Shown here piece after piece: positions 1 through 64,000 of a DNA stretch of 64,000 nt. The stretch is taken from assembly GCA_042408245.1 (NCBI GenBank), contig JAYFMV010000019.1:3511-67510 (forward strand), written 5' to 3'. The position numbers were made by a program, and so were the translations under genes. Source of the DNA: Potamolinea sp. GTDB lineage: Bacteria; Cyanobacteriota; Cyanobacteriia; Cyanobacteriales; Coleofasciculaceae. The notes beneath the pieces were generated by a model that saw only the letters and a list, made by a program, of their open reading frames with translations, was not told the origin of the DNA and did no database searches. Each line of letters opens with the position of its first letter. Position 1 is the first letter of the stretch.

Positions 1-53
1 ACGGCTTTTGTAACTAACATTACAACGGTCAGCAAAAAGAGGAGGTAAAGAGG

Positions 54-371
54 TTGGCAAGAAGACGTAAGCGCAAAAGTCGCCGCCGCCAAGAAGGGCG
101 CAAGATTCTGGAGCACGTGCCTCAGTATAATCTCGAAAGCGGTGAAGATAAACCGGTCACAGCAGCACGGAAGTACATTCAATCAACAGGAATACTACCA
201 CCTGCATTGCTGCTAGTGAAACGAAACGAACATACTACAGACCGTTACTTCTGGGCAGAAAAAGGGCTATTTGGGGCCCAATACGTAGAAGAAAATCATT
301 TTCTGTTTCCCAGCCTGCGGACACTCGAATCCTCCGTAGAGAAGGCTGTAGTTGGGGCTAGTAGCCGCTGA
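54..371 (+). CDS. hypothetical basic protein (TTG start, Arg/Lys-rich N-terminus)
   Basis: Open 105-codon frame preceded by an AAAGAGGAGG SD-like motif at 36-45. No recognisable family. A hairpin pair at 428-451 and 470-527 follows it. Confidence 0.35.
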   Translation: MARRRKRKSRRRQEGRKILEHVPQYNLESGEDKPVTAARKYIQSTGILPPALLLVKRNEHTTDRYFWAEKGLFGAQYVEENHFLFPSLRTLESSVEKAVVGASSR

Positions 372-586
372 ACTATAGTCAGTAAAACGTGGTTACAAGC
401 GCTTTTATAAAAGTGGGCTATAAGTACCCCATCTCTTTCTTCGGGTGGGGATTAAAGCCTGGTATTTTTGAAGGGTCACGCGCTCTGCACCAGGCAAGTA
501 GCAAACGAACCCTTCAAGAAAACACCATAGGCTAGAGTTTCTAGTTAAGTTTTTGGCGGCGCGGGCCAAGTCACCGCCGCAGTAGC

Positions 587-1120
587 TTAATCTTGCGTTT
601 TTAGATGTAAAGATTGTTTGAGCTGTGCGAGTTCATCGCGATGGCCAGTAACGGTAAGCAGAGTTTGCTGACCAGTTTTTGCAGTAGGTAAAGCTTCCAC
701 TTTGAGAGAAACCTGCTCGCTTCGTCCAGCTTTTTTCCAATAAAAAACTCCTGCGATCGGAGCTAATATAACAAGTCCCAGAAAAAATTTAGTAAAGGTT
801 GGGTACAAAAACGAGAGAACCAGCGATAAACACAGGATGCCACAAGCTGCGAGCAAGCTTAAAAAGATAGCCAAAAACCAACTAGGCCGAACAAACCCTT
901 GGAATGTGACTTGATTGGTAGCAGCATCAACTGCAGCTACCCGATAGGCTCTTTCCTCAAAATATTGCTGTAACCGAGCTAGAATTGATTCTTCTGGTTC
1001 TTGGGCAATCAGCTTTTCTTGTTCGATACGGTCTTTAACAGAGGCTCGGATAAAGAAAAATAATCCGACTGCCAACAACAGAGTTAGCAGGAATGTCGAA
1101 GAAAGAATGGGTATATCCAC
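587..1120 (-). CDS. membrane protein, CCB1-like (cofactor assembly of complex C subunit B, DUF3529-type)
   Basis: 177 aa. N-terminal TM helix followed by FFFIRASVKDR, a motif I recall from cyanobacterial and plastid CCB1 homologs, plus a second hydrophobic segment. Confidence 0.5.
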   Translation of the reverse strand: MDIPILSSTFLLTLLLAVGLFFFIRASVKDRIEQEKLIAQEPEESILARLQQYFEERAYRVAAVDAATNQVTFQGFVRPSWFLAIFLSLLAACGILCLSLVLSFLYPTFTKFFLGLVILAPIAGVFYWKKAGRSEQVSLKVEALPTAKTGQQTLLTVTGHRDELAQLKQSLHLKTQD

Positions 1121-1543
1121 GGATGTTTGATTAAACCATACAGCATATACTCATACTTTACAATTTGTTATACCAAGTTGCTCCCAAACGTTTAATTTAG
1201 GACAAGCCTCGCACTGTAGAGAAGCAGGCAGGATGCCTACTCTACAAGTTTTATCTGTTTAGTGCAACTTGGTCTGATCCATTAGCTGGAGCTCGATTGC
1301 TGATTGCAATTAGCCAATAGGCATCTTGAGTGCGACCATAAACGCACCCAGCTAACGGACTTGGGATTAAGCCTTTAACCAAGACCAGCAAAAATCCCTA
1401 GCAGCTTGGCGATGAGAAAATTTTCCTCCAAAAATGGCTCTGGCAACGCTGCTGCTAGAATGGTTTTTTCTGAGGCTCTCACCGAAAAGCTAGGTATGAG
1501 GAGCCTATCTGACCTTTTTTCCAACAGATTTATAGAAGCTAAA

Positions 1544-1897
1544 TTAGATAGCCTTGCTGTTCGGGGTCATATAGCTTCGCCAGAAATTAGCAAGTTCGAG
1601 CGCTTTATCCCGGTAGTCTGGGCGAATTTGATACATTCTCCGGGGCCGTCCTCGTCCTTCCACTTTCTTCCAGTAGCCTGTAATTGCCTCAGACTCTTCC
1701 AGAAACTTCAGTGCGCTGTAGAGCACAGTGTCAGAGAGTCTATAGGTTGGGTGTTCCTGTTCCAGTTGCTGGATCAGTTGTGTCCCATAGGATTCTCCCT
1801 GCAACAATACGAACAGAACGTAACATACGGCCAATTCCTTGTTGAGATAGTTGGGAGGGGGGTCGCGAAAAAATTGATAGATATCGTCAAATTTCAT
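1544..1897 (-). CDS. PadR-family transcriptional regulator
   Basis: 117 aa winged-helix regulator: LQGESYGTQLIQQLEQ...YSALKFLEESEAITGYW...GRPRRMYQI. The overlapping + ORF 1406-1936 is an antisense shadow. Confidence 0.8.
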   Translation of the reverse strand: MKFDDIYQFFRDPPPNYLNKELAVCYVLFVLLQGESYGTQLIQQLEQEHPTYRLSDTVLYSALKFLEESEAITGYWKKVEGRGRPRRMYQIRPDYRDKALELANFWRSYMTPNSKAI

Positions 1898-2581
1898 CGG
1901 TATAGCTCACTGAATATCCCAGCCAACCGGCTTTGATGGGAAAGTTTTTCTGAAACTAACAATCGCTTCAGCACCCCTAAAAACTCATACCAAATCCGCC
2001 TTGTACACTCATTTAATTAGTGTGTCTCAAATCAAGCAACACACAGAGCTTTAACAACCTTTGAGATCAAGGGAGAATATGAGCGGATTTGGAATTACAC
2101 CTCGCTCTGTGTGTTTGTCCTTAAGACGGCTAACCTCAATTGGTTGATCGCCTTCACCCTTTGTAGCGTCAAAGCCTTGAGGAGTGTGTCATTCACTCAT
2201 TTATTCCGTAACGTCAGATGCAGTGCAGCCAAATAGCCTTTATTAATTTTAGCTAAGTCGCTGAGAGCCATGTTCAGTAGCAAACATGCTCTACCCTAAG
2301 CTGAGCGGTACTTTAGATATTTTCCTGCCCTAGATATCTTATATTTTGACATCTAGTTGAATGCATTAATACTTTATACTCGCTTGAGAATGTATATTCC
2401 GCACACTTTAGTTTGGCAGTTCTAGATTTTTTTGTCATTAGCTAGGAATATGTCGCAGTTCAGATCTGTCTTTTCTGTCTTTGTCCCCTACAGCAGTCCA
2501 TAGTCTTTTCTCTCAAGCGATCCCTACCCATACTCTCAAAAATTTCAGAAATTTACCGCAAGTGAGTTAAGTTGCTAGATG

Positions 2582-3082
2582 TTAAACGCTCAGTTCTGGG
2601 TCTGTTTCCCAAACTTCCTTGGTAATTTTGCCTGTTCGATCAAATTGTGCTTGGTAAGACATGGATAAAACAACAACCTCACCCTGACTGGACTTGGCGG
2701 TAATTTTGATTTGAGCTTCAACACGGAGATCGCGTTGCTGCTGTTTGACAACTTGGAAGTCTTTAATGTCGTAGTCCCAGAAAAATTCCTGCCAAGCTGA
2801 GTAAATGGAATCACCCCGGTAAATTTCGTCCGCATCCGAAACACCATAGGAGCGCTTTAAAACAGCCTGATCACTGTAACTTGTGACCAAAAGCTCTGGA
2901 TTTGACGAGGCGATCGCCTTCCAGTGTTTTTGAACCTCCACTGAGGGATTGGCGCTATAACTGCTTTTGTACAGCAACAAAGTACCTACCAAAGTAATGG
3001 CTAAAGCTCCAAAGGATAAACGCTGTCTCAAAGTCGAACCTAAAAACTCCATGATTACCTTTCCTCTCCAATTGCGCTGCAA
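2582..3082 (-). CDS. hypothetical protein with N-terminal TM helix and NTF2/SnoaL-like fold (guess)
   Basis: 166-aa ORF with a hydrophobic N-terminus. The start may be the internal MEFLGST. No firm family assignment. Confidence 0.45.
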   Translation of the reverse strand: MQRNWRGKVIMEFLGSTLRQRLSFGALAITLVGTLLLYKSSYSANPSVEVQKHWKAIASSNPELLVTSYSDQAVLKRSYGVSDADEIYRGDSIYSAWQEFFWDYDIKDFQVVKQQQRDLRVEAQIKITAKSSQGEVVVLSMSYQAQFDRTGKITKEVWETDPELSV

Positions 3083-3278
3083 AGGAAATAGCAGGTAGTA
3101 AGAGTGGTTTATGCTACCCTGACCTGCACTCTTTGAGCAGACGACTCACTGACATTAAAAGTTTTCGGTGCTTAACATTTCTTATAATAAATCGCCTTCC
3201 TTGCCTAGTCACCAGAGACATATTCAGTCAGCTTAGAAGAGAAAATGAGATTAGGTTATCAATCAAGTAGCCAGCCCA

Positions 3279-3863
3279 ATGCGAGAAAACCCTGACATTT
3301 CTTCACTATCTCCAGCCCTCCAGCGAGTCGCTCTGACACTACGTACAATCGGCAATATTTCCTTCTGGCTCCAATTAGTACTTGGCGTCATTTCCATTGT
3401 GATTTTGCTCGCAGCGAGCGCAAGCAGTGGTTTTAGTCGCCAACCAAACCAAGCAACTAATCAAGGAAGTGGATTTGGCATCTTTTTGGCGATTTGTGGA
3501 CTGGTTACACTAGGTGTAGGCGCTTATTTTGCCTTCCGTTACACGAATATTGCCAAACAAATACTTTCTGGTGATCCTGATCGGCGACCAAGCAAAGCCG
3601 ATACCCTGCAAATAATCAGGCTCGGACTGATTGTCAATCTGGTAGGTATGTTATTGACCATTTTGGGGGCACAAGCGACTATCGGCACCACCGTACTCAA
3701 GTCTTTTGCTCAGGGACAAGGAGCTTTCACAACGGCGATTGACCCTAGCCAGCTTGTGCGTTCATTGGATTTACTGGTTGTACAAGCCAACACCAACACC
3801 ATTTTGGCCCATTTTGCCGGCATCGCCGCTTCACTTTGGCTGTTCAATCGAGTCAATCGGTAA
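3279..3863 (+). CDS. DUF3611-type integral membrane protein
   Basis: 194 aa with 4 predicted TM segments. SLSPALQRVALTLRTIGNISFWLQLVLG is typical of the cyanobacterial DUF3611 family. Confidence 0.55.
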   Translation: MRENPDISSLSPALQRVALTLRTIGNISFWLQLVLGVISIVILLAASASSGFSRQPNQATNQGSGFGIFLAICGLVTLGVGAYFAFRYTNIAKQILSGDPDRRPSKADTLQIIRLGLIVNLVGMLLTILGAQATIGTTVLKSFAQGQGAFTTAIDPSQLVRSLDLLVVQANTNTILAHFAGIAASLWLFNRVNR

Positions 3864-3864
3864 T

Positions 3865-3968
3865 GGTTGTTGGTTGTTGGTTGTTTGTTGTTTGTTTTTA
3901 GCTACGGACTACTGACCACCAACTACTGACCACTGACCACTGACCACTGACCACTGACCACTGACCAA
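3865..3968. repeat. heptamer tandem repeats: (GGTTGTT)-like followed by (CTGACCA)x7
   Basis: Direct reading: ggttgttggttgttggttgtttgttgtttg, then ctgaccactgaccactgacc... These are STRR-type repeats. Confidence 0.9.
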
Positions 3969-4099
3969 TCAATTGTAATTTGAGAACGAACTGTGGCAGA
4001 TTGAGTAGATTGGCGCACGCTTGAAGAGCAGTTCAATCTGCTGAAATAGGCGATTGGGCTTTGCCCACTGCCGAAGGCGATCGCGCACATAAGTCGTAA

Positions 4100-5398
<1,299 letters not shown>

Positions 5399-5477
5399 CA
5401 CTAGGGACACAGACAGCTATCTTGTGTCAGAGATTACAATGAAGAAATGTGATGAAACTTTACATTAAATAATTCTT

Positions 5478-6572
5478 ATGTCAATTTTGGCGGCGATCGC
5501 AGTTTTGGCGATTTTGATTGTAGTTCATGAGCTGGGTCACTTTATGGCCGCTCGTCTTCAAGGAATCTACGCCAATCGCTTTTCCTTGGGTTTTGGCCCA
5601 GTTCTCTGGAAATACCAGGGGCCGCAAACCGAATATGCGATTCGTGCATTTCCCCTAGGCGGTTTCGTGGGCTTCCCCGATGATGACCCAGATAGCGAAA
5701 TTCCTCTTAATGACCCGAATTTGTTGCGCAATCGACCGATTTTAGACCGGGCGATCGTCATTAGTGCAGGTGTCATTGCTAACCTAATTTTTGCTTACTT
5801 TCTCCTAGTAACTCAGTCAGCAACCGTAGGTATCCCAGACTTCAACAATGTAGGTGTTTTGGTTCCTCAAATTGCTGCACAAAGCAGTTCTGTGGCACAA
5901 AAAGCAGGTATTCAAGCCGGAGATGTGATCTTAGCCATAGATGGTCAAGATTTGGGTAAGGGATTGAAAGCCACGGATACCCTGAAGAAGACGATTCAGA
6001 AATCTCCAAACCAACCCTTAGAACTGACAATTAAGCGCAATGAACAAAGCTTGTCAGTTCAGGTAAAGCCGGAAGCAGGACAAGACGGCAAAGGTAAAAT
6101 TGGTGTACAGTTGAAACCCAACGGCAAAGTGGTACGCAAGCGGTCAAATATTGTAGAAGCTTTCAGTACCGCAGCCGAAGAATATCAGCGAGTTATTATT
6201 CTGACAGTTCAAGGTTTTGGGCAACTATTGAGTAATTTCGGCGAAACTGCAGAACAGGTTTCTGGCCCTGTAGCGATCGTAGCGATTGGGGCGAATATTG
6301 CTCGTTCAAACCTTGCAGATCTTTTACAGTTTGCCGCCCTGATTAGCATCAACTTGGCGATTATTAATATCTTGCCCTTACCAGCGCTTGATGGTGGTCA
6401 GTTGGCATTTTTGGCAATTGAAGGAGTTTTGGGGAAGCCTTTACCTACTGAAATTCAGCAGAACATTATGCAAACCGGCTTGGTGTTGTTACTGGGTTTA
6501 GGTATTTTCTTGATTATTCGGGATACGGCTAACCTGATTCCTACAAGTTGGGTGCAAAACTTATTCCAGTAA
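5478..6572 (+). CDS. rseP: RIP (site-2) zinc metalloprotease RseP-like with PDZ domain
   Basis: HELGHFMAARL (HExxH) at the N-terminus, a central PDZ domain, and C-terminal LPLPALDGGQ (LDG motif). Confidence 0.9.
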   Translation: MSILAAIAVLAILIVVHELGHFMAARLQGIYANRFSLGFGPVLWKYQGPQTEYAIRAFPLGGFVGFPDDDPDSEIPLNDPNLLRNRPILDRAIVISAGVIANLIFAYFLLVTQSATVGIPDFNNVGVLVPQIAAQSSSVAQKAGIQAGDVILAIDGQDLGKGLKATDTLKKTIQKSPNQPLELTIKRNEQSLSVQVKPEAGQDGKGKIGVQLKPNGKVVRKRSNIVEAFSTAAEEYQRVIILTVQGFGQLLSNFGETAEQVSGPVAIVAIGANIARSNLADLLQFAALISINLAIINILPLPALDGGQLAFLAIEGVLGKPLPTEIQQNIMQTGLVLLLGLGIFLIIRDTANLIPTSWVQNLFQ

Positions 6573-6830
6573 CAAATGTTGTGGGTTGTTGGTTATTTGT
6601 CATTGGTTATTTGTTATTGGTCATTGGTTACAAACAACAAACAACTAACAACAAACAACTAAGCAGGTGAGTGAAAATAAACACAACATGGGCAGGGCGG
6701 GTTTTGAATATAAAATACTGGTTCGTGTCAAGCCTTATCCCTAAACCCGCCCCTACAAATTTATTTGGTTTTTTTTACGCTACCTGCTTAACAACCAACA
6801 ACAAAAAACTAACAACCAATGAGTATTACT
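6573..6830. repeat. inverted heptamer-repeat arms flanking a palindromic hairpin element (PATE/MITE-like, core 6690-6760)
   Basis: The left arm (ttggttatttgtcattggttatttg) and right arm (caaacaacaaacaactaacaa) are inverted. The core hairpin is gggcgggtttTG...ctAAacccgcccctaca. The same core recurs at 45674-45745 next to tnpB. Confidence 0.8.
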
Positions 6831-7559
6831 CGTAAATGGTCAGCAACTGTGCAGAGGGCTTTAGAGATTTTAATTCGCCTCAAGCGACTTTATCCCGAAG
6901 CCCCCTGCACCCTTAACTACGAAACACCCTTTCAGTTACTTGTAGCAACAATTCTCTCAGCTCAATGTACCGATGAACGGGTAAATCAGGTAACCCCAGC
7001 ATTATTCCTACGCTTTCCAGATGCGATCGCCTTGGCTTCGGCCAATGTCGAAGAAATAGAGAACTTGGTACGTTCCACCGGCTTCTATCGCAACAAAGCG
7101 AAAAATATTCAAGGTGCTTCTCGCATGATTATGGCTGAGTTTGGCGGTGAAGTACCCCAACGTATGGAAGAACTACTAAAGTTGCCAGGAGTCGCCCGTA
7201 AGACAGCCAACGTGGTGCTGGCCCATGCTTATGACATTCACCAGGGCGTTACAGTAGATACCCACGTGAAGCGCCTCAGCAAGCTCCTAGGCTTAACAGA
7301 ATACGAAGACCCGATTCGCATTGAGCGAGATTTGATGAGACTTTTGCCTCAACCAGAATGGGAAAATTGGTCAATCAGACTGGTATATCACGGTAGGGCG
7401 ATTTGTAAAGCCAGGAAACCAGAATGCTATGCTTGTTTACTTGCCGATTTATGTCCGAGTGCTGATCTGCCTGGGTTAATGCCTGCGGAAGCAGGGATTG
7501 TGGAATCGAGTGTTACTGCAACAGCCTCTAATTCAGTAGTAATGAGTTCCGAGTCCTGA
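6819..7559 (+). CDS. nth: endonuclease III (DNA glycosylase/AP lyase)
   Basis: FQLLVATILSAQCTDERVN motif, helix-hairpin-helix, and a C-terminal 4-Cys cluster (CxxxxxxC..C..C). Confidence 0.9.
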   Translation: MSITRKWSATVQRALEILIRLKRLYPEAPCTLNYETPFQLLVATILSAQCTDERVNQVTPALFLRFPDAIALASANVEEIENLVRSTGFYRNKAKNIQGASRMIMAEFGGEVPQRMEELLKLPGVARKTANVVLAHAYDIHQGVTVDTHVKRLSKLLGLTEYEDPIRIERDLMRLLPQPEWENWSIRLVYHGRAICKARKPECYACLLADLCPSADLPGLMPAEAGIVESSVTATASNSVVMSSES

Positions 7560-7684
7560 CTTTTAAGTATAAGCTCACAAACTCACAAGAACTTTTGACT
7601 GAGAATTGAGGAGTGATCACTAACTTTGTGGCAATCAGATAAGATAAAAAACGGTGTCTTTGTTTAGGAAACCTTGAGGGATTA

Positions 7685-7987
7685 ATGGCTAAGAAAGGAA
7701 TGATCGAGCGCGAGAAAAATCGCCAAAGACTTGTGGATAAGTACGCTGAAAAGCGGGCACTCCTGAAAGAGGAGTTTGAAAATGCCACAACTCAACGCGA
7801 GAAATTAGAAGCGCACCGGAGACTGCAACAGTTACCCCGCAACAGCGCACCAACCCGTTTGCGGAATCGTTGCTGGGTTACAGGCCGTCCTCGCGGTTAC
7901 TACCGGGATTTTGGATTATCTCGCCACGTACTGCGGGAATGGGCACATAAAGGACTACTCCCAGGGGTTGTTAAATCTAGTTGGTAG
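7685..7987 (+). CDS. rpsN: 30S ribosomal protein S14
   Basis: 100 aa: [20 protein letters not shown]...[19 protein letters not shown]. Confidence 0.95.
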
Positions 7988-7997
7988 TTACTTAGTT

Positions 7998-8042
7998 TTT
8001 AGTCATTAGTCACTCGAAAGCTGACCAATGACTAATGACTAA
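7998..8042. terminator. bidirectional hairpin between convergent genes
   Basis: agtcattagtca...tgactaatgact, a stem of about 12 bp lying between the rpsN stop and the 3' end of the minus gene. Confidence 0.55.
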
Positions 8043-8371
8043 TTACCACAGCAGCGGTCAATGCCAAGGCTTTCTAAAAGTAAATCGCTGACAGCATTGG
8101 CGATCGCAAATTCGCTGAAGAAACTCTCTCGAAAGTCAAAAGCCTGCATCTCTGTCACAATAGCAATCACTAGCGAACCAAGGTCATTTTCCCCTTCCAT
8201 GCGCTGGCGAACAAAAATTTGAGCTGCCCTTTGGGCAATCTGTTGATTAACGGCTTCAGGAATAAACTCTTGATCGAGCCACTTGGCAAGAGTATCTCGC
8301 AACCATTCACCCTCCTGCTGGGCATTTTGAGCAGGGGGAAGTGTGAGCGGTCCAATAGGTTCATTCATGGG
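8039..8371 (-). CDS. conserved hypothetical protein (start taken at internal MNEPIGP)
   Basis: The ORF extends to 8509, but the first 46 codons are low-complexity and overlap a long palindrome. No known family. Confidence 0.45.
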   Translation of the reverse strand, partial: PMNEPIGPLTLPPAQNAQQEGEWLRDTLAKWLDQEFIPEAVNQQIAQRAAQIFVRQRMEGENDLGSLVIAIVTEMQAFDFRESFFSEFAIANAVSDLLLESLGIDRCCGN

Positions 8372-8537
8372 GCAAGTTAACTTTATAGCTCTGTTGTAAA
8401 TTATTTTAAGTGCGACTGGACTACCTGTACTCAGATTCAGTTTGTTATTGGTTATTGGTTGAGAGAAGAGTGTTGATTCCCTTGGAAACAACAAACAACA
8501 AACAACCAATAACTAACAATCCCAGAGTTGTAGACGA

Positions 8538-9113
8538 ATGGCATTTGACATTCCTTCCCTGATCCAGGGGTACGCCCAAGGCTACTTCCTGATGGCAGAT
8601 GAAAGCGGCGATTTAGGTTGGTATTCCAGCCGTCAGCGAGCGGTAATTCCCCTAGATGATCGGTTTCGCTATCCCAAGTCTCTGACTCGCTTCTTGAATC
8701 AAGAACGTTTTAGCGTCGCTATAAATCGGGACTTCAAAGCTGTGATTGCTGGTTGTGCTGACAGGGAAACGACCTGGATTTCCCCGAAGCTTTTGGAAAT
8801 TTATTGGGCGCTTTATAAAGCCGGTTGGGCCTATAGCTTTGAAACTTGGCAGGGTGACGAGTTGGCGGGGGGAATTTTAGGAATTGTTATTGGCGGAGCC
8901 TTCATTGGCGAATCTATGTTCTATCGGATTCCTGAAGGCTCAAAAGTGGCGATGGTTAAATTAGTTGAACGATTGCGCGATCGCAATTTTCTCTTGTTTG
9001 ACGCCCAAATGACAAACCCGCACTTAGAGCGCTTTGGTGCTTATATGATTGATCAACAGCAGTATCAAGCATTGCTACAAGAATCATTGCAGCGCGAATG
9101 TTACCTGGATTAA
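8538..9113 (+). CDS. aat: leucyl/phenylalanyl-tRNA--protein transferase
   Basis: 191 aa: [11 protein letters not shown]...[19 protein letters not shown]-like L/F-transferase signature. Confidence 0.85.
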
Positions 9114-9280
9114 AACTCTGAAACTAGGGTTGCTCAACAGCAAAAGTGCCACTCGACCTATAAAGAGAAGACTTCCCCCCAGTTTTCTGTACAAAAGGAT
9201 AGGTTAGTCATTCGGAAATCTTTTAAGATAAACATCTACCGTTATTAATAAGTTTCCAAACTTAATCGTTATGGGAGCGA

Positions 9281-10096
9281 GTGCATTGTATGTTGAAGTC
9301 TTGGCTAATTGATTTACATCGTCTTTGGTCAAATCCAGTTCACCTGAACCAGTCTCTTGCCCAAAAACAACTAGCTAGATTAAGTTTATTGTCGGTTTTA
9401 GGTTTTACAGGCGTTAGCTGGTTCACCACTGCGACTTTCGTCCCCCAACGTGCCGAAGCTTACACAGCAAATGTTCAAATTGCTCTCAACCGTCAGTCTA
9501 GCGAAACTTTTACAACCTTTTTGCGCCGAGCCGATGCAGTTGCTAGAGCCGCAACCCAACGCAGCTTTGATCGCGATATTTTGGTGACAGATGTGGTTGT
9601 GACTGTTGTTGGTCAAAATGAAGGTGCGATCGCGCCTATTTTGGGGATAAAAGTCAACCGTAGAGCTTGGAGTAGTAGACCCGATGTTCAGCGTTGGGCT
9701 ACTTACTACCCAAATACCCAAGCGCTGCTGAGAATTGACGACTCTAAGGTAGAAATTCTAGCGCCACCACCAACCCCAACCCCAACCCCAACCCCAACCC
9801 CAACACCCCAACCAACAGCACCAAGTCAGACTGGTACGGGTCCGATAGACCTCAACATTCCAGGTGCACCGATCCGACTTATACCGACAGCACCTCGACA
9901 AAACGCCCCCGGTGCTACTAACAATCAAGCACCGACCAACGCACCACGATCTAACCAGCCTGCATCTCCCGGCGCTCGCAACAATCAGACACCAACAAAC
10001 ACCCCACGTCCAGCCCAAGCGGCTCCAAGTCCTGGTAACAATCAAGCACCAACAAACGCGCCGCGTCCGAATACTCCTGCACCTACAGGCGAATAA
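9281..10096 (+). CDS. hypothetical protein with (PT)n linker and NNQAPTNAPR-type C-terminal repeats
   Basis: 271 aa. N-terminal hydrophobic segment. (CCAACC)n hexamer DNA repeats at 9768-9810 encode PTPTPTPTPTPTP. Three antisense shadow ORFs on this segment were rejected. Confidence 0.5.
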   Translation: MHCMLKSWLIDLHRLWSNPVHLNQSLAQKQLARLSLLSVLGFTGVSWFTTATFVPQRAEAYTANVQIALNRQSSETFTTFLRRADAVARAATQRSFDRDILVTDVVVTVVGQNEGAIAPILGIKVNRRAWSSRPDVQRWATYYPNTQALLRIDDSKVEILAPPPTPTPTPTPTPTPQPTAPSQTGTGPIDLNIPGAPIRLIPTAPRQNAPGATNNQAPTNAPRSNQPASPGARNNQTPTNTPRPAQAAPSPGNNQAPTNAPRPNTPAPTGE

Positions 10097-10212
10097 ATTT
10101 CCTGCAAAGCTTAGTTTAGCTCTCAGCATTTAATAATACTTTGGGCGTTGAGAAACTAGGTCAAGCCATGACATAGAATGGAAAAGCTGTCAAAAATTTA
10201 GAACTAACTCTC

Positions 10213-10389
10213 ATGGCTGTTCCTAAGAAGAAAACGTCAAAATCTAAAAGAGACAAACGTAAAGCGACCTGGAAGCACAAAGCGGCAATAGCTGCTCAAA
10301 AAGCATTATCTCTAGGCAAGTCAGTTTTGTCCGGCCGTTCTACTTTTGTGTATCCCACACAAGAGGAAGAAGAAGAAGAAGAGTCCTAA
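10213..10389 (+). CDS. rpmF: 50S ribosomal protein L32
   Basis: Missing from the ORF track because it is under 60 aa. Translates to [24 protein letters not shown]..., a canonical L32 N-terminus, with a poly-Glu tail. Confidence 0.85.
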
Positions 10390-10530
10390 GAGGGAAAGCT
10401 GGGCAGTCTTTGGCAGTTTTCAAGCCTGATGTTTTGTTCGAGAAGCGGAAAGTTGAACAGATTTTGCCCTGAGTGCATAATCTGACGCTACGGTGTGATT
10501 AGTACATAAAACTTTATCTCCACTGCAATT

Positions 10531-11121
10531 ATGATCGGGAAATTTTTCCGTAAACCAGAAGCAGAACAGAGCGATCGCGTGCCTCCCGGTCAATACCTGA
10601 CCAAAGGCTTCCCAGTGCTAACCTACGGTCAAACTCCCGAAATCAGCACAGACACCTGGCAATTTCGCGTCTGGGGCTTAGCCAAGGAAAAAACCTTTAG
10701 TTTGCCAGACTTTATGGCAAGTCCTCAGCAGCATTTCACTCATGATTTTCATTGTGTTACTCGCTGGTCTAAGCTAGATGTGCAATGGACTGGTATCAAA
10801 GTCACCGACTTTATGAAGCAGATTGAGGTCGAGCCCAAAGCCACTCATGTCATGCAGCACTGCTACGGCGGCTACACGACAAATCTTGCTCTAGAAGAGT
10901 TTTTGCGGGAAGAAAACTTTTTCGCTCACACCTTGTTTGGAGAACCGCTACCTAGTGAACATGGCGGCCCCCTGCGATTAGTTGTTCCCCATCTTTATGC
11001 TTGGAAAAGTTCTAAGTGGATTAATGGCTTAGAGTTTCTTGACCGCGAAGAGTTGGGTTTCTGGGAGCGCAATGGCTATCATCGGCGAGGAGAGCCTTGG
11101 GCCGAAGAGCGATACAGTTGA
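10531..11121 (+). CDS. sulfite-oxidase-like molybdopterin-binding oxidoreductase (small YedY/MsrP-like family)
   Basis: 196 aa. FHCVTRWSKLDVQWTGIKV and HGGPLRLVVPHLYAWKSSKWI are typical of the Oxidored_molyb domain. Confidence 0.75.
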   Translation: MIGKFFRKPEAEQSDRVPPGQYLTKGFPVLTYGQTPEISTDTWQFRVWGLAKEKTFSLPDFMASPQQHFTHDFHCVTRWSKLDVQWTGIKVTDFMKQIEVEPKATHVMQHCYGGYTTNLALEEFLREENFFAHTLFGEPLPSEHGGPLRLVVPHLYAWKSSKWINGLEFLDREELGFWERNGYHRRGEPWAEERYS

Positions 11122-11198
11122 TCAATTTTACCAAGGGGGAAGAGGAAATCTATTCCCATATCCCCCGTCTTAAGTGTATTATTGGATACAAGCTGCAA

Positions 11199-11396
11199 TC
11201 AGGAATGTACTAATTCACGTGACTGTTGCTTGATCAAACCTAAAGTAGCAGCTTGCTGCAGCCGAGTTAAAGCCTCTATATCTTGGATGTCATACCGAAC
11301 TGCAAACAGTTGTCGCAGTTGATCTTCAGCTTCTACTGTTAGATAGCCAGATTGAAGAACTTTGTGAACAATCTCACTAATATCAGACATGACCAC
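11199..11396 (-). CDS. small hypothetical protein
   Basis: 65-aa ORF, predicted helical. No family recognised. Confidence 0.35.
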   Translation of the reverse strand: MVMSDISEIVHKVLQSGYLTVEAEDQLRQLFAVRYDIQDIEALTRLQQAATLGLIKQQSRELVHS

Positions 11397-11533
11397 GTTT
11401 TGCTCTTGGGACTGTCCTTGTAAGTATGAGGTTTTCGATCACAATCATCTGTGATGGTCGCAATTGAGGTTAGTGAGATTAGTTATACTTTTTTAGTGAT
11501 GAGGCTTAGGTTGTAAAGTGAGACGGATCACAA

Positions 11534-12655
11534 CTAAGCATCGCCTGGTCGATAAACATCGCCAACGCTATGGTCGGAATTGATTTCAATCACCAGGTCT
11601 ACCAAATTGGGGTTTCTGGTCAGAGGTGTAATGAATAACTCTGGGTGCAGCGATCGCCAAAAATAGTTGACAAATTCACCAATTTGTGAAGTAGACATAC
11701 CAGATTTACCAGTAGTAATCATTTGCTGTTCCGCTTGAAGCCGCCACTGTTGACTGAGATGGTAGTCAGTGGGATAAAGCAGCATCAATCGGTCTAAGCG
11801 TTCCCACAAAGGCAAATACTCCCGCAACTGCTGATTCATATCACGAGCAAAAGAACGGTCAGCAGCAGTCTGAATCGGTTCTGGTGTTGCAGAGTCAAAC
11901 ACAGTTGGGTCAATTGGTCTAACACCAACAAACCAGCCTTCAAAAAGCACAATATCAATATTTTTCACCATTTCTGGATCAGTTCTGTCACCGGCACCCC
12001 CCCAAGCCGACTTCTCAAAGCGAGGTACAAGGATAGGTTGTCCTAGATTGGGAGTGCGTAATTGGTCTAAAACCTGCTTCCCTAGCTCAAGATCATGGGT
12101 TCCCGGTGGGCCGCGTCTTCCTAAGCGGGGGTCTAGCTTTTGCAGGTGTTGGCGTTCGCTGTAGGTTTTGTAGAGGTCATCGAGGGAAAGGCTGAGAGTG
12201 CCCAACGCTAAGTGCTTGAGAATCAAACTCAGGACAGCACAAAGGGTCGTTTTGCCAGTTCCCTGTCCCCCTAAGATTCCTTGGACGAAAGGACGGCCTA
12301 GTTTTTGCTGGATTGACGACAGTTGCATTGCTAGGGGAATCCAAAGTTTCCAGAGGGATAAAAGGATTTTGGCTTTTGACTCCCCCCCTTGGTAAGGGGG
12401 GGTTGGGGGGGATGAGATTAAAAATGGGAGAGAGAAGATATCTGGGTAGACAGAGTGGAAGATCAGCGATCGCTCCTGAAGTATCTCTTGCGCATTTGTC
12501 TGGGTGATACCAAAAGCTTTTGCTCGTTGTGACAAAGCTAGTTCCTCAGTTATCAAATATTGCCATTCCCAAGCGCTTAGTGTGTGACCTGTGGCTAAGT
12601 TATTGAGGATTTGACTTAAGGATATATTTGGTTGCGACATAGCATCAAGAGCCAA
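11534..12655 (-). CDS. D-glycerate 3-kinase (plant/cyanobacterial GLYK type)
   Basis: P-loop GILGGQGTGKTTLCAVL. The overall layout matches GLYK. The gene carries an internal G/C-rich hairpin insert (12360-12430) encoding SSPPTPPYQGGESKA. Confidence 0.75.
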   Translation of the reverse strand: MALDAMSQPNISLSQILNNLATGHTLSAWEWQYLITEELALSQRAKAFGITQTNAQEILQERSLIFHSVYPDIFSLPFLISSPPTPPYQGGESKAKILLSLWKLWIPLAMQLSSIQQKLGRPFVQGILGGQGTGKTTLCAVLSLILKHLALGTLSLSLDDLYKTYSERQHLQKLDPRLGRRGPPGTHDLELGKQVLDQLRTPNLGQPILVPRFEKSAWGGAGDRTDPEMVKNIDIVLFEGWFVGVRPIDPTVFDSATPEPIQTAADRSFARDMNQQLREYLPLWERLDRLMLLYPTDYHLSQQWRLQAEQQMITTGKSGMSTSQIGEFVNYFWRSLHPELFITPLTRNPNLVDLVIEINSDHSVGDVYRPGDA

Positions 12656-13037
12656 TTTTGAAAGCTTCGAGAAACAAACTGTAAGTCAGACCAATTTTCA
12701 GATAATTAATGACTTCAACAAACAACGAACGTCTAGAAACACCTTCTGTAGATTGTACGCGCCGCTGATTGCTGCCATAAACAAGCCGGCTAACAGCTTC
12801 TGTGAACAGAAGCAAAATAAGGGCACCAACTATGTCCCACTCAGCAGCTTGTCCCACTGAAGTAGGAATTGCCGAACCCAGGAACACACCAAAGAGAAAA
12901 CTAATCAATATTAAAGAGAAGCGTCGCCAGGGATTAGTAAACCATTGTCCCAACTGCGCCAAGATAACATTAACTAGATTATTGAGCCTAGTATTCTGCA
13001 TAACTCCACAACCAATGATAAAGTTTATTTTTAACAA
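12645..13037 (-). CDS. Ycf20-like DUF565 membrane protein
   Basis: C-terminal LFLEAFKIGS and two TM helices. The likely start is the internal MQNTRL (12998). Its 3' end overlaps the glycerate kinase start by 11 nt. Confidence 0.6.
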   Translation of the reverse strand: MLKINFIIGCGVMQNTRLNNLVNVILAQLGQWFTNPWRRFSLILISFLFGVFLGSAIPTSVGQAAEWDIVGALILLLFTEAVSRLVYGSNQRRVQSTEGVSRRSLFVEVINYLKIGLTYSLFLEAFKIGS

Positions 13038-13196
13038 AATTGCCAGAAAATCAATTAATTTTGCGAAATTTTTGGCTTACTAGAACATTCAAAAATAAAC
13101 TGCTTTTGTGTCCTTGATTTTTGTGCTAATTGTTCTTTCCCACTCTCCCCAATCCAAACATTTACACAGTGGTGTAGCCTCAGACCCTTAAAGCCC

Positions 13197-13751
13197 ATGA
13201 AAAATCTTAAAATTACACTTTATCCTCTAATTATTGGTGTTTTACTCTTAGGAATAGCCACTTTAGGCCTGAGATTGATTCAAGTTACGGTTTGGATCGA
13301 GCCAGAAATACCAGATATTTCCTCTATACCAGAAATTTCGCCACCCGAAGCACCAAAAATAGAAAAGCCAAAAGTATCGCCGAGCTTACCTACCCCAGAC
13401 ACAAAACCTGAGAAAAGTCCAGATCCAGCCGAGGTAGAAGCGCGTCAGGGAGCTTTACGGGTAAGTAATCCAACCGCACATCCGATCCGCGTTGCGTTAC
13501 TATCACGTCAGTCATCAGATAAAGCTTACGTAGAACCAGCGCATTGGGATTTTTCACCGCTGGAAGGTGGAACTCAAGGATTGAGGCTTTCGCTACCTCA
13601 AGGAAATCTGAAGCTGAAAAAAGGAGATATTCTCGTTGCTTTCGCTCAAGATGGCTCCCGTCAGTACTGGGGGCCGTTTGTAGTAGGTGAAACGTCAATT
13701 CCTGTCTGGAATCCAGAGAAAGCTGAATGGCTGCTAAATTTGCAACCTTGA
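13197..13751 (+). CDS. hypothetical exported/membrane-anchored protein with Pro-rich linker
   Basis: 184 aa with an N-terminal TM/signal-anchor. REP-like hairpins follow at 13800-13880. Confidence 0.5.
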   Translation: MKNLKITLYPLIIGVLLLGIATLGLRLIQVTVWIEPEIPDISSIPEISPPEAPKIEKPKVSPSLPTPDTKPEKSPDPAEVEARQGALRVSNPTAHPIRVALLSRQSSDKAYVEPAHWDFSPLEGGTQGLRLSLPQGNLKLKKGDILVAFAQDGSRQYWGPFVVGETSIPVWNPEKAEWLLNLQP

Positions 13752-14035
13752 GGCTTGTTTGCCAATCTATACCAGCAGGCTATAAGGCCCTGGGGCTATA
13801 AAAACAAAGCCTGCCTACGCAGGCTTACAGTATAGTCCGCGTAGGCGGACTTCGTTCTTGTAGCCGCGACTTTAGTCGTTAGGCGTTTTTGCAAAATTGG
13901 GATGCAACCTTGACACTGGGCTCTGAGGGCTTGATATTCAACAAGGGAACTGCGAGCTTGTATCAAAGTCATCAAAGATACGAGCAGTGGTATGGTAGCA
14001 TTTGCCGTTAAATTAAGGTCTGGGAAGATAAATTC

Positions 14036-15877
14036 TTGGAGCGAGGCATATTTTTGGCAGTATTTTCCAGCATGAAACATCTAGTTAGGCAAGGATTAAA
14101 AATCAAAGAGCGACATCCTGCAATTGCTTGGGGATTAGCAATTTTGTGGCTACTGTTAATTAGTTTCCTCGCTTTCTTTTGGAACTTAGGTAACACTGGC
14201 TTAATTGATGAAACTGAACCACTGTTTGCAGAAGCGTCTCGACAGATGACAGTGACGGGAGATTGGATTACTCCCTACTTCAATACTGTCACTCGCTTTG
14301 ATAAACCGGCTCTGATTTACTGGTGTCAGGCGATCGCTTACAAAATCTTTGCAGTCAATGAATTTGCTACCCGACTCCCTTCAGCACTAGCCGGATTGGC
14401 ACTCACAAGTCTAACTTTCTACACCTTAAAATATTTTGGCAATTTGATTGGAGATTGGAGAGCCAAGGAGCAGGATTCTGCATTCACCACCGCATCCCAA
14501 TGGCAATCCTGGTTAGTAGCATGTATGGGTTCAGCAATGGTGGCCTTACATCCCCTAACCTTGTTTTTTGGACGTACTGGCTACTCAGATATGTTGCTGA
14601 GTTTATGTTTTGGTGGAGCGCTACTATCTTTTTTTCTAGGTTATGCTCAACCAGAATTACCAAAAGTTCAGGAACGTTGGTATTTAGCTTTTTACGTTTT
14701 GATGGCTTTAGCTGTTTTAACTAAAGGGCCAGTGGGAGTTGTTCTACCTGGTTTGATTATTATTTCTTTCCTAATTTATGTTGGCAAAATCAGGGAAGTT
14801 CTTGGGGAAATGCGTCTGATTCGGGGCGCCATAATTTTTCTGACTATCAGCGTACCTTGGTTTGTTCTGGTAATTTTGCGTAACGGCGATGCTTATATTA
14901 ACTCCTTTTTTGGTGTACACAATTTTGAAAGATTTACTAGCGTCGTCAATGCTCATCAAGGGCCTTGGTACTTTCACATTTTGATAGTATTACTTGGCTT
15001 TGCCCCTTGGTCGATTGGATTACCGAGCGCGATCGCCAATATTAAAGTTTTCCAGCGACGCCATTGGCAACAATCACCCCGCAAATTCCATCTCGGACTA
15101 TTTGCCTTATTTTGGTTCGTGATTGTCCTAACTTTTTTTACCATTGCCGTTACCAAATATTTTAGCTACAGCTTACCGCTGATACCTGCGGCTGCAATTC
15201 TCCTAGCACTTTGGTGGAGTGAACAGATTGTACAAGGACAAATTTTCCAGCAACAAAGCCGCAGCTTAAAGTTAACCAGTATTGTGAGTATCATCTTTTT
15301 TATAATACTTGCAGGTGCTTGTTTCTGGAGTCCAAACTGGTTGAAAACTGAAGCTACTATGCCTAATCTTGGCTGGCGGATCAGCCAAGCAGGTTTGTCT
15401 AATTTCGGGGCAATTGTTTGGGGAGGAAGTACAATTGCTGGAATTGTTCTACTACTGAGGCGTCAAATTCATTTACTATGGGGAGTAAAATTTTGGGGAT
15501 TTGTTGCCTTCTTGATGTTTGTAATTATGCCAGCTTCATTCATCCTTGATGCTGAACGCCAGTTGCCTTTGCGCCAAATTGCTCAATCTATCGTTCAGGT
15601 AAGAACATCCGGGGAAGAAGTGATGATGATTCCAGAAACATTTGAAAAGCCAAGCTTGGTTTTTTACACAAAACGACCTGTAACTTTTTTACGGTCTGCT
15701 TCAGAAGCTGTTCCCCGTATTCAGAAAAAAAACAAACAATTTAATCCCAAATCTGTACTGTTGATCGGTAGTAGTAAATCTCTCAAAGAAGCAGGGTTGC
15801 AACCAAAGCAGTATAAGTTAATTACTAAGGCGGGCATTTACCAGTTAGTTCGCGTACCAAGGGTAGGAGTTCGCTAA
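14036..15877 (+). CDS. GT39/GT83 ArnT/PMT-family glycosyltransferase (polytopic membrane)
   Basis: 613 aa and more than 10 TM segments. N-terminal DETEPLFAEASRQM...YF...TRFDKPALIYW loop, typical of dolichyl/undecaprenyl-phosphate sugar transferases. Confidence 0.8.
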   Translation: MERGIFLAVFSSMKHLVRQGLKIKERHPAIAWGLAILWLLLISFLAFFWNLGNTGLIDETEPLFAEASRQMTVTGDWITPYFNTVTRFDKPALIYWCQAIAYKIFAVNEFATRLPSALAGLALTSLTFYTLKYFGNLIGDWRAKEQDSAFTTASQWQSWLVACMGSAMVALHPLTLFFGRTGYSDMLLSLCFGGALLSFFLGYAQPELPKVQERWYLAFYVLMALAVLTKGPVGVVLPGLIIISFLIYVGKIREVLGEMRLIRGAIIFLTISVPWFVLVILRNGDAYINSFFGVHNFERFTSVVNAHQGPWYFHILIVLLGFAPWSIGLPSAIANIKVFQRRHWQQSPRKFHLGLFALFWFVIVLTFFTIAVTKYFSYSLPLIPAAAILLALWWSEQIVQGQIFQQQSRSLKLTSIVSIIFFIILAGACFWSPNWLKTEATMPNLGWRISQAGLSNFGAIVWGGSTIAGIVLLLRRQIHLLWGVKFWGFVAFLMFVIMPASFILDAERQLPLRQIAQSIVQVRTSGEEVMMIPETFEKPSLVFYTKRPVTFLRSASEAVPRIQKKNKQFNPKSVLLIGSSKSLKEAGLQPKQYKLITKAGIYQLVRVPRVGVR

Positions 15878-17529
15878 TGCAGACAATTCAGAAATGGTTA
15901 GCTCAAAAATCTAATCATTCAGTAATTTATTTGTTAATTGGGGGATTGCTGTTTCGCAGTTTAATTGCTTTTTGGCTGTTCCCTGGTTTTGATGAAGCCT
16001 ATTACTATGTCTACACCTTAAATTTGGATTGGAGTTATTTTGACCATCCAGCTTTAGTAGGGCTAACTACTGCTTTTGGTCCCTGGTTAACGGGAGAAGT
16101 CTCACAATTTACGATTCGTCTGGGAACGCTAATTTTACATACAGGAAGTTTGTTGTTGCTGTATCTAACCAGTGCTAAACTCTTCTCAACAAAAGCTGCT
16201 AATTTTACTTTAATTATCGCTTCCATCACCCCAATTTTTCTAGTTGGCTTTGGAACCTTCACTTTACCAGACAATCCTTTGATATTTTTCTGGTCAGCTA
16301 GTTTGTATTGTGCCTCCTGTGAATTTTTTGGGCAATCTTCAACTCAAAATTCCGATTCTGATACATCTCTTCCCTATCTCCCCAGCTACCGATTAGTAAT
16401 TCTTAGTATCCTTGTTGGTTTAGCCTGTTTAGGTAAATATCACGGCTTTGTATTAGGCTTCGGATTAGTTGCTTTTTGTTTGACAAGTCCCCGTCATCGT
16501 TCCGCACTACTATCACCTTGGGCCTGGTTGGGATTAAGCTTGTTTATCCTGACAATTTCCCCAATTTTGTTATGGAATATGCAGCATGAGTGGGTATCTT
16601 TGCGTTTTCAATCAGAGCGCGGAGTGCCTAGAGGAGGTTACAATTTCCTGAGTGTATTAGGCATATTTTCAGTTCATGTAGTTTATTTATTCCCCACTAT
16701 CGGATTACCTCTATGGTGGCTAAGTTTGCGGTCATTTTTTAGGAAAACAACTCAACTTTTTTCCCATAAATTGCCAACTTACGATAGAGATTTAGGGGAA
16801 AAGCAGTTATTAATTTTATGGGTATCCCTACCTTTAACTTTAGGATTTACCTTCATGGCAGGATATCAACAAATTTTGCCTACTTGGCCGATGCCAGGAT
16901 TTTGGGGGATAACTTTACTGTTAGGAGAATATACAGTTAGATGGGAGCAACAATCTCGGCTTTGGGTGCGTCGCTGGCTACAAGGTTCGGGAATTGTCAT
17001 CGGTATCAGTTTACTGCTTGCTCTACTCCATGTCACCACAGGAACGCTACAAAAGCCTAGTCAATACTCCCTACTGGGAGGGTTTTGGTCGCCTAAAGAT
17101 GACCCTTCAACAGAGTTGATTGATATTCAGCAAATGCGGCACGGTTTTGTGGAATCTCCGGTGCTAAGTGCAGCTTTGCGGGACTCTGGCTTTATATTTA
17201 CTAATGGCTATTACTTAGGTGGACTGATTGCGATGGCTCTTCATCCTATAAATCAAACACCGATTACTTGCTTTAGTTCTGATCTGCGTGGTTTTGCTTT
17301 TTGGTCGAAGCCAGATCAATGGTTAGGAAAAGATGCTTTGTATATTACTCTGGCTCGCTTTAAGGAAAAAAAAGAGCTACTGGAACGATATCAGAATTAT
17401 TTTAGCAGTATGCAGGAGATTGGAACGGTACCAATTAAACGAGGTGGGGCAATTACAGAAGTTATTTATGTTTATCAAGCCAAGAATTTACTAAAGCCTT
17501 ATCCTCGTCCTTATGGGATTAAAAATTAA
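15877..17529 (+). CDS. second GT39/GT83 ArnT-like glycosyltransferase (paralog)
   Basis: 550 aa, polytopic, FDEAYYYVYTLNLDWSYFDHPAL loop. Its start overlaps the upstream stop (TAATG). Confidence 0.75.
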   Translation: MQTIQKWLAQKSNHSVIYLLIGGLLFRSLIAFWLFPGFDEAYYYVYTLNLDWSYFDHPALVGLTTAFGPWLTGEVSQFTIRLGTLILHTGSLLLLYLTSAKLFSTKAANFTLIIASITPIFLVGFGTFTLPDNPLIFFWSASLYCASCEFFGQSSTQNSDSDTSLPYLPSYRLVILSILVGLACLGKYHGFVLGFGLVAFCLTSPRHRSALLSPWAWLGLSLFILTISPILLWNMQHEWVSLRFQSERGVPRGGYNFLSVLGIFSVHVVYLFPTIGLPLWWLSLRSFFRKTTQLFSHKLPTYDRDLGEKQLLILWVSLPLTLGFTFMAGYQQILPTWPMPGFWGITLLLGEYTVRWEQQSRLWVRRWLQGSGIVIGISLLLALLHVTTGTLQKPSQYSLLGGFWSPKDDPSTELIDIQQMRHGFVESPVLSAALRDSGFIFTNGYYLGGLIAMALHPINQTPITCFSSDLRGFAFWSKPDQWLGKDALYITLARFKEKKELLERYQNYFSSMQEIGTVPIKRGGAITEVIYVYQAKNLLKPYPRPYGIKN

Positions 17530-17748
17530 AATCTTGTGGTGTTTTGATTAAATATCTAACAATTAATAATTAAGCTCGAATTCTTTGGTATTGGAATAAT
17601 ATGTTTTTTTAACGCAGAGAGCGCAGAGAGAGAAGACGCAGAGGGACGCAGAGGTTTTTGAATATTTTCGAGAGAGAAATGAGCTAACAACTAACAACCG
17701 TTTTCATGCCTGTAGGGCTGTACAACTAACAACAAATAACAAATAACT

Positions 17749-18915
17749 ATGACATTTGGTAAATCAAAATCTCTGTTTTTTCTAATTCCTGGTATATCGG
17801 TTATGGATCGATATATTGCTTCTGAGTTAATACCGCCGTTTCTCTTTGGAGTTGGCGCTTTTTCTTCAGTAGGAGTGGCAATCGGCACTTTATTTGATTT
17901 GGTGCGGAAAGTAACTGAAGCAGGATTACCGATGGAGATTGCGGTTAGAGTAATGATGTTGCAGATGCCACAGTTTATTGCTTATGCTTTCCCAATGTCT
18001 ACGCTCTTAGCAGCAATGATGACCTATTCTCGCCTCAGTAGCGATAGTGAATTGATTGCTCTACGTAGCTGTGGTGTTAGTATTTACCGGATGGTTGTTC
18101 CTACTGTAATTTTGAGTTTGATGGTTACGGGTACAACTTTTGTCTTCAATGAAGTTGTTGTTCCTGCTGCTAACCGCGAGGCTGCCGTTACTCTACAAAA
18201 AGCGTTGAAGGAGGAAAAGCCATCTTTTCAGGAAAATAATATTTTCTATCCAGAATATGGGGAAGTTACGCAACCAGATGGTAAGAAAAGTAGGATGATC
18301 AAGCGTTTGTTCTACGCTGATAAGTTTGATGGCGAACGCATGAAGGGTTTGACTATTTTGGATTGGTCACAGCAAGGTTTGAGTCAAATTGTGACTTCTG
18401 AATCAGCTATTTGGAACCCGGAAGAAAGTACGTGGGATTTTTTCAAAGGTACTATATATGTTGTTTCTCCGGATGCTTCTTATCGCAATATCCTGCGCTT
18501 TGAAAATCAACAGATAAAACTTCCCAGAACGCCCCTTGATTTGGTTGGTAAGGAAAAAGATTCCGCTCAGATGAATATTTCTCAAATCAAAGAATATATG
18601 GAAGTCCTGCGAGTTAGTGGTGATACGAAAAAAATTCGTCGGCTGACTTTGCGTATTCAACAAAAAACTGCTTTTCCTTTTGTTTGTCTGGTATTTGGGC
18701 TGATAGGTGCGGTTTTGGGAATCAAACCTCAACGTACTGGTAAAGCTACCAGTTTTGGTATTAGTGTTGTGATTATTTTTACTTACTATTTATTAGGTTT
18801 CATCACTGAAGCATTGGGTTTGTCTGGAGTATTTTCTCCTTTTCTGGCTGGCTGGTTTCCCAATATGTTCGGTTTAAGTGCCGGTGGATTTCTGCTATTC
18901 AAAGCAGCACGATAG
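17749..18915 (+). CDS. LptF/LptG-family (YjgP/YjgQ) permease
   Basis: MDRYIASELIPPFLFGVGAF, probable true start 17803. Periplasmic beta-jellyroll middle region, 6 TM segments. Confidence 0.85.
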   Translation: MTFGKSKSLFFLIPGISVMDRYIASELIPPFLFGVGAFSSVGVAIGTLFDLVRKVTEAGLPMEIAVRVMMLQMPQFIAYAFPMSTLLAAMMTYSRLSSDSELIALRSCGVSIYRMVVPTVILSLMVTGTTFVFNEVVVPAANREAAVTLQKALKEEKPSFQENNIFYPEYGEVTQPDGKKSRMIKRLFYADKFDGERMKGLTILDWSQQGLSQIVTSESAIWNPEESTWDFFKGTIYVVSPDASYRNILRFENQQIKLPRTPLDLVGKEKDSAQMNISQIKEYMEVLRVSGDTKKIRRLTLRIQQKTAFPFVCLVFGLIGAVLGIKPQRTGKATSFGISVVIIFTYYLLGFITEALGLSGVFSPFLAGWFPNMFGLSAGGFLLFKAAR

Positions 18916-19160
18916 TCAGTTGTCAGTTGTCAGTTGTCAGTTGTCAGTTGTACAGCCCTACGGGCATGAAAAACGGTTGTCAGTTGTTATTTGTTGGTTG
19001 TGTAGGGGCGTAGCATTTGCTCCCAAATATTTAGGTATTACCGACCATCTAACAATCGCTTTTGCTACGCCCTTCCTGTCAGTGATCAGTGCTTCTGATT
19101 ATCAATTACCAATTACCAATTACCAATTACCAATTACCAATTACCAATTACCAATTACCT
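18915..19160. repeat. heptamer arrays (CAGTTGT)x5 and (CAATTAC)x8 plus the inverted copy of the 35-bp element seen at 17701-17735
   Basis: Direct reading. ttgtacagccctacgggcatgaaaaacggttgtcagttg (18943-18981) is the reverse complement of aaccgttttcatgcctgtagggctgtacaact (17697-17728). Confidence 0.85.
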
Positions 19161-22100
19161 GTTTTGAGCGAGACTTTGATTAATTTGCTCTAATAATTCG
19201 CTCATGGATTGGGAAGAACCTCGGAGAACTTTGGTAGCGAGGGTTTTTAACAGTGCATCTAGGCCAGAATTTGATTTTCTATTGTTAGTTTTACCTTGCT
19301 TTAAATGCGATGCTTTTGATGTCGCTATCGCTTCTCGAATGCTATCGCTATCTAATCGATGATCTAGCACAAGTATGGGTGGTAGCGTTTGCAGTCCAGT
19401 CAGAGAAAGCAGTTCATTCACCAGTGTTGAAGAGTCGTTAATATCTCTTAAACGAATCACCAGTAAGTCAACGCTTTGTTCTTGAAGTTGACGGTATACT
19501 TCTGTCCAAGAAGACGAAAGTAAGCTTCTAAAGCCAGCAGTTTGGAGGTATTGTATGAAAGCTGGGAGCCAGGAGGCTTGAGAAGTCGGGGTTGTGGAAA
19601 TTTTCGAGCTATCCCCTTCTCCCTGAGCACTCTCCCCAATAACCAAGGAGGGTTGAGGACATTGGGGAATTACCTCAGCTTTCTGGGTGCTGCGTTCTCC
19701 AATGTCCATCACAAGAATGCTGGGCTTGCTGGTCATCCCCACGGCAACTTGAATCACTTGCAATAAGGCAGGCATCTTGGAAGTGCGATCTGATGTTAAA
19801 CAAGGATATACAGTTAGTCCAGTGAGTTGATTTGCCGCCTCTGTTGTCTGGCGATCTAGCGTTACCAGTGGTAAAGAAGTCAAGGCCTTATAGAAGGAGA
19901 ACTCTTCCAAGAAGTTTAGGGGATCGGCAATTTCTACAGTGTCTAGTAAGATGACATCTGGACGCCAAATACGGCTCAATAATTCTGCCTGATCTAAATC
20001 ATCAGCTTCGAGTAATCGGTAATTGAGTTCTGAGTGCTGAACACTTAGGAATTCAGTGAATTCAGAACTGAGTATGGATGAATGAAAGCGCGTATCATCC
20101 CCAACTGGACAGAGGTGGAGAATTGTCAGATTGCTGCTAGTGGGAGGTGAGCTATCGCATAAACAATTCAGATTATGTAATAAGGCTTTTTCTTGCACTG
20201 GTAAGTTTAAGAAGCCATCAGCTTTGTGATGATAAGCCTGTTGTTTTTCTGCCTGTGTTGCTGTTACTAAGACGGGAATATGAAGAGTTTGGGCATCGGA
20301 TTTGAGTACTGTTAAGACATCCCAGCCGGAAAGTTGGGGTAAAAGAGGATTGAGTAAAATTGCACAGGGTTGGAAGCGGCGGGCTTTTTCGATCGCCTCT
20401 GTACCTGATCGAGCAATGATCACTCGATAGCCGAAACTCCTCAGTTGTTCCGTCAAACCTTCCAAATAGCGGGGTACAGTTTCAACAATTAACACCAAAC
20501 GGTTGTGGATGGAGCATTGAGGATTGGGGATTGGGATTTGGGTAATCTCGCCGTCCTCTTCTGAGTTTCCACTTGCTTGAGGAGGACAAGGTGGTAAGAG
20601 AAGGGTAAATTGACTTCCTTCACCTATTTTGGAAATAAAAGAAACATCGCCACCGTGTAAACGAGCAAGGCGTTGAGTTAAGACCAATCCTAAACCTGTT
20701 CCTTCAAAGCGACGGGTGAGGGGTTTTTCCAACTGTTGAAATTTCTGAAAAATCAAGTGCTGTTGCTCCGTTGGGATGCCAATGCCAGTATCCCAGACAG
20801 TGAAAGCAATCCAGCCTTCCCAACGACTGACTCTCAGACCTATTTCACCTCCCTCCTCTGTAAACTTGAGAGCATTAGAAAGTAGGTGCATCAACATTTG
20901 GCGCAGACGCAACTCATCGGCTACAAGAGTTTCTAGTCCCGGTTCGATCTCTAGGGTAAATTTTATTTCCTCTGGGGATTCTTCGTCTTGTGGCTCTTTT
21001 TCTGAGGGTCGTTGTAGCGCTTGAGAATAGGCGCGATCGCATACAGCCTGAACCTGCACCGGCTCCAAAGTCAGTTCCATCTGACCTGTTTCCATGCGAG
21101 TTAAATCCAGGATATCGTTGACCACGGCCATTAGCTGACGCCCACTTTGATAAATCAGTTTGGCATAGCGAGCTTGGCGATCATTTAGTTTCCCTAATGT
21201 CTGATCTTTCAGGAGCGTTGATAAACCCAAAACAGCAGTAAGAGGCGTCTTAAGTTCGTGGCTAATACAAGCTAAAAACTCATCTTTCAGTCGATTTAGT
21301 TGTACTAAATCGGCATTTTTTGCTGTCAATTCTTGGGCAACCTGTTGCTGTTCCGTGGTGTCTTGAGCTAGCACTAACCACAGATTAGTTGTTGGCGATT
21401 GGGAAGATTGATAGGAATTTGTCGAGGAATTTTCCCCAATTTCGTAGGATAGTTGTCCCGCCTGTCCTATCCAGTCTCTCTCTTTTAAAATAGACTTCGG
21501 CAGGGGAATTTTCACAAAAGAGAAGACGCGATCGATGCCATTTTTTCGCATTTCTGAAGCTGGTACGAAAGCCTCCCAAGCAGTTGGAGAATCTTGGAAG
21601 TTGAGCAGCGGTGGTTCTTCTAGGAGCGATCGCAATTGAGAAACCGTTGCAGCCATGCGGGGGGTATCAAGGGCACAGTAGCGTTCTCTAGCAGCTTGAG
21701 CAACAGGTTGATACTGCTGTTTTGTAACATTTCTCAGAGGATTGGGCGATGTCCTTCGGACAGGCTTCGTCAACCGAGAAGCGTAGGCTTCACCCAATCG
21801 CCCCACAGAAGCAGTCGCGGCGTTTTGTTGTTGTACACTGCTAGATTGGGTTGATTGCAGCTCACGCGCTGGAGCATCTAACCCAGGAGCAGGACTAAAT
21901 CTAATACAGCCCAGATTAGGCGATGTCCCAATCAGAGTCCGCCAAGTGAGATTTTCAGCCAGTATTTGCCCCGTAGAGGTTTGTATGCTTAGGGGTAAAG
22001 GCAGTTGTTCTAACAGTGGGACTAAAGAATTGAGCATCGCTGGTTCCGGTTCTTCCAGAGTACTCGCACCCACATCAGTTGCTGTTAGTTTTGGTGCCAA

Positions 22101-22622
22101 GGATTTTAAGAGCAAGCAAATGTTGAGCATTCCCTGAAACTTTCCTTCCCCATCTACCAAGGCCCAGTTCTCAGCAATAAGCCTTGGAGAGTGGGAAGAT
22201 GCGTCCATCCTTTTGCTTTCTTCCTCCCTAGTTGCCAATCCCCATTGCCCTTGATCTACTTCAGTCAGTCTCTCTCCAGACTTTTGTAAATATGCCCAGA
22301 ACTGTTCTAATTTCAGCTTTTCTGGTAGGATTACCAAAGGTTCAAGGAGCGGCGGATCTAGCTCAGAAAGAGGCTGGTGGAAATCAACAGAGGCGATCGC
22401 CACAGGAGTTTTCCCGTCATCAGCCGCTGGGAGCAGATAGGGCATTACCTGTCGCAGGTTGACCAATCCCAAGGGACGCTGCTGTTCGCTTACTACAACA
22501 ATTGCGTCACTCCCTGAAGACCTAAAAATCTCCAGCACGTCAGCGATACCACAAGTTGGTTCACAAACAGGAATGGCTTGAGCAAATTCTTTTAAGCTGG
22601 GAGTTGGCATTAACATGACCAT
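19155..22622 (-). CDS. multidomain hybrid sensor histidine kinase with three degenerate (pseudo-)receiver domains
   Basis: HisKA H-box EFLACISHELKTPLTAV and HATPase_c (G-box GTGLGLVLTQ). Three CheY-like folds follow in which the phospho-Asp position is not conserved, e.g. AILLNPLLPQLSGWD. Divergently transcribed from kaiA. Confidence 0.8.
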   Translation of the reverse strand: MVMLMPTPSLKEFAQAIPVCEPTCGIADVLEIFRSSGSDAIVVVSEQQRPLGLVNLRQVMPYLLPAADDGKTPVAIASVDFHQPLSELDPPLLEPLVILPEKLKLEQFWAYLQKSGERLTEVDQGQWGLATREEESKRMDASSHSPRLIAENWALVDGEGKFQGMLNICLLLKSLAPKLTATDVGASTLEEPEPAMLNSLVPLLEQLPLPLSIQTSTGQILAENLTWRTLIGTSPNLGCIRFSPAPGLDAPARELQSTQSSSVQQQNAATASVGRLGEAYASRLTKPVRRTSPNPLRNVTKQQYQPVAQAARERYCALDTPRMAATVSQLRSLLEEPPLLNFQDSPTAWEAFVPASEMRKNGIDRVFSFVKIPLPKSILKERDWIGQAGQLSYEIGENSSTNSYQSSQSPTTNLWLVLAQDTTEQQQVAQELTAKNADLVQLNRLKDEFLACISHELKTPLTAVLGLSTLLKDQTLGKLNDRQARYAKLIYQSGRQLMAVVNDILDLTRMETGQMELTLEPVQVQAVCDRAYSQALQRPSEKEPQDEESPEEIKFTLEIEPGLETLVADELRLRQMLMHLLSNALKFTEEGGEIGLRVSRWEGWIAFTVWDTGIGIPTEQQHLIFQKFQQLEKPLTRRFEGTGLGLVLTQRLARLHGGDVSFISKIGEGSQFTLLLPPCPPQASGNSEEDGEITQIPIPNPQCSIHNRLVLIVETVPRYLEGLTEQLRSFGYRVIIARSGTEAIEKARRFQPCAILLNPLLPQLSGWDVLTVLKSDAQTLHIPVLVTATQAEKQQAYHHKADGFLNLPVQEKALLHNLNCLCDSSPPTSSNLTILHLCPVGDDTRFHSSILSSEFTEFLSVQHSELNYRLLEADDLDQAELLSRIWRPDVILLDTVEIADPLNFLEEFSFYKALTSLPLVTLDRQTTEAANQLTGLTVYPCLTSDRTSKMPALLQVIQVAVGMTSKPSILVMDIGERSTQKAEVIPQCPQPSLVIGESAQGEGDSSKISTTPTSQASWLPAFIQYLQTAGFRSLLSSSWTEVYRQLQEQSVDLLVIRLRDINDSSTLVNELLSLTGLQTLPPILVLDHRLDSDSIREAIATSKASHLKQGKTNNRKSNSGLDALLKTLATKVLRGSSQSMSELLEQINQSLAQNR

Positions 22623-22935
22623 TCTTGCTGAATTTGAGCATAATCGCTGATTAAAGCTAGGGCCTCCCCGCTTGATTGAACTGAAAATGGGGTTGACTAT
22701 AGCCGCATCGCGTGAAGGAAAAATTTCGTCGGTTCTTTGAAGCAGTACAGCTCAATTATTGCTCTTGATTGGGAGTATATATCCCCTAGCAATTACAATT
22801 TCTTACAATTCTCAAATTCTTTAATTAATGTTAAGTATTTTTCTGAATAAATTGTTAAAATGTACCCCAATAGAGTGATGTTACACCCTAAATCGCGAAT
22901 AGTTCTTTTTAACACTTTTTTCAACATAAATCGTT

Positions 22936-23853
22936 TTGCATCCCCAACTGACTATCTGTACGTTTGTGCCTTCCGAATCCCTGACTCAGTCGTTGAGTCA
23001 GTTTTTGAGCAGCGAACGCTATATCTTGCACATCACTGTTTCAGAATCCGAGTTTTTCGAGTTTGTGGATCGACACAAGCAGCAGCTTGATTGTTTGGTT
23101 GTACAGGATGAACACTCATTATTGCCAGTACTCAACCGACTATACGAGCAAGGAACGCTGCTACCTGTTGTAATTTTTCCCCAGGAATTGGTAGAAGTCA
23201 CGTCTTGCGTTGCTAGCAATCAAGAGATCGAAACCAGTCAGACGCTGAATGAGGCCGAGGTGGCCAAATTAAATCATCTGTTCCATGCCGCTGAAGTCCG
23301 AGTCAATACTACCCAATTGCCTGAGATTAGGAGCTTTATTGAAAAAGCGATCGCTCAGTTTGTCTCTCTTTCTCCGGCCTATACCTTTCCCGATTGGTCT
23401 ACCACTGTCGAGCGCCAAACCGATCTGACCCCTAATAGTTTCCTCATCCAGCAGCAGTACCGATTATCTGAAAAACTCAAGGAAAGACTTGGATACCTGG
23501 GTGTGTATTACAAAAGAAATTCCCAGCTTTTTTTACGTAATCTAGCTCCAAAGCAAAGAGAAAAGCTTTTAGAAAAATTAAAATTCGGGTATCGTCAGAT
23601 CGTTTTAAAGTATTTTTCTCAAGAAGATTCCCTTAATCAACAAATCGATAGCTTTGTCGAGCAAGCATTTTTTGCTGATATTCCAGTCTCTAGGGTTGTG
23701 GAAATCCATATGGAACTAATGGAAGAATTCGCCAAGCAGTTGAAGCTAGAAGGGAGAAGCGAGGAGGTGTTACTAGATTATCGACTGACCCTGATCGATG
23801 TTATTGCTCACCTGGGCGAAATGTATCGACGGTCTATCCCTAGAGAGTTATAA
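22936..23853 (+). CDS. kaiA: circadian clock protein KaiA (full length, with N-terminal pseudo-receiver)
   Basis: The N-terminus is colinear with Synechococcus KaiA: LTICTFVPSESL vs IAICIWVESTAI, and KQQLDCLVV vs RDQIDCLIL. C-terminal HMELMEEFAKQLKLEG..LIDVIAHLGE. Gene order kaiA-kaiB-kaiC. Confidence 0.85.
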   Translation: MHPQLTICTFVPSESLTQSLSQFLSSERYILHITVSESEFFEFVDRHKQQLDCLVVQDEHSLLPVLNRLYEQGTLLPVVIFPQELVEVTSCVASNQEIETSQTLNEAEVAKLNHLFHAAEVRVNTTQLPEIRSFIEKAIAQFVSLSPAYTFPDWSTTVERQTDLTPNSFLIQQQYRLSEKLKERLGYLGVYYKRNSQLFLRNLAPKQREKLLEKLKFGYRQIVLKYFSQEDSLNQQIDSFVEQAFFADIPVSRVVEIHMELMEEFAKQLKLEGRSEEVLLDYRLTLIDVIAHLGEMYRRSIPREL

Positions 23854-23992
23854 TACAAACCTTTAGCTATCAGCTTTTAGCGCTAAGCTTGAAGAAAGCT
23901 CTTAAATTTACCTAGTTTTTGAGTTGATTTTCGGATGACCTTGTATTCTTAACCTGTATACTTGCTGATTGCTTATAGCAACTTACAAAATT

Positions 23993-24307
23993 ATGAGTCC
24001 GTTAAAAAAAACTTATGTTCTCAAGCTTTATGTAGCTGGAAACACTCCCCACTCTATTAACGCTTTGAAAACACTTAAAAACATCCTAGAACAAGAATTT
24101 CAAGGAGTTTACGCCCTAAAAGTGATTGATGTCCTAAAAAGCCCACAGCTAGCTGAGGAAGACAAAATCTTGGCTACACCAACTTTGTCCAAAGTCTTAC
24201 CTCCACCTGTCCGAAAAATCATTGGTGACCTTTCGGACAGGGAAAAAGTTTTGATAGGCTTAGATCTTCTTTATGAAGAACTGCGAGAAGAGGAATTAGA
24301 TTTTTAG
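23993..24307 (+). CDS. kaiB: circadian clock protein KaiB
   Basis: [49 protein letters not shown] is near-identical to KaiB. The upstream in-frame M at 23969 is unlikely to be the start. Confidence 0.95.
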
Positions 24308-24386
24308 TTAAACGTCCAAGACTATAGTAGAGTAGCCTTGAATATTCTAGTCAAACCATTGGGTCTGATTAGAGAAAAAACTTTTT

Positions 24387-25964
24387 TTGACAATAACAGA
24401 AAACATGAATCAATCTAAAAAAACTGAACAAAAGCCTGACACTTTAACATCGGTAGGAGTCCATAAAATAAGGACGATGATCGAAGGTTTCGATGATATT
24501 AGTCATGGAGGTTTACCGATTGGGCGCACCACCATCGTCAGCGGAACATCTGGCACCGGAAAAACGCTGTTAGCGATTCAGTTTCTCTATAACGGAATTG
24601 CCTATTTTGATGAGCCTGGTGTATTTGTAACTTTTGAAGAATCTCCCACAGATATCATTAAAAATGCTTACAGTTTTGGTTGGGATTTACAACAATTAGT
24701 TAATGATGGCAAGCTATTTATTTTAGATGCCTCACCAGATCCAGAAGGACAAGAAGTTGTCGGAAACTTTGACCTTTCTGCCTTAATTGAACGCATTCAA
24801 TACGCCATTCGTAAATATAAAGCCAAGCGAGTTTCTGTTGATTCAATTACTGCAATCTTTCAACAATACGATGCTGCTTCAGTAGTAAGAAGAGAGATTT
24901 TTCGCTTAGTTGCACGTCTCAAACAAATTGGCGTGACAACAGTAATGACAACAGAAAGAGTTGAGGAATATGGTCCAGTAGCCAGATTTGGAGTGGAAGA
25001 ATTTGTCTCCGATAATGTGGCAATTGTTCGTAACGTCCTAGAAGGGGAACGTCGTCGTCGTACCATAGAAATTCTCAAGCTGCGTGGTACAACCCACATG
25101 AAGGGCGAATACCCTTTTACTATGACTAACCAGGGTATTAATATCTTCCCGTTAGGAGCAATGCGCTTGACTCAGCGTTCTTCCAATGTTCGCGTATCTT
25201 CAGGTGTTGAAACTCTTGATAAAATGTGCGGTGGTGGTTTTTTCAAAGATTCAATTATTCTGGCAACTGGTGCTACTGGTACTGGCAAAACTTTGCTGGT
25301 TAGTAAGTTTATCGAAAATGCTTGCTCGCGAGGCGATCGCGCTATTCTTTTTGCCTATGAAGAATCTCGCGCTCAGTTGTCTCGTAATGCTTATTCCTGG
25401 GGTATTGATTTTGAGGAAATGGAACAAAATGGTCTACTAAAAATCCTTTGCACTTACCCAGAATCATCAGGACTAGAAGACCATTTACAAATTATTAAAT
25501 CGGAAATTGCTGAATTTAAGCCTTCTCGAATTGCGATAGATTCCCTTTCTGCTTTAGCGCGAGGAGTTAGTAATAACGCTTTCCGGCAATTTGTGATTGG
25601 CGTTACTGGTTATGCAAAACAAGAAGAAATTACGGGATTTTTCACTAATACTACTGACCAGTTTATGGGGTCTAATTCAATTACAGATTCTCATATTTCC
25701 ACGATTACTGACACAATTTTGATGCTGCAATACGTGGAAATTCGCGGAGAAATGGCTCGTGCTATCAACGTTTTCAAAATGCGTGGTTCTTGGCACGATA
25801 CAGGTATTCGTGAGTACACTATTAGTGAAGATGGGCCAGATATCAAGGATTCATTCCGCAACTACGAAAGAATTATCAGTGGTTCTCCCACTCGTATTCC
25901 TGTGGATGAAAAGAGCGAACTTTCCCGAATTGTTCGAGGTGTACGCGAAAAATTAGAGGAATAA
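24387..25964 (+). CDS. kaiC: circadian clock protein KaiC
   Basis: Duplicated RecA-like domains, Walker A GTSGTGKT and GATGTGKT, C-terminus SFRNYERIISGSPTRIPVDEKSELSRIV. Colinear with S. elongatus KaiC along its length. Confidence 0.97.
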   Translation: MTITENMNQSKKTEQKPDTLTSVGVHKIRTMIEGFDDISHGGLPIGRTTIVSGTSGTGKTLLAIQFLYNGIAYFDEPGVFVTFEESPTDIIKNAYSFGWDLQQLVNDGKLFILDASPDPEGQEVVGNFDLSALIERIQYAIRKYKAKRVSVDSITAIFQQYDAASVVRREIFRLVARLKQIGVTTVMTTERVEEYGPVARFGVEEFVSDNVAIVRNVLEGERRRRTIEILKLRGTTHMKGEYPFTMTNQGINIFPLGAMRLTQRSSNVRVSSGVETLDKMCGGGFFKDSIILATGATGTGKTLLVSKFIENACSRGDRAILFAYEESRAQLSRNAYSWGIDFEEMEQNGLLKILCTYPESSGLEDHLQIIKSEIAEFKPSRIAIDSLSALARGVSNNAFRQFVIGVTGYAKQEEITGFFTNTTDQFMGSNSITDSHISTITDTILMLQYVEIRGEMARAINVFKMRGSWHDTGIREYTISEDGPDIKDSFRNYERIISGSPTRIPVDEKSELSRIVRGVREKLEE

Positions 25965-26089
25965 TTTCCTACTTCCGGGAAGCCAGTACATTGATCTTCC
26001 TGAACTGTTAAAACGTCTACACCTCGCATACGCAACCCAGCAGTAATTGCTCGGTGTATGTGTTCATCCATGTAGAAAGCTAGACTCAC
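25862..26089 (-). pseudogene. DUF5615 (PIN-like/Mut7-C) fragment, probable truncated toxin remnant
   Basis: The first ~35 codons (MDEHIHRAITAGLRMRGVDVLTVQED) match DUF5615. The remainder runs antisense into the kaiC 3' end with no family similarity. It is immediately downstream of its usual partner DUF433. Confidence 0.4.
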
Positions 26090-26430
26090 TTCAATAGTCC
26101 CTGTGTCCGTAGTCTAACAACAAAAGGAGATTCGCCTGCTTCTTTGCATAACTTTTGGGCATATTCTCCTCGTCGCTGGATATCTAGATCAAGTTCCTCT
26201 TTGTTATCCCAGTAATAAGCTAATGCTGAATAAATTTGGCTCATTGTTAAATAGGGATGTTGAAATTGTAACTCTTCAGGACTCCAACCATAGGCGATTT
26301 GAGCCATTACTAATTCAACTACTTTCATCGTAGTTCCAGCAATGATTGGGACATTACCTTCATTCAGTTGTACATATTTATGGGGAGTCGTTATAGATGT
26401 CATTATTATCTGTCTGATTTGATTCCTCAA
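26086..26430 (-). CDS. DUF433 domain protein (antitoxin-like partner of DUF5615)
   Basis: 114-aa ORF with a DUF433-like core. Its stop overlaps the DUF5615 start. Confidence 0.65.
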   Translation of the reverse strand: MRNQIRQIIMTSITTPHKYVQLNEGNVPIIAGTTMKVVELVMAQIAYGWSPEELQFQHPYLTMSQIYSALAYYWDNKEELDLDIQRRGEYAQKLCKEAGESPFVVRLRTQGLLK

Positions 26431-26471
26431 TTGTAATTATCGCCTTTCCTCTCTCGTCATCAGTCACAACC

Positions 26472-26768
26472 TTAGTTTCGCAAAATATACTGACTAATAA
26501 CTTCTTTAAGTTCTTGAGGTGCTTCAATGGCTATAGCTGCTCCCAAATCAGGACGCACAACCCACCACCAAACTAAGGTTTCCATCTGATTGGGTGGCTC
26601 TTCATTGGGACACCATTCGATAGACGATTCATTCACGCCAATAATATTGGCACACAGGTCATTGGCGATGGTGACACGTTCATCAAGTTGCTCAAACTGT
26701 ATGATGTCTTGCCACTCAACTTGATTGGGAATTGAATTTAAAATTGATTGTACGTCTATGGTAAGCAT
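26472..26768 (-). CDS. small acidic protein, candidate immunity protein for the upstream nuclease
   Basis: 98 aa. Its start overlaps the nuclease stop as TAATG, indicating translational coupling. No recognisable family. Confidence 0.45.
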   Translation of the reverse strand: MLTIDVQSILNSIPNQVEWQDIIQFEQLDERVTIANDLCANIIGVNESSIEWCPNEEPPNQMETLVWWWVVRPDLGAAIAIEAPQELKEVISQYILRN

Positions 26769-27178
26769 TAAACTATACCTCCAAAAGCTTTAATAACTCT
26801 CATACCAAAGTCTTGTTGTTCTTCAAAAGATTGAGTACTCAGCCATTCTCTAACCGTGATATTTGTTGATTCAGTTAGATTAGGTTGTACAGAGTTGTAG
26901 AAGTTGGTGATTTCCTGATGAATTGAACCTTTTCCATGTGCAAGTCGGACGAGATTACCTGTATTATGAATGGCTTCAACTCCAAATCTTTGTAGATTTG
27001 AGGTAGTTTGCCCGACAATATGATGCCAAGCTTGTCCTGTACCAGCAGCACCCATTGTTCTTTTAAATTCACCAAATGTTTTAAAGCCTTGACCAGACCT
27101 TTTAGGGGGAATTACTGCTCTTAATTCTAGTTCTCTAGCCAGTTGTCTAGCTATCTCCTGTCTGGTTTCGTCTGTCAC
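26768..27178 (-). CDS. standalone HNH/EndoVII-fold nuclease of the WHH type (polymorphic-toxin-like module)
   Basis: GQAWHHIVGQ...GVEAIHNTGNLVRLAHGKGSIH, i.e. W-H-H, then N and a distal H in HNH spacing. GTG start, with a TAA stop directly upstream in frame. Confidence 0.6.
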   Translation of the reverse strand: MTDETRQEIARQLARELELRAVIPPKRSGQGFKTFGEFKRTMGAAGTGQAWHHIVGQTTSNLQRFGVEAIHNTGNLVRLAHGKGSIHQEITNFYNSVQPNLTESTNITVREWLSTQSFEEQQDFGMRVIKAFGGIV

Positions 27179-27236
27179 TTATGTTGGTTTGATGGCACGG
27201 CTCCATTTTAATCATATCTTTTACGGTGATTGGGTT

Positions 27237-28865
27237 TTAAAAAGGGCGATTATCACGCAGAATTTGCAGATTCTTACGGATGGTAACAGTATTGGGATGA
27301 TTTGTTCCTAATCTTCGTTGGGCAATCTCTAAAGCTTGCAGATACAAAGGTTCAGCTTCAGTGTAGCGTCCTTGAGATTTGTAGAGACCTGCCAAGTTGT
27401 TGAGACTGGTAGCGACAGCGGGATGGTCTTCTCCCAGAAGGCGTTTTGTCAACTCTAAAGCTTGCAGATACAAAGGTTCAGCTTCAGTGTAGCGTCCTTG
27501 AGAATTGTAGAGACCTGCCAAGTTGTTGAGACTGGTAGCGACAGCGGGATGGTCTTCTCCCAGAAGGCGTTTTGTCAACTCTAAAGCTTGCAGATACAAA
27601 GGTTCAGCTTCACTGTAGCGTCCTTGAGATTCGTAGAGTGCTGCCAAATTGTTGAGACTGGTAGCGACATTGGGATGGTCTTCTCCCAGAAGGCGTTTCC
27701 ACAACTCTAAAGCTTGCAGATACAAAGGTTCAGCTTCAGTGTAGCGTCCTTGAGATTTGTAGAGGTATGCCAAGTTGTTGAGACTGGAAGCGACATCGGG
27801 ATGGTCTTCTCCCAGAAGGCGTTTGGTCAACTCTAAAGCTTGCAGATACAAAGGTTCAGCTTCAGTGTAGCGTCCTTGAGATTTGTAGAGGTATGCCAAG
27901 TTGTTGAGACTGGAAGCGACATCGGGATGGTCTTCTCCCAGAAGGCGTTTGGTCAACTCTAAAGCTTGCAGATACAAAGGTTCAGCTTCAGTGTAGCGTC
28001 CTTGAGAATTGTAGAGACCTGCCAAGTTGTTGAGACTGGTAGCTAAATCCTCCTCTAAACCAAACTCTTTTTGTAAATCAATTGCTTTGCCAAGATACTG
28101 GATTGCTAGAATTTGTTCCTGCTGATAATCCTGCGATTCTCCCTGGTCTAATCTTTTTTTATAAATGCTTCCCATTCTGAAATAAAAATCCGCCAAACTA
28201 GGGTCTTTTTTCCCCCTTTGCTGTTCAATTTTTCTAATTAATTCCTGCAAGTCTTTTAGGGGTATCAACGAAGTGCCATCTTCATCTGTACCCAAGAATT
28301 TCTGTTCTTCTGGAGTCAAGCGTAAGTCAGTAAATTCTTTCCTTAAAACTGCACTTCTCTTTTTAGAAGCAAACCGAAAAACACCCTTGCGCCAACTCCA
28401 AAAATCCAGAGCTTTTTTACTCAAACTTGCCTGAATTTGATTCGTCATCCAGATCACAATTGGAAAAGGAAACTCTCGCATTCCTTCCCGCGTCCACTGT
28501 AAATAACCGAAAAAAAGATCTTGCTCTGAGCGTTTTTCACCAAGTTTCAAAAAGTAAAACTGCTCGATACCCGTCACCGTCAAAACCGCTTGTCCACCCT
28601 GACGCAGATACTCATCTTTTGCCACTAACTCAGCAATAGCCGCCCTCAGACTAGGTTCCCTGCGTGCTAATGTTACCCGATAGGGACGCATCTCTGGCTG
28701 CAATTCTGCCTCATATCGTTGAATTATCTGCTCACGGAAATCAAGCTGATCACATACTGCAATCAACAAGCTCAACTTTCCCTGACTTGCTTCAATTGAA
28801 ACCAGCAAATCATCATAACTATCTTCATTTTGATCTGTCGTATCTGGGAAAGATTGAGTGTCCAT
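27237..28865 (-). CDS. TPR (kinesin-light-chain type, TPR_10/12) repeat protein with uncharacterised 280-aa N-terminal domain
   Basis: Six near-identical 42-aa repeats LNNLAxLYxSQGRYTEAEPLYLQALELTKRLLGEDHP. The start ATG abuts the upstream ATPase stop (TAAATG). Confidence 0.8.
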   Translation of the reverse strand: MDTQSFPDTTDQNEDSYDDLLVSIEASQGKLSLLIAVCDQLDFREQIIQRYEAELQPEMRPYRVTLARREPSLRAAIAELVAKDEYLRQGGQAVLTVTGIEQFYFLKLGEKRSEQDLFFGYLQWTREGMREFPFPIVIWMTNQIQASLSKKALDFWSWRKGVFRFASKKRSAVLRKEFTDLRLTPEEQKFLGTDEDGTSLIPLKDLQELIRKIEQQRGKKDPSLADFYFRMGSIYKKRLDQGESQDYQQEQILAIQYLGKAIDLQKEFGLEEDLATSLNNLAGLYNSQGRYTEAEPLYLQALELTKRLLGEDHPDVASSLNNLAYLYKSQGRYTEAEPLYLQALELTKRLLGEDHPDVASSLNNLAYLYKSQGRYTEAEPLYLQALELWKRLLGEDHPNVATSLNNLAALYESQGRYSEAEPLYLQALELTKRLLGEDHPAVATSLNNLAGLYNSQGRYTEAEPLYLQALELTKRLLGEDHPAVATSLNNLAGLYKSQGRYTEAEPLYLQALEIAQRRLGTNHPNTVTIRKNLQILRDNRPF

Positions 28866-30152
28866 TTAAATGTGTCCTCTTTCTTGCAGCAGTTCAGTCA
28901 CAATCGGGTGAACATCGTACCAAAGTTTAGCATTCCTATACTCTAAAATATACAAGCCATGTAGTAAATCCAGAAACTTTTGTTCTTTCGGATCATTGGG
29001 TCGAGATTCCTTGTAAGTTGTTTCTAAAATCTGGTAATCATCTGTACCAATCCGAGTATCGAAATCAAGACTGAGTTTAGTAATAGCTTCCTTGAGAATT
29101 GCCTCATTGATTTTAATATCAGTACGTTCAGGGTAACGCCGAACTAAGCGTAGGCAAATCCGACAACATTCATTGGCAATTCTGATTAACTCCCGCAAGA
29201 CTCCACCGCTATAAATAATAATTTGCTGGGCTGTTTGTTCTTCAATCAATTCATGGGTGAGCCGTTTGTTGAGAATTTCGCAAAGCCTTGCGGTTGGTTC
29301 GGCTTTTGGGACAGCATTCGGTTGACGACGTTCTCCCATAGCAAAGAGTTTTGAGACTGGCATGGGGATAATTTGATTATTCGTCTCTGTCTCAATCAGA
29401 GACATCAGAGAAACTTCTCTTAAGGCAGCAATAGGTATGGTAAAAATAATCCTAAAGTTAGGTTGAAATAATGCCTTAATATGCTCTTGGAATACTTCTC
29501 TTACCAGTTCCAAGTCTAATTTATCTAAGTCGTCAATAATAACCACAATATCTTGATTTGTTGCTGCATAAACAACAGCAGCAATTTCATTGATGCGAGC
29601 AATTAAATCAGAGACTTTGCGGGCAAATTCTTGCTTAATTTCGTTACGAGTAGAGGCATCTGCTTTGAGCTTACCAGAAATTAGTTTGAATAAATTAAAG
29701 CCAACCGAACCTTCAGCTTTGTACTCTTCTGTTTTAATCTGAGTCCGATTAGCAAACCATTGATAAAAAGCATCTTTAGTTGTTTGTTTAATGTTGACTT
29801 GCCGTTTTTCTGCTTGCTCCATGAGGCGAACTGCAATGGCAAAAAGAATATTAATATGATTGACATCTGACATTTCAATCATGTCGGAAATTGAGAAAAT
29901 GACAACAAAATATCTGTCCCCAATTCGCCGACTCAACTCAGAAAGTAAGGTAGATTTACCACAGCCACGATGACCTGTGAAAACAATTTTTCCGTCACCT
30001 GAAGGACTATCTTCAACCAGTTGTTCTAGTTCTTCAATAACTTCAGTACCGTACTCTACTTTAAATTTTTCTAATTCTTTTTGCTCCAAAAGTGGCAGCA
30101 ATTCCAAGTTTCTGTAGGCTTCTCGAAAAGACTCTAATAATTCGTTAGGCAT
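28866..30152 (-). CDS. P-loop NTPase, STAND/AAA_16-like
   Basis: Walker A GHRGCGKSTLL, Walker B IVVIIDDLDKLD, then a helical C-terminal half. Co-transcribed with the TPR gene. Confidence 0.75.
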   Translation of the reverse strand: MPNELLESFREAYRNLELLPLLEQKELEKFKVEYGTEVIEELEQLVEDSPSGDGKIVFTGHRGCGKSTLLSELSRRIGDRYFVVIFSISDMIEMSDVNHINILFAIAVRLMEQAEKRQVNIKQTTKDAFYQWFANRTQIKTEEYKAEGSVGFNLFKLISGKLKADASTRNEIKQEFARKVSDLIARINEIAAVVYAATNQDIVVIIDDLDKLDLELVREVFQEHIKALFQPNFRIIFTIPIAALREVSLMSLIETETNNQIIPMPVSKLFAMGERRQPNAVPKAEPTARLCEILNKRLTHELIEEQTAQQIIIYSGGVLRELIRIANECCRICLRLVRRYPERTDIKINEAILKEAITKLSLDFDTRIGTDDYQILETTYKESRPNDPKEQKFLDLLHGLYILEYRNAKLWYDVHPIVTELLQERGHI

Positions 30153-30222
30153 GATGTTAGGTTAAATGTGAGCTAACTACTCATATCATGCCGCAGCCTG
30201 ACAGTTCTAGATTGTTAAGGAA

Positions 30223-30690
30223 GAAGTCCGACACCCTCAAGGGTGCGGCTACCTGAACAAAGTCCGCCTGCGCGGACTAAATGCCCAAGACTTGTGATAG
30301 CCTGCGTAGGCAGGCTTGGTTCCTGTAGCCCCAGGCTTAAGCCTGCGGGGCTTTTGAGCAACTAAATGCCGAACAATGGTGATCTAAGCCCGACACCCTC
30401 AAGGGTGCGGAACCACACGAACAAAGTCCGCCTGCGCGGACTAAATGCCCAAGACTTGTGATAGCCTGCGTAGGCAGGCTTGGTTCCTGTAGCCCCAGGC
30501 TTAAGCCTGCGGGGCTTTTGAGCAACTAAATGCCGAACAATGGTGATCTAAGCCCGACACCCTCAAGGGTGCGGAACCACACGAACAAAGTCCGCCTGCG
30601 CGGACTAAATGCCCAAGACTTGTGATAGCCTGCGTAGGCAGGCTTGGTTCCTGTAGCCCCAGGCTTCAGCCTGCGGGACTTTGATGAGAA
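30223..30690. repeat. three tandem copies of a ~163-bp unit rich in internal hairpins
   Basis: Units start at 30223, 30386 and 30550. Copies 2 and 3 are near-identical. Internal palindromes include caccctcaagggtg, gtccgcctgcgcggac, agcctgcgtaggcaggct and caggcttaagcctg. The last copy overlaps the final 8 codons of the MVP homolog. Confidence 0.9.
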
Positions 30691-38596: not shown

Positions 38597-40756
38597 ATGA
38601 GAACACTGATCATTGACAACTACGATTCCTACACGTTTAACCTATATCAGGCGATCGCCCAAGTGAATGGAGAACTTCCTCTAGTGGTTCGCAATGACCA
38701 GTTTGAATGGGAAGACCTGAAAGCATTGAACTTCGATAATGTGGTAATTTCACCTGGCCCCGGTCGTCCAGAAAAGCAATCAGATTTTGGCGTTTGTAGA
38801 CAGGTGATTGAGAATGTGGATGTGCCCTTGCTAGGAGTTTGTCTGGGGCACCAAGGACTTGGCTACCTATTTGGTGGAACAATCATTCATGCACCAGAAG
38901 TTCGACACGGTAGACTCAGTAAAATTTATCATAATGGCTCTGAATTATTCCAAGGCATTCCTAGTTCATTTTCTGTGGTACGCTACCACTCCTTGTTAGT
39001 TGCAGATCAATTACCTGATTGTCTAGAAAAGATTGCTTGGACTGAGGAAGGATTGGTGATGGGATTGCGTCATCGGGCTCTACCATTTTGGGGTGTACAG
39101 TTTCACCCAGAGTCTATCTGTACAGAATATGGACAAACATTACTAGAAAACTTTAGAAATATCACGCTGCAATTTACAAAAAAATCCTCAAAAAGTCCAG
39201 AAAAGCAGTGTTGGACAGGATATGGATCTACTTCTCCTCCTATTAATAAACTATATCAAAAACAGTCACCTAAATTTGAATTTCATAAACGCAAACTGGA
39301 TATTTGCCCGAATACAGAACAAATATTTGTCCATCTGTTTCAGCAAGCACCAAATGCCTTTTGGTTAGACAGTAGCCGTGTAGAAAACGGTTTATCTCGC
39401 TTCTCATTTATGGGTGATGGAAATGGGGCAAACAGTGTATTAGTGCGCTACCATACCAAAACACAAGAACTCATCATCACACAGTCAGATAGTGTGACCA
39501 GTCGTACCGAGAGTATTTTTGAGTATCTCAAGCGGGAAATTGACCTCCGACGTTGCCAAGATTTGGAGTTACCGTTTGATTTTAACTGTGGATTTGTTGG
39601 CTATTTTGGCTATGAACTCAAGGCAGAATCTGTCCTGCCATTGATGCATTCTTCACCATTACCTGATGCAATTTTCTTACTTGCCGATCGCCTGATTGCC
39701 ATCGATCACCAAGAACAGTGTCTTTACTTGCTACACCTAGTTAAAAAAGGGCAAACAGAACAGGCAGAAATTTGGTTTGATACTATCACTCAAAAACTCG
39801 AAAACCTGACTCCTCTTCATCCCCTGATACCCCAGGGAAATAGTAAGCAAATAAAGTTTCGTTTAAGTCGAAGTTACCAAACTTACATTAATGATATACA
39901 CCATTGCTTAGACGAAATTTATGAAGGAGAAACCTATCAAGTTTGCCTCACCAATCAGCTTCATACTGATATAACCCCCGATCCATTGACGTTCTACCGC
40001 ACATTACGTCGCCTCAATCCTGCCCCTTATGCTGCATTTTTGCGCTTTGGGGAAATAGCGATCGCCTGTTCGTCTCCAGAGCGATTTTTGCGGATTGATC
40101 AGCAGGGTTGGGTGGAAACTAAGCCTATTAAAGGAACGCTACGACGAGGAGAATTCCCTGAAGAAGATTCCGTCTTTCGGGAACAGTTAAGAAACAGTGA
40201 AAAAGACCGAGCTGAGAATCTGATGATTGTGGATTTGTTACGCAATGATTTGGGACGAGTCTGTGAAGTGGGTAGCGTTCACGTACCCAAGTTAATGGAT
40301 GTAGAAACCTATGCGACGGTGCATCAATTGGTGACAACAGTACGTGGGCATTTGCGACCAGATTTACAAGCATTAGATTGCATTCAGGCGGTATTTCCAG
40401 GAGGCTCGATGACAGGTGCACCTAAGATAAGAACCATGCAAATTATTGATCGACTCGAACAAGAAGCAAGGGGAGTGTATTCAGGGGCGATCGGTTTTTT
40501 GGGATTGAATGGTTCAGCCGATTTGAATATTGTTATTCGTACTGCTGTTCTGACTCCTAATCAAACTTATATTGGTATCGGTGGCGGTATTGTGGCACTT
40601 TCTGACCCTGAGATGGAGTTTCAAGAAACCATGCTTAAAGCGCAAGCCTTAATCCATGCTATGGTTTTCACAGTTCACGGAACATTTGAGCCAGATCATT
40701 ATCAGATTCTGGGAGTAGAATCAACAATTGATGATAGTTGTAAACTACCTATTTAA
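38597..40756 (+). CDS. fused glutamine amidotransferase / chorismate-binding enzyme, aminodeoxychorismate synthase (PabA-PabB fusion)-like
   Basis: N-terminal class-I GATase (LGVCLGHQ, catalytic Cys). C-terminal chorismate-binding domain with PIKGT (Lys as in PabB; TrpE has PIAGT). The G-to-E domain order matches PabAB/PapA, not TrpEG/PhzE. Confidence 0.8.
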   Translation: MRTLIIDNYDSYTFNLYQAIAQVNGELPLVVRNDQFEWEDLKALNFDNVVISPGPGRPEKQSDFGVCRQVIENVDVPLLGVCLGHQGLGYLFGGTIIHAPEVRHGRLSKIYHNGSELFQGIPSSFSVVRYHSLLVADQLPDCLEKIAWTEEGLVMGLRHRALPFWGVQFHPESICTEYGQTLLENFRNITLQFTKKSSKSPEKQCWTGYGSTSPPINKLYQKQSPKFEFHKRKLDICPNTEQIFVHLFQQAPNAFWLDSSRVENGLSRFSFMGDGNGANSVLVRYHTKTQELIITQSDSVTSRTESIFEYLKREIDLRRCQDLELPFDFNCGFVGYFGYELKAESVLPLMHSSPLPDAIFLLADRLIAIDHQEQCLYLLHLVKKGQTEQAEIWFDTITQKLENLTPLHPLIPQGNSKQIKFRLSRSYQTYINDIHHCLDEIYEGETYQVCLTNQLHTDITPDPLTFYRTLRRLNPAPYAAFLRFGEIAIACSSPERFLRIDQQGWVETKPIKGTLRRGEFPEEDSVFREQLRNSEKDRAENLMIVDLLRNDLGRVCEVGSVHVPKLMDVETYATVHQLVTTVRGHLRPDLQALDCIQAVFPGGSMTGAPKIRTMQIIDRLEQEARGVYSGAIGFLGLNGSADLNIVIRTAVLTPNQTYIGIGGGIVALSDPEMEFQETMLKAQALIHAMVFTVHGTFEPDHYQILGVESTIDDSCKLPI

Positions 40757-40796
40757 TGTAATATATAGTGTGGTAAATTAGCAGGAAGACTTAGTT

Positions 40797-41088
40797 ATGA
40801 AGCAGCTAGAACCGTTTAGAAAAAAAATTGACGACTTAGATCTTCAGATTATCGAGCTTTTGGGCCAGCGGTTTGACATTTGTAGACAGGTTGCTCATTT
40901 AAAAAAGGCAGAAAACATTCCTATGATGCAATCAGGACGCAGTTGAAGAAGTAAAAAACAATTGTCAGGAACTAGCTGTAAAAAACTCAATGAGACCCAG
41001 ATTTTATGCTGGAAGTTGTACAGCCTAATTATTGAGGAAAGCTGTCGAACGGAAGATGCAATTATTGAAAAAAAATGATTCAAGGAGA
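40797..41088 (+). pseudogene. AroQ-class chorismate-mutase-like gene disrupted by two compensating frameshifts
   Basis: The frame from 40797 gives MKQLEPFRKKIDDLDLQIIELLGQRFDICRQVAHLKKAENIPMMQ, then a TGA at 40944. The +1 frame gives QDAVEEVKNNCQELAVKNS. The original frame then resumes with LNETQILCWKLYSLIIEESCRTED. All three pieces align to the AroQ helices. The frame shifts flank A6 runs. Confidence 0.5.
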
Positions 41089-41098
41089 ATAAAATTTT

Positions 41099-41896
41099 AT
41101 GGTTCTGGATACTCGCAATCATGACCCGGCTCAAGAGGTTGCTGCCGAGAAAATCTTGCTTGATCGACTTGATAAGTACTACCTAGATATTATCAATTGG
41201 TTTTTTCAAACGATACTGCAAGATTTAACACCAAACAAAATTCTGGATGTTGGTTGCGGAACAGGTCATCTCTTAGAGTTTTGCGAGCGAACTTTGAAAA
41301 CGACTGTTACTCCATCTTTTTATGGAGTTGATCTCAATCAGTATCTGATTACTAATGCGAACCAGCGTTTTCCATCCTATCAATTTGAAGCAGCAGATGC
41401 GACTCACTTGCCTTATCCAAACGAAACTTTTGATCTCGTTTATGTCTCGACTGTACTTGCTCATGTACCAAGTGGTATGGACATTTTAAAGGAAATGGTG
41501 CGAGTCACAAAAATAGGTGGAACGATCGCAGTTTTAGATCAAGATTTTGAAACAGCGGTGCTTTATCCAGGTGACAAACAACTCACTCGTAGTGTTCTCA
41601 ATGCTGCTGCAGATTACTGGAGTGATGGTTGGATTGGTCGAAAATTACCCAGTATGTTTAAACATTTAGGACTGACTGAAATCAAAGTTGATGCTCGTGT
41701 TCGCATCGATCGCCACTTTGACCAACCTTTCTTTGAACGAATTCGCAATTGGATTGTTGAAGCAGGGTTTCCGTCAGACCAAGCAGAACGATGGTTTTCA
41801 GAGCTTTGTCAACAAGCAAGTATCGATGAGTTCTTATTTACTCGCAATTTCTATGCAGTTGCCGGGATTAAACAGATCAAGAGTCTGAGCGAATAA
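41099..41896 (+). CDS. class I SAM-dependent methyltransferase
   Basis: Motif I ILDVGCGTGHL, motif post-I YGVDLN, Rossmann fold. Confidence 0.8.
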   Translation: MVLDTRNHDPAQEVAAEKILLDRLDKYYLDIINWFFQTILQDLTPNKILDVGCGTGHLLEFCERTLKTTVTPSFYGVDLNQYLITNANQRFPSYQFEAADATHLPYPNETFDLVYVSTVLAHVPSGMDILKEMVRVTKIGGTIAVLDQDFETAVLYPGDKQLTRSVLNAAADYWSDGWIGRKLPSMFKHLGLTEIKVDARVRIDRHFDQPFFERIRNWIVEAGFPSDQAERWFSELCQQASIDEFLFTRNFYAVAGIKQIKSLSE

Positions 41897-41920
41897 TTCA
41901 GTTCTACCAAAAACTCTTAA

Positions 41921-42796
41921 ATGAATACTATTTACTTTGATTCTAGTGTTAGAGATGATCTGAGACGGCAGCGCCTTTATAATGGTCAAATCTTCGCCTT
42001 TTCTCCTCGTCCAAGTGTTAGCGCACTCCGACAATTAGTCTGCAATCTGATCGAGGCAACTTTCGGTTCACCGCTACCTCCAATGGTTGAGAAAAATTTG
42101 CCAGTTGAGGAATTTTTGGCTGCTGAATCTTCCCTTAAACAGCAGATTATAAATCACCCTCAAATCAAGCAATTGATTCAGTCGTTGCTGCAAGAGTTTG
42201 ATTGTGACTTGAGCAAAACTTATTTTGATTTACCACAGTTACGAATCGTACCTTTCCGAGGATATTTGCCAAACAATGAAGGACTGTTTCACGATCCGCA
42301 TAGAGATACTTGGTATGCTGCACCTCAGTGCTTAATTAACTGGTGGATACCCCTCTACGAATTTGAATCTGAAAGTGCATTGGCATTCCATCCCTTGTAC
42401 TGGAATCAGCCAGTTAACAATGACTCTCGTAACTTTAATCAAGAACAAGATTATAAGACCAACTTTCGCGAGGCTGAATTTCCGCATCCAGAACAAAAGA
42501 TCGAAATTGAGCCAGAAATTCGGATCGTCTGTCCAACAGGGGGAGTGATTCTCTTTTCAGGAGCACAGATGCACTCTGCAGTTCCCAACACTTCTGGATT
42601 GACAAGGTACAGTCTTGATCTAAGAACAGTGCATTTTGATGAGATCGTGACTAGGGGTGGTGCACCCAATATTGACTCTAATTCAACCAGTGCTTTGCTA
42701 ACAGATTTTATGCGAGGGACAGACCTAGCACATTTTCCTGATGATTTGATGATATCTCACCAGAAGAGTTCCGTAGCTTTGCCAACATTAATCTGA
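41921..42796 (+). CDS. PhyH-family Fe(II)/2-oxoglutarate-dependent dioxygenase (probable)
   Basis: FHDPHRDTW (H-x-D) and C-terminal MHSAVPNTSGLTRYS (H..N.S...R.S), the PhyH hallmark. Confidence 0.55.
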   Translation: MNTIYFDSSVRDDLRRQRLYNGQIFAFSPRPSVSALRQLVCNLIEATFGSPLPPMVEKNLPVEEFLAAESSLKQQIINHPQIKQLIQSLLQEFDCDLSKTYFDLPQLRIVPFRGYLPNNEGLFHDPHRDTWYAAPQCLINWWIPLYEFESESALAFHPLYWNQPVNNDSRNFNQEQDYKTNFREAEFPHPEQKIEIEPEIRIVCPTGGVILFSGAQMHSAVPNTSGLTRYSLDLRTVHFDEIVTRGGAPNIDSNSTSALLTDFMRGTDLAHFPDDLMISHQKSSVALPTLI

Positions 42797-42914
42797 GGCA
42801 CTACAGGTTACAATTTAGGGTTTGGTTTAAGAGCAAGTTGGTTTCAGTGAGATCAACGGGAGCCTGTGTGGCAAAATTAAAGGCGTATTAACGATTAATT
42901 ATCAGGTAATAGAA

Positions 42915-43997
42915 GTGACTGCCCAAGCACCTAGAACTGCCCACCGTCTGGTTTTTCCTTTCACTGCAATTGTGGGTCAGGAAGAAATGAAACTGGCTCT
43001 GTTGCTGAATGTGATTGACCCGAAGATTGGCGGAGTGATGATTATGGGCGATCGCGGCACGGGTAAATCTACTACTATTCGGGCATTAGCTGACTTATTG
43101 CCGGAAATTGATGTTGTTGCTGATGACCTCTTCAACAGCGACCCCACCGAACCCGATTGGCTGAACGAAAATGGCAATTCACAAATAAGGACAACTGTCA
43201 AGAAAAAAGTTCCGATGGTTGACCTACCCTTGGGGGCGACAGAAGACCGAGTTTGCGGCACGATTGACATCGAAAAAGCTTTATCTGAGGGTGTGAAAGC
43301 CTTTGAACCGGGACTGCTGGCCAAAGCTAATCGCGGTATCCTCTATGTAGATGAAGTCAATTTGTTGGATGACCACCTTGTAGACGTATTGCTGGACTCT
43401 GCTGCTAGTGGCTGGAATACCGTCGAACGGGAAGGGATTTCCATTCGTCACCCTGCACGTTTTGTGTTAGTAGGTTCCGGTAACCCTGAAGAAGGTGAAC
43501 TACGTCCGCAATTGCTAGATAGATTTGGGATGCATGCGGAAATTCGCACTGTCAAAGAACCAACTTTGCGCGTGCAGATTGTGGAAGAAAGGGCAGAATT
43601 TGACCAAAATCCCCAAGAATACCTGCAAAGTCACCAATCAGAGCAAGAAGTCTTGCAAAAACAGATTGTAGCGGCTCAAGAGTTACTTCCTCAAGTTGAG
43701 ATGGACTACGATTCGCGGGTGAAAATTTCCCAAATCTGTTCAGAACTAGATGTGGATGGTTTGCGGGGTGATATTGTGACCAACCGTGCTGCAAAGGCAA
43801 TTGCTGCTTTTGAAGGACGTAACGAAGTCACCATTGACGATATCCGTCGTGTCATTACCCTCTGTCTGCGTCACCGCTTGCGGAAAGACCCCCTAGAGTC
43901 GATTGATTCTGGCTACAAGGTACAAAAGGTCTTCAGCCGCATTTTTGGGTTAGAGGCGTCTGAGAATGCAGCAGTTACAGCTAACGGTGCTCGCTGA
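42915..43997 (+). CDS. chlI: magnesium chelatase ATPase subunit I
   Basis: [41 protein letters not shown], canonical ChlI/BchI. Confidence 0.95.
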
Positions 43998-44189
43998 ACA
44001 AATTCCCGCAGCGTCGAGTCCCTGGGGCTACGGAAACAAAGCCTGCGCAGGCAGGCTTAAAATTTTGTTGGTATTTAGTTCGCTGACAACCAGGAAAGTC
44101 ATAGGTTGCAGCTTACTAGATGCGTTTGCTTGCCACTATACGAGTAACTCAATAACTCAATAAATAACCAGTCGTAGTTACTAATTGAA

Positions 44190-45437
44190 CTATTTAGCAG
44201 TAAGGGTCAAAGGAGCACCCAATCTGAGATTCAAGTCTGTATTAGGTTCGATAGAAATCAGATCGACACTGCTTTTACCGAGGAAGTTTTGAATCAAGCT
44301 CAAGACTACACCAGCACCACCACCGATTAAGAGTTCTTCAGTAGCGATCGCCCGGTCACCAGTGACTGCAGAGATAGCAGCAGCAGCAGCAGTACCCAAA
44401 GCTGCATTCTTCACAAAAGTCCCAACATTAACGCCCTTCTTAATTGTTTCAGTTTTGGTAATCACATCAGAAGTTGCGTTGATGGCCATCGATTGACCAC
44501 CCATATTCAGGGTCTTGGCGACAAACTGAGAACCACCTGTAGCAGGACGTAAGTCACCAACAATTTCGCTACCAGCAGCAATTAATACTCTGCCGTCAGA
44601 GGTTGTGATGTTGCGGTCTACTGTTAGTGTTAGAGGAACAGTTTCATCTTTGGTGACGAGAATTTTTGACTTTTCGTACTTAACAGGGAGCACAGTTCCA
44701 GCAGGAATTGTGACAGTACTTGATACTGGTGCTTGATTGACGATGTATTGCGAGCTGATGGCTTGCGCTGTACCTTGGCTGACGAGTGCTTGGTAGAGGA
44801 AAGCTGCGACTTCGGCGCGAGTTGCATTACGAGTCGGGTTCAGGGTTGTCAGGTTAGGATAGTTAACAACCATGCGCTTTTCTGTCGCTGCAGCGATCGG
44901 AGCGCGAGCAAAGCCAGAAATGTTGGATGAGTCGTTGTAGTAACTCAGAACAGTTTCTGTTGATTGGCTTGCAGTGTAACTCAGTCCGTTGGAGAGAGAA
45001 GTTAAGACTTGCTCGCGAGGAATATTTTGCTCTGGTCTGAAGACGCTACCGGGATAACCAGCTAAAAATCCGGTGGTGTAAGATTCTTGAATCGCCGTAT
45101 ATGCCCAGTATGTAGAGCGTACATCAACGAAATTGATGGGAGTGCGAACGTTAGCCTTTTTGAACTCTTTATTGGCTTTACGCAGCATAGCCGCAAACTG
45201 TGCTCTGGTTACGGGAGCATCTGGCTTGAAGGTACCATCAGGGAAACCAGCGATGATATCCCGCTGTGCTAGTTGTGCAATAAAATCTCTGGCCCAATAG
45301 CTTGAGGAAACATCAGAAAAACCGGTTGATTGAGCGAAAGAAGGAGCTGCATTGAATATGGGTGCTATTGCACCAGCGCTGATTCCAAGAGCTAAAAGTG
45401 CAGCGGTTCCAGATTGCAAGCGGGGGAAGATAGACAT
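44190..45437 (-). CDS. S-layer homology (SLH) domain protein
   Basis: Signal peptide, then three SLH repeats (F.DV...W....I..L...GI..G...G.F.P), then a beta-rich C-terminal domain. Confidence 0.75.
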   Translation of the reverse strand: MSIFPRLQSGTAALLALGISAGAIAPIFNAAPSFAQSTGFSDVSSSYWARDFIAQLAQRDIIAGFPDGTFKPDAPVTRAQFAAMLRKANKEFKKANVRTPINFVDVRSTYWAYTAIQESYTTGFLAGYPGSVFRPEQNIPREQVLTSLSNGLSYTASQSTETVLSYYNDSSNISGFARAPIAAATEKRMVVNYPNLTTLNPTRNATRAEVAAFLYQALVSQGTAQAISSQYIVNQAPVSSTVTIPAGTVLPVKYEKSKILVTKDETVPLTLTVDRNITTSDGRVLIAAGSEIVGDLRPATGGSQFVAKTLNMGGQSMAINATSDVITKTETIKKGVNVGTFVKNAALGTAAAAAISAVTGDRAIATEELLIGGGAGVVLSLIQNFLGKSSVDLISIEPNTDLNLRLGAPLTLTAK

Positions 45438-45640
45438 TGTAGGCGTTCTCCAAAATTGTTCGTGCTGTTAAGTAACTAGACATGAGGCGGCGATAAATGT
45501 TCCTGGAACTTCCCAGCTAGACTTTTTTGGTGAATCAAACAGCAAAATACTCAATTATGACGGTTTTGAGCTGGGTGGTCTCTGCATAACCTATTCTTGA
45601 AGACGCCTCTTACGCTCAATAGTTTCCCTGTGGAAAAATT

Positions 45641-45790
45641 AATGGGGGATTGGTAATGGGGGATTGGGTCATGTCGAAATTTTCTCCTCAAGAGGGCGGG
45701 TTTTGTTGAGAGGTTGTCTGTTTTACCATCAGGTTATCTTCTAAACCCGCCCCTACATTACTCCCCAATCCCCAATCCCTAACTCATCAC
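45641..45790. repeat. nested palindromic element, probable left-end hairpin of the adjacent IS200/IS605-family element
   Basis: Outer inverted repeat ggggattggtaatgggggattggg / cccaatccccaatcccta. Inner hairpin gggcgggtttTG...ctAAacccgcccctaca, identical in core to 6690-6760. Confidence 0.7.
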
Positions 45791-45927
45791 AAACTACCAA
45801 AACATCTTGGAAGTTGAGAGCCACCGTCTTTTAAGCGGTGGATGAAAACGACTTCAGGGCTTTAGCCCTCTGTATCCTTATTTGCCTCCTATGAAACAGG
45901 CTATAATTTTATAGGAGGTAAAAGCAA

Positions 45928-47197
45928 GTGTTAAACCTGACCTACGAATTCAAGGTAATCCCAACGCCAGAACAGGTTCAGCTTATCGAACGCACGTTAA
46001 CGGTGTGCCGGAAAGTTTGGAACTTTGCCTTGCGTGAACGAAAAGATTGGTCGAACTCTCGTAAGTGTCAGATTAATGCTTGCTCTATTTCTGGAGAGTT
46101 CATTATTCCTGCCGACACCCCCTATCCCAACTATGCCCAACAATGCAAATCGTTAACTAAAGCCAAGACCGAATTTCCAGAACTGGCAACGGTTAACGCC
46201 CAAGCCTTACAACAAGTCCTCAAGAGACTGGAAGCAGCTTTTGTTGATATGAAGCGCAAGGGTATGGGTTTTCCTCGATTCAAGAACCGATACCGGATGC
46301 GGTCATTCGTGTATCCTCAACTGGGCAGGGGGCAGCTTCTCTTAGGAAACCAAGTTAAGTTGCCTCAGTTAGGGTGGTTGGAATATGTCAAGTCAAGAGA
46401 AATACCAGATGGGTTTGTAGTTAAACAAGCTCGAATCATTGGTAAAGCATCTGGCTATTTCATCCAATTGGCGTTGGAATGTGATGTATCTGTTCCTGAT
46501 GTCATGGCCTCATGGTCATCCTGTTGGAATTGACCTGGGGTTAGGCAAATTTGTCGCAACTTCTGACGGACTCGTGATTGATAGACCCAGATTTTTAGGC
46601 TTGCTGCATCGGAAGCTGAAATTGCTCCAACGCAGACTTAAGCACAAGAAAAAGGGGTCAAATAATCGTCACAAACTCAACAGGAAGATTGCCCGGTTGC
46701 ATCAGCACATCAGTGATACCCGCAAGGACTGGCACTTCAAATTAGCCCACAAGCTGTGTGACGGTGCTGGGATGATATTCGTTGAGGATATCGACTTCCG
46801 AGTATGGGCAAAAGGGCTGTTTGGGAAACACACCCTTGACGCTGGTTTTGGGCAGTTTTTGTCCATCTTGAAGTTTGTGTGCTTCAAGCGCGGCGTGTAC
46901 TTCGACAAAGTAGATAAGAATTACACCTCACAAGTCTGTCCTCAATGTGATGCACACACAGGCAAAAAAGAACTGTCTGACAGGGTTCACGCTTGTCCTG
47001 AATGTGGGTACACAACACATAGAGATGTAGCAGCAGCACAAATTGTCCGTAATCGTGGACTGTCTGGGGTGGGACGCATCCTGGACGAGCAAGAAAATGC
47101 CTGTGGAGACGGTCTGGGGGGAACGGGAAACCGTTTACTTAAGAGTCCGAGAAGCAGGAAGAAGAGTGGAGAGGCGTGTCTTAAGACCGCCTCGTAA
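45928..47197 (+). mobile_element. tnpB: IS200/IS605-family (IS1341-like) tnpB, frameshifted
   Basis: Two overlapping frames, 45928-46533 and 46439-47197. VGIDLGLGKFVATSDG (RuvC-I), C-terminal Zn-ribbon CPQCDAHTG...CPECGYTTHRD. No tnpA. Downstream hairpin tccccttgatttaatcaaggggag at 47211-47236. Confidence 0.8.
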
Positions 47198-47238
47198 CAT
47201 CCTTCAAGAATCCCCTTGATTTAATCAAGGGGAGTACG

Positions 47239-47664
47239 TCAATATCCTTGTTTGTCAATCCAGCCACGGTAGAGTTTTTGAATAGCTTTCAGGACGCTGC
47301 TAGTCCCTGGCTTTGACGCTGTAGTGCTTGGATCGAGTAGCTGTAAGCGAGTCAGGAGTCTTGCTTCCTCAATCGCGACATCGCCATCGCTGTAAAATAA
47401 GGCACTGATCGCGTCAATCAAACGCTGATAATCTTCCGCACTAGGGCGATCGCCTAAATATTCTTTCATCCAGCTATAACACTCATCAGGTAACACAGTC
47501 CTGAGTTCGTACAACAACGGCTGAATCTCCGGATCATCAGCAAGGCCTGCTTCCTTAGCCACTTTCAGCAGATATTCCCGTTCCTCTGGCTGAATTTTGC
47601 CATCTATCCAAGCAGCACCAATCAGAATCTTGACTAGCTGTTTAACACTAGAGTTTGCCACCAT
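47239..47664 (-). CDS. TerB-like (tellurite-resistance/DjlA N-domain family) protein
   Basis: ILIGAAWIDGKIQPEEREYLLKVAKEAGL...DGDVAIEEARLL, a two-repeat TerB-like motif. Confidence 0.5.
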   Translation of the reverse strand: MVANSSVKQLVKILIGAAWIDGKIQPEEREYLLKVAKEAGLADDPEIQPLLYELRTVLPDECYSWMKEYLGDRPSAEDYQRLIDAISALFYSDGDVAIEEARLLTRLQLLDPSTTASKPGTSSVLKAIQKLYRGWIDKQGY

Positions 47665-47719
47665 GACTTTTTTTCTCTAACTAACTGCCCCTATATCTTA
47701 ATTGTGGAGCTTTAAGGCA

Positions 47720-49066
47720 CTAGAGAACCGCCTGTTTCAGCCTTACCATGAAGAAACCATCCATATAATGTCGGTGAGGCCAGACTTTTATCCAACCTTG
47801 GGGGGATGCAAAAGTAGCGAGGGATGAATTAAAGCTCGGTGGCTCAATCAACCAGTGAGGATGACGCTCAAGAAACCCTTGAATCACACCTTCATTTTCT
47901 TGGGGATGTACCGTGCAAGTAGCATAAACTAAGATACCTCCTGGCTTCACCCAAGTAGCTGCTTGTGCCAAAAGTTCCCCCTGCAGTACCGAAAGTTCCT
48001 GTACCGTCTCCGGAGTGCTGCGCCAACGTATATCCGGGCGTTTGTGGAGAGTTCCTAAACCAGAACAGGGAGCATCCAGCAAGACCCGATCTGCACTAGC
48101 GGTGAATTGCGGTAAATTGCGACTATCACCAGCGCAGATTTGAATTGATTTTAGTTGCAGCCGTTGGGCATTTTCTTGCACTTTTTTGAGGCGAGAGGCT
48201 GCTCTGTCACACGCCCAAATTATACCTTCATCTTCCATCAATTCCGCAATATGCGTAGTTTTTCCCCCAGGTGCCGCACAAGTATCAATCACAACTTCAC
48301 CTGCTTGCGGATCTAGCAGATGACTGACTAACCCCGCGCTGCTATCTTGAATACTCCACCAACCCTGATCAAATCCAGGTAGTTGTTGAATTGTACCAAT
48401 ACCCCCAGTGACTCGTAGGGCTTGAGGTATTTGAGGTACCCGCTGAACTTCAACACCTACCTCGTTCATTGCTGCTTCAACTTCTTCCATCGAAACTCTT
48501 AGCAGATTCACCCGTAAATCAATCGTTGGAGATTGGTTAAACCATTCACAAAGTTGCTGTGTTTCTTCTCTTCCCAACTGTTCTATCCACATTTTAATCA
48601 TCCAGTCGGGAAAGCTATACAACACACCCAAACGTTCTACTATTTCCTCTGGTAAATTCAATGGTTCAGTTGAATTTTCAGCCAAACGTACATACTGTCG
48701 CAGTAAACCATTAACAAAACCTGTGAGTCCTTGAAATCCATTTTCTTTGGCTAACTCAACTGTCGTATTAACGGCTGCTGAGTCGGGAATTCTATCTTGA
48801 TAGCGAAGCTGGTATAAGCCGACATGCAGGATTGTACGCAGGTCTGGGGGCTGCTGAGAGGCTTTTTTCTTACCAAGTTGATCGATGATGGCATCAAGCG
48901 ATCGCGCTCTTCTTACACTTCCGTAAACTAGCTCTGTTACTAAGCCTCGATCAGCACTCTTTAAGGTAGCGTCTCGCAGCACTCTATCAAGAGCAATATC
49001 AGTAAAAGCACCCCGTTTATGGATTTCTCGAAGTGCTATAAATGCTAACTGGCGAGGATTTTGCAT
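47720..49066 (-). CDS. rsmB: 16S rRNA (cytosine967-C5)-methyltransferase
   Basis: NusB-like N-terminal domain plus RsmB/Sun MTase: DTCAAPGGKT, PCSGLGTL, catalytic Cys motif TCT. Confidence 0.9.
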   Translation of the reverse strand: MQNPRQLAFIALREIHKRGAFTDIALDRVLRDATLKSADRGLVTELVYGSVRRARSLDAIIDQLGKKKASQQPPDLRTILHVGLYQLRYQDRIPDSAAVNTTVELAKENGFQGLTGFVNGLLRQYVRLAENSTEPLNLPEEIVERLGVLYSFPDWMIKMWIEQLGREETQQLCEWFNQSPTIDLRVNLLRVSMEEVEAAMNEVGVEVQRVPQIPQALRVTGGIGTIQQLPGFDQGWWSIQDSSAGLVSHLLDPQAGEVVIDTCAAPGGKTTHIAELMEDEGIIWACDRAASRLKKVQENAQRLQLKSIQICAGDSRNLPQFTASADRVLLDAPCSGLGTLHKRPDIRWRSTPETVQELSVLQGELLAQAATWVKPGGILVYATCTVHPQENEGVIQGFLERHPHWLIEPPSFNSSLATFASPQGWIKVWPHRHYMDGFFMVRLKQAVL

Positions 49067-49401
49067 GGTTACTAATTGTGGAATAATTTCAAACTCCCAA
49101 GTCTATAATTGCTGGGATGTGAGTTATGTCAAGATTTGTAAAAAGCACTTGACACCTTTGCAGATATCAAGGAACCTGCTAAAGTAATGGTACTAACTAA
49201 AAAAACCTAAATATTTTAGCGCCACTCAAAAGCTGTATCGAGCAGCTCAGAGAGGCTAACCCCCCAAGCTGTCAAGAGCAGTCAGGAGGCTAGAAGCAAT
49301 GTTATCACGCATCTGGCCACCCCGATTTCTTATTGCAAAATTCGGGGTGGCTAAGTTTTTGGGTTGCTGTCTATCCACCCAAAATCAGGGAGTTCTCTAT
49401 C

Positions 49402-50016
49402 ATGTCTTTGAACTTAATCACAGCCGGAATCGTAGACCCGACGCAATTTCCAATCGAACAGGTAAAACAGGAAGTCGCGGCCGTGCTGAATATTCCCATC
49501 AAACAAATCGAACGCATTGAGTGTTGGCGTCACCAGATTTGGGTGAAAATTGTAGAATCGAAAGCCAAGTTAGTCAGTTATCGCAGCTTACCTTTGTGGC
49601 TTGAACAGGGTTTGACTGTGATTGAGAGTTGTAAAGATCGCCCCAGTCTTGATCAGTTAGGAGAAATTTTGCGTACCGAGAGAGAATGGTACGATGAGCA
49701 TGATCTGTCAGAAGTTGTGCAACTTTGGCGGGATGCTTGGGGAGCAAAAGCCGCACAACTTCGGGAAGAAGCAGCAATTTTAGCAGCCGAAGAGGAACGT
49801 CTCAAACCGATTCGTGATCGTGAACAAACAGGATGGGAATGGCAGTCGGCTTGGAAACAAATCTTAAAACATTGTCAGGATTTAAAAGCGTTACTGCGTT
49901 TAGCACCGGAAATGAGACAACAAACTGAGCAATTTGAGGATTTGCCAGAAGTGGTGCAGGGGATGCAAGATGTATGGAAGCAGCGTTGGCAGGAACTGAG
50001 TCAGCGTAGTGCTTAA
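49402..50016 (+). CDS. hypothetical protein
   Basis: The ORF opens at 49333 but the likelier start is MSLNLITAG at 49402. No family recognised. An upstream hairpin ccaccccgatttcttattgcaaaattcggggtgg sits at 49318-49351. Confidence 0.45.
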   Translation: MSLNLITAGIVDPTQFPIEQVKQEVAAVLNIPIKQIERIECWRHQIWVKIVESKAKLVSYRSLPLWLEQGLTVIESCKDRPSLDQLGEILRTEREWYDEHDLSEVVQLWRDAWGAKAAQLREEAAILAAEEERLKPIRDREQTGWEWQSAWKQILKHCQDLKALLRLAPEMRQQTEQFEDLPEVVQGMQDVWKQRWQELSQRSA

Positions 50017-50134
50017 ATTAGGTAATTGTTCCTGACTGATTGTTAATCAAAACCGAATATTCTTTAGCCGAATAGCAAACCTTTTGAGTCCCCCTACTAC
50101 TGGTCAGCATTCTGTGCCATTTGTCCAATAACCC

Positions 50135-50986
50135 GTGAAAACTGACACTATTTTCTATAGCCTATTTCAAGCCTTCCCCAGTATCTTTTTTGAACTCATC
50201 AACCGTTCCCCAGAAGAAGCAGTTAGCTATGAATTCACCTCCCGTGAAGTCAAGCAACTTGCTTTTCGCCTAGACGGTTTATTCTTACCCAAAACCAACG
50301 AATCCGACAAACCTTTCTACTTAGTTGAAGTTCAGTTCCAGCCAGATGCTTCCTTATACTACCGGATATTTGCTGAACTTTTCCTCTTTTTAAGGCAATA
50401 CCAACCATCCCATCCTTGGCAAATTGTTGTCATTTATCCCAACCGTAGTATCGAACAAGAAACCAGTTTACAGTTTGCTGAACTCTTAGCTATGAACTGG
50501 GTGAGACGAATTTATCTGGATGAACTCCCAGAAGTCCCAGAAACCTCATTAGGGGTAGGAGTTGTTAAACTGGTTGTTGAGTCGGAAGACAGAGCAGGAG
50601 AACTTGCAAGATGCTTGATAGAAACAGCGCAGCAACAGCTAACTGATGAAGCTGTCCAACGTGACCTCATTAATCTCATTGAAACTATTATTGTCTACAA
50701 ATTACCGCAAAAAAGCCGCGAGGAGATTGCAGCTATGTTAGGGTTAAGCGAACTAAAAAAGACTCGATTTTATCAAGAAGTTATCGAAGAAGGTAAACAG
50801 GAAGGTAAACAAGAAGGTAAGTTAGAGACAGTGTCAGAATTGCTCCGGTTAGGATTAACTTTAGAGCAGATTGCTGGAGCGCTCAAATTACCCTTGGAAT
50901 TAGTCCAGCAAGCCGCACAACAAATCCCCAATCAATCTATGTCATTACCTGAGCAAAATACTGATTCTCAATCATCAGAAAAATAG
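50135..50986 (+). CDS. Rpn-family PD-(D/E)XK nuclease / putative transposase (DUF2887 + DUF4351)
   Basis: MKTDTIFYSLFQAFPSIFFELI N-terminus typical of the cyanobacterial DUF2887 family. C-terminal (KQEG)x3 and a DUF4351-like tail. Confidence 0.65.
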   Translation: MKTDTIFYSLFQAFPSIFFELINRSPEEAVSYEFTSREVKQLAFRLDGLFLPKTNESDKPFYLVEVQFQPDASLYYRIFAELFLFLRQYQPSHPWQIVVIYPNRSIEQETSLQFAELLAMNWVRRIYLDELPEVPETSLGVGVVKLVVESEDRAGELARCLIETAQQQLTDEAVQRDLINLIETIIVYKLPQKSREEIAAMLGLSELKKTRFYQEVIEEGKQEGKQEGKLETVSELLRLGLTLEQIAGALKLPLELVQQAAQQIPNQSMSLPEQNTDSQSSEK

Positions 50987-51026
50987 AATTTCTGAGGAGC
51001 AATTACCAATTACCAATTACCCAATT

Positions 51027-52949
51027 TCACATCGATTCCCGATATTTTTCCAAGAGTTGCGGGATGTAATCATAGCCATCAACACCAATGATGGGAATGA
51101 TTTTCGCTCGCTGTTGTCCCAACAATTTTTGAAAAGTTTCGACTCCCATTTGTCCCTGCAAAATTGTTAGTAATCCCGCTGGTTTACGCCAATCATTAGA
51201 ACCAATTTGCTCTAAAAGATACGCACCTAAACTACCTGTATAAATCGTTTGTTCCAGATACGCCAAACTATAGCAAGCTTGAGCTAAGTATGATAAATTA
51301 ATGCCTTGAAGGTACAAATCTCCTGAAAATTGGGCAGATTCCCAACCTTTTTCTAAGTAAGTAATTGCTTGCTGTGGCTGTTCAATTACAACATGAGCAA
51401 TTCCCAGACTGCTGAAACACATTGCTTTGCTTTGGCTATCCCCCAAACGCTCAGACAATTGCAAACCTTGTTCCAGGTAGTGAATCGCACTCTCATACAC
51501 CTCTGGTTCTACATTTACCTGTTGCTTGGCTTGAAACACTTCACTGTAGCCGAAATTTGCCAGAGCATTTGCTTCTCCTAACCTGTCTCCATTTTGACGT
51601 GAAAAAATTAACGCCCTTTGACTGTAATTAATTGCCTCAGTATAATTTTTTTGAGCAACACAAATTCGGCTCAAATGATTAAGATTGGCAATCTCACAAG
51701 CTCTATCTTCCGCATCGCGAGCAATTTCCAAAGCTTGCTGATGGAAGGAAAGTCCTCTGTCATATTGACCTTGAGCGCCTAAAGAATAACCCAATAAAGT
51801 GAGAATTCGTGCTTTTTCCTGAGTTCCTTCAACTCGTCGCAAAGGTTCATCCAGGTAGTTCAGCGCATCTCGCAGATAATTCCTACCCAGAAATGCAAAA
51901 ACACCGCCGTAGAGAGGGAAGTATTCCCGTTGGGAGAAAGTGCGGAGAATTTGTAGAGTTATCTGAAAGCAGCCATTGACAATTGGATCACGTTGTGATC
52001 CGTTTAGGTTTTGGTTGAAGGCGCTTGCTAACTGCGACCAAATTACTGCAAAAACAATGAAAGTAGAAATTGAAAGCTTTGCCCCTACTTTGGAGTCATA
52101 AACCATTTTGTCAAACCAAGCTACCAGTCCCCGTTGTAAGTATTGGAGAATGACTGTAAGCTCAACCCAAGCACTCAGTTCCAGACTTGGCTGCTTGTTG
52201 GCCCATTCGTTGAGGGATTGATTCCGCGCTAGAGTTTGAAATAGTGACTGCGGTAGGGGACTATTCACCTGTTTTGCCCACAAAGCCCAAGGGCCGCGCT
52301 GTTCCGGGACTCCTTCAAATCCTAATGAGCCTTGGCTTTGGTCGTAAATCCAGCTTACTAGATAATTTTCCAATCGCTGCCAAGATGCTAAACCGGCGCT
52401 GAGTCCTTGGGACAGTTGTAGAATTTCTTTGGCACTTTCGGGGTTAGATGTTTCTAATGCTTTTTGCTGGAGTGTTTTTGCTAGTTGAGCTAGTTGCTGT
52501 AAGTTCAGCGTCTGCTGCTGATTGGGGTCGATCGCTCGCAGTAAGTAGCTGAGGCGATCAGGCGATTCGGCGGCAATAATTGCTTGAGTGGCGGCTGTAA
52601 TAGCTGTAGAGACGCGGTTTTGCTCCTGTACCCTGGAGTATTCGCTACTGATGGTTTTGAGGGCTCTGAGAGTTCTGGTAGCTTTTGCTTGCTTGATTTC
52701 GCTAATAGGATTATCTACTTCCTGCTGGGTTGTGCTAAGACGTTCCTCCAAGCAACGCTCAAAGATTTCACCTGTTCCTGTGCTGACTCCTTGAACCAGC
52801 ATTTGATATACCTGCTCTTTGGAGCGGATCTTGCCTTTCAGGGTTGCTTCCACGATTTCGTCGATTAGCTGGAAGTAGCGATCGCCTAATGGCATACTTT
52901 CCGACATAACTGCAAAGCCCCAAAAGAAACTGCCTTTGTCATTGGTCAT
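51027..52949 (-). CDS. TPR-repeat protein with uncharacterised N-terminal domain
   Basis: 640 aa. The C-terminal half has TPR-like helices. Heptamer arrays flank it at both ends. Confidence 0.55.
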   Translation of the reverse strand: MTNDKGSFFWGFAVMSESMPLGDRYFQLIDEIVEATLKGKIRSKEQVYQMLVQGVSTGTGEIFERCLEERLSTTQQEVDNPISEIKQAKATRTLRALKTISSEYSRVQEQNRVSTAITAATQAIIAAESPDRLSYLLRAIDPNQQQTLNLQQLAQLAKTLQQKALETSNPESAKEILQLSQGLSAGLASWQRLENYLVSWIYDQSQGSLGFEGVPEQRGPWALWAKQVNSPLPQSLFQTLARNQSLNEWANKQPSLELSAWVELTVILQYLQRGLVAWFDKMVYDSKVGAKLSISTFIVFAVIWSQLASAFNQNLNGSQRDPIVNGCFQITLQILRTFSQREYFPLYGGVFAFLGRNYLRDALNYLDEPLRRVEGTQEKARILTLLGYSLGAQGQYDRGLSFHQQALEIARDAEDRACEIANLNHLSRICVAQKNYTEAINYSQRALIFSRQNGDRLGEANALANFGYSEVFQAKQQVNVEPEVYESAIHYLEQGLQLSERLGDSQSKAMCFSSLGIAHVVIEQPQQAITYLEKGWESAQFSGDLYLQGINLSYLAQACYSLAYLEQTIYTGSLGAYLLEQIGSNDWRKPAGLLTILQGQMGVETFQKLLGQQRAKIIPIIGVDGYDYIPQLLEKYRESM

Positions 52950-53100
52950 TGGTCATTGGTCATTGGTCATTGGTCATTGGTCATTTGTCCTTTGTCCTTT
53001 GTCCTTTGTCCTTTGTCATTGGTCATTTGTCCTTTGTTGTTTTTTTAACTACTGACCACTGACTACTGACCACTGACTACTGAGTAGGTAAACGAATAGT
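52930..53100. repeat. heptamer arrays (CATTGGT)x7, (CCTTTGT)x4 and inverted (CTGACCA/CTGACTA)x5
   Basis: Direct reading. The arrays overlap the start and stop codons of the two flanking genes. Confidence 0.9.
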
Positions 53101-54201
53101 GAACAAACTGCCTTTACCCAACTCAGACTTAAGTTCAATTGTACCTTGATGAGTCTCTACAATTCTTTTCGACAAATGTAGTCCTAAACCGCTACCAGAG
53201 CGTTTGTGACTACCTTGACGAAATCGTTCAAAAAGTATCTTTTGGTCTTCTTCGGAGATACCTGAGCCTGTGTCGCGCACTTCAACAACTACCCACGAGG
53301 CGTTAGGCGCTTTTGGGTTAGGGCTATTACTCAGATGCACCTCGACTACACCAGAGTCGGTAAACTTGATAGAATTTCCAATTAAGTTGGTAAAAACTCG
53401 GTGAATTTCTAGGCGATCGCCCACCACTTTACTATTAACTTTTTCGGCAATTGTGTATTTCAAGGCAAGCTTTTTCTCATCGGCTAGAGGAGTCAGTTCT
53501 TGAACTACTTCCTGTAGTATTTCTTGGACATTTGTAGGGGAGAAGCAAAGGTTTTTGCGGCCTGCTTCATAGCGATAGACTTCTAGCAAAGTATTAACCA
53601 TCGCCAACAAATTGCGGTTACTACGAGCCATCGTAACAATCGCTTCCTGCATTCCCGCTGACAGTTCTCCCAGCGCTCCCTGTTGAAATAGCATCAGCAT
53701 TCGCTCTGCTGCTACTATGGGTGTGCGCAAGTCATGAGTCATCCAGGAGACGAATTCTTCTCGTTGGCGGGCAATTTTGTCGCGTTCGTCGATCGCGTGC
53801 TTGAGGCGCAAAAGCGATCGCACCCGCGCCAACAATTCATCTACTTCTACCGGCTTGCGAATAAAATCATCAGCACCTGAGTCTAGGCCTTTTACCACAC
53901 TTGCTTGAGCCGGATCGAAAGCAGTGATCAGCAAAATTGGCATAAAAGGCAATTTTGTATTTTCCCGAATGCGCTTTGTGACTTCAAAGCCATCAATTCC
54001 GGGCATCATCACATCCAGGAGTATCAAGTCAGGTGGAGATAAATCAATTTGCTCTAAAGCAACGCGACCATCTTCAGCCAAAGTTATTTTATAGCCCTCT
54101 TCTTCCAAAATTGTTTGGACGAGGAACAAGTTATCTGGAGAATCATCTACAACAAGAATGTGGTCAGTTTGAGAGGAGCGAGTTAGAACCGAAGGATTCA
54201 T
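53077..54201 (-). CDS. response-regulator receiver fused to histidine kinase (hybrid RR-HK)
   Basis: N-terminal REC (VVDDSPDN..., phospho-Asp LLDVMMPGIDG), then HisKA WMTHDLRTP and HATPase_c. Confidence 0.85.
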   Translation of the reverse strand: MNPSVLTRSSQTDHILVVDDSPDNLFLVQTILEEEGYKITLAEDGRVALEQIDLSPPDLILLDVMMPGIDGFEVTKRIRENTKLPFMPILLITAFDPAQASVVKGLDSGADDFIRKPVEVDELLARVRSLLRLKHAIDERDKIARQREEFVSWMTHDLRTPIVAAERMLMLFQQGALGELSAGMQEAIVTMARSNRNLLAMVNTLLEVYRYEAGRKNLCFSPTNVQEILQEVVQELTPLADEKKLALKYTIAEKVNSKVVGDRLEIHRVFTNLIGNSIKFTDSGVVEVHLSNSPNPKAPNASWVVVEVRDTGSGISEEDQKILFERFRQGSHKRSGSGLGLHLSKRIVETHQGTIELKSELGKGSLFTIRLPTQ

Positions 54202-54476
54202 TATCTGGAATTCTTACAATAAATTTGGCTAAGCTAAAATTTTTTATTTTTTATTGCTTTTTATATTTTTCACTCTTATGACGGAGTTTGCCTCATCCTC
54301 TCGAAAGATTCTTAATAAATTGCTACTAGCAGTAGTTGATTAATTTATTTTCTTGGTTTCTTAAAGAAACGATCTAAGATTGAAAGTTTCCCTTCGCCAA
54401 AAAATTTCCTTGAGGACAGGGATTCGGTAAATGGTAGGTTTGCAAGCTAAGCGTGCAAACCGCAACCTACAAACCG

Positions 54477-55202
54477 TTAACCTTCAACCTCAACAATCAC
54501 CACAGTGATATTGTCTTTACCACCCTTCTCCTTAGCGCCTTCGATCAGGTGAACAGCAGCCTCTTCCTTTTGCAAATGCTTCTGAAGAGCCGAAGTAATC
54601 AAGGTGTCGGAGAGTTCTTCTGTGAGACCATCAGTACACAGTAACAGGCGATCTCCAGATTGGACATCTAGGGGTAGGACATCCACCTCCTGCAAATCCT
54701 TACGGCCAAGACATTGAGACAATACATGACGCCAGGGATGTGTCCGCGCTTCCTCTGGAGTCAAGTCACCTGCGCTCATCGCTCGTGCTACCCAAGTGTG
54801 GTCTTCAGTAATCTGCTCTAACTTTGAATTGCGCAAGCGATAGAGTCTAGAATCTCCCACATGAGCGAACCAAGGCTGTTCGTTGCGGAAGATAACCACA
54901 ACGGCGGTTGTACCCATATCCGAGCGCTCTGGATGAGTTTGTTGATCTTGTAAGATCGCCTTATTTGCCTCATACAAGGCTTGCTCTAGCATCTTTTCCG
55001 AGGCCTCTGGCGAATCCCAGTGTTGCTCTAAATAAGCCTGAATCGCGTCTGTAGCGAGTTGGCTGGCCTCCTGTCCCCCAGCGTGACCTCCCATTCCGTC
55101 GGCCACAATAAAGAATCGGCCCTCTGGGTCACTATAGAAGTCATCCTGGTTGACAGTACGCAGTAATCCCGGATCTGTAAGACCCGTGAAGCGACGTTTC
55201 AT
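54477..55202 (-). CDS. PP2C-family Ser/Thr protein phosphatase
   Basis: GLTDPGLLRTVNQDDF...FIVADGMGGHAGGQEAS, metal-binding Asp motifs. Confidence 0.9.
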   Translation of the reverse strand: MKRRFTGLTDPGLLRTVNQDDFYSDPEGRFFIVADGMGGHAGGQEASQLATDAIQAYLEQHWDSPEASEKMLEQALYEANKAILQDQQTHPERSDMGTTAVVVIFRNEQPWFAHVGDSRLYRLRNSKLEQITEDHTWVARAMSAGDLTPEEARTHPWRHVLSQCLGRKDLQEVDVLPLDVQSGDRLLLCTDGLTEELSDTLITSALQKHLQKEEAAVHLIEGAKEKGGKDNITVVIVEVEG

Positions 55203-55236
55203 AAATTATTTGCTGACGTCAAAAACTGTAAAGCAG

Positions 55237-56997
55237 TTATAACATGCGATCGAAGCGGTCGAGCCGCCTGAGTAAGCGAATCAGGGCAAATGCCGAGATA
55301 GCCGCTACAAAGGTAACGACCAACGCCAACCCGACTTTACCATTGACAAACAGAATGGTAGCCGACAGTGTGAAAGCACTAATTAGTAAAGTATAGTTCG
55401 TTCCCAACTGAATACTGCTAATTCTTCGTAGGATGCGGTCAGATTCGATAGACCGCACTCGAACACGCAGGTCTCCTCGTTCTAACTTTTCAATAGTATC
55501 TTCAATACGCCGAGGCAAATTCAAGGCCGTACTACTAACCTGTGCTGCTTGTCTTCCCAGCTCATTCAGGAAGCTATTACCTTCGGGGGAGTCGCCGTTT
55601 GTCATAATTTGCATGGCAAAGGGTTTTGCCACCTCCATAAAATTGAACTCTGGGTCTAAACCTTTCCCGACACCTTCTAAGGTTGAGAACGCTCGCATGA
55701 CAAAGGTAAAAGTTGCCGGAAAGCGAAAAGGCTGGTCATAAGCAATTTCGTAGAGATCGTCGCTGATGGCGCTCACCGACTGGTTCTCAAACGGCTTATC
55801 CATAAAATTATCCAGCATAAACTGGACTGATCGCCGTACTGGTCCCATATCATCAACTGGCGATAATGCACCCAATTCCACCAGAGAAGCAACAACTCGG
55901 TCAGCATCTTTTTGGGCAATACCAAAAAGCGTCACCATCAGTTGTTCGCGTACATTTGTCTTAATGCGGCCCATCATGCCGAAATCATAGAAGATCAGGG
56001 CGCCGCCTTCAGGACTAACGGCAATATTTCCGGGATGGGGATCAGCATGGAAAAAACCGTCATTGAGCAACTGCTGAAGGTACGCTCTTGCTCCCAGATT
56101 AGCAATTAATTTGCGATCCAGACCAGCAGCTTCTAGGGCTTCGTAATGGCTAATTTTAATCCCCGGTAGATATTCAAGAGCTAGAACCCGTGGTGAAGAA
56201 TAGCGCCAGTATACACGAGGAACTTTCACCCAATCATAAGGGCGGAAATTGCGACGAAATGTATCGGCGTTGCGACCTTCATTGATATAGTCAATTTCTT
56301 CCCAGAGAATGCGACAGCACTCTTCATATATTCCCATCCAATCTCGACCGCGCCCCCAATCGGGATGGTTTTGAAAGTAACGAGCAATGCCTTTAAGAAT
56401 TTGTAAATCAATGGTAAAAAGTTTCCGTAAACCTGGTCTTTGTACCTTGATTACTACTTCTTCTTCGCTGTGCAATTGTGCTTTGTGAACTTGTCCAAGA
56501 CTAGCAGCAGCAAGAGGAATCGGGTCTAAACTTTTAAAAAGTTCCGTAACTGGTTTACCTAAATCTTGCTTAATGATGGCTTCAACTTGTTCGTAGCTAA
56601 AGGCTGGAACTCTGTCTTGTAGCTTCGTCAGTTCTTCTACATACTCGCTGGGAAATAAATCTGCACGAGTGGAAAATAGTTGCCCAACTTTGATAAATGT
56701 TGGACCTAAGTCTAAAAATGTGTCTCGAATCCAAATAGCCTGCTTTTTGCGTCTAGCAGTACGTTTTTCTTCTGTGAAACCTCCTGCATAACTCCAGGGT
56801 TTGCTATCGAGCCACAACCCATTTAGTAGGGTCAGAACAAAAGACCAAATGTCTACGAAACGACGGTGGCGAGAATAATTTTCTCGATTCCATCGATAAG
56901 CTTTGTCGTTGTATCCCTTGCCGATTCCACGCTGGATAGGCACCGTGGTTTCCTTGTATTCCTTGAGGTTGGCGGATTCTTGAGAAAGAGCAGACAC
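55237..56997 (-). CDS. ABC1/UbiB-family atypical kinase
   Basis: FIKVGQLFSTRADLFP, AAASLGQVHKA, HADPHPGNI, plus two C-terminal TM helices. Confidence 0.9.
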   Translation of the reverse strand: MSALSQESANLKEYKETTVPIQRGIGKGYNDKAYRWNRENYSRHRRFVDIWSFVLTLLNGLWLDSKPWSYAGGFTEEKRTARRKKQAIWIRDTFLDLGPTFIKVGQLFSTRADLFPSEYVEELTKLQDRVPAFSYEQVEAIIKQDLGKPVTELFKSLDPIPLAAASLGQVHKAQLHSEEEVVIKVQRPGLRKLFTIDLQILKGIARYFQNHPDWGRGRDWMGIYEECCRILWEEIDYINEGRNADTFRRNFRPYDWVKVPRVYWRYSSPRVLALEYLPGIKISHYEALEAAGLDRKLIANLGARAYLQQLLNDGFFHADPHPGNIAVSPEGGALIFYDFGMMGRIKTNVREQLMVTLFGIAQKDADRVVASLVELGALSPVDDMGPVRRSVQFMLDNFMDKPFENQSVSAISDDLYEIAYDQPFRFPATFTFVMRAFSTLEGVGKGLDPEFNFMEVAKPFAMQIMTNGDSPEGNSFLNELGRQAAQVSSTALNLPRRIEDTIEKLERGDLRVRVRSIESDRILRRISSIQLGTNYTLLISAFTLSATILFVNGKVGLALVVTFVAAISAFALIRLLRRLDRFDRML

Positions 56998-57146
56998 TCG
57001 GATTCCTAATTTAATTTTTCAAAAAATCAGCTTTATTAAAAATGCTTGAAATTCATTAATAGCGATTTAAATTGTTAGTTGTCGATCTCAAACAAGGCTT
57101 GATCACAACTAAAAATTCAAGTAAATAATGTCGAGGTTACCTATCC

Positions 57147-57476
57147 TCAAACAGATTGATTGCGGTGCTTTTGTAACTCAGCACGCAAAAGGGCAATTTC
57201 GGCTCTGAGATCGTCGATCATTGCTTGCAAGTCACCTGATTCTTGACCGACTGGTGCAGTTGTACTATATGTTCGCCCTTGCGTTGCGGCTTCGGCTTCG
57301 CGCTCAGCATTAGCCATGACTTGCTCGGTAAATTGCCGCAGTCGCTCCCGTTGTTCAGCATCAAATTTGCCAAGTTCGCTCAGGGCGTTGGTTAGGGCGT
57401 CTTCTACCTGCTCGTTCACAGCTTGAGCTAGTGCTCTGCCCATAAAAAAGGCATGAATTACAGAATTACTCATCAC
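57147..57476 (-). CDS. conserved hypothetical coiled-coil protein
   Basis: 109 aa, helical, no family recognised. Confidence 0.45.
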   Translation of the reverse strand: MMSNSVIHAFFMGRALAQAVNEQVEDALTNALSELGKFDAEQRERLRQFTEQVMANAEREAEAATQGRTYSTTAPVGQESGDLQAMIDDLRAEIALLRAELQKHRNQSV

Positions 57477-58824
57477 AAAATTTCTTTAGCATCTGTAACA
57501 AATTATAACGTGATTATCCAGGAGAGTGGCGATTGGACTTAAGCACTATTTGAGAGCTATGTCTAAGTCCTGTCTCAGAAAAATCTATGCTGGTTAGGTC
57601 CTCAAGGAATTTTCTTCAGCATCAATCTCTCTCAAGGAGATGAGTCTAGGAACTGACCAAAAGAATGGGTACAAGCCCCGTCCTTCTAGGACGGCTTTAA
57701 TTTTCCTGAAATCTCCCTTAAATAGTTTAATATGTTATTAGGGCTTAGCTCTTCTCCCTCTGGACTCAAGACACGTTGAAACAGCTACGTTGCGGGTAGG
57801 CGCTCCTAACGCTATAAAGGCAATGGTTAAAGTCCAACCTGGAAGCACAAAATATTTAGCCTGTAGATAAAAAAAGTCGCCATAGGGCATTGGGAGACTT
57901 TAAACGGACGTAGAGACAGGGTAAGACTACCTCGGTAGCACTGGTCGATGAAACGTCAAGAATCACCGCACTTTTAGGGCGGTGAGTATGTCAAAATAGT
58001 CTACCTCAAAGAATATGCCCAAGCTTGGATATTGAAAAATTGATCAAGGAAAGGATAAGATATACACCCTTCAGGCTACTACGGTAGCTCAGCGCTTCGT
58101 GGGTTATATCGAACTTAGGCTGGGTTTGGGTCATTCAACCAAGTCAACTGCTACTTCAGGTAGAGCTTTTGATTGCTTAGATCGCGCTGAGTATTACAAC
58201 TCTCTTTTTTCACAAGCTGGTAGTCAAAACCCCAAAACTTAATATGTAGTGAAACTTCGTTGCAACTAGGCATTAAAAGTAACACCAGGCTAGGAATTAT
58301 AGCCAAAGATACAAGAACGAGCGGCTTAGTCAAGCGTCCTAGAGCAAGGAATTTCTTGGGATATTTGTCTGGACTGGTTGCTAGACTATGCTTTGACATA
58401 TGATTAAGATGTGGCTGGCTAAACACAACTAAAGATTGACATTTTTCAGCAGAATTGACGTGATTCTTAGTGTTCATGCTCATGAATTTGTAGAGTTGAC
58501 TTTGACTTAAAGCCTGTCTTGCTTAAAACTAGGGTTGCACCATCTCTCGGTAATACAAGTAATACAAAAAAGCCTTCATTAGTTAGTAAGGCAATCAAGA
58601 AATTGTGCTAAAAAAGTCTCTAGCTCTAGATATTTCTTCCCTAACCGAAGCAGCCGGAGGATAACATTAAATGCGAATTACCGTATCCTTTGGCTCCTCG
58701 ATTACTTTTTAAATTTAGACTAGCTATGCTTACACACGCAATCTAAGTGTAAGAAGATACACAAAGGTTCAAAAGTGCAAAAGAGTACACAACTGTGCAT
58801 AATTATTGCAATATTTTGTAGAGA

Positions 58825-60204
58825 ATGAATCAACAGGAATTTACAAAAGCCTTCGAGGAAATGCCACTCCAAAGGAGGAAGGTACTGCAGAAACTATTAG
58901 CTGGTGAGACAGATGAGGCGATCGCCAAATCCCTACAGATAGAACAAACCACTGTTAGATCACATATCAAGAAGATTTGCAATGACTTTGGCATTGAACA
59001 ACCGTTTGCCAATGAACGCCAAAAACGACGCCCTGAGTTAATAGCTCTATTTAAAAAGTACAGACCTGATCTAGTAAGCAATCAGGTGAATAGCGCTACA
59101 GTTGAAGCACCGGATGAGCCAGAAAAAGCACACATCCCCACAGAACTAATCTCTTTACCTGCGGGTATTGTCCCGCTGGATTCACCGTTTTATGTGGAAA
59201 GAGAAGCAGATAAAATTTGCAGACAAGTTTTGCAGTTTCGTAGAAATTCCAGGGAGTCTCTACCTTTTATTCGGATTAAAGGCTCTAGCGGTATGGGCAA
59301 ATCTAGCTTGTTAGTGCGACTTCAGAAGTTGTTAGAAACAGAGCTAAATCAAGTCGTAGGTTTTGTGGATTTAGCTAGTGCTGATTTTGATAAAGATGCC
59401 TTTAGCAATCTGAACAAACTTTTATATCAATTCACATATGCTATCGCCCAAACTTTTAGTGAATCTGTTCCTAATTTGAATCCCTCTCCTCTCAAAAATA
59501 ATTGGATTGAAGATGTCGCATCTGGAGTTAATTGCACAACTTATCTACATGACCACATATTTTCCAAGATTAGGCAACCTAAAACCCTATTAATTGATGG
59601 TATAGATGCCGTATTAGGACAAGAACAGACTCAGACACCATTTTTGCAATTGCTACGTTCTTGGAATGAAAGAAAGATGAAACAGGTTAGCAAAGCACCT
59701 ATAGTCTGGTCTAGCATTGTAATTGCCTACTCCACAGAGCCATACCCAGATCATGGTCAGAAAGGCTCAACTATGCAAAATGTAGGGACAGCAATAGATT
59801 TACAGGAATTTACTCAAGACCAGGTACTAGCTTTAGCTAAAAGTTACGGATTGGACTGGGATTTAACTGAAGTTAGCTCTTTAATGCAGCTAATTGGTGG
59901 TCATCCCACCTTAATCAATCAGGCGCTATATCAAGTTAAGTCTGAGAAAAAAACGCTACTAGATTTGCAATCACAAGCTAGTTTTTTGAATAATCCATTT
60001 GGCGATTACTTACTCAAAAAATTAAGCCTTCTCAAAAATAATGAAAACTTATTAACCTGCTTTATCAACCTTCTGAAAGGTGATAAATGTCACGATGCTT
60101 TTGCAAAATTTGAACTGGAGCGTTCCGGGCTAATTAAAGTAGAAAATTCTGGGGTAAGCGTTAGATGTGAATTATATCAGCGATATTTTCAGGAACATTT
60201 GTAG
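58825..60204 (+). CDS. LuxR/GerE-type HTH fused to AAA-like (AAA_35-type) P-loop domain
   Basis: RRKVLQKLLAGETDEAIAKSLQIEQTTVRSHIKKI (LuxR HTH), then IKGSSGMGKSSLL (P-loop). Confidence 0.65.
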   Translation: MNQQEFTKAFEEMPLQRRKVLQKLLAGETDEAIAKSLQIEQTTVRSHIKKICNDFGIEQPFANERQKRRPELIALFKKYRPDLVSNQVNSATVEAPDEPEKAHIPTELISLPAGIVPLDSPFYVEREADKICRQVLQFRRNSRESLPFIRIKGSSGMGKSSLLVRLQKLLETELNQVVGFVDLASADFDKDAFSNLNKLLYQFTYAIAQTFSESVPNLNPSPLKNNWIEDVASGVNCTTYLHDHIFSKIRQPKTLLIDGIDAVLGQEQTQTPFLQLLRSWNERKMKQVSKAPIVWSSIVIAYSTEPYPDHGQKGSTMQNVGTAIDLQEFTQDQVLALAKSYGLDWDLTEVSSLMQLIGGHPTLINQALYQVKSEKKTLLDLQSQASFLNNPFGDYLLKKLSLLKNNENLLTCFINLLKGDKCHDAFAKFELERSGLIKVENSGVSVRCELYQRYFQEHL

Positions 60205-60342
60205 GTGGTTGATGGATAATAGTAGACAAAGAAAGTTTTACCAAATAAATGGCGGTACTTTACCTCTAGATGCCTGTACCTATGTGGAGCGACAAGCTGA
60301 TGAAGACTTACAGCGGTTACGGCTGTTATGAGGTACAGTCAG

Positions 60343-60432
60343 ACCTAACCCCCAACCCCCTTCCCTTCGAGGGAATGGGGCTAATGTCAAAGCCTCTCTC
60401 CTTTAAGGAGAGAGGTTTGGAGAGAGGTCAAT
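60343..60432. repeat. dispersed double-hairpin element (copy 3), supplying the ATG of the downstream gene
   Basis: About 90% identical to 33421-33512. It ends ...ggagagaggtcaATG. Confidence 0.85.
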
Positions 60433-62281
60433 GTACCGCATTACAGAGGAAACCGCTGTATATCAGTTTGCTCAATTAGATCAAGGTGAAACTCGTGTTT
60501 GTTGCGTTCTAGCTCCTCGACAAACCGGAAAGTCTAGCTTGATGGCAAGAACAGCCAAACGACTGGAAGACGATGGGTTGATCTGCATCCAAATTAACTT
60601 ACAAGAGTTAGGAAATGTGGAATCAGATAGGGCATTATGGCGTACACTGCTGCAGCTTATTTGCCAGCAAGTTGTTCTCCCAGAAGGAAACTTAGTTGAT
60701 AGATTGAATAGCGTTTGGAAACATACACTTGAGTTACAAGCATCGGTACAATTTAAGAATTTTTTAATTGAAGAAATTCTAACAAAGCTCAAAGGCAATA
60801 AATTAATTATTTTTTTAGACGAAATTCAAACATTAATCAACTGGAAACTTCAAAACACTTTTATTGGTTTAATTAGGGATCTGTCACAAAATCACAATCA
60901 AAAGTTACTTCGCCAGCTAAATTTTATTCTACTTGGAGTTGCTAAACCCTCAGACCTTTTGACAGACTCAGGGTTTGCTTTCAACTTGGGAGAGCAGATT
61001 GAACTTGGAAATTTAGAGCAAAAAGACTGTCAGCCACTTCAGCAAGGATTAGAAAAGGTAACCAATAGCCCAGAGACATTACTAAAATCAATCCTTAACT
61101 GGACAGGAGGTCAACCCTTCTTAACACAGATGGTTTGCCACCTGGTAGCTAGTTCTTCTAAAATTCTAGATAATTCTGATGTCGAGAGTTATGTTAAAAA
61201 AATAGTAACGAATCAGGTAATCAAAAATTGGAGGAAGCAGGATAAACAGTCGCATTTACAAGAAATTGAAAACTGGTTCATTAGGGGGGATTATAGTCAA
61301 AAAACAGACAAGTTGAAAGCACTGTCACTTTATAAAAAAATATTGAACAAAGTAACGGTGAAATTTCAAAATAGTATAGAGCAATGGAACTTAATAATCT
61401 CAGGAATAGTCGTAAAAGAACAGGGACGATTAAAAGTTACTAATCAGATTTACCATCAAGTTTTTAATAGGACTTGGCTTCAAGAAACAGAAGAGTGTTT
61501 ACAGGAGAATAAAACTTTAATGGCAGAGCAACTCGACTTAATCTACAACCGTGATGTATTTATGCTAATTGACCAAAGCGCCTCAATGCGCAAAAAAGAT
61601 GATGGTGTTGAAAAGAAACGTTGGCAGCTCCTAGAAGAGTTGGTAGCAGGTCATGTAGATAGTATTCTCGAAATAGATGGTGAAGAGTCAGACAAACAAG
61701 TATGTACTGAAATTTTTATTACTACTTTTAACGTTAATAAGTTTCGAGGTAGCTTGCGACGTGTTACAGATCAATCTCAGGTTAAAGATATTTTTTACGA
61801 AAACCGCCCTGATGGAAATACCTATGTTGTTCCTACTCTCCGTAAATGTCGGGAGCAGTGGTTGGCTGGACGCAATCAAGTTACGGTGACAGAGATCGAA
61901 GCGGGGAAGGCAAAAGGTGCTTTCTTTATTATCTACACCGACGGTCAGTTTGATGACCCTAAATCTTTTGAGGATTTCATCAAAGAAACTTGTCTAAAAA
62001 TTGATGATGAGCGCATTGTTAAAGTACTTATTATCGGTCTTGGCAAAGACATTAATGAAAAGGCTTTCGATGCTCTCAATAAAAACCTTCGTGGTAATAA
62101 AGACTTTAATGGAAAAAACTGTAGGCTCGTTATATCTGACCTAGCTGATAACTTGGATGATGGTATAATTCCGATGATGCAGCGTCTTTATGATTCAACA
62201 TATGAGGGAGATGAATGGAGTCCGATAAATTCGCCTAAACCAACATTTCCCCCTGCGCCAGAGTTTGATGTATTTACGTAA
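60431..62281 (+). CDS. AAA-like (AAA_35-type) P-loop domain fused to C-terminal vWA-like domain
   Basis: P-loop APRQTGKSSLM. C-terminal MIDAS-like LIDQSASMRK, then a vWA-like beta/alpha pattern. Confidence 0.65.
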   Translation: MYRITEETAVYQFAQLDQGETRVCCVLAPRQTGKSSLMARTAKRLEDDGLICIQINLQELGNVESDRALWRTLLQLICQQVVLPEGNLVDRLNSVWKHTLELQASVQFKNFLIEEILTKLKGNKLIIFLDEIQTLINWKLQNTFIGLIRDLSQNHNQKLLRQLNFILLGVAKPSDLLTDSGFAFNLGEQIELGNLEQKDCQPLQQGLEKVTNSPETLLKSILNWTGGQPFLTQMVCHLVASSSKILDNSDVESYVKKIVTNQVIKNWRKQDKQSHLQEIENWFIRGDYSQKTDKLKALSLYKKILNKVTVKFQNSIEQWNLIISGIVVKEQGRLKVTNQIYHQVFNRTWLQETEECLQENKTLMAEQLDLIYNRDVFMLIDQSASMRKKDDGVEKKRWQLLEELVAGHVDSILEIDGEESDKQVCTEIFITTFNVNKFRGSLRRVTDQSQVKDIFYENRPDGNTYVVPTLRKCREQWLAGRNQVTVTEIEAGKAKGAFFIIYTDGQFDDPKSFEDFIKETCLKIDDERIVKVLIIGLGKDINEKAFDALNKNLRGNKDFNGKNCRLVISDLADNLDDGIIPMMQRLYDSTYEGDEWSPINSPKPTFPPAPEFDVFT

Positions 62282-62300
62282 AATAAATGTCAGCGTATCA

Positions 62301-62332
62301 GATCCCCGACTTCTCCCAGAAGTCGGGGATCT
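62301..62332. terminator. bidirectional Rho-independent terminator hairpin
   Basis: atccccgacttctcccagaagtcggggat between convergent genes, with flanking A/T runs. Confidence 0.7.
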
Positions 62333-62397
62333 CCCCTTCACGAATCATTTCTAAAGAGATGGAGTTTCCCGCAACGGAAGGATTTTGATGATGAGGT

Positions 62398-64000
62398 TTA
62401 TTCTTCCCCTTCTTCTTGTTGCCGTAGCTTCTCCAACACACTACGATCTTCTAAGGTCGAAGTATCACCAGTGATTTCCTGTCCTGCTGCTAGTGAACGT
62501 AAAAGCCGTCTCATAATTTTCCCGGAACGAGTCTTGGGTAAAGCATCAGAAAAGCGAATTTCACCAGGACGAGCGATCGCCCCAATTTCCTTGATCATGT
62601 GATCCTGAAGTTGTTTTTTTAGTTGTTCACTGGGACGATAGCTACTCTCCAAAGTCACAAAAGCCACAATATCTTCACCTTTGAGAGCGTCTGGTTTCCC
62701 AACCACAGCCGCTTCTACTACAGCGGGGTGAGATACCAAAGCTGACTCAATTTCCATAGTTCCCAAGCGGTGTCCAGATACATTAATCACATCATCTACT
62801 CGACCCATCACCCAAAGGTAATCATCTTCATCCTTGTGGGCACCATCACCGGTGAAATAGAGATACCTGCCATCTTTGGGGGGGATATGCTCCCAATAAG
62901 TACTACGGAAGCGTTCAGTATCACCATAGACTGTTCGCATCATGCTGGGCCAGGGATGTTGCACTACTAGATAACCACCAGCATGACCCTTGACTGGCTC
63001 ACCTTTCTCATCTACAACATCAACTAGAATACCAGGGAAAGGTAAAGTGGCAGAACCTGGTTTTGTCGGTGTACAACCTGGCAAAGGAGTAATCATAATT
63101 CCGCCTGTTTCTGTTTGCCACCAAGTATCGACAATCGGACAGCGTTCTCCACCAATTACTGTATGATACCACATCCAAGCCTCTGGATTAATTGGTTCAC
63201 CAACAGTACCTAGTAATCTTAGCGAAGAGAGATTTCTTGCCTTGGGTAAGTGTTCTCCCATCTTCATGAAAGCCCGAATTGCTGTTGGAGCCGTGTAAAA
63301 GATATTGACGCCATGTTTCTGAATTACGTCCCACATACAGCCAGGATTAGAAGGACGAGGTGCGCCTTCATACATCATGGTTGTTGCCCCATTAGACAAG
63401 GGTCCATAGACAATGTAACTATGTCCTGTAATCCAGCCCACATCAGCAGTACACCAATATACATCTGTATCTTTGATGTCAAATATCCACTTAGTTGTGA
63501 TGTGAGTATAGAGGTTATAACCAGCGGTAGTGTGCACAACTCCTTTGGGTTTTCCAGTACTACCAGAAGTGTAGAGGATGAACAACATATCCTCGCTGTC
63601 CATTGGTTCGGCTGGACAGTCTAAGGAAACTCCCTGGCGTAAATCATCCCACCAATGATCCCGCCCTATTTTCATCTGTATTTTTTGTTTAGTGCGTTTC
63701 ACCACTAAAACATTTTGTACAGAGGGAACTTTATCGCTAGATAGGGCTTTATCAACTTGCTCTTTAAGAGGGACAATCGCATCTTTTCGGAACCCTCCAT
63801 CGGCGGTGATTACGAGTTTTGCTTGTCCATCAATCAGGCGATCGCGCAATGCTTCAGCACTGAAACCACCAAAAACCACTGTATGAGGTGCGCCAATTCT
63901 GGCACAAGCTAACATAGCGATCGCAGCTTCAGGAATCATGGGCATATATATACCCACTATGTCGCCCTTTTGCACCCCTAATTGTTTGAGAACATTCGCC
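62398..64000 (-). CDS. acs: acetyl-CoA synthetase (partial, N-terminus beyond window)
   Basis: [15 protein letters not shown]-binding motif, hinge WWQTETGG and a C-terminal Lys (SGKIMRR). The ORF runs to the window edge. Confidence 0.9.

Follow-up and report, generated by a model that had tools for sequence, protein, structure and literature searches.

The p-aminophenylalanine pathway comprises PapA, PapB and PapC, of which PapC is a 4-amino-4-deoxyprephenate dehydrogenase (PMC7570522). The PapB/CmlD-type mutase of Streptomyces is small, with the AroQ fold and a length of about 95 amino acids, and its gene lies directly downstream of that for aminodeoxychorismate synthase (PMC7570522). Other described proteins with the AroQ fold are the chorismate mutases and the isochorismate-pyruvate lyase PchB (3rmi, 1ecm and 2h9c). 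The DNA analyzed here, which we designated the window, is a stretch of 64,000 nt from the 89,064-bp contig JAYFMV010000019.1 of a Potamolinea sp. MAG deposited at NCBI (GCA_042408245.1). It contains a gene for a mutase of this size and probably of this type, and as in Streptomyces this gene lies directly downstream of an aminodeoxychorismate synthase gene; the best NCBIfam model for its product is TIGR01803, 'CM-like'. The locus differs from the Streptomyces systems in the partners of the mutase, namely a methyltransferase of UbiE type and a PhyH-like dioxygenase, with no PapC-like protein within about 6 kb, and in that the ORF of the mutase is interrupted in the contig. The coordinates of the gene, its segments and its neighbors are collected in Table 1.

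Table 1 Features of the mutase gene and its cassette in the window
Feature	Position	Strand	Basis
AroQ/CM_2, PapB-like mutase gene remnant	40797..41078	+	Pfam CM_2, TIGR01803, orthologue alignments
N-terminal ORF, frame 1, 49 aa, helix 1 and loop	40797..40946	+	ORF listing, Pfam CM_2
Insertion 1, C in GGACG(C)AGTT, frame 1 to 2	40940	+	Alignment and BLAST indel listing against orthologues
Helix-2 segment VEEVKNNCQELAVKNSM, frame 2	40941..40993	+	Translation, orthologue comparison
Insertion 2, G (or adjacent A) in AATGA(G)ACCC, frame 2 to 3	40994	+	Alignment, BLAST indel listing
Segment (N/D)PDFMLE, frame 3	40995..41015	+	Translation, orthologue comparison
Insertion 3, T (or adjacent G) in GGAAG(T)TGTAC, frame 3 to 1	41016	+	Alignment, BLAST indel listing
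C-terminal helix-3 segment (V/L)YSLIIEESCRTEDAIIEKK and stop, frame 1	41017..41078	+	Translation, orthologue alignment
Fused PabA-PabB aminodeoxychorismate synthase, 719 aa, intact	38597..40756	+	No indel against L009, L015, L018
SAM-dependent (UbiE-like) methyltransferase, 265 aa, intact	41099..41896	+	Downstream gene
PhyH-like Fe(II)/2-oxoglutarate dioxygenase, 291 aa, intact	41921..42796	+	Last conserved cassette gene

A chorismate mutase-like (AroQ) gene beginning at 40797 had been proposed from the letters and their ORFs, before any database search (the sequence-only reading), and profile searches bore this out. The frame-corrected 93-aa product covered positions 2-79 of the 80 positions of the Pfam CM_2 profile (PF01817; gathering score 27 bits) with a score of 69.4 bits, and so matched the profile of the AroQ fold across its length. 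The 49-aa N-terminal ORF scored 46.9 bits by itself, and the frame-1 read-through scored 54.2 bits. Helices 1-3 do not lie in one uninterrupted ORF, and three +1 corrections were needed to join them. Among curated models, TIGR01803 was the best for the repaired protein at 70.7 bits, which is below its curated cut-off of 73.35 bits; three intact cyanobacterial orthologues likewise scored below the cut-off, at 67.8-71.9 bits. A sequence search also matched the repaired protein to solved AroQ proteins with E-values of 2e-8 to 3e-3. The likeness to the AroQ chorismate mutases and PchB lies in the CM_2 match across the full domain, whereas in sequence these proteins are distant relatives only, and the genomic context of the window gene points to amino-chorismate and not to chorismate or isochorismate. 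The gene at this locus is real and specifies a small mutase with the AroQ fold. From its genomic context, the mutase is probably a PapB-like 4-amino-4-deoxychorismate mutase; by analogy it is predicted to work, probably, like PapB on aminodeoxychorismate. Membership of the PapB family is partly supported, and more distant homologues (about 50% identity) bear the JGI name '4-amino-4-deoxychorismate mutase'.

The mutase gene is the second of four genes in a compact cassette (38597-42796) that encodes, in order, PabAB, the mutase, the methyltransferase and the dioxygenase. The PabA-PabB fusion matched TIGR00553 (pabB) with 382 bits and ends 40 nt upstream of the mutase gene, and the Shine-Dalgarno sequence of the methyltransferase gene is inside the 3' end of the mutase gene. 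The order of pabAB and mutase was kept in 15/15 orthologous loci, and an adjoining aminodeoxychorismate synthase gene is a feature shared with PapB. The order of all four genes was kept in Potamolinea, Microcoleus, Elainella, Brasilonema and Plectonema (the window, L001, L004, L005, L006, L009, L015, L021 and L022), while the genes that flank the cassette differ between genera. No PapC-like dehydrogenase was found within about 6 kb of the cassette in the window, L001, L004 or L005, and no NRPS was found near the cassette. In the library searched, no paper described the cassette or linked such a pathway with cyanobacteria. We regard the cassette, with its pabAB, PapB-like mutase, methyltransferase and PhyH-like dioxygenase genes and no PapC, as a more promising lead than the frameshift itself. 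In the Brasilonema angustatum MAG (L005), the pabAB fusion is split into overlapping ORFs (3305-4657 and 4531-5466), with the GATase and N-terminal domain in one ORF and the chorismate-binding domain in the other; this is an apparent frameshift, again in a MAG.

In comparison with every orthologue, the window gene carries three single-base +1 insertions within 77 nt, which take the reading frame from 1 to 2, from 2 to 3 and from 3 back to 1 for a net change of +3. The gene is 282 nt long with its stop codon, or 279 nt without the three inserted bases. The sequence-only reading had proposed two compensating shifts, the first at 40930-40945 and the return at 40980-40990. C40940 falls inside the first of these ranges; the return is instead made in two steps, both of which lie beyond the second range. 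Its description of N- and C-terminal parts that share a frame and enclose a TGA was accurate, since both parts are in frame 1 and the middle is out of frame. The enclosed TGA (40944-40946), the only in-frame TGA of frame 1 before the end of the gene, is the product of insertion 1, which fell at an Arg codon that is CGA in all relatives, and it closes the 49-aa ORF that begins with ATG 40797. The gene had been drawn as far as 41088 and ends at TGA 41076-41078. The resulting short 3' end (EKK*, with TTTT before the next ATG) is the same length as that of the Microcoleus allele L001, and is therefore a natural variant.

Both switches had been placed next to AAAAAA tracts, an arrangement that the alignments did not support. 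The insertions are outside homopolymers (0/3 in an A run), and of the A6 tracts, the one at 40953-40958 follows its nearest insertion by 13 nt and the one at 40980-40985 precedes its own by 9 nt. In L021, L015 and L009, the second A6 tract and the 5' A8 and A6 runs are exactly as long as in the window, and the first A6 tract was created by substitutions that left the length unchanged. Five single-base indels in the compared region are unique to the window, and all are insertions (40772, 40788, 40940, 40994 and 41016, spanning 245 nt). Long-read and older platforms usually err in homopolymers, and the non-homopolymer sites of the insertions count against an error in the contig.

Orthologous loci were collected by way of the adjacent methyltransferase and of homologous proteins, and were then compared by nucleotide alignment and BLAST indel listing. 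The 15 loci belonged to at least six genera, were drawn from several assemblies made independently, and came from Microcoleus-like MAGs, Elainella, Brasilonema, Plectonema, GCA_965191975.1, Logan assemblies and JGI metagenomes. All 15 carried an uninterrupted mutase gene of 92-97 codons in the same synteny, between the fused pabA-pabB gene and the methyltransferase gene. The three 16-mers that bear the insertions were absent from 15/15 orthologous loci and from all 22 loci fetched, and a 24-mer across insertion 1 had no match in the metagenome contig collection. The 49-aa ORF is known from this MAG only. The closest intact allele, L021, shares the distinctive N-terminus of the window protein. 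A search for the intact form of the window allele itself, as eight repaired protein variants, found none in a collection of 15 billion proteins; this counts against an error in the contig.

These comparisons bear directly on the possibility that the shifts are read through by programmed ribosomal frameshifting or transcriptional slippage, in which three successive +1 events would yield the full-length enzyme. At first sight, site 1 resembles the programmed +1 frameshift of prfB, as a 0-frame UGA directly follows the point of the shift and an AGGA precedes this stop by nine nucleotides, and the net change of +3 returns the C-terminus to the starting frame. The likeness is superficial. The sequence-only reading had allowed that orthologues might share the arrangement, and none of the 15 loci carried any of the shifts, which excludes a conserved recoding event. 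The AGGA is ordinary coding sequence (Ser-Gly-Arg) that is also present in the closest intact relatives. In contrast to prfB, three separate shifts would be needed; by our reading of the codons, none of the P-site triplets AGU, AUG and GAA is able to re-pair in +1, and neither a stop nor a slippery motif occurs at sites 2 and 3. The same A-run positions and lengths described above argue against slippage, no Rfam match was found in window 40000-42000, and three consecutive low-efficiency events would be expected to give negligible product. We consider recoding hardly credible for this gene.

Substitutions were then a guide to how long the gene has been broken. The omega of the repaired mutase gene against L009 (94% nucleotide identity) was 0.07, and that of the flanking genes was 0.13-0.27. 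Polarized with L017, L015, L018 and L009, the window-specific substitutions in the repaired gene comprised 7 that were synonymous and 2 that were not (P about 0.001 under neutrality). Of these 9, 8 occupy third positions of codons in the repaired frame; between insertions 1 and 2, the substitutions at 40953, 40956 and 40959 are all at third positions of frame 2. The mutase gene therefore kept changing, in the corrected frame, in the manner of an intact coding sequence until practically the present.

An old, decaying pseudogene, whose function was lost long ago and which has accumulated indels since, would explain a frame that is broken at three places and a density of window-unique substitutions that is higher in the mutase gene (3.9%) than in its flanks (0.9-1.6%). 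The extra substitutions are nearly all synonymous in the repaired frame, however, and this excess together with the low omega contradicts an old pseudogene. The closeness of the intact L021 allele, with the same N-terminus, is also against it, as is the state of the rest of the gene: the start codon and Shine-Dalgarno sequence were not lost, and no deletions or further stops were found in the corrected frames. We regard long-standing decay as very improbable. In bacterial mutation spectra, 1-bp insertions outside homopolymers are far rarer than substitutions, and deletions predominate. Because of this rarity, three independent neutral insertions should have been accompanied by many more substitutions than were seen. 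Neutral accumulation is thus contradicted by the data, and real insertions would demand a complex event of very recent date.

A second lesion in the same gene was found in a sister population. In the JGI contig L017, the mutase gene has a 78-nt in-frame deletion, by which helix 2 is lost and a 71-aa product remains, and its flanks are 100% identical to those of the intact L021, from a sister JGI sample, over 976 + 719 nt. The deletion lies at junction 976/977 relative to L021 5610-5687, with AG microhomology at the junction. On the window, its edges map to 40935/36 and 41016-18, at distances of 5 nt from insertion 1 and 0-2 nt from insertion 3; the probability that three random sites in the gene would fall this near to the edges by chance was 0.003-0.009. 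The L017 allele shows that this segment of the gene is structurally polymorphic in closely related populations.

The quality of the contig was assessed with independent assemblies. Because the contig is from a MAG, its sequence is a population consensus and not that of a clone. The Logan contig L019 (SRR27558508), a k-mer assembly of a sample that holds the same strain, matches window 34998-40611 with 100% identity and stops 186 nt short of the mutase gene, and L020 (Logan, SRR27558508) encodes exact window proteins from about 53.06-57.68 kb of the window. Independent contigs agreed with the window at 100% wherever they overlapped it, over 10.2 kb, and the contig is therefore generally accurate, which counts against an error. 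Over 6.4 kb + 1.7 kb aligned with the 94%-identical L009, no indels were found inside other coding genes; relative to L009, one further coding indel changes the PhyH-like gene at its 3' end. The Logan data are less complete around the mutase gene. Exact copies of window proteins were found there for 0/5 proteins from 40.6-49.1 kb versus 7/10 elsewhere in the window (p = 0.019), and Logan held no exact copies of the window PabAB, methyltransferase, PhyH, SLH protein or RsmB. This gap from 40611 onward points to low coverage or heterogeneity just before the gene and beyond it. Potamolinea contigs have been assembled from PacBio HiFi reads with metaFlye and racon polishing in a study that is not tied to this contig or to SRR27558508 (PMC11416633).

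A generally poor assembly was considered and rejected, as a window-wide audit of adjacent same-strand ORFs found one other split gene only. This is an IS605-family tnpB, which is present as overlapping ORFs at 45928-46533 and 46439-47197 (+), with the HTH domain in the first and the RuvC and zinc-ribbon domains in the second. Its frame apparently changes at about 46480-46520, just 5' of the GIDLG motif, a position that is approximate because it was placed without a close reference. In the NB-ARC/TPR region (33801-36302, -), the frame at 33801-35915 is preceded by a 127-aa ORF (35916-36299) in the same frame with one stop between them, and the pair represents either two genes or one gene with a nonsense interruption; L019 has this sequence too.

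The sequence-only reading had offered three explanations for the broken frame. Decay is contradicted by the substitutions, and slippage finds no support in the positions of the insertions, the orthologues or the Rfam search; the third, an error of sequencing or assembly, is the best supported, and we infer that it is the probable one, with appreciable room for doubt. More precisely, the consensus of a population assembly would be wrong locally, at a place of structural heterogeneity. The population would be heterogeneous at the mutase gene in the manner of its sister, whose deletion allele has nearly the same boundaries; this heterogeneity could have led to an erroneous consensus and so to three spurious bases that are presumably absent from the underlying DNA. 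The organism itself would then encode an intact enzyme of about 92 aa. An error is favored since the insertions are unique to the contig and clustered locally, the contig is of MAG origin, the substitutions show a purifying pattern, the insertions coincide with the edges of the deletion, and the Logan assemblies have a gap at this place. In these respects, a lesion confined to one MAG contig, clustered, with its coding signal intact and at a heterogeneous, poorly assembled spot, resembles known frameshift artefacts of MAGs, and it differs from them in having its indels outside homopolymers and in a contig that is clean elsewhere. For these two reasons, an error would need a local cause, and read heterogeneity is a candidate.

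The same observations can be turned toward real insertions, that is, a very recent strain-specific knockout by a single complex event or a burst of nearby events. The accuracy of the contig elsewhere, the location of the insertions outside homopolymers and the lack of any recorded intact copy of this exact allele in the 15-billion-protein collection all favor it. So does the 78-nt deletion, an independent and very recent lesion of the same segment in a sister population, which suggests that some populations can do without the gene or are under selection against it; as this real-looking allele shows that natural loss can occur, a genuine knockout is less surprising. A knockout would have to account, however, for three +1 insertions and zero deletions in 77 nt on a branch that still shows the synonymous excess, and for a downstream methyltransferase and dioxygenase that are intact and constrained. 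To our knowledge, no mutational process has been documented that yields clustered +1 insertions outside repeats. We consider a knockout unlikely, yet not so unlikely as to be set aside. Were it true, the cassette would be non-functional at the mutase step, with the 49-aa stump as the sole product, and the lesion would be one strain-specific loss in an uncharacterized cyanobacterial cassette, of relevance to the pathway and to gene loss at the population level. More doubtful still is the proposition that the insertions are real and that inactivating lesions have struck the helix-2 segment repeatedly, and very recently, in populations of benthic Potamolinea, as a triple insertion in one and a 78-nt deletion in its sister. 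Either a hotspot of mutation at this place or selection to silence the amino-chorismate branch while pabAB is kept would then be implied.

Several mechanisms that could have produced the insertions were tried and rejected. A templated mutation would require a donor, and no second mutase copy was found in the window; the sole candidate for a quasi-palindrome had arms of 9 nt at 89% and was unconvincing. Mutation driven by a fold of the DNA was not supported, as the segment folds no better than shuffled sequences (z = -0.35). The insertions could be written as SNP alleles blended side by side (CG(C)A, A(G)AC and G(T)TG), but by a rough estimate ~40% of random insertions by a wobble site would fit equally, and the pattern was given no weight. 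Over window 38522-42084, the informative sites alternate between L021-like and L015-like states in runs of ~100 nt, which indicates a fine recombination mosaic among these populations. A chimeric assembly that arose by a haplotype switch in the gene was rejected because this alternation runs through the whole 3.5 kb.

The interrupted gene has consequences for public records under the favored reading of a consensus error. The NCBI protein MFB8788244.1, named 'chorismate mutase', is this 49-aa stump, and its neighbors are MFB8788243.1 (aminodeoxychorismate synthase) and MFB8788245.1 (methyltransferase), whereas the true product is probably the 92-aa enzyme.

Two further observations were made elsewhere in the window. 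The interval from kaiC to a DUF429 gene is ~11.7 kb in the window (25981-37727) versus ~3.2 kb in L009 (1727-4935); in the window it contains TPR and NB-ARC proteins, a GIY-YIG nuclease, a DUF433 protein and others, and in L009 a DNA methylase. The interval looks like a strain-variable island. Units of ~85 nt occur three times, 164 nt apart, upstream of an 889-aa gene, and are 78% similar to sequence downstream of chlI in related loci; the positions concerned are 30267-30683 and 13769-13827 in the window, 11154-11243 in L009 and 4809-4898 in L011. The units may represent a dispersed short repeat.

Follow-up and report, generated by a model that had tools for sequence, protein, structure and literature searches.

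A conserved pair of AAA_35 genes in cyanobacteria, on balance a split STAND/NLR-like system, with the predicted sensor gene interrupted by a MITE-like insertion in Potamolinea sp.

Introduction

Can two ATPases encoded side by side divide sensing and output between them, and is such a pair still intact in the genome in which it was noticed? This question is raised by two adjacent genes in a 64,000-nt stretch of Potamolinea sp. DNA (hereafter the window). The original prediction saw them as tandem AAA_35-type genes that could make up a regulatory or defence-like module. On balance, we consider it probable that they make up a conserved operon of two genes whose products are a split STAND/NLR-like pair, in which the B-type protein (gene 2) would sense and the A-type protein (gene 1) would give the output. 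The sensor gene is interrupted by an insertion in this genome.

Results

Both genes encode AAA_35 proteins with different accessory domains

The features of gene 1 and its upstream region are as follows.

58825–60204, plus strand: gene 1, A-type AAA_35 protein of 459 aa (N-terminal LuxR/GerE HTH, disordered linker, C-terminal AAA_35 module)
58876–58983, plus strand: LuxR/GerE-type helix-turn-helix, residues 18–53 (GerE profile and AF2)
59158–60195, plus strand: AAA_35 module, reaching the C-terminus (Pfam and conserved motifs)
59188–59211, plus strand: FYVEREAD motif
59281–59307, plus strand: Walker A, GSSGMGKSS
59587–59607, plus strand: Walker B, LLIDGID
59896–59913, plus strand: GxP motif (GGHPTL)
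58729–58753, no strand: low-confidence candidate operator, CTTACAC-N11-GTGTAAG, an inverted repeat without mismatches that lies 96 nt upstream of gene 1

As predicted, the two neighbouring same-strand ORFs both match AAA_35 (Pfam PF14516, gathering threshold 27 bits), gene 1 with 242.3 bits and the annotated gene 2 with 73.8 bits. The LuxR HTH proposed for gene 1 was likewise confirmed. The GerE profile (PF00196, gathering threshold 23.5 bits) scores 26.7 bits with the full protein and 29.2 bits with the isolated N-terminus, and residues 3–54 form four helices with pLDDT >90 in an AF2 model, which is the tetrahelical HTH fold. Six residues of gene 1 (R126, G158, K159, D261, G359 and P361) are invariant among 43 orthologues.

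The candidate operator is a post hoc observation. Upstream of gene 1, four of nine orthologous loci have an inverted repeat whose arms measure 7 nt or more and are 11 nt apart, and 1 of 500 shuffles reached four regions with any spacer. The arm sequences vary from locus to locus. The 1.3 kb upstream of the pair had been taken as non-coding; this was not the case, as it holds a conserved gene for a small membrane protein of 110 aa (58151–58483, minus strand). The other neighbours in the window are a DUF6825 gene and genes for an ABC1 kinase and an acetyl-CoA synthetase.

For gene 2 we mapped the following features.

60431–62281, plus strand: annotated ORF, 616 aa, starting at an ATG within the right arm of the insertion
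60212–60310, plus strand: original 5′ end, 33 codons, MDNSRQRKFYQINGGTLPLDACTYVERQADEDL, now severed from the remaining gene
60278–60301, plus strand: hhGRExE-like motif TYVERQAD, within the severed 5′ end
60461–61468, plus strand: remainder of the B-type AAA_35 module (Pfam and motifs)
60512–60538, plus strand: Walker A, APRQTGKSS
60803–60829, plus strand: Walker B, LIIFLDEIQ
61106–61123, plus strand: GxP motif (GGQPFL)
61250–61276, plus strand: invariant His, in SHLQEIENW
61550–62194, plus strand: vWA domain (AF2, Foldseek, PDB profile search and conservation)
61571–61585, plus strand: MIDAS DQSAS
61817–61837, plus strand: MIDAS Thr, in NTYVVPT
61928–61945, plus strand: MIDAS Asp, in IIYTDG

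The vWA domain scores 20.6 bits against Pfam VWA_2, under the cut-off of 27, and the orthologue P0023 passes Pfam VWA (26.4 bits, cut-off 23.8). The AF2 model of the domain (pLDDT 85.6, pTM 0.83) was compared with the PDB by Foldseek, and all 50 matches listed contain vWA domains, with E-values from 2e-7 to 3e-5. The best match is the BON1 copine (2e-7), followed by LapA vWFA, TFIIH p44, RGLG1, TRAP and Rpn10. A PDB profile search with the same domain returned TRAP and the integrin alpha-M I-domain (E ~2e-3). Across 29 sequences the Asp and the first Ser of DQSAS and the Asp of TDG are invariant, the second Ser is present in at least 90%, and the Thr of NTY is the majority residue. These results bear out the proposed vWA-like MIDAS domain, in which the MIDAS appears intact and is predicted to bind metal.

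Gene 2 is interrupted by a MITE-like insertion

The region just upstream of the annotated gene 2 is part of an insertion, mapped as follows.

60311–60458, no strand: MITE-like insertion, 148 nt, 33 codons into gene 2
60311–60337 and 60432–60458: terminal inverted repeats, pairing at 22 of 27 positions
60341–60428: inner dispersed double-hairpin core, with hairpins at 60356–60380 and 60387–60421
60309–60310 and 60459–60460: flanking TA on each side
60329–60331 and about 60404: in-frame stops

The original prediction had described this region as an intergenic spacer and a copy of a dispersed double-hairpin element, which supplies the ATG of the second gene. It is indeed a copy, as the core is 93% identical to 33423–33510 (88 nt), and there is an additional partial copy near 34900–35035. 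It is not intergenic, as it belongs to a 150-nt insertion within the original coding sequence of gene 2. Similarly, the ATG at 60431 does lie inside the element, but the start codon of the intact gene is the ATG at 60212, 7 nt past the gene 1 stop. The original 5′ end shares its reading frame with the annotated ORF and matches homologue N-termini residue for residue, in a set of 10 and then of 28 homologues. Homologues continue directly from ADEKL to YQFAQ; at this point the window sequence carries an additional 50 codons exactly, in frame and with two stops among them. Taking out 60311–60460 (the element and one TA) restores a 639-aa ORF from ATG 60212 with a full-length AAA_35 match (85.9 bits over profile positions 3–330, versus positions 33–330 for the annotated ORF), and the flanks rejoin precisely to the homologue consensus (DEDL/YQFAQ). 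The site is empty in 28 of 28 homologues, whose proteins are only 31–57% identical.

The 148-nt element is short and non-coding and has terminal inverted repeats, as is characteristic of MITEs. Its RNA fold has an energy of −80.7 kcal/mol (z = −8.7), and the local GC content reaches 0.46. Cyanobacterial MITEs and small dispersed repeats (SDRs) include Nezha and the SDRs of Nostoc/Anabaena. The insertion has in common with them a length below 200 nt, the absence of coding sequence, terminal inverted repeats, a dispersed hairpin core and insertion into genes; it differs in that it was matched to no named family and in that only its 88-nt core recurs in the window. The outer arms are represented elsewhere in the window only by a 14-nt stretch at 33395, and no second full-length copy with the same outer arms turned up in the window or in two metagenome scans. 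These two scans yielded no further copies of the element. The TA on both sides is, at 2 nt, too short to exclude chance as a target-site duplication.

As the source is a MAG, the core is a dispersed repeat and assemblers may mis-join at repeats, we considered that the insertion could be a repeat-induced chimera. This is highly improbable, given that the inserted length is exactly 150 nt and in frame, that TA is found at both junctions, and that the flanks rejoin exactly to the consensus. Furthermore, the outer arms are unique to the site and pair with each other, and a chimeric join would not yield such arms.

The insertion probably impairs the module in this genome

The annotated 616-aa ORF is identical to the NCBI MAG protein P0001 (Potamolinea sp.), and its first 10 codons are derived from the element. 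It lacks the hhGRExE-like motif, of which Y, V, R and D are invariant in 28 of 28 homologues. We equate YVERQAD with the adenine-contacting hhGRExE motif of STAND NTPases; in NRC1 this motif hydrogen-bonds the adenine base (PMC6713354). Since the insertion parts this motif from the P-loop and adds two stops, the sensor is most likely either non-functional or an N-terminally truncated protein made from the ATG within the element. As gene 2 is split after codon 33 and its conserved N-terminal nucleotide-binding motif is severed, the two-gene module is probably impaired in the Potamolinea sp. genome. The insertion looks recent because the remaining gene shows no decay: of 97 highly conserved columns, gene 2 deviates from the 28 homologues in only 2, a figure that falls within what intact genes show.

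Alternatively, the annotated gene model could be functional, with the element serving as a 5′ leader that provides a ribosome-binding site and an ATG, so that the gene has been rewired to make a working truncated AAA_35-vWA protein. The 616 codons past ATG 60431 are open, a GGAGAGAGG stretch lies 3 nt upstream of this ATG, and none of Walker A, Walker B, GxP and MIDAS is damaged. Moreover, the same-family copy at 34900–35035 lies in frame and stop-free within another STAND gene, which indicates that elements of this family are tolerable in coding sequence. The undecayed conserved columns also agree with a working protein, but equally fit a recent insertion. We nevertheless regard this explanation as unlikely. 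The product would be without the four invariant residues of a motif that contacts adenine in a solved STAND protein, the ATG and its SD-like stretch are buried in the very stable stem, and not one homologue starts at the position of ATG 60431.

The pair is conserved and follows a family-wide A/B rule

Lack of co-conservation would have spoken against the original prediction, but the two genes are strongly co-conserved. In eight other cyanobacterial genomes (L001, L002, L004, L005 and L080–L083), an A orthologue of 43–60% identity is immediately followed on the same strand by a B orthologue. In L080–L083 the A–B gap is −14 to 124 nt, and the neighbouring genes, which include integrase, PIN, DO-GTPase/dynamin and NB-ARC-WD40 genes, differ between genera. 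The A-type N-terminus is not GerE in L080 and L081, so the output domain is not fixed even inside the HTH/vWA subclade.

A scan of 185,579 species genomes supported the view that the AAA_35 family is largely cyanobacterial, as all but ~4 of the 79 loci kept have cyanobacterial record titles. The family is concentrated in multicellular cyanobacteria. Pairing was assessed in 83 loci picked with B-type peptide patterns, so that the frequencies are conditional on this sampling: 68 of the 83 have at least two AAA_35 domains, 15 have a single AAA_35 gene, and 54 have an A gene followed by a B gene on one strand less than 700 nt apart. In some of the A–B pairs the two genes share as much as 135 nt, an overlap that suggests translational coupling.

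The AAA_35 domains fall into two deep subfamilies, with 47% identity within A, 52% within B and 24% between them, and in 163 of 163 cases the closest relative from a different locus belongs to the same type. N-terminal extensions are found in 58 of 65 A-type proteins and C-terminal extensions in 88 of 98 B-type proteins. The A-type N-terminal domains are of effector or output kinds, namely TIR (15), CHAT (11), GerE (9), kinase (6), trypsin (5) and XRE HTH (5), along with patatin, caspase and cyclase. Among the B-type C-terminal domains, which are of sensor kinds, WD40 is present in 36–37 of 81, and TPR, GAF, CHASE2, PBP and vWA also occur. The A and B identity matrices are correlated (r = 0.92; equalled by 0 of 999 permutations), which may partly reflect shared species phylogeny. 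In several loci (L066, L021 and L051) one A gene is followed by several B genes. Two single-chain proteins, P0114 and P0118, combine XRE HTH, NB-ARC and the same vWA module (44% identity) and are a fused equivalent of the pair. Signalling domains sit at the N-terminus of some B-type proteins instead (kinase-GAF, HisK-RR-PAS); the architecture rule is thus not without exceptions, and "immune" does not cover the whole family. The HTH/vWA pair is one instance of this family-wide pairing rule.

One could also regard gene 1 and gene 2 as independent tandem paralogues, each a homo-oligomeric regulator, with their adjacency a relic of duplication. Both genes have complete Walker A and Walker B motifs, single-chain STAND proteins function as homo-oligomers, and the 15 loci with one AAA_35 gene would fit as well. 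However, the duplication is ancient, as judged from the 24% identity between types, and yet order, strand and tight spacing are held in 54 loci. In addition, the architectures are complementary, the A-type being without a sensor domain and the B-type without an output domain, the two halves co-vary, and the gene overlaps suggest translational coupling. Independent action is thus quite unlikely.

A split STAND mechanism is proposed for the pair

In its fold, AAA_35 resembles STAND/ATPase_2 proteins and comprises a nucleotide-binding domain, a helical domain and a winged helix. Both subfamilies conserve the hhGRExE-like, Walker A, Walker B and GxP motifs; together with the winged helix, this places them among STAND proteins. 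In the split-pair mechanism that we favour, the B-type protein, with its N-terminal AAA_35, would use the C-terminal vWA domain as a sensor that captures its protein or peptide ligand by an acidic residue. The A-type protein, with its C-terminal AAA_35, would have the N-terminal LuxR-type DNA-binding HTH as its output domain. Ligand capture by vWA would release the B-type ATPase into an ATP-bound, oligomerising state, and the B-type and A-type ATPases would then co-assemble via their related nucleotide-binding modules. The resulting clustering of HTH domains would turn on DNA binding and transcriptional control, comparable to MalT, which is switched on by multimerisation.

The module part of the proposed "regulatory or defence-like two-gene module" stands, as the domains are supported and the pair is co-conserved; the defence part is drawn from the effector domains of paralogous pairs. 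A stricter version would make the pair a defence system proper, against phage or by abortive infection; this can be reconciled with the split-sensor mechanism. Among A-type paralogues there are TIR, CHAT, caspase, patatin and trypsin domains, the same effectors that known bacterial STAND immunity systems use. The AAA_35 fold is near Avs and NLR proteins, the genomic context varies between genera, and the concentration in multicellular cyanobacteria resembles that of the conflict systems described in PMC7159879. On the other hand, no model of PADLOC-DB v2.0.0 matches the AAA_35 core in the 10 proteins searched (gene 1, gene 2 and eight paralogues), where only accessory TIR, kinase, HTH and WD40 parts were matched. 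As no catalogued system matches the core, we infer defence from the paralogous effector domains. Furthermore, the HTH/vWA subclade has as its output an HTH instead of a toxic effector, ordinary signalling domains (GAF, HisK-RR, PAS, CHASE2, PBP, cyclase) are fused to other members of the family, and the window flanks are housekeeping genes (ABC1 kinase, acetyl-CoA synthetase). A strict defence role is rather doubtful.

Discussion

In animals (NAIP-NLRC4) and in plants (sensor-helper NLRs), one NOD protein senses and a paralogous NOD protein gives the output, and one plant helper NLR may serve several sensors. The likeness to our pairs would be a functional analogy, in which the loci with one A and several B genes resemble a shared helper. 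The two kinds of pair are not orthologous; here the NOD is AAA_35, an operon carries both genes in one direction, and the A–B interaction is a predicted one. MalT of E. coli is a STAND transcription activator with a LuxR-type HTH, but it is a single polypeptide with a helical-repeat sensor and a C-terminal HTH. In our pair, one ATPase has the HTH at its N-terminus, the predicted vWA sensor is on a second, paralogous ATPase, and both belong to AAA_35 and not to the MalT family. The archaeal ATPase_2 proteins PAB2304 (2qen) and SSO1545 (2fna) share 12% identity and stand alone, without HTH, vWA or A/B pairing.

A precedent for an operon of two STAND NTPases is nSTAND2, with two neighbouring genes, variable accessory domains and a proposed toroidal hetero-multimer (Kaur, Iyer, Burroughs and Aravind 2021, PMC8195603). 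It differs in its NTPase family, which is described as nearer to CR-ATPases and Dap3, in its GT4-type effectors and in not being restricted to cyanobacteria; the gene 1 and gene 2 proteins, for their part, both retain Walker A and B. According to the account of Leipe et al. (2004) given in PMC8195603, the clade called MNS (the Npun2340/2341 family) is named for two adjacent Nostoc punctiforme genes and has a central NTPase with N-terminal effectors that include TIR, caspase, trypsin and kinase. This effector set matches that of the A-type proteins, a comparison by description only, and the identity of the MNS clade with Pfam AAA_35 is a lead. No description of the A/B split of effector and sensor was found in the searchable literature text.

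In the MoxR-vWA ternary conflict systems, an AAA+ ATPase is functionally linked with a vWA domain that has a MIDAS and is believed to capture peptides (Kaur et al. 2020, PMC7159879), and a functional coupling of ATPase and MIDAS vWA is also predicted for gene 2. However, the gene 2 ATPase is AAA_35 and not MoxR, its vWA is fused and not separate, and it is without VMAP or a third component. Among the window neighbours there is neither a MoxR-type AAA+ gene nor a third conserved component beside the vWA gene, but DUF6825, the small membrane protein, ABC1 kinase and acetyl-CoA synthetase, and we rejected membership in these systems.

For annotation, the locus illustrates how a hairpin element can split a gene while the pipeline calls a seemingly intact protein from an element-internal ATG. 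Such ORF calls mask pseudogenes and skew domain boundaries.

For the family as a whole, we tentatively suggest that AAA_35 A/B pairs may be widespread, undescribed split NLR-like systems of mostly filamentous cyanobacteria. A B-type "sensor NOD" would nucleate a hetero-oligomer with an A-type "effector NOD", much like NAIP-NLRC4 or plant sensor-helper NLRs, in loci with one A and several B genes several sensors would share a single effector, and the HTH/vWA pair would be the version with transcriptional output. Should the A/B rule stem from a physical hetero-complex, cyanobacteria would have a large modular family of two-protein NLR-like switches with sensing and output on separate paralogous ATPases; up to now, such a split is known chiefly from paired NLRs of plants and animals. 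This would add a candidate immune or signalling family that is absent from PADLOC v2.0.0, and would offer a model in bacteria for the activation of an effector NOD by its sensor counterpart.

Domain Content of the Two Genes

The two genes lie on the same strand:

58825–60204, plus strand: gene 1, ORF of 459 aa
60431–62281, plus strand: gene 2 as annotated, ORF of 616 aa

Their proteins are identical to NCBI MAG proteins labelled Potamolinea sp. Pfam searches bore out the original prediction of an AAA_35 domain in both, with 242.3 bits for gene 1 and 73.8 bits for the annotated gene 2 against a gathering score of 27 bits, and also that of a LuxR-type HTH on gene 1, where GerE/LuxR matched residues 18–53 with 26.7 bits (cut-off 23.5). 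Walker A (lysine K159 in gene 1), Walker B and GxP motifs are found in both proteins, the last as GGHPTL in gene 1 and GGQPFL in gene 2, and the AAA_35 module terminates in a winged helix.

The vWA domain suggested for gene 2 was sub-threshold by sequence in the gene 2 protein (VWA_2, 20.6 against a cut-off of 27). The assignment stands because it is supported by an orthologue, a profile search and a fold search. The gene 2 orthologue P0023 scores above the VWA threshold (26.4 > 23.8), and a profile built on 29 homologues matched the I-domains of TRAP and integrin alpha-M in the PDB (E ∼2e-3). We modelled the last 267 residues with AF2 (pLDDT 85.6, pTM 0.83), and a fold search with this model returned vWA domains only, the best being BON1 copine (2e-7), followed by LapA vWFA, TFIIH p44/Ssl1, RGLG1, TRAP, Rpn10 and CMG2. 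Conservation is also seen for the MIDAS residues, namely DQSAS, a Thr further downstream and the Asp of YTDG. The domain observations on both genes are confirmed, and we consider the structural facts on the locus well supported.

An Insertion Splits Gene 2

The sequence between the two ORFs had been described as an intergenic spacer. Alignment of gene 2 with homologues (31–57% identical, 600–669 aa) showed that it is really an insertion inside the gene 2 coding sequence, 33 codons in. Read upstream of the annotated ATG, the gene 2 frame translates to MDNSRQRKFYQINGGTLPLDACTYVERQADEDL from an ATG at 60212, which is 7 nt past the gene 1 stop codon. This segment aligns residue for residue with the homologue N-termini in alignments of 10 and then 28 homologues, for which the consensus is M..SFYQ.EGG.LPL.APTYVEREAD..LYQFA. 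The homologues run straight on into YQFAQ..., and at that point the window has exactly 50 additional codons, two of which are stops (60329 and about 60404), so that the frame opened at 60212 now encodes a stub of 39 aa. The inserted element is:

60311–60458: insertion element of 148 nt, terminal inverted repeats (22/27 positions matching), TA flank on each side

Removing the element and one TA yields ...DEDLYQFAQ... and a 639-aa ORF. Without the insertion the gene would be 150 bp shorter and would read ...GAAGACTTATATCAG..., and the AAA_35 match of the reconstructed protein covers profile positions 3–330 (previously 33–330) with 85.9 bits (previously 73.8). As RNA the element is predicted to form a single long stem around two hairpins (−80.7 kcal/mol, z = −8.7), and both the annotated ATG at 60431 and the SD-like GGAGAGAGG are within this long stem. 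The claim that the element supplies the ATG of gene 2 holds for the annotated start and fails for the original one at 60212. Based on the terminal inverted repeats, the TA flanks, the hairpin fold and the recurring core we regard the element as MITE-like; the TA/TA flank, at 2 nt, is not proof of target-site duplication. We therefore replace the annotated gene model, and with it the reading as a spacer, by a sensor gene that a MITE-like insertion has split.

Four residues, Y24, V25, R27 and D30, are invariant in 29/29 sequences and all lie in the segment cut off by the insertion. We equate this segment with the hhGRExE motif of STAND NTPases, the hydrophobic residue of which hydrogen-bonds the adenine base in the NRC1 crystal structure (PMC6713354). 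Given this hhGRExE-like segment along with the Walker A/B motifs, GxP and winged helix, we conclude that AAA_35 is a STAND-like nucleotide-binding oligomerisation module (NOD).

We could not detect pseudogene decay in the gene 2 body: among 97 columns conserved to at least 90% in 28 homologues, two differ, and close intact homologues have 0–7 differences in the same columns. This leaves two readings: the insertion happened recently, or selection still acts on the truncated product.

Other Copies of the Element

The inner 88 nt of the element are 93% identical to 33423–33510 and partially similar to 34900–35035, in agreement with the description of a dispersed hairpin element; the outer arms are essentially unique within the window. 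Two scans of metagenome contigs gave no hits, and the sole match in the 83 fetched AAA_35 loci was a 38-nt hairpin in L023.

The copy at about 34900–35035 is located in a gene encoding an NB-ARC + TPR STAND NTPase (33801–35801, minus strand), where it is in frame, without stops, between the NOD and the TPR repeats, and translates as ...SPPAPLLQGEGSKTLTPSTPTPTPSTPTPPFPRREGGLGGLGQ.... This is a second STAND gene of the window hit by the element, which is here apparently tolerated. The copy at 33395–33530 lies just downstream of an 889-aa ORF (30666–33335, minus strand) encoding a Major Vault Protein homologue (Vault repeats E 1e-60, MVP shoulder 6e-52), which to our knowledge is unusual for a bacterial genome.

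The Region Upstream of Gene 1

The pair had been placed after a 1.3-kb non-coding stretch. This stretch does contain a gene:

58151–58483, minus strand: small membrane-protein gene, 110 aa, with a transmembrane segment and a conserved motif

The C-terminal motif reads PSCxExSLxVKFWGFEYQLxKKxSC. The protein has 18 homologues at E ≤ 1e-3 and no Pfam or NCBIfam family; its PSCxExSL... segment occurs 12 times in the 2614-aa database protein P0243. That the gene travels with AAA_35 pairs was rejected, as it showed no link to AAA_35 loci elsewhere. The remaining gaps without an assigned gene are therefore 57477–58150 and 58484–58824. Rfam, tRNA and promoter/terminator scans of 57000–62500 gave nothing above chance.

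Inside the first gap, at 57678–57704 (plus strand), CCGTCCTTCTAGGACGG forms a terminator-like hairpin with a T-rich tail behind it and no plus-strand ORF upstream; it could mark a small RNA, though Rfam had no match. Between this gap and an ABC1 kinase gene is a 109-aa ORF (57147–57476, minus strand) matching DUF6825 (E 6e-39).

Conservation of the Gene Pair

As predicted, the two genes are co-conserved, being adjacent and on one strand in eight other genomes. Two Laspinema genomes, Oscillatoria sp. HE19RPO and one uncultured cyanobacterium (loci L001, L002, L004 and L005) have a gene 1 orthologue (43–60% identical) directly 5′ of a gene 2 orthologue, and the same order and strand are seen in Funiculus sociatus, Microcoleus sp. 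FACHB-68, Nostoc sp. DedSLP04 and Aerosakkonema sp. BLCC-F183 (L080–L083), with a stop-to-start gap of −14 to 124 nt in these last four. The flanking genes differ across genera. In the gene 1 orthologues of Funiculus (L080 4644–6014) and Microcoleus FACHB-68 (L081 4665–5972) the N-terminal domain of ∼90 aa has no GerE match.

Upstream of the pair, L080 and L081 have two small divergent genes and an M23 peptidase in common. A larger module including small divergent genes 5′ of gene 1 (L080, L081, L083) was rejected, because the divergent genes are common to L080 and L081 only and have left no trace in the window.

A candidate operator precedes gene 1:

58729–58753: perfect inverted repeat CTTACAC-N11-GTGTAAG, 96 nt 5′ of gene 1

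Upstream 7-N11-7 inverted repeats are present in four of the nine orthologous loci (besides the window, L004, L005 and L083), and 1 of 500 shuffles reached four regions with inverted repeats of one geometry. No shared k-mer of note was found upstream of the gene 1 orthologues, the geometry alone being common. As the arm sequences differ among loci, we consider the repeat a weak lead.

A/B Pairing in the AAA_35 Family

A genome scan, in which 79 loci (mostly paralogues, not orthologues) were kept from >599 matches, agreed with the predicted distribution of AAA_35: almost all 79 are cyanobacterial. The sole clearly non-cyanobacterial label is that of L013 (Actinomycetota bacterium MAG69), encoding a kinase-AAA_16-GAF-AAA_35 protein of nearly identical architecture to one in Sphaerospermopsis (L068); this points to horizontal transfer or to an error in binning.

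At least two AAA_35 domains are present in 68 of 83 loci, and the domains form two subfamilies, A (gene 1-like) and B (gene 2-like), with identities of 47% for A-A, 52% for B-B and 24% for A-B. For all domains (163/163) the nearest neighbour from another locus belongs to the same subfamily. A-type proteins have a C-terminal ATPase and a variable N-terminal extension (58/65), and B-type proteins an N-terminal ATPase and a variable C-terminal extension (88/98). We counted 62 cases of an A gene directly 5′ of a same-strand B gene; the gap is below 700 nt in 54 loci, mostly −135 to +135 nt. Same-strand arrays of one A followed by 2–4 B genes occur in L066, L021, L051, L011, L058, L054, L079 and L032; L066 has three complete B-type genes, each with a C-terminal extension of ∼800 aa, and one of these proteins matched a WD40/HEAT-type repeat model in PADLOC. 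The pairwise identity matrices of A and B (51 pairs) are correlated with r = 0.92, a value reached in 0 of 999 Mantel permutations; part of this correlation may be shared species phylogeny.

The A-type N-termini (n = 66) include TIR (15), CHAT (11), GerE (9), protein kinase (6), trypsin-like (5) and XRE HTH (5) domains as well as hydrolases, patatin, caspase and cyclase. WD40 is found at 36–37 of 81 B-type C-termini, and a protein search gave TPR, GAF, CHASE2, periplasmic-binding-protein, EAL, PAS/receiver and vWA for others. As exceptions, a few B-type domains are C-terminal to kinase-GAF or HisK-RR-PAS. No chain combining an A with a B domain was found among the B-type proteins with long N-termini, which have kinase-GAF or HisK-RR-PAS there instead. 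The database proteins P0114 and P0118 each combine in one chain an XRE HTH, NB-ARC and a vWA module 44% identical to that of gene 2; they are a fused counterpart of the pair on another NOD family.

Comparison With Known Systems and Proposed Mechanism

The closest described analogue of the A/B pair is nSTAND2, in which two STAND NTPases share one operon and a toroidal hetero-multimer has been proposed (PMC8195603). That paper also mentions an “MNS” clade, or Npun2340/2341 family, of Leipe et al. 2004, with effectors at the N-terminus, and this clade may be AAA_35. The literature searched yielded no mention of PF14516, and only noise for the term “AAA_35”; the AAA_35 core had no match among PADLOC models. 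Analogues of the split logic are NAIP-NLRC4 and plant sensor-helper NLRs. The likeness of gene 2 to MoxR-vWA systems is limited to the ATPase-plus-vWA theme, and membership was rejected because there is no MoxR at the locus.

A hetero-oligomeric A/B switch fits best, since the architectures are complementary, the operon spacing is tight and A and B co-vary. The B protein would sense via its C-terminal domain, the A protein would give the output via its N-terminal domain, and the two related NODs would form the interface. In the subclade of the window, the sensor would be the MIDAS-bearing vWA domain of gene 2; in known systems such domains capture a protein or peptide by one of its acidic residues (PMC7159879). 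The output would be the LuxR HTH of gene 1, for which MalT is the closest functional analogue, and clustering of the HTHs would, as in MalT, allow them to bind DNA. We infer this mechanism, and likewise any defence role of the pair.

With its sensor gene split, the pair in the Potamolinea genome has probably become inactive or altered. It is one case of a general rule of A/B pairing, apparently undescribed, in the AAA_35 family.
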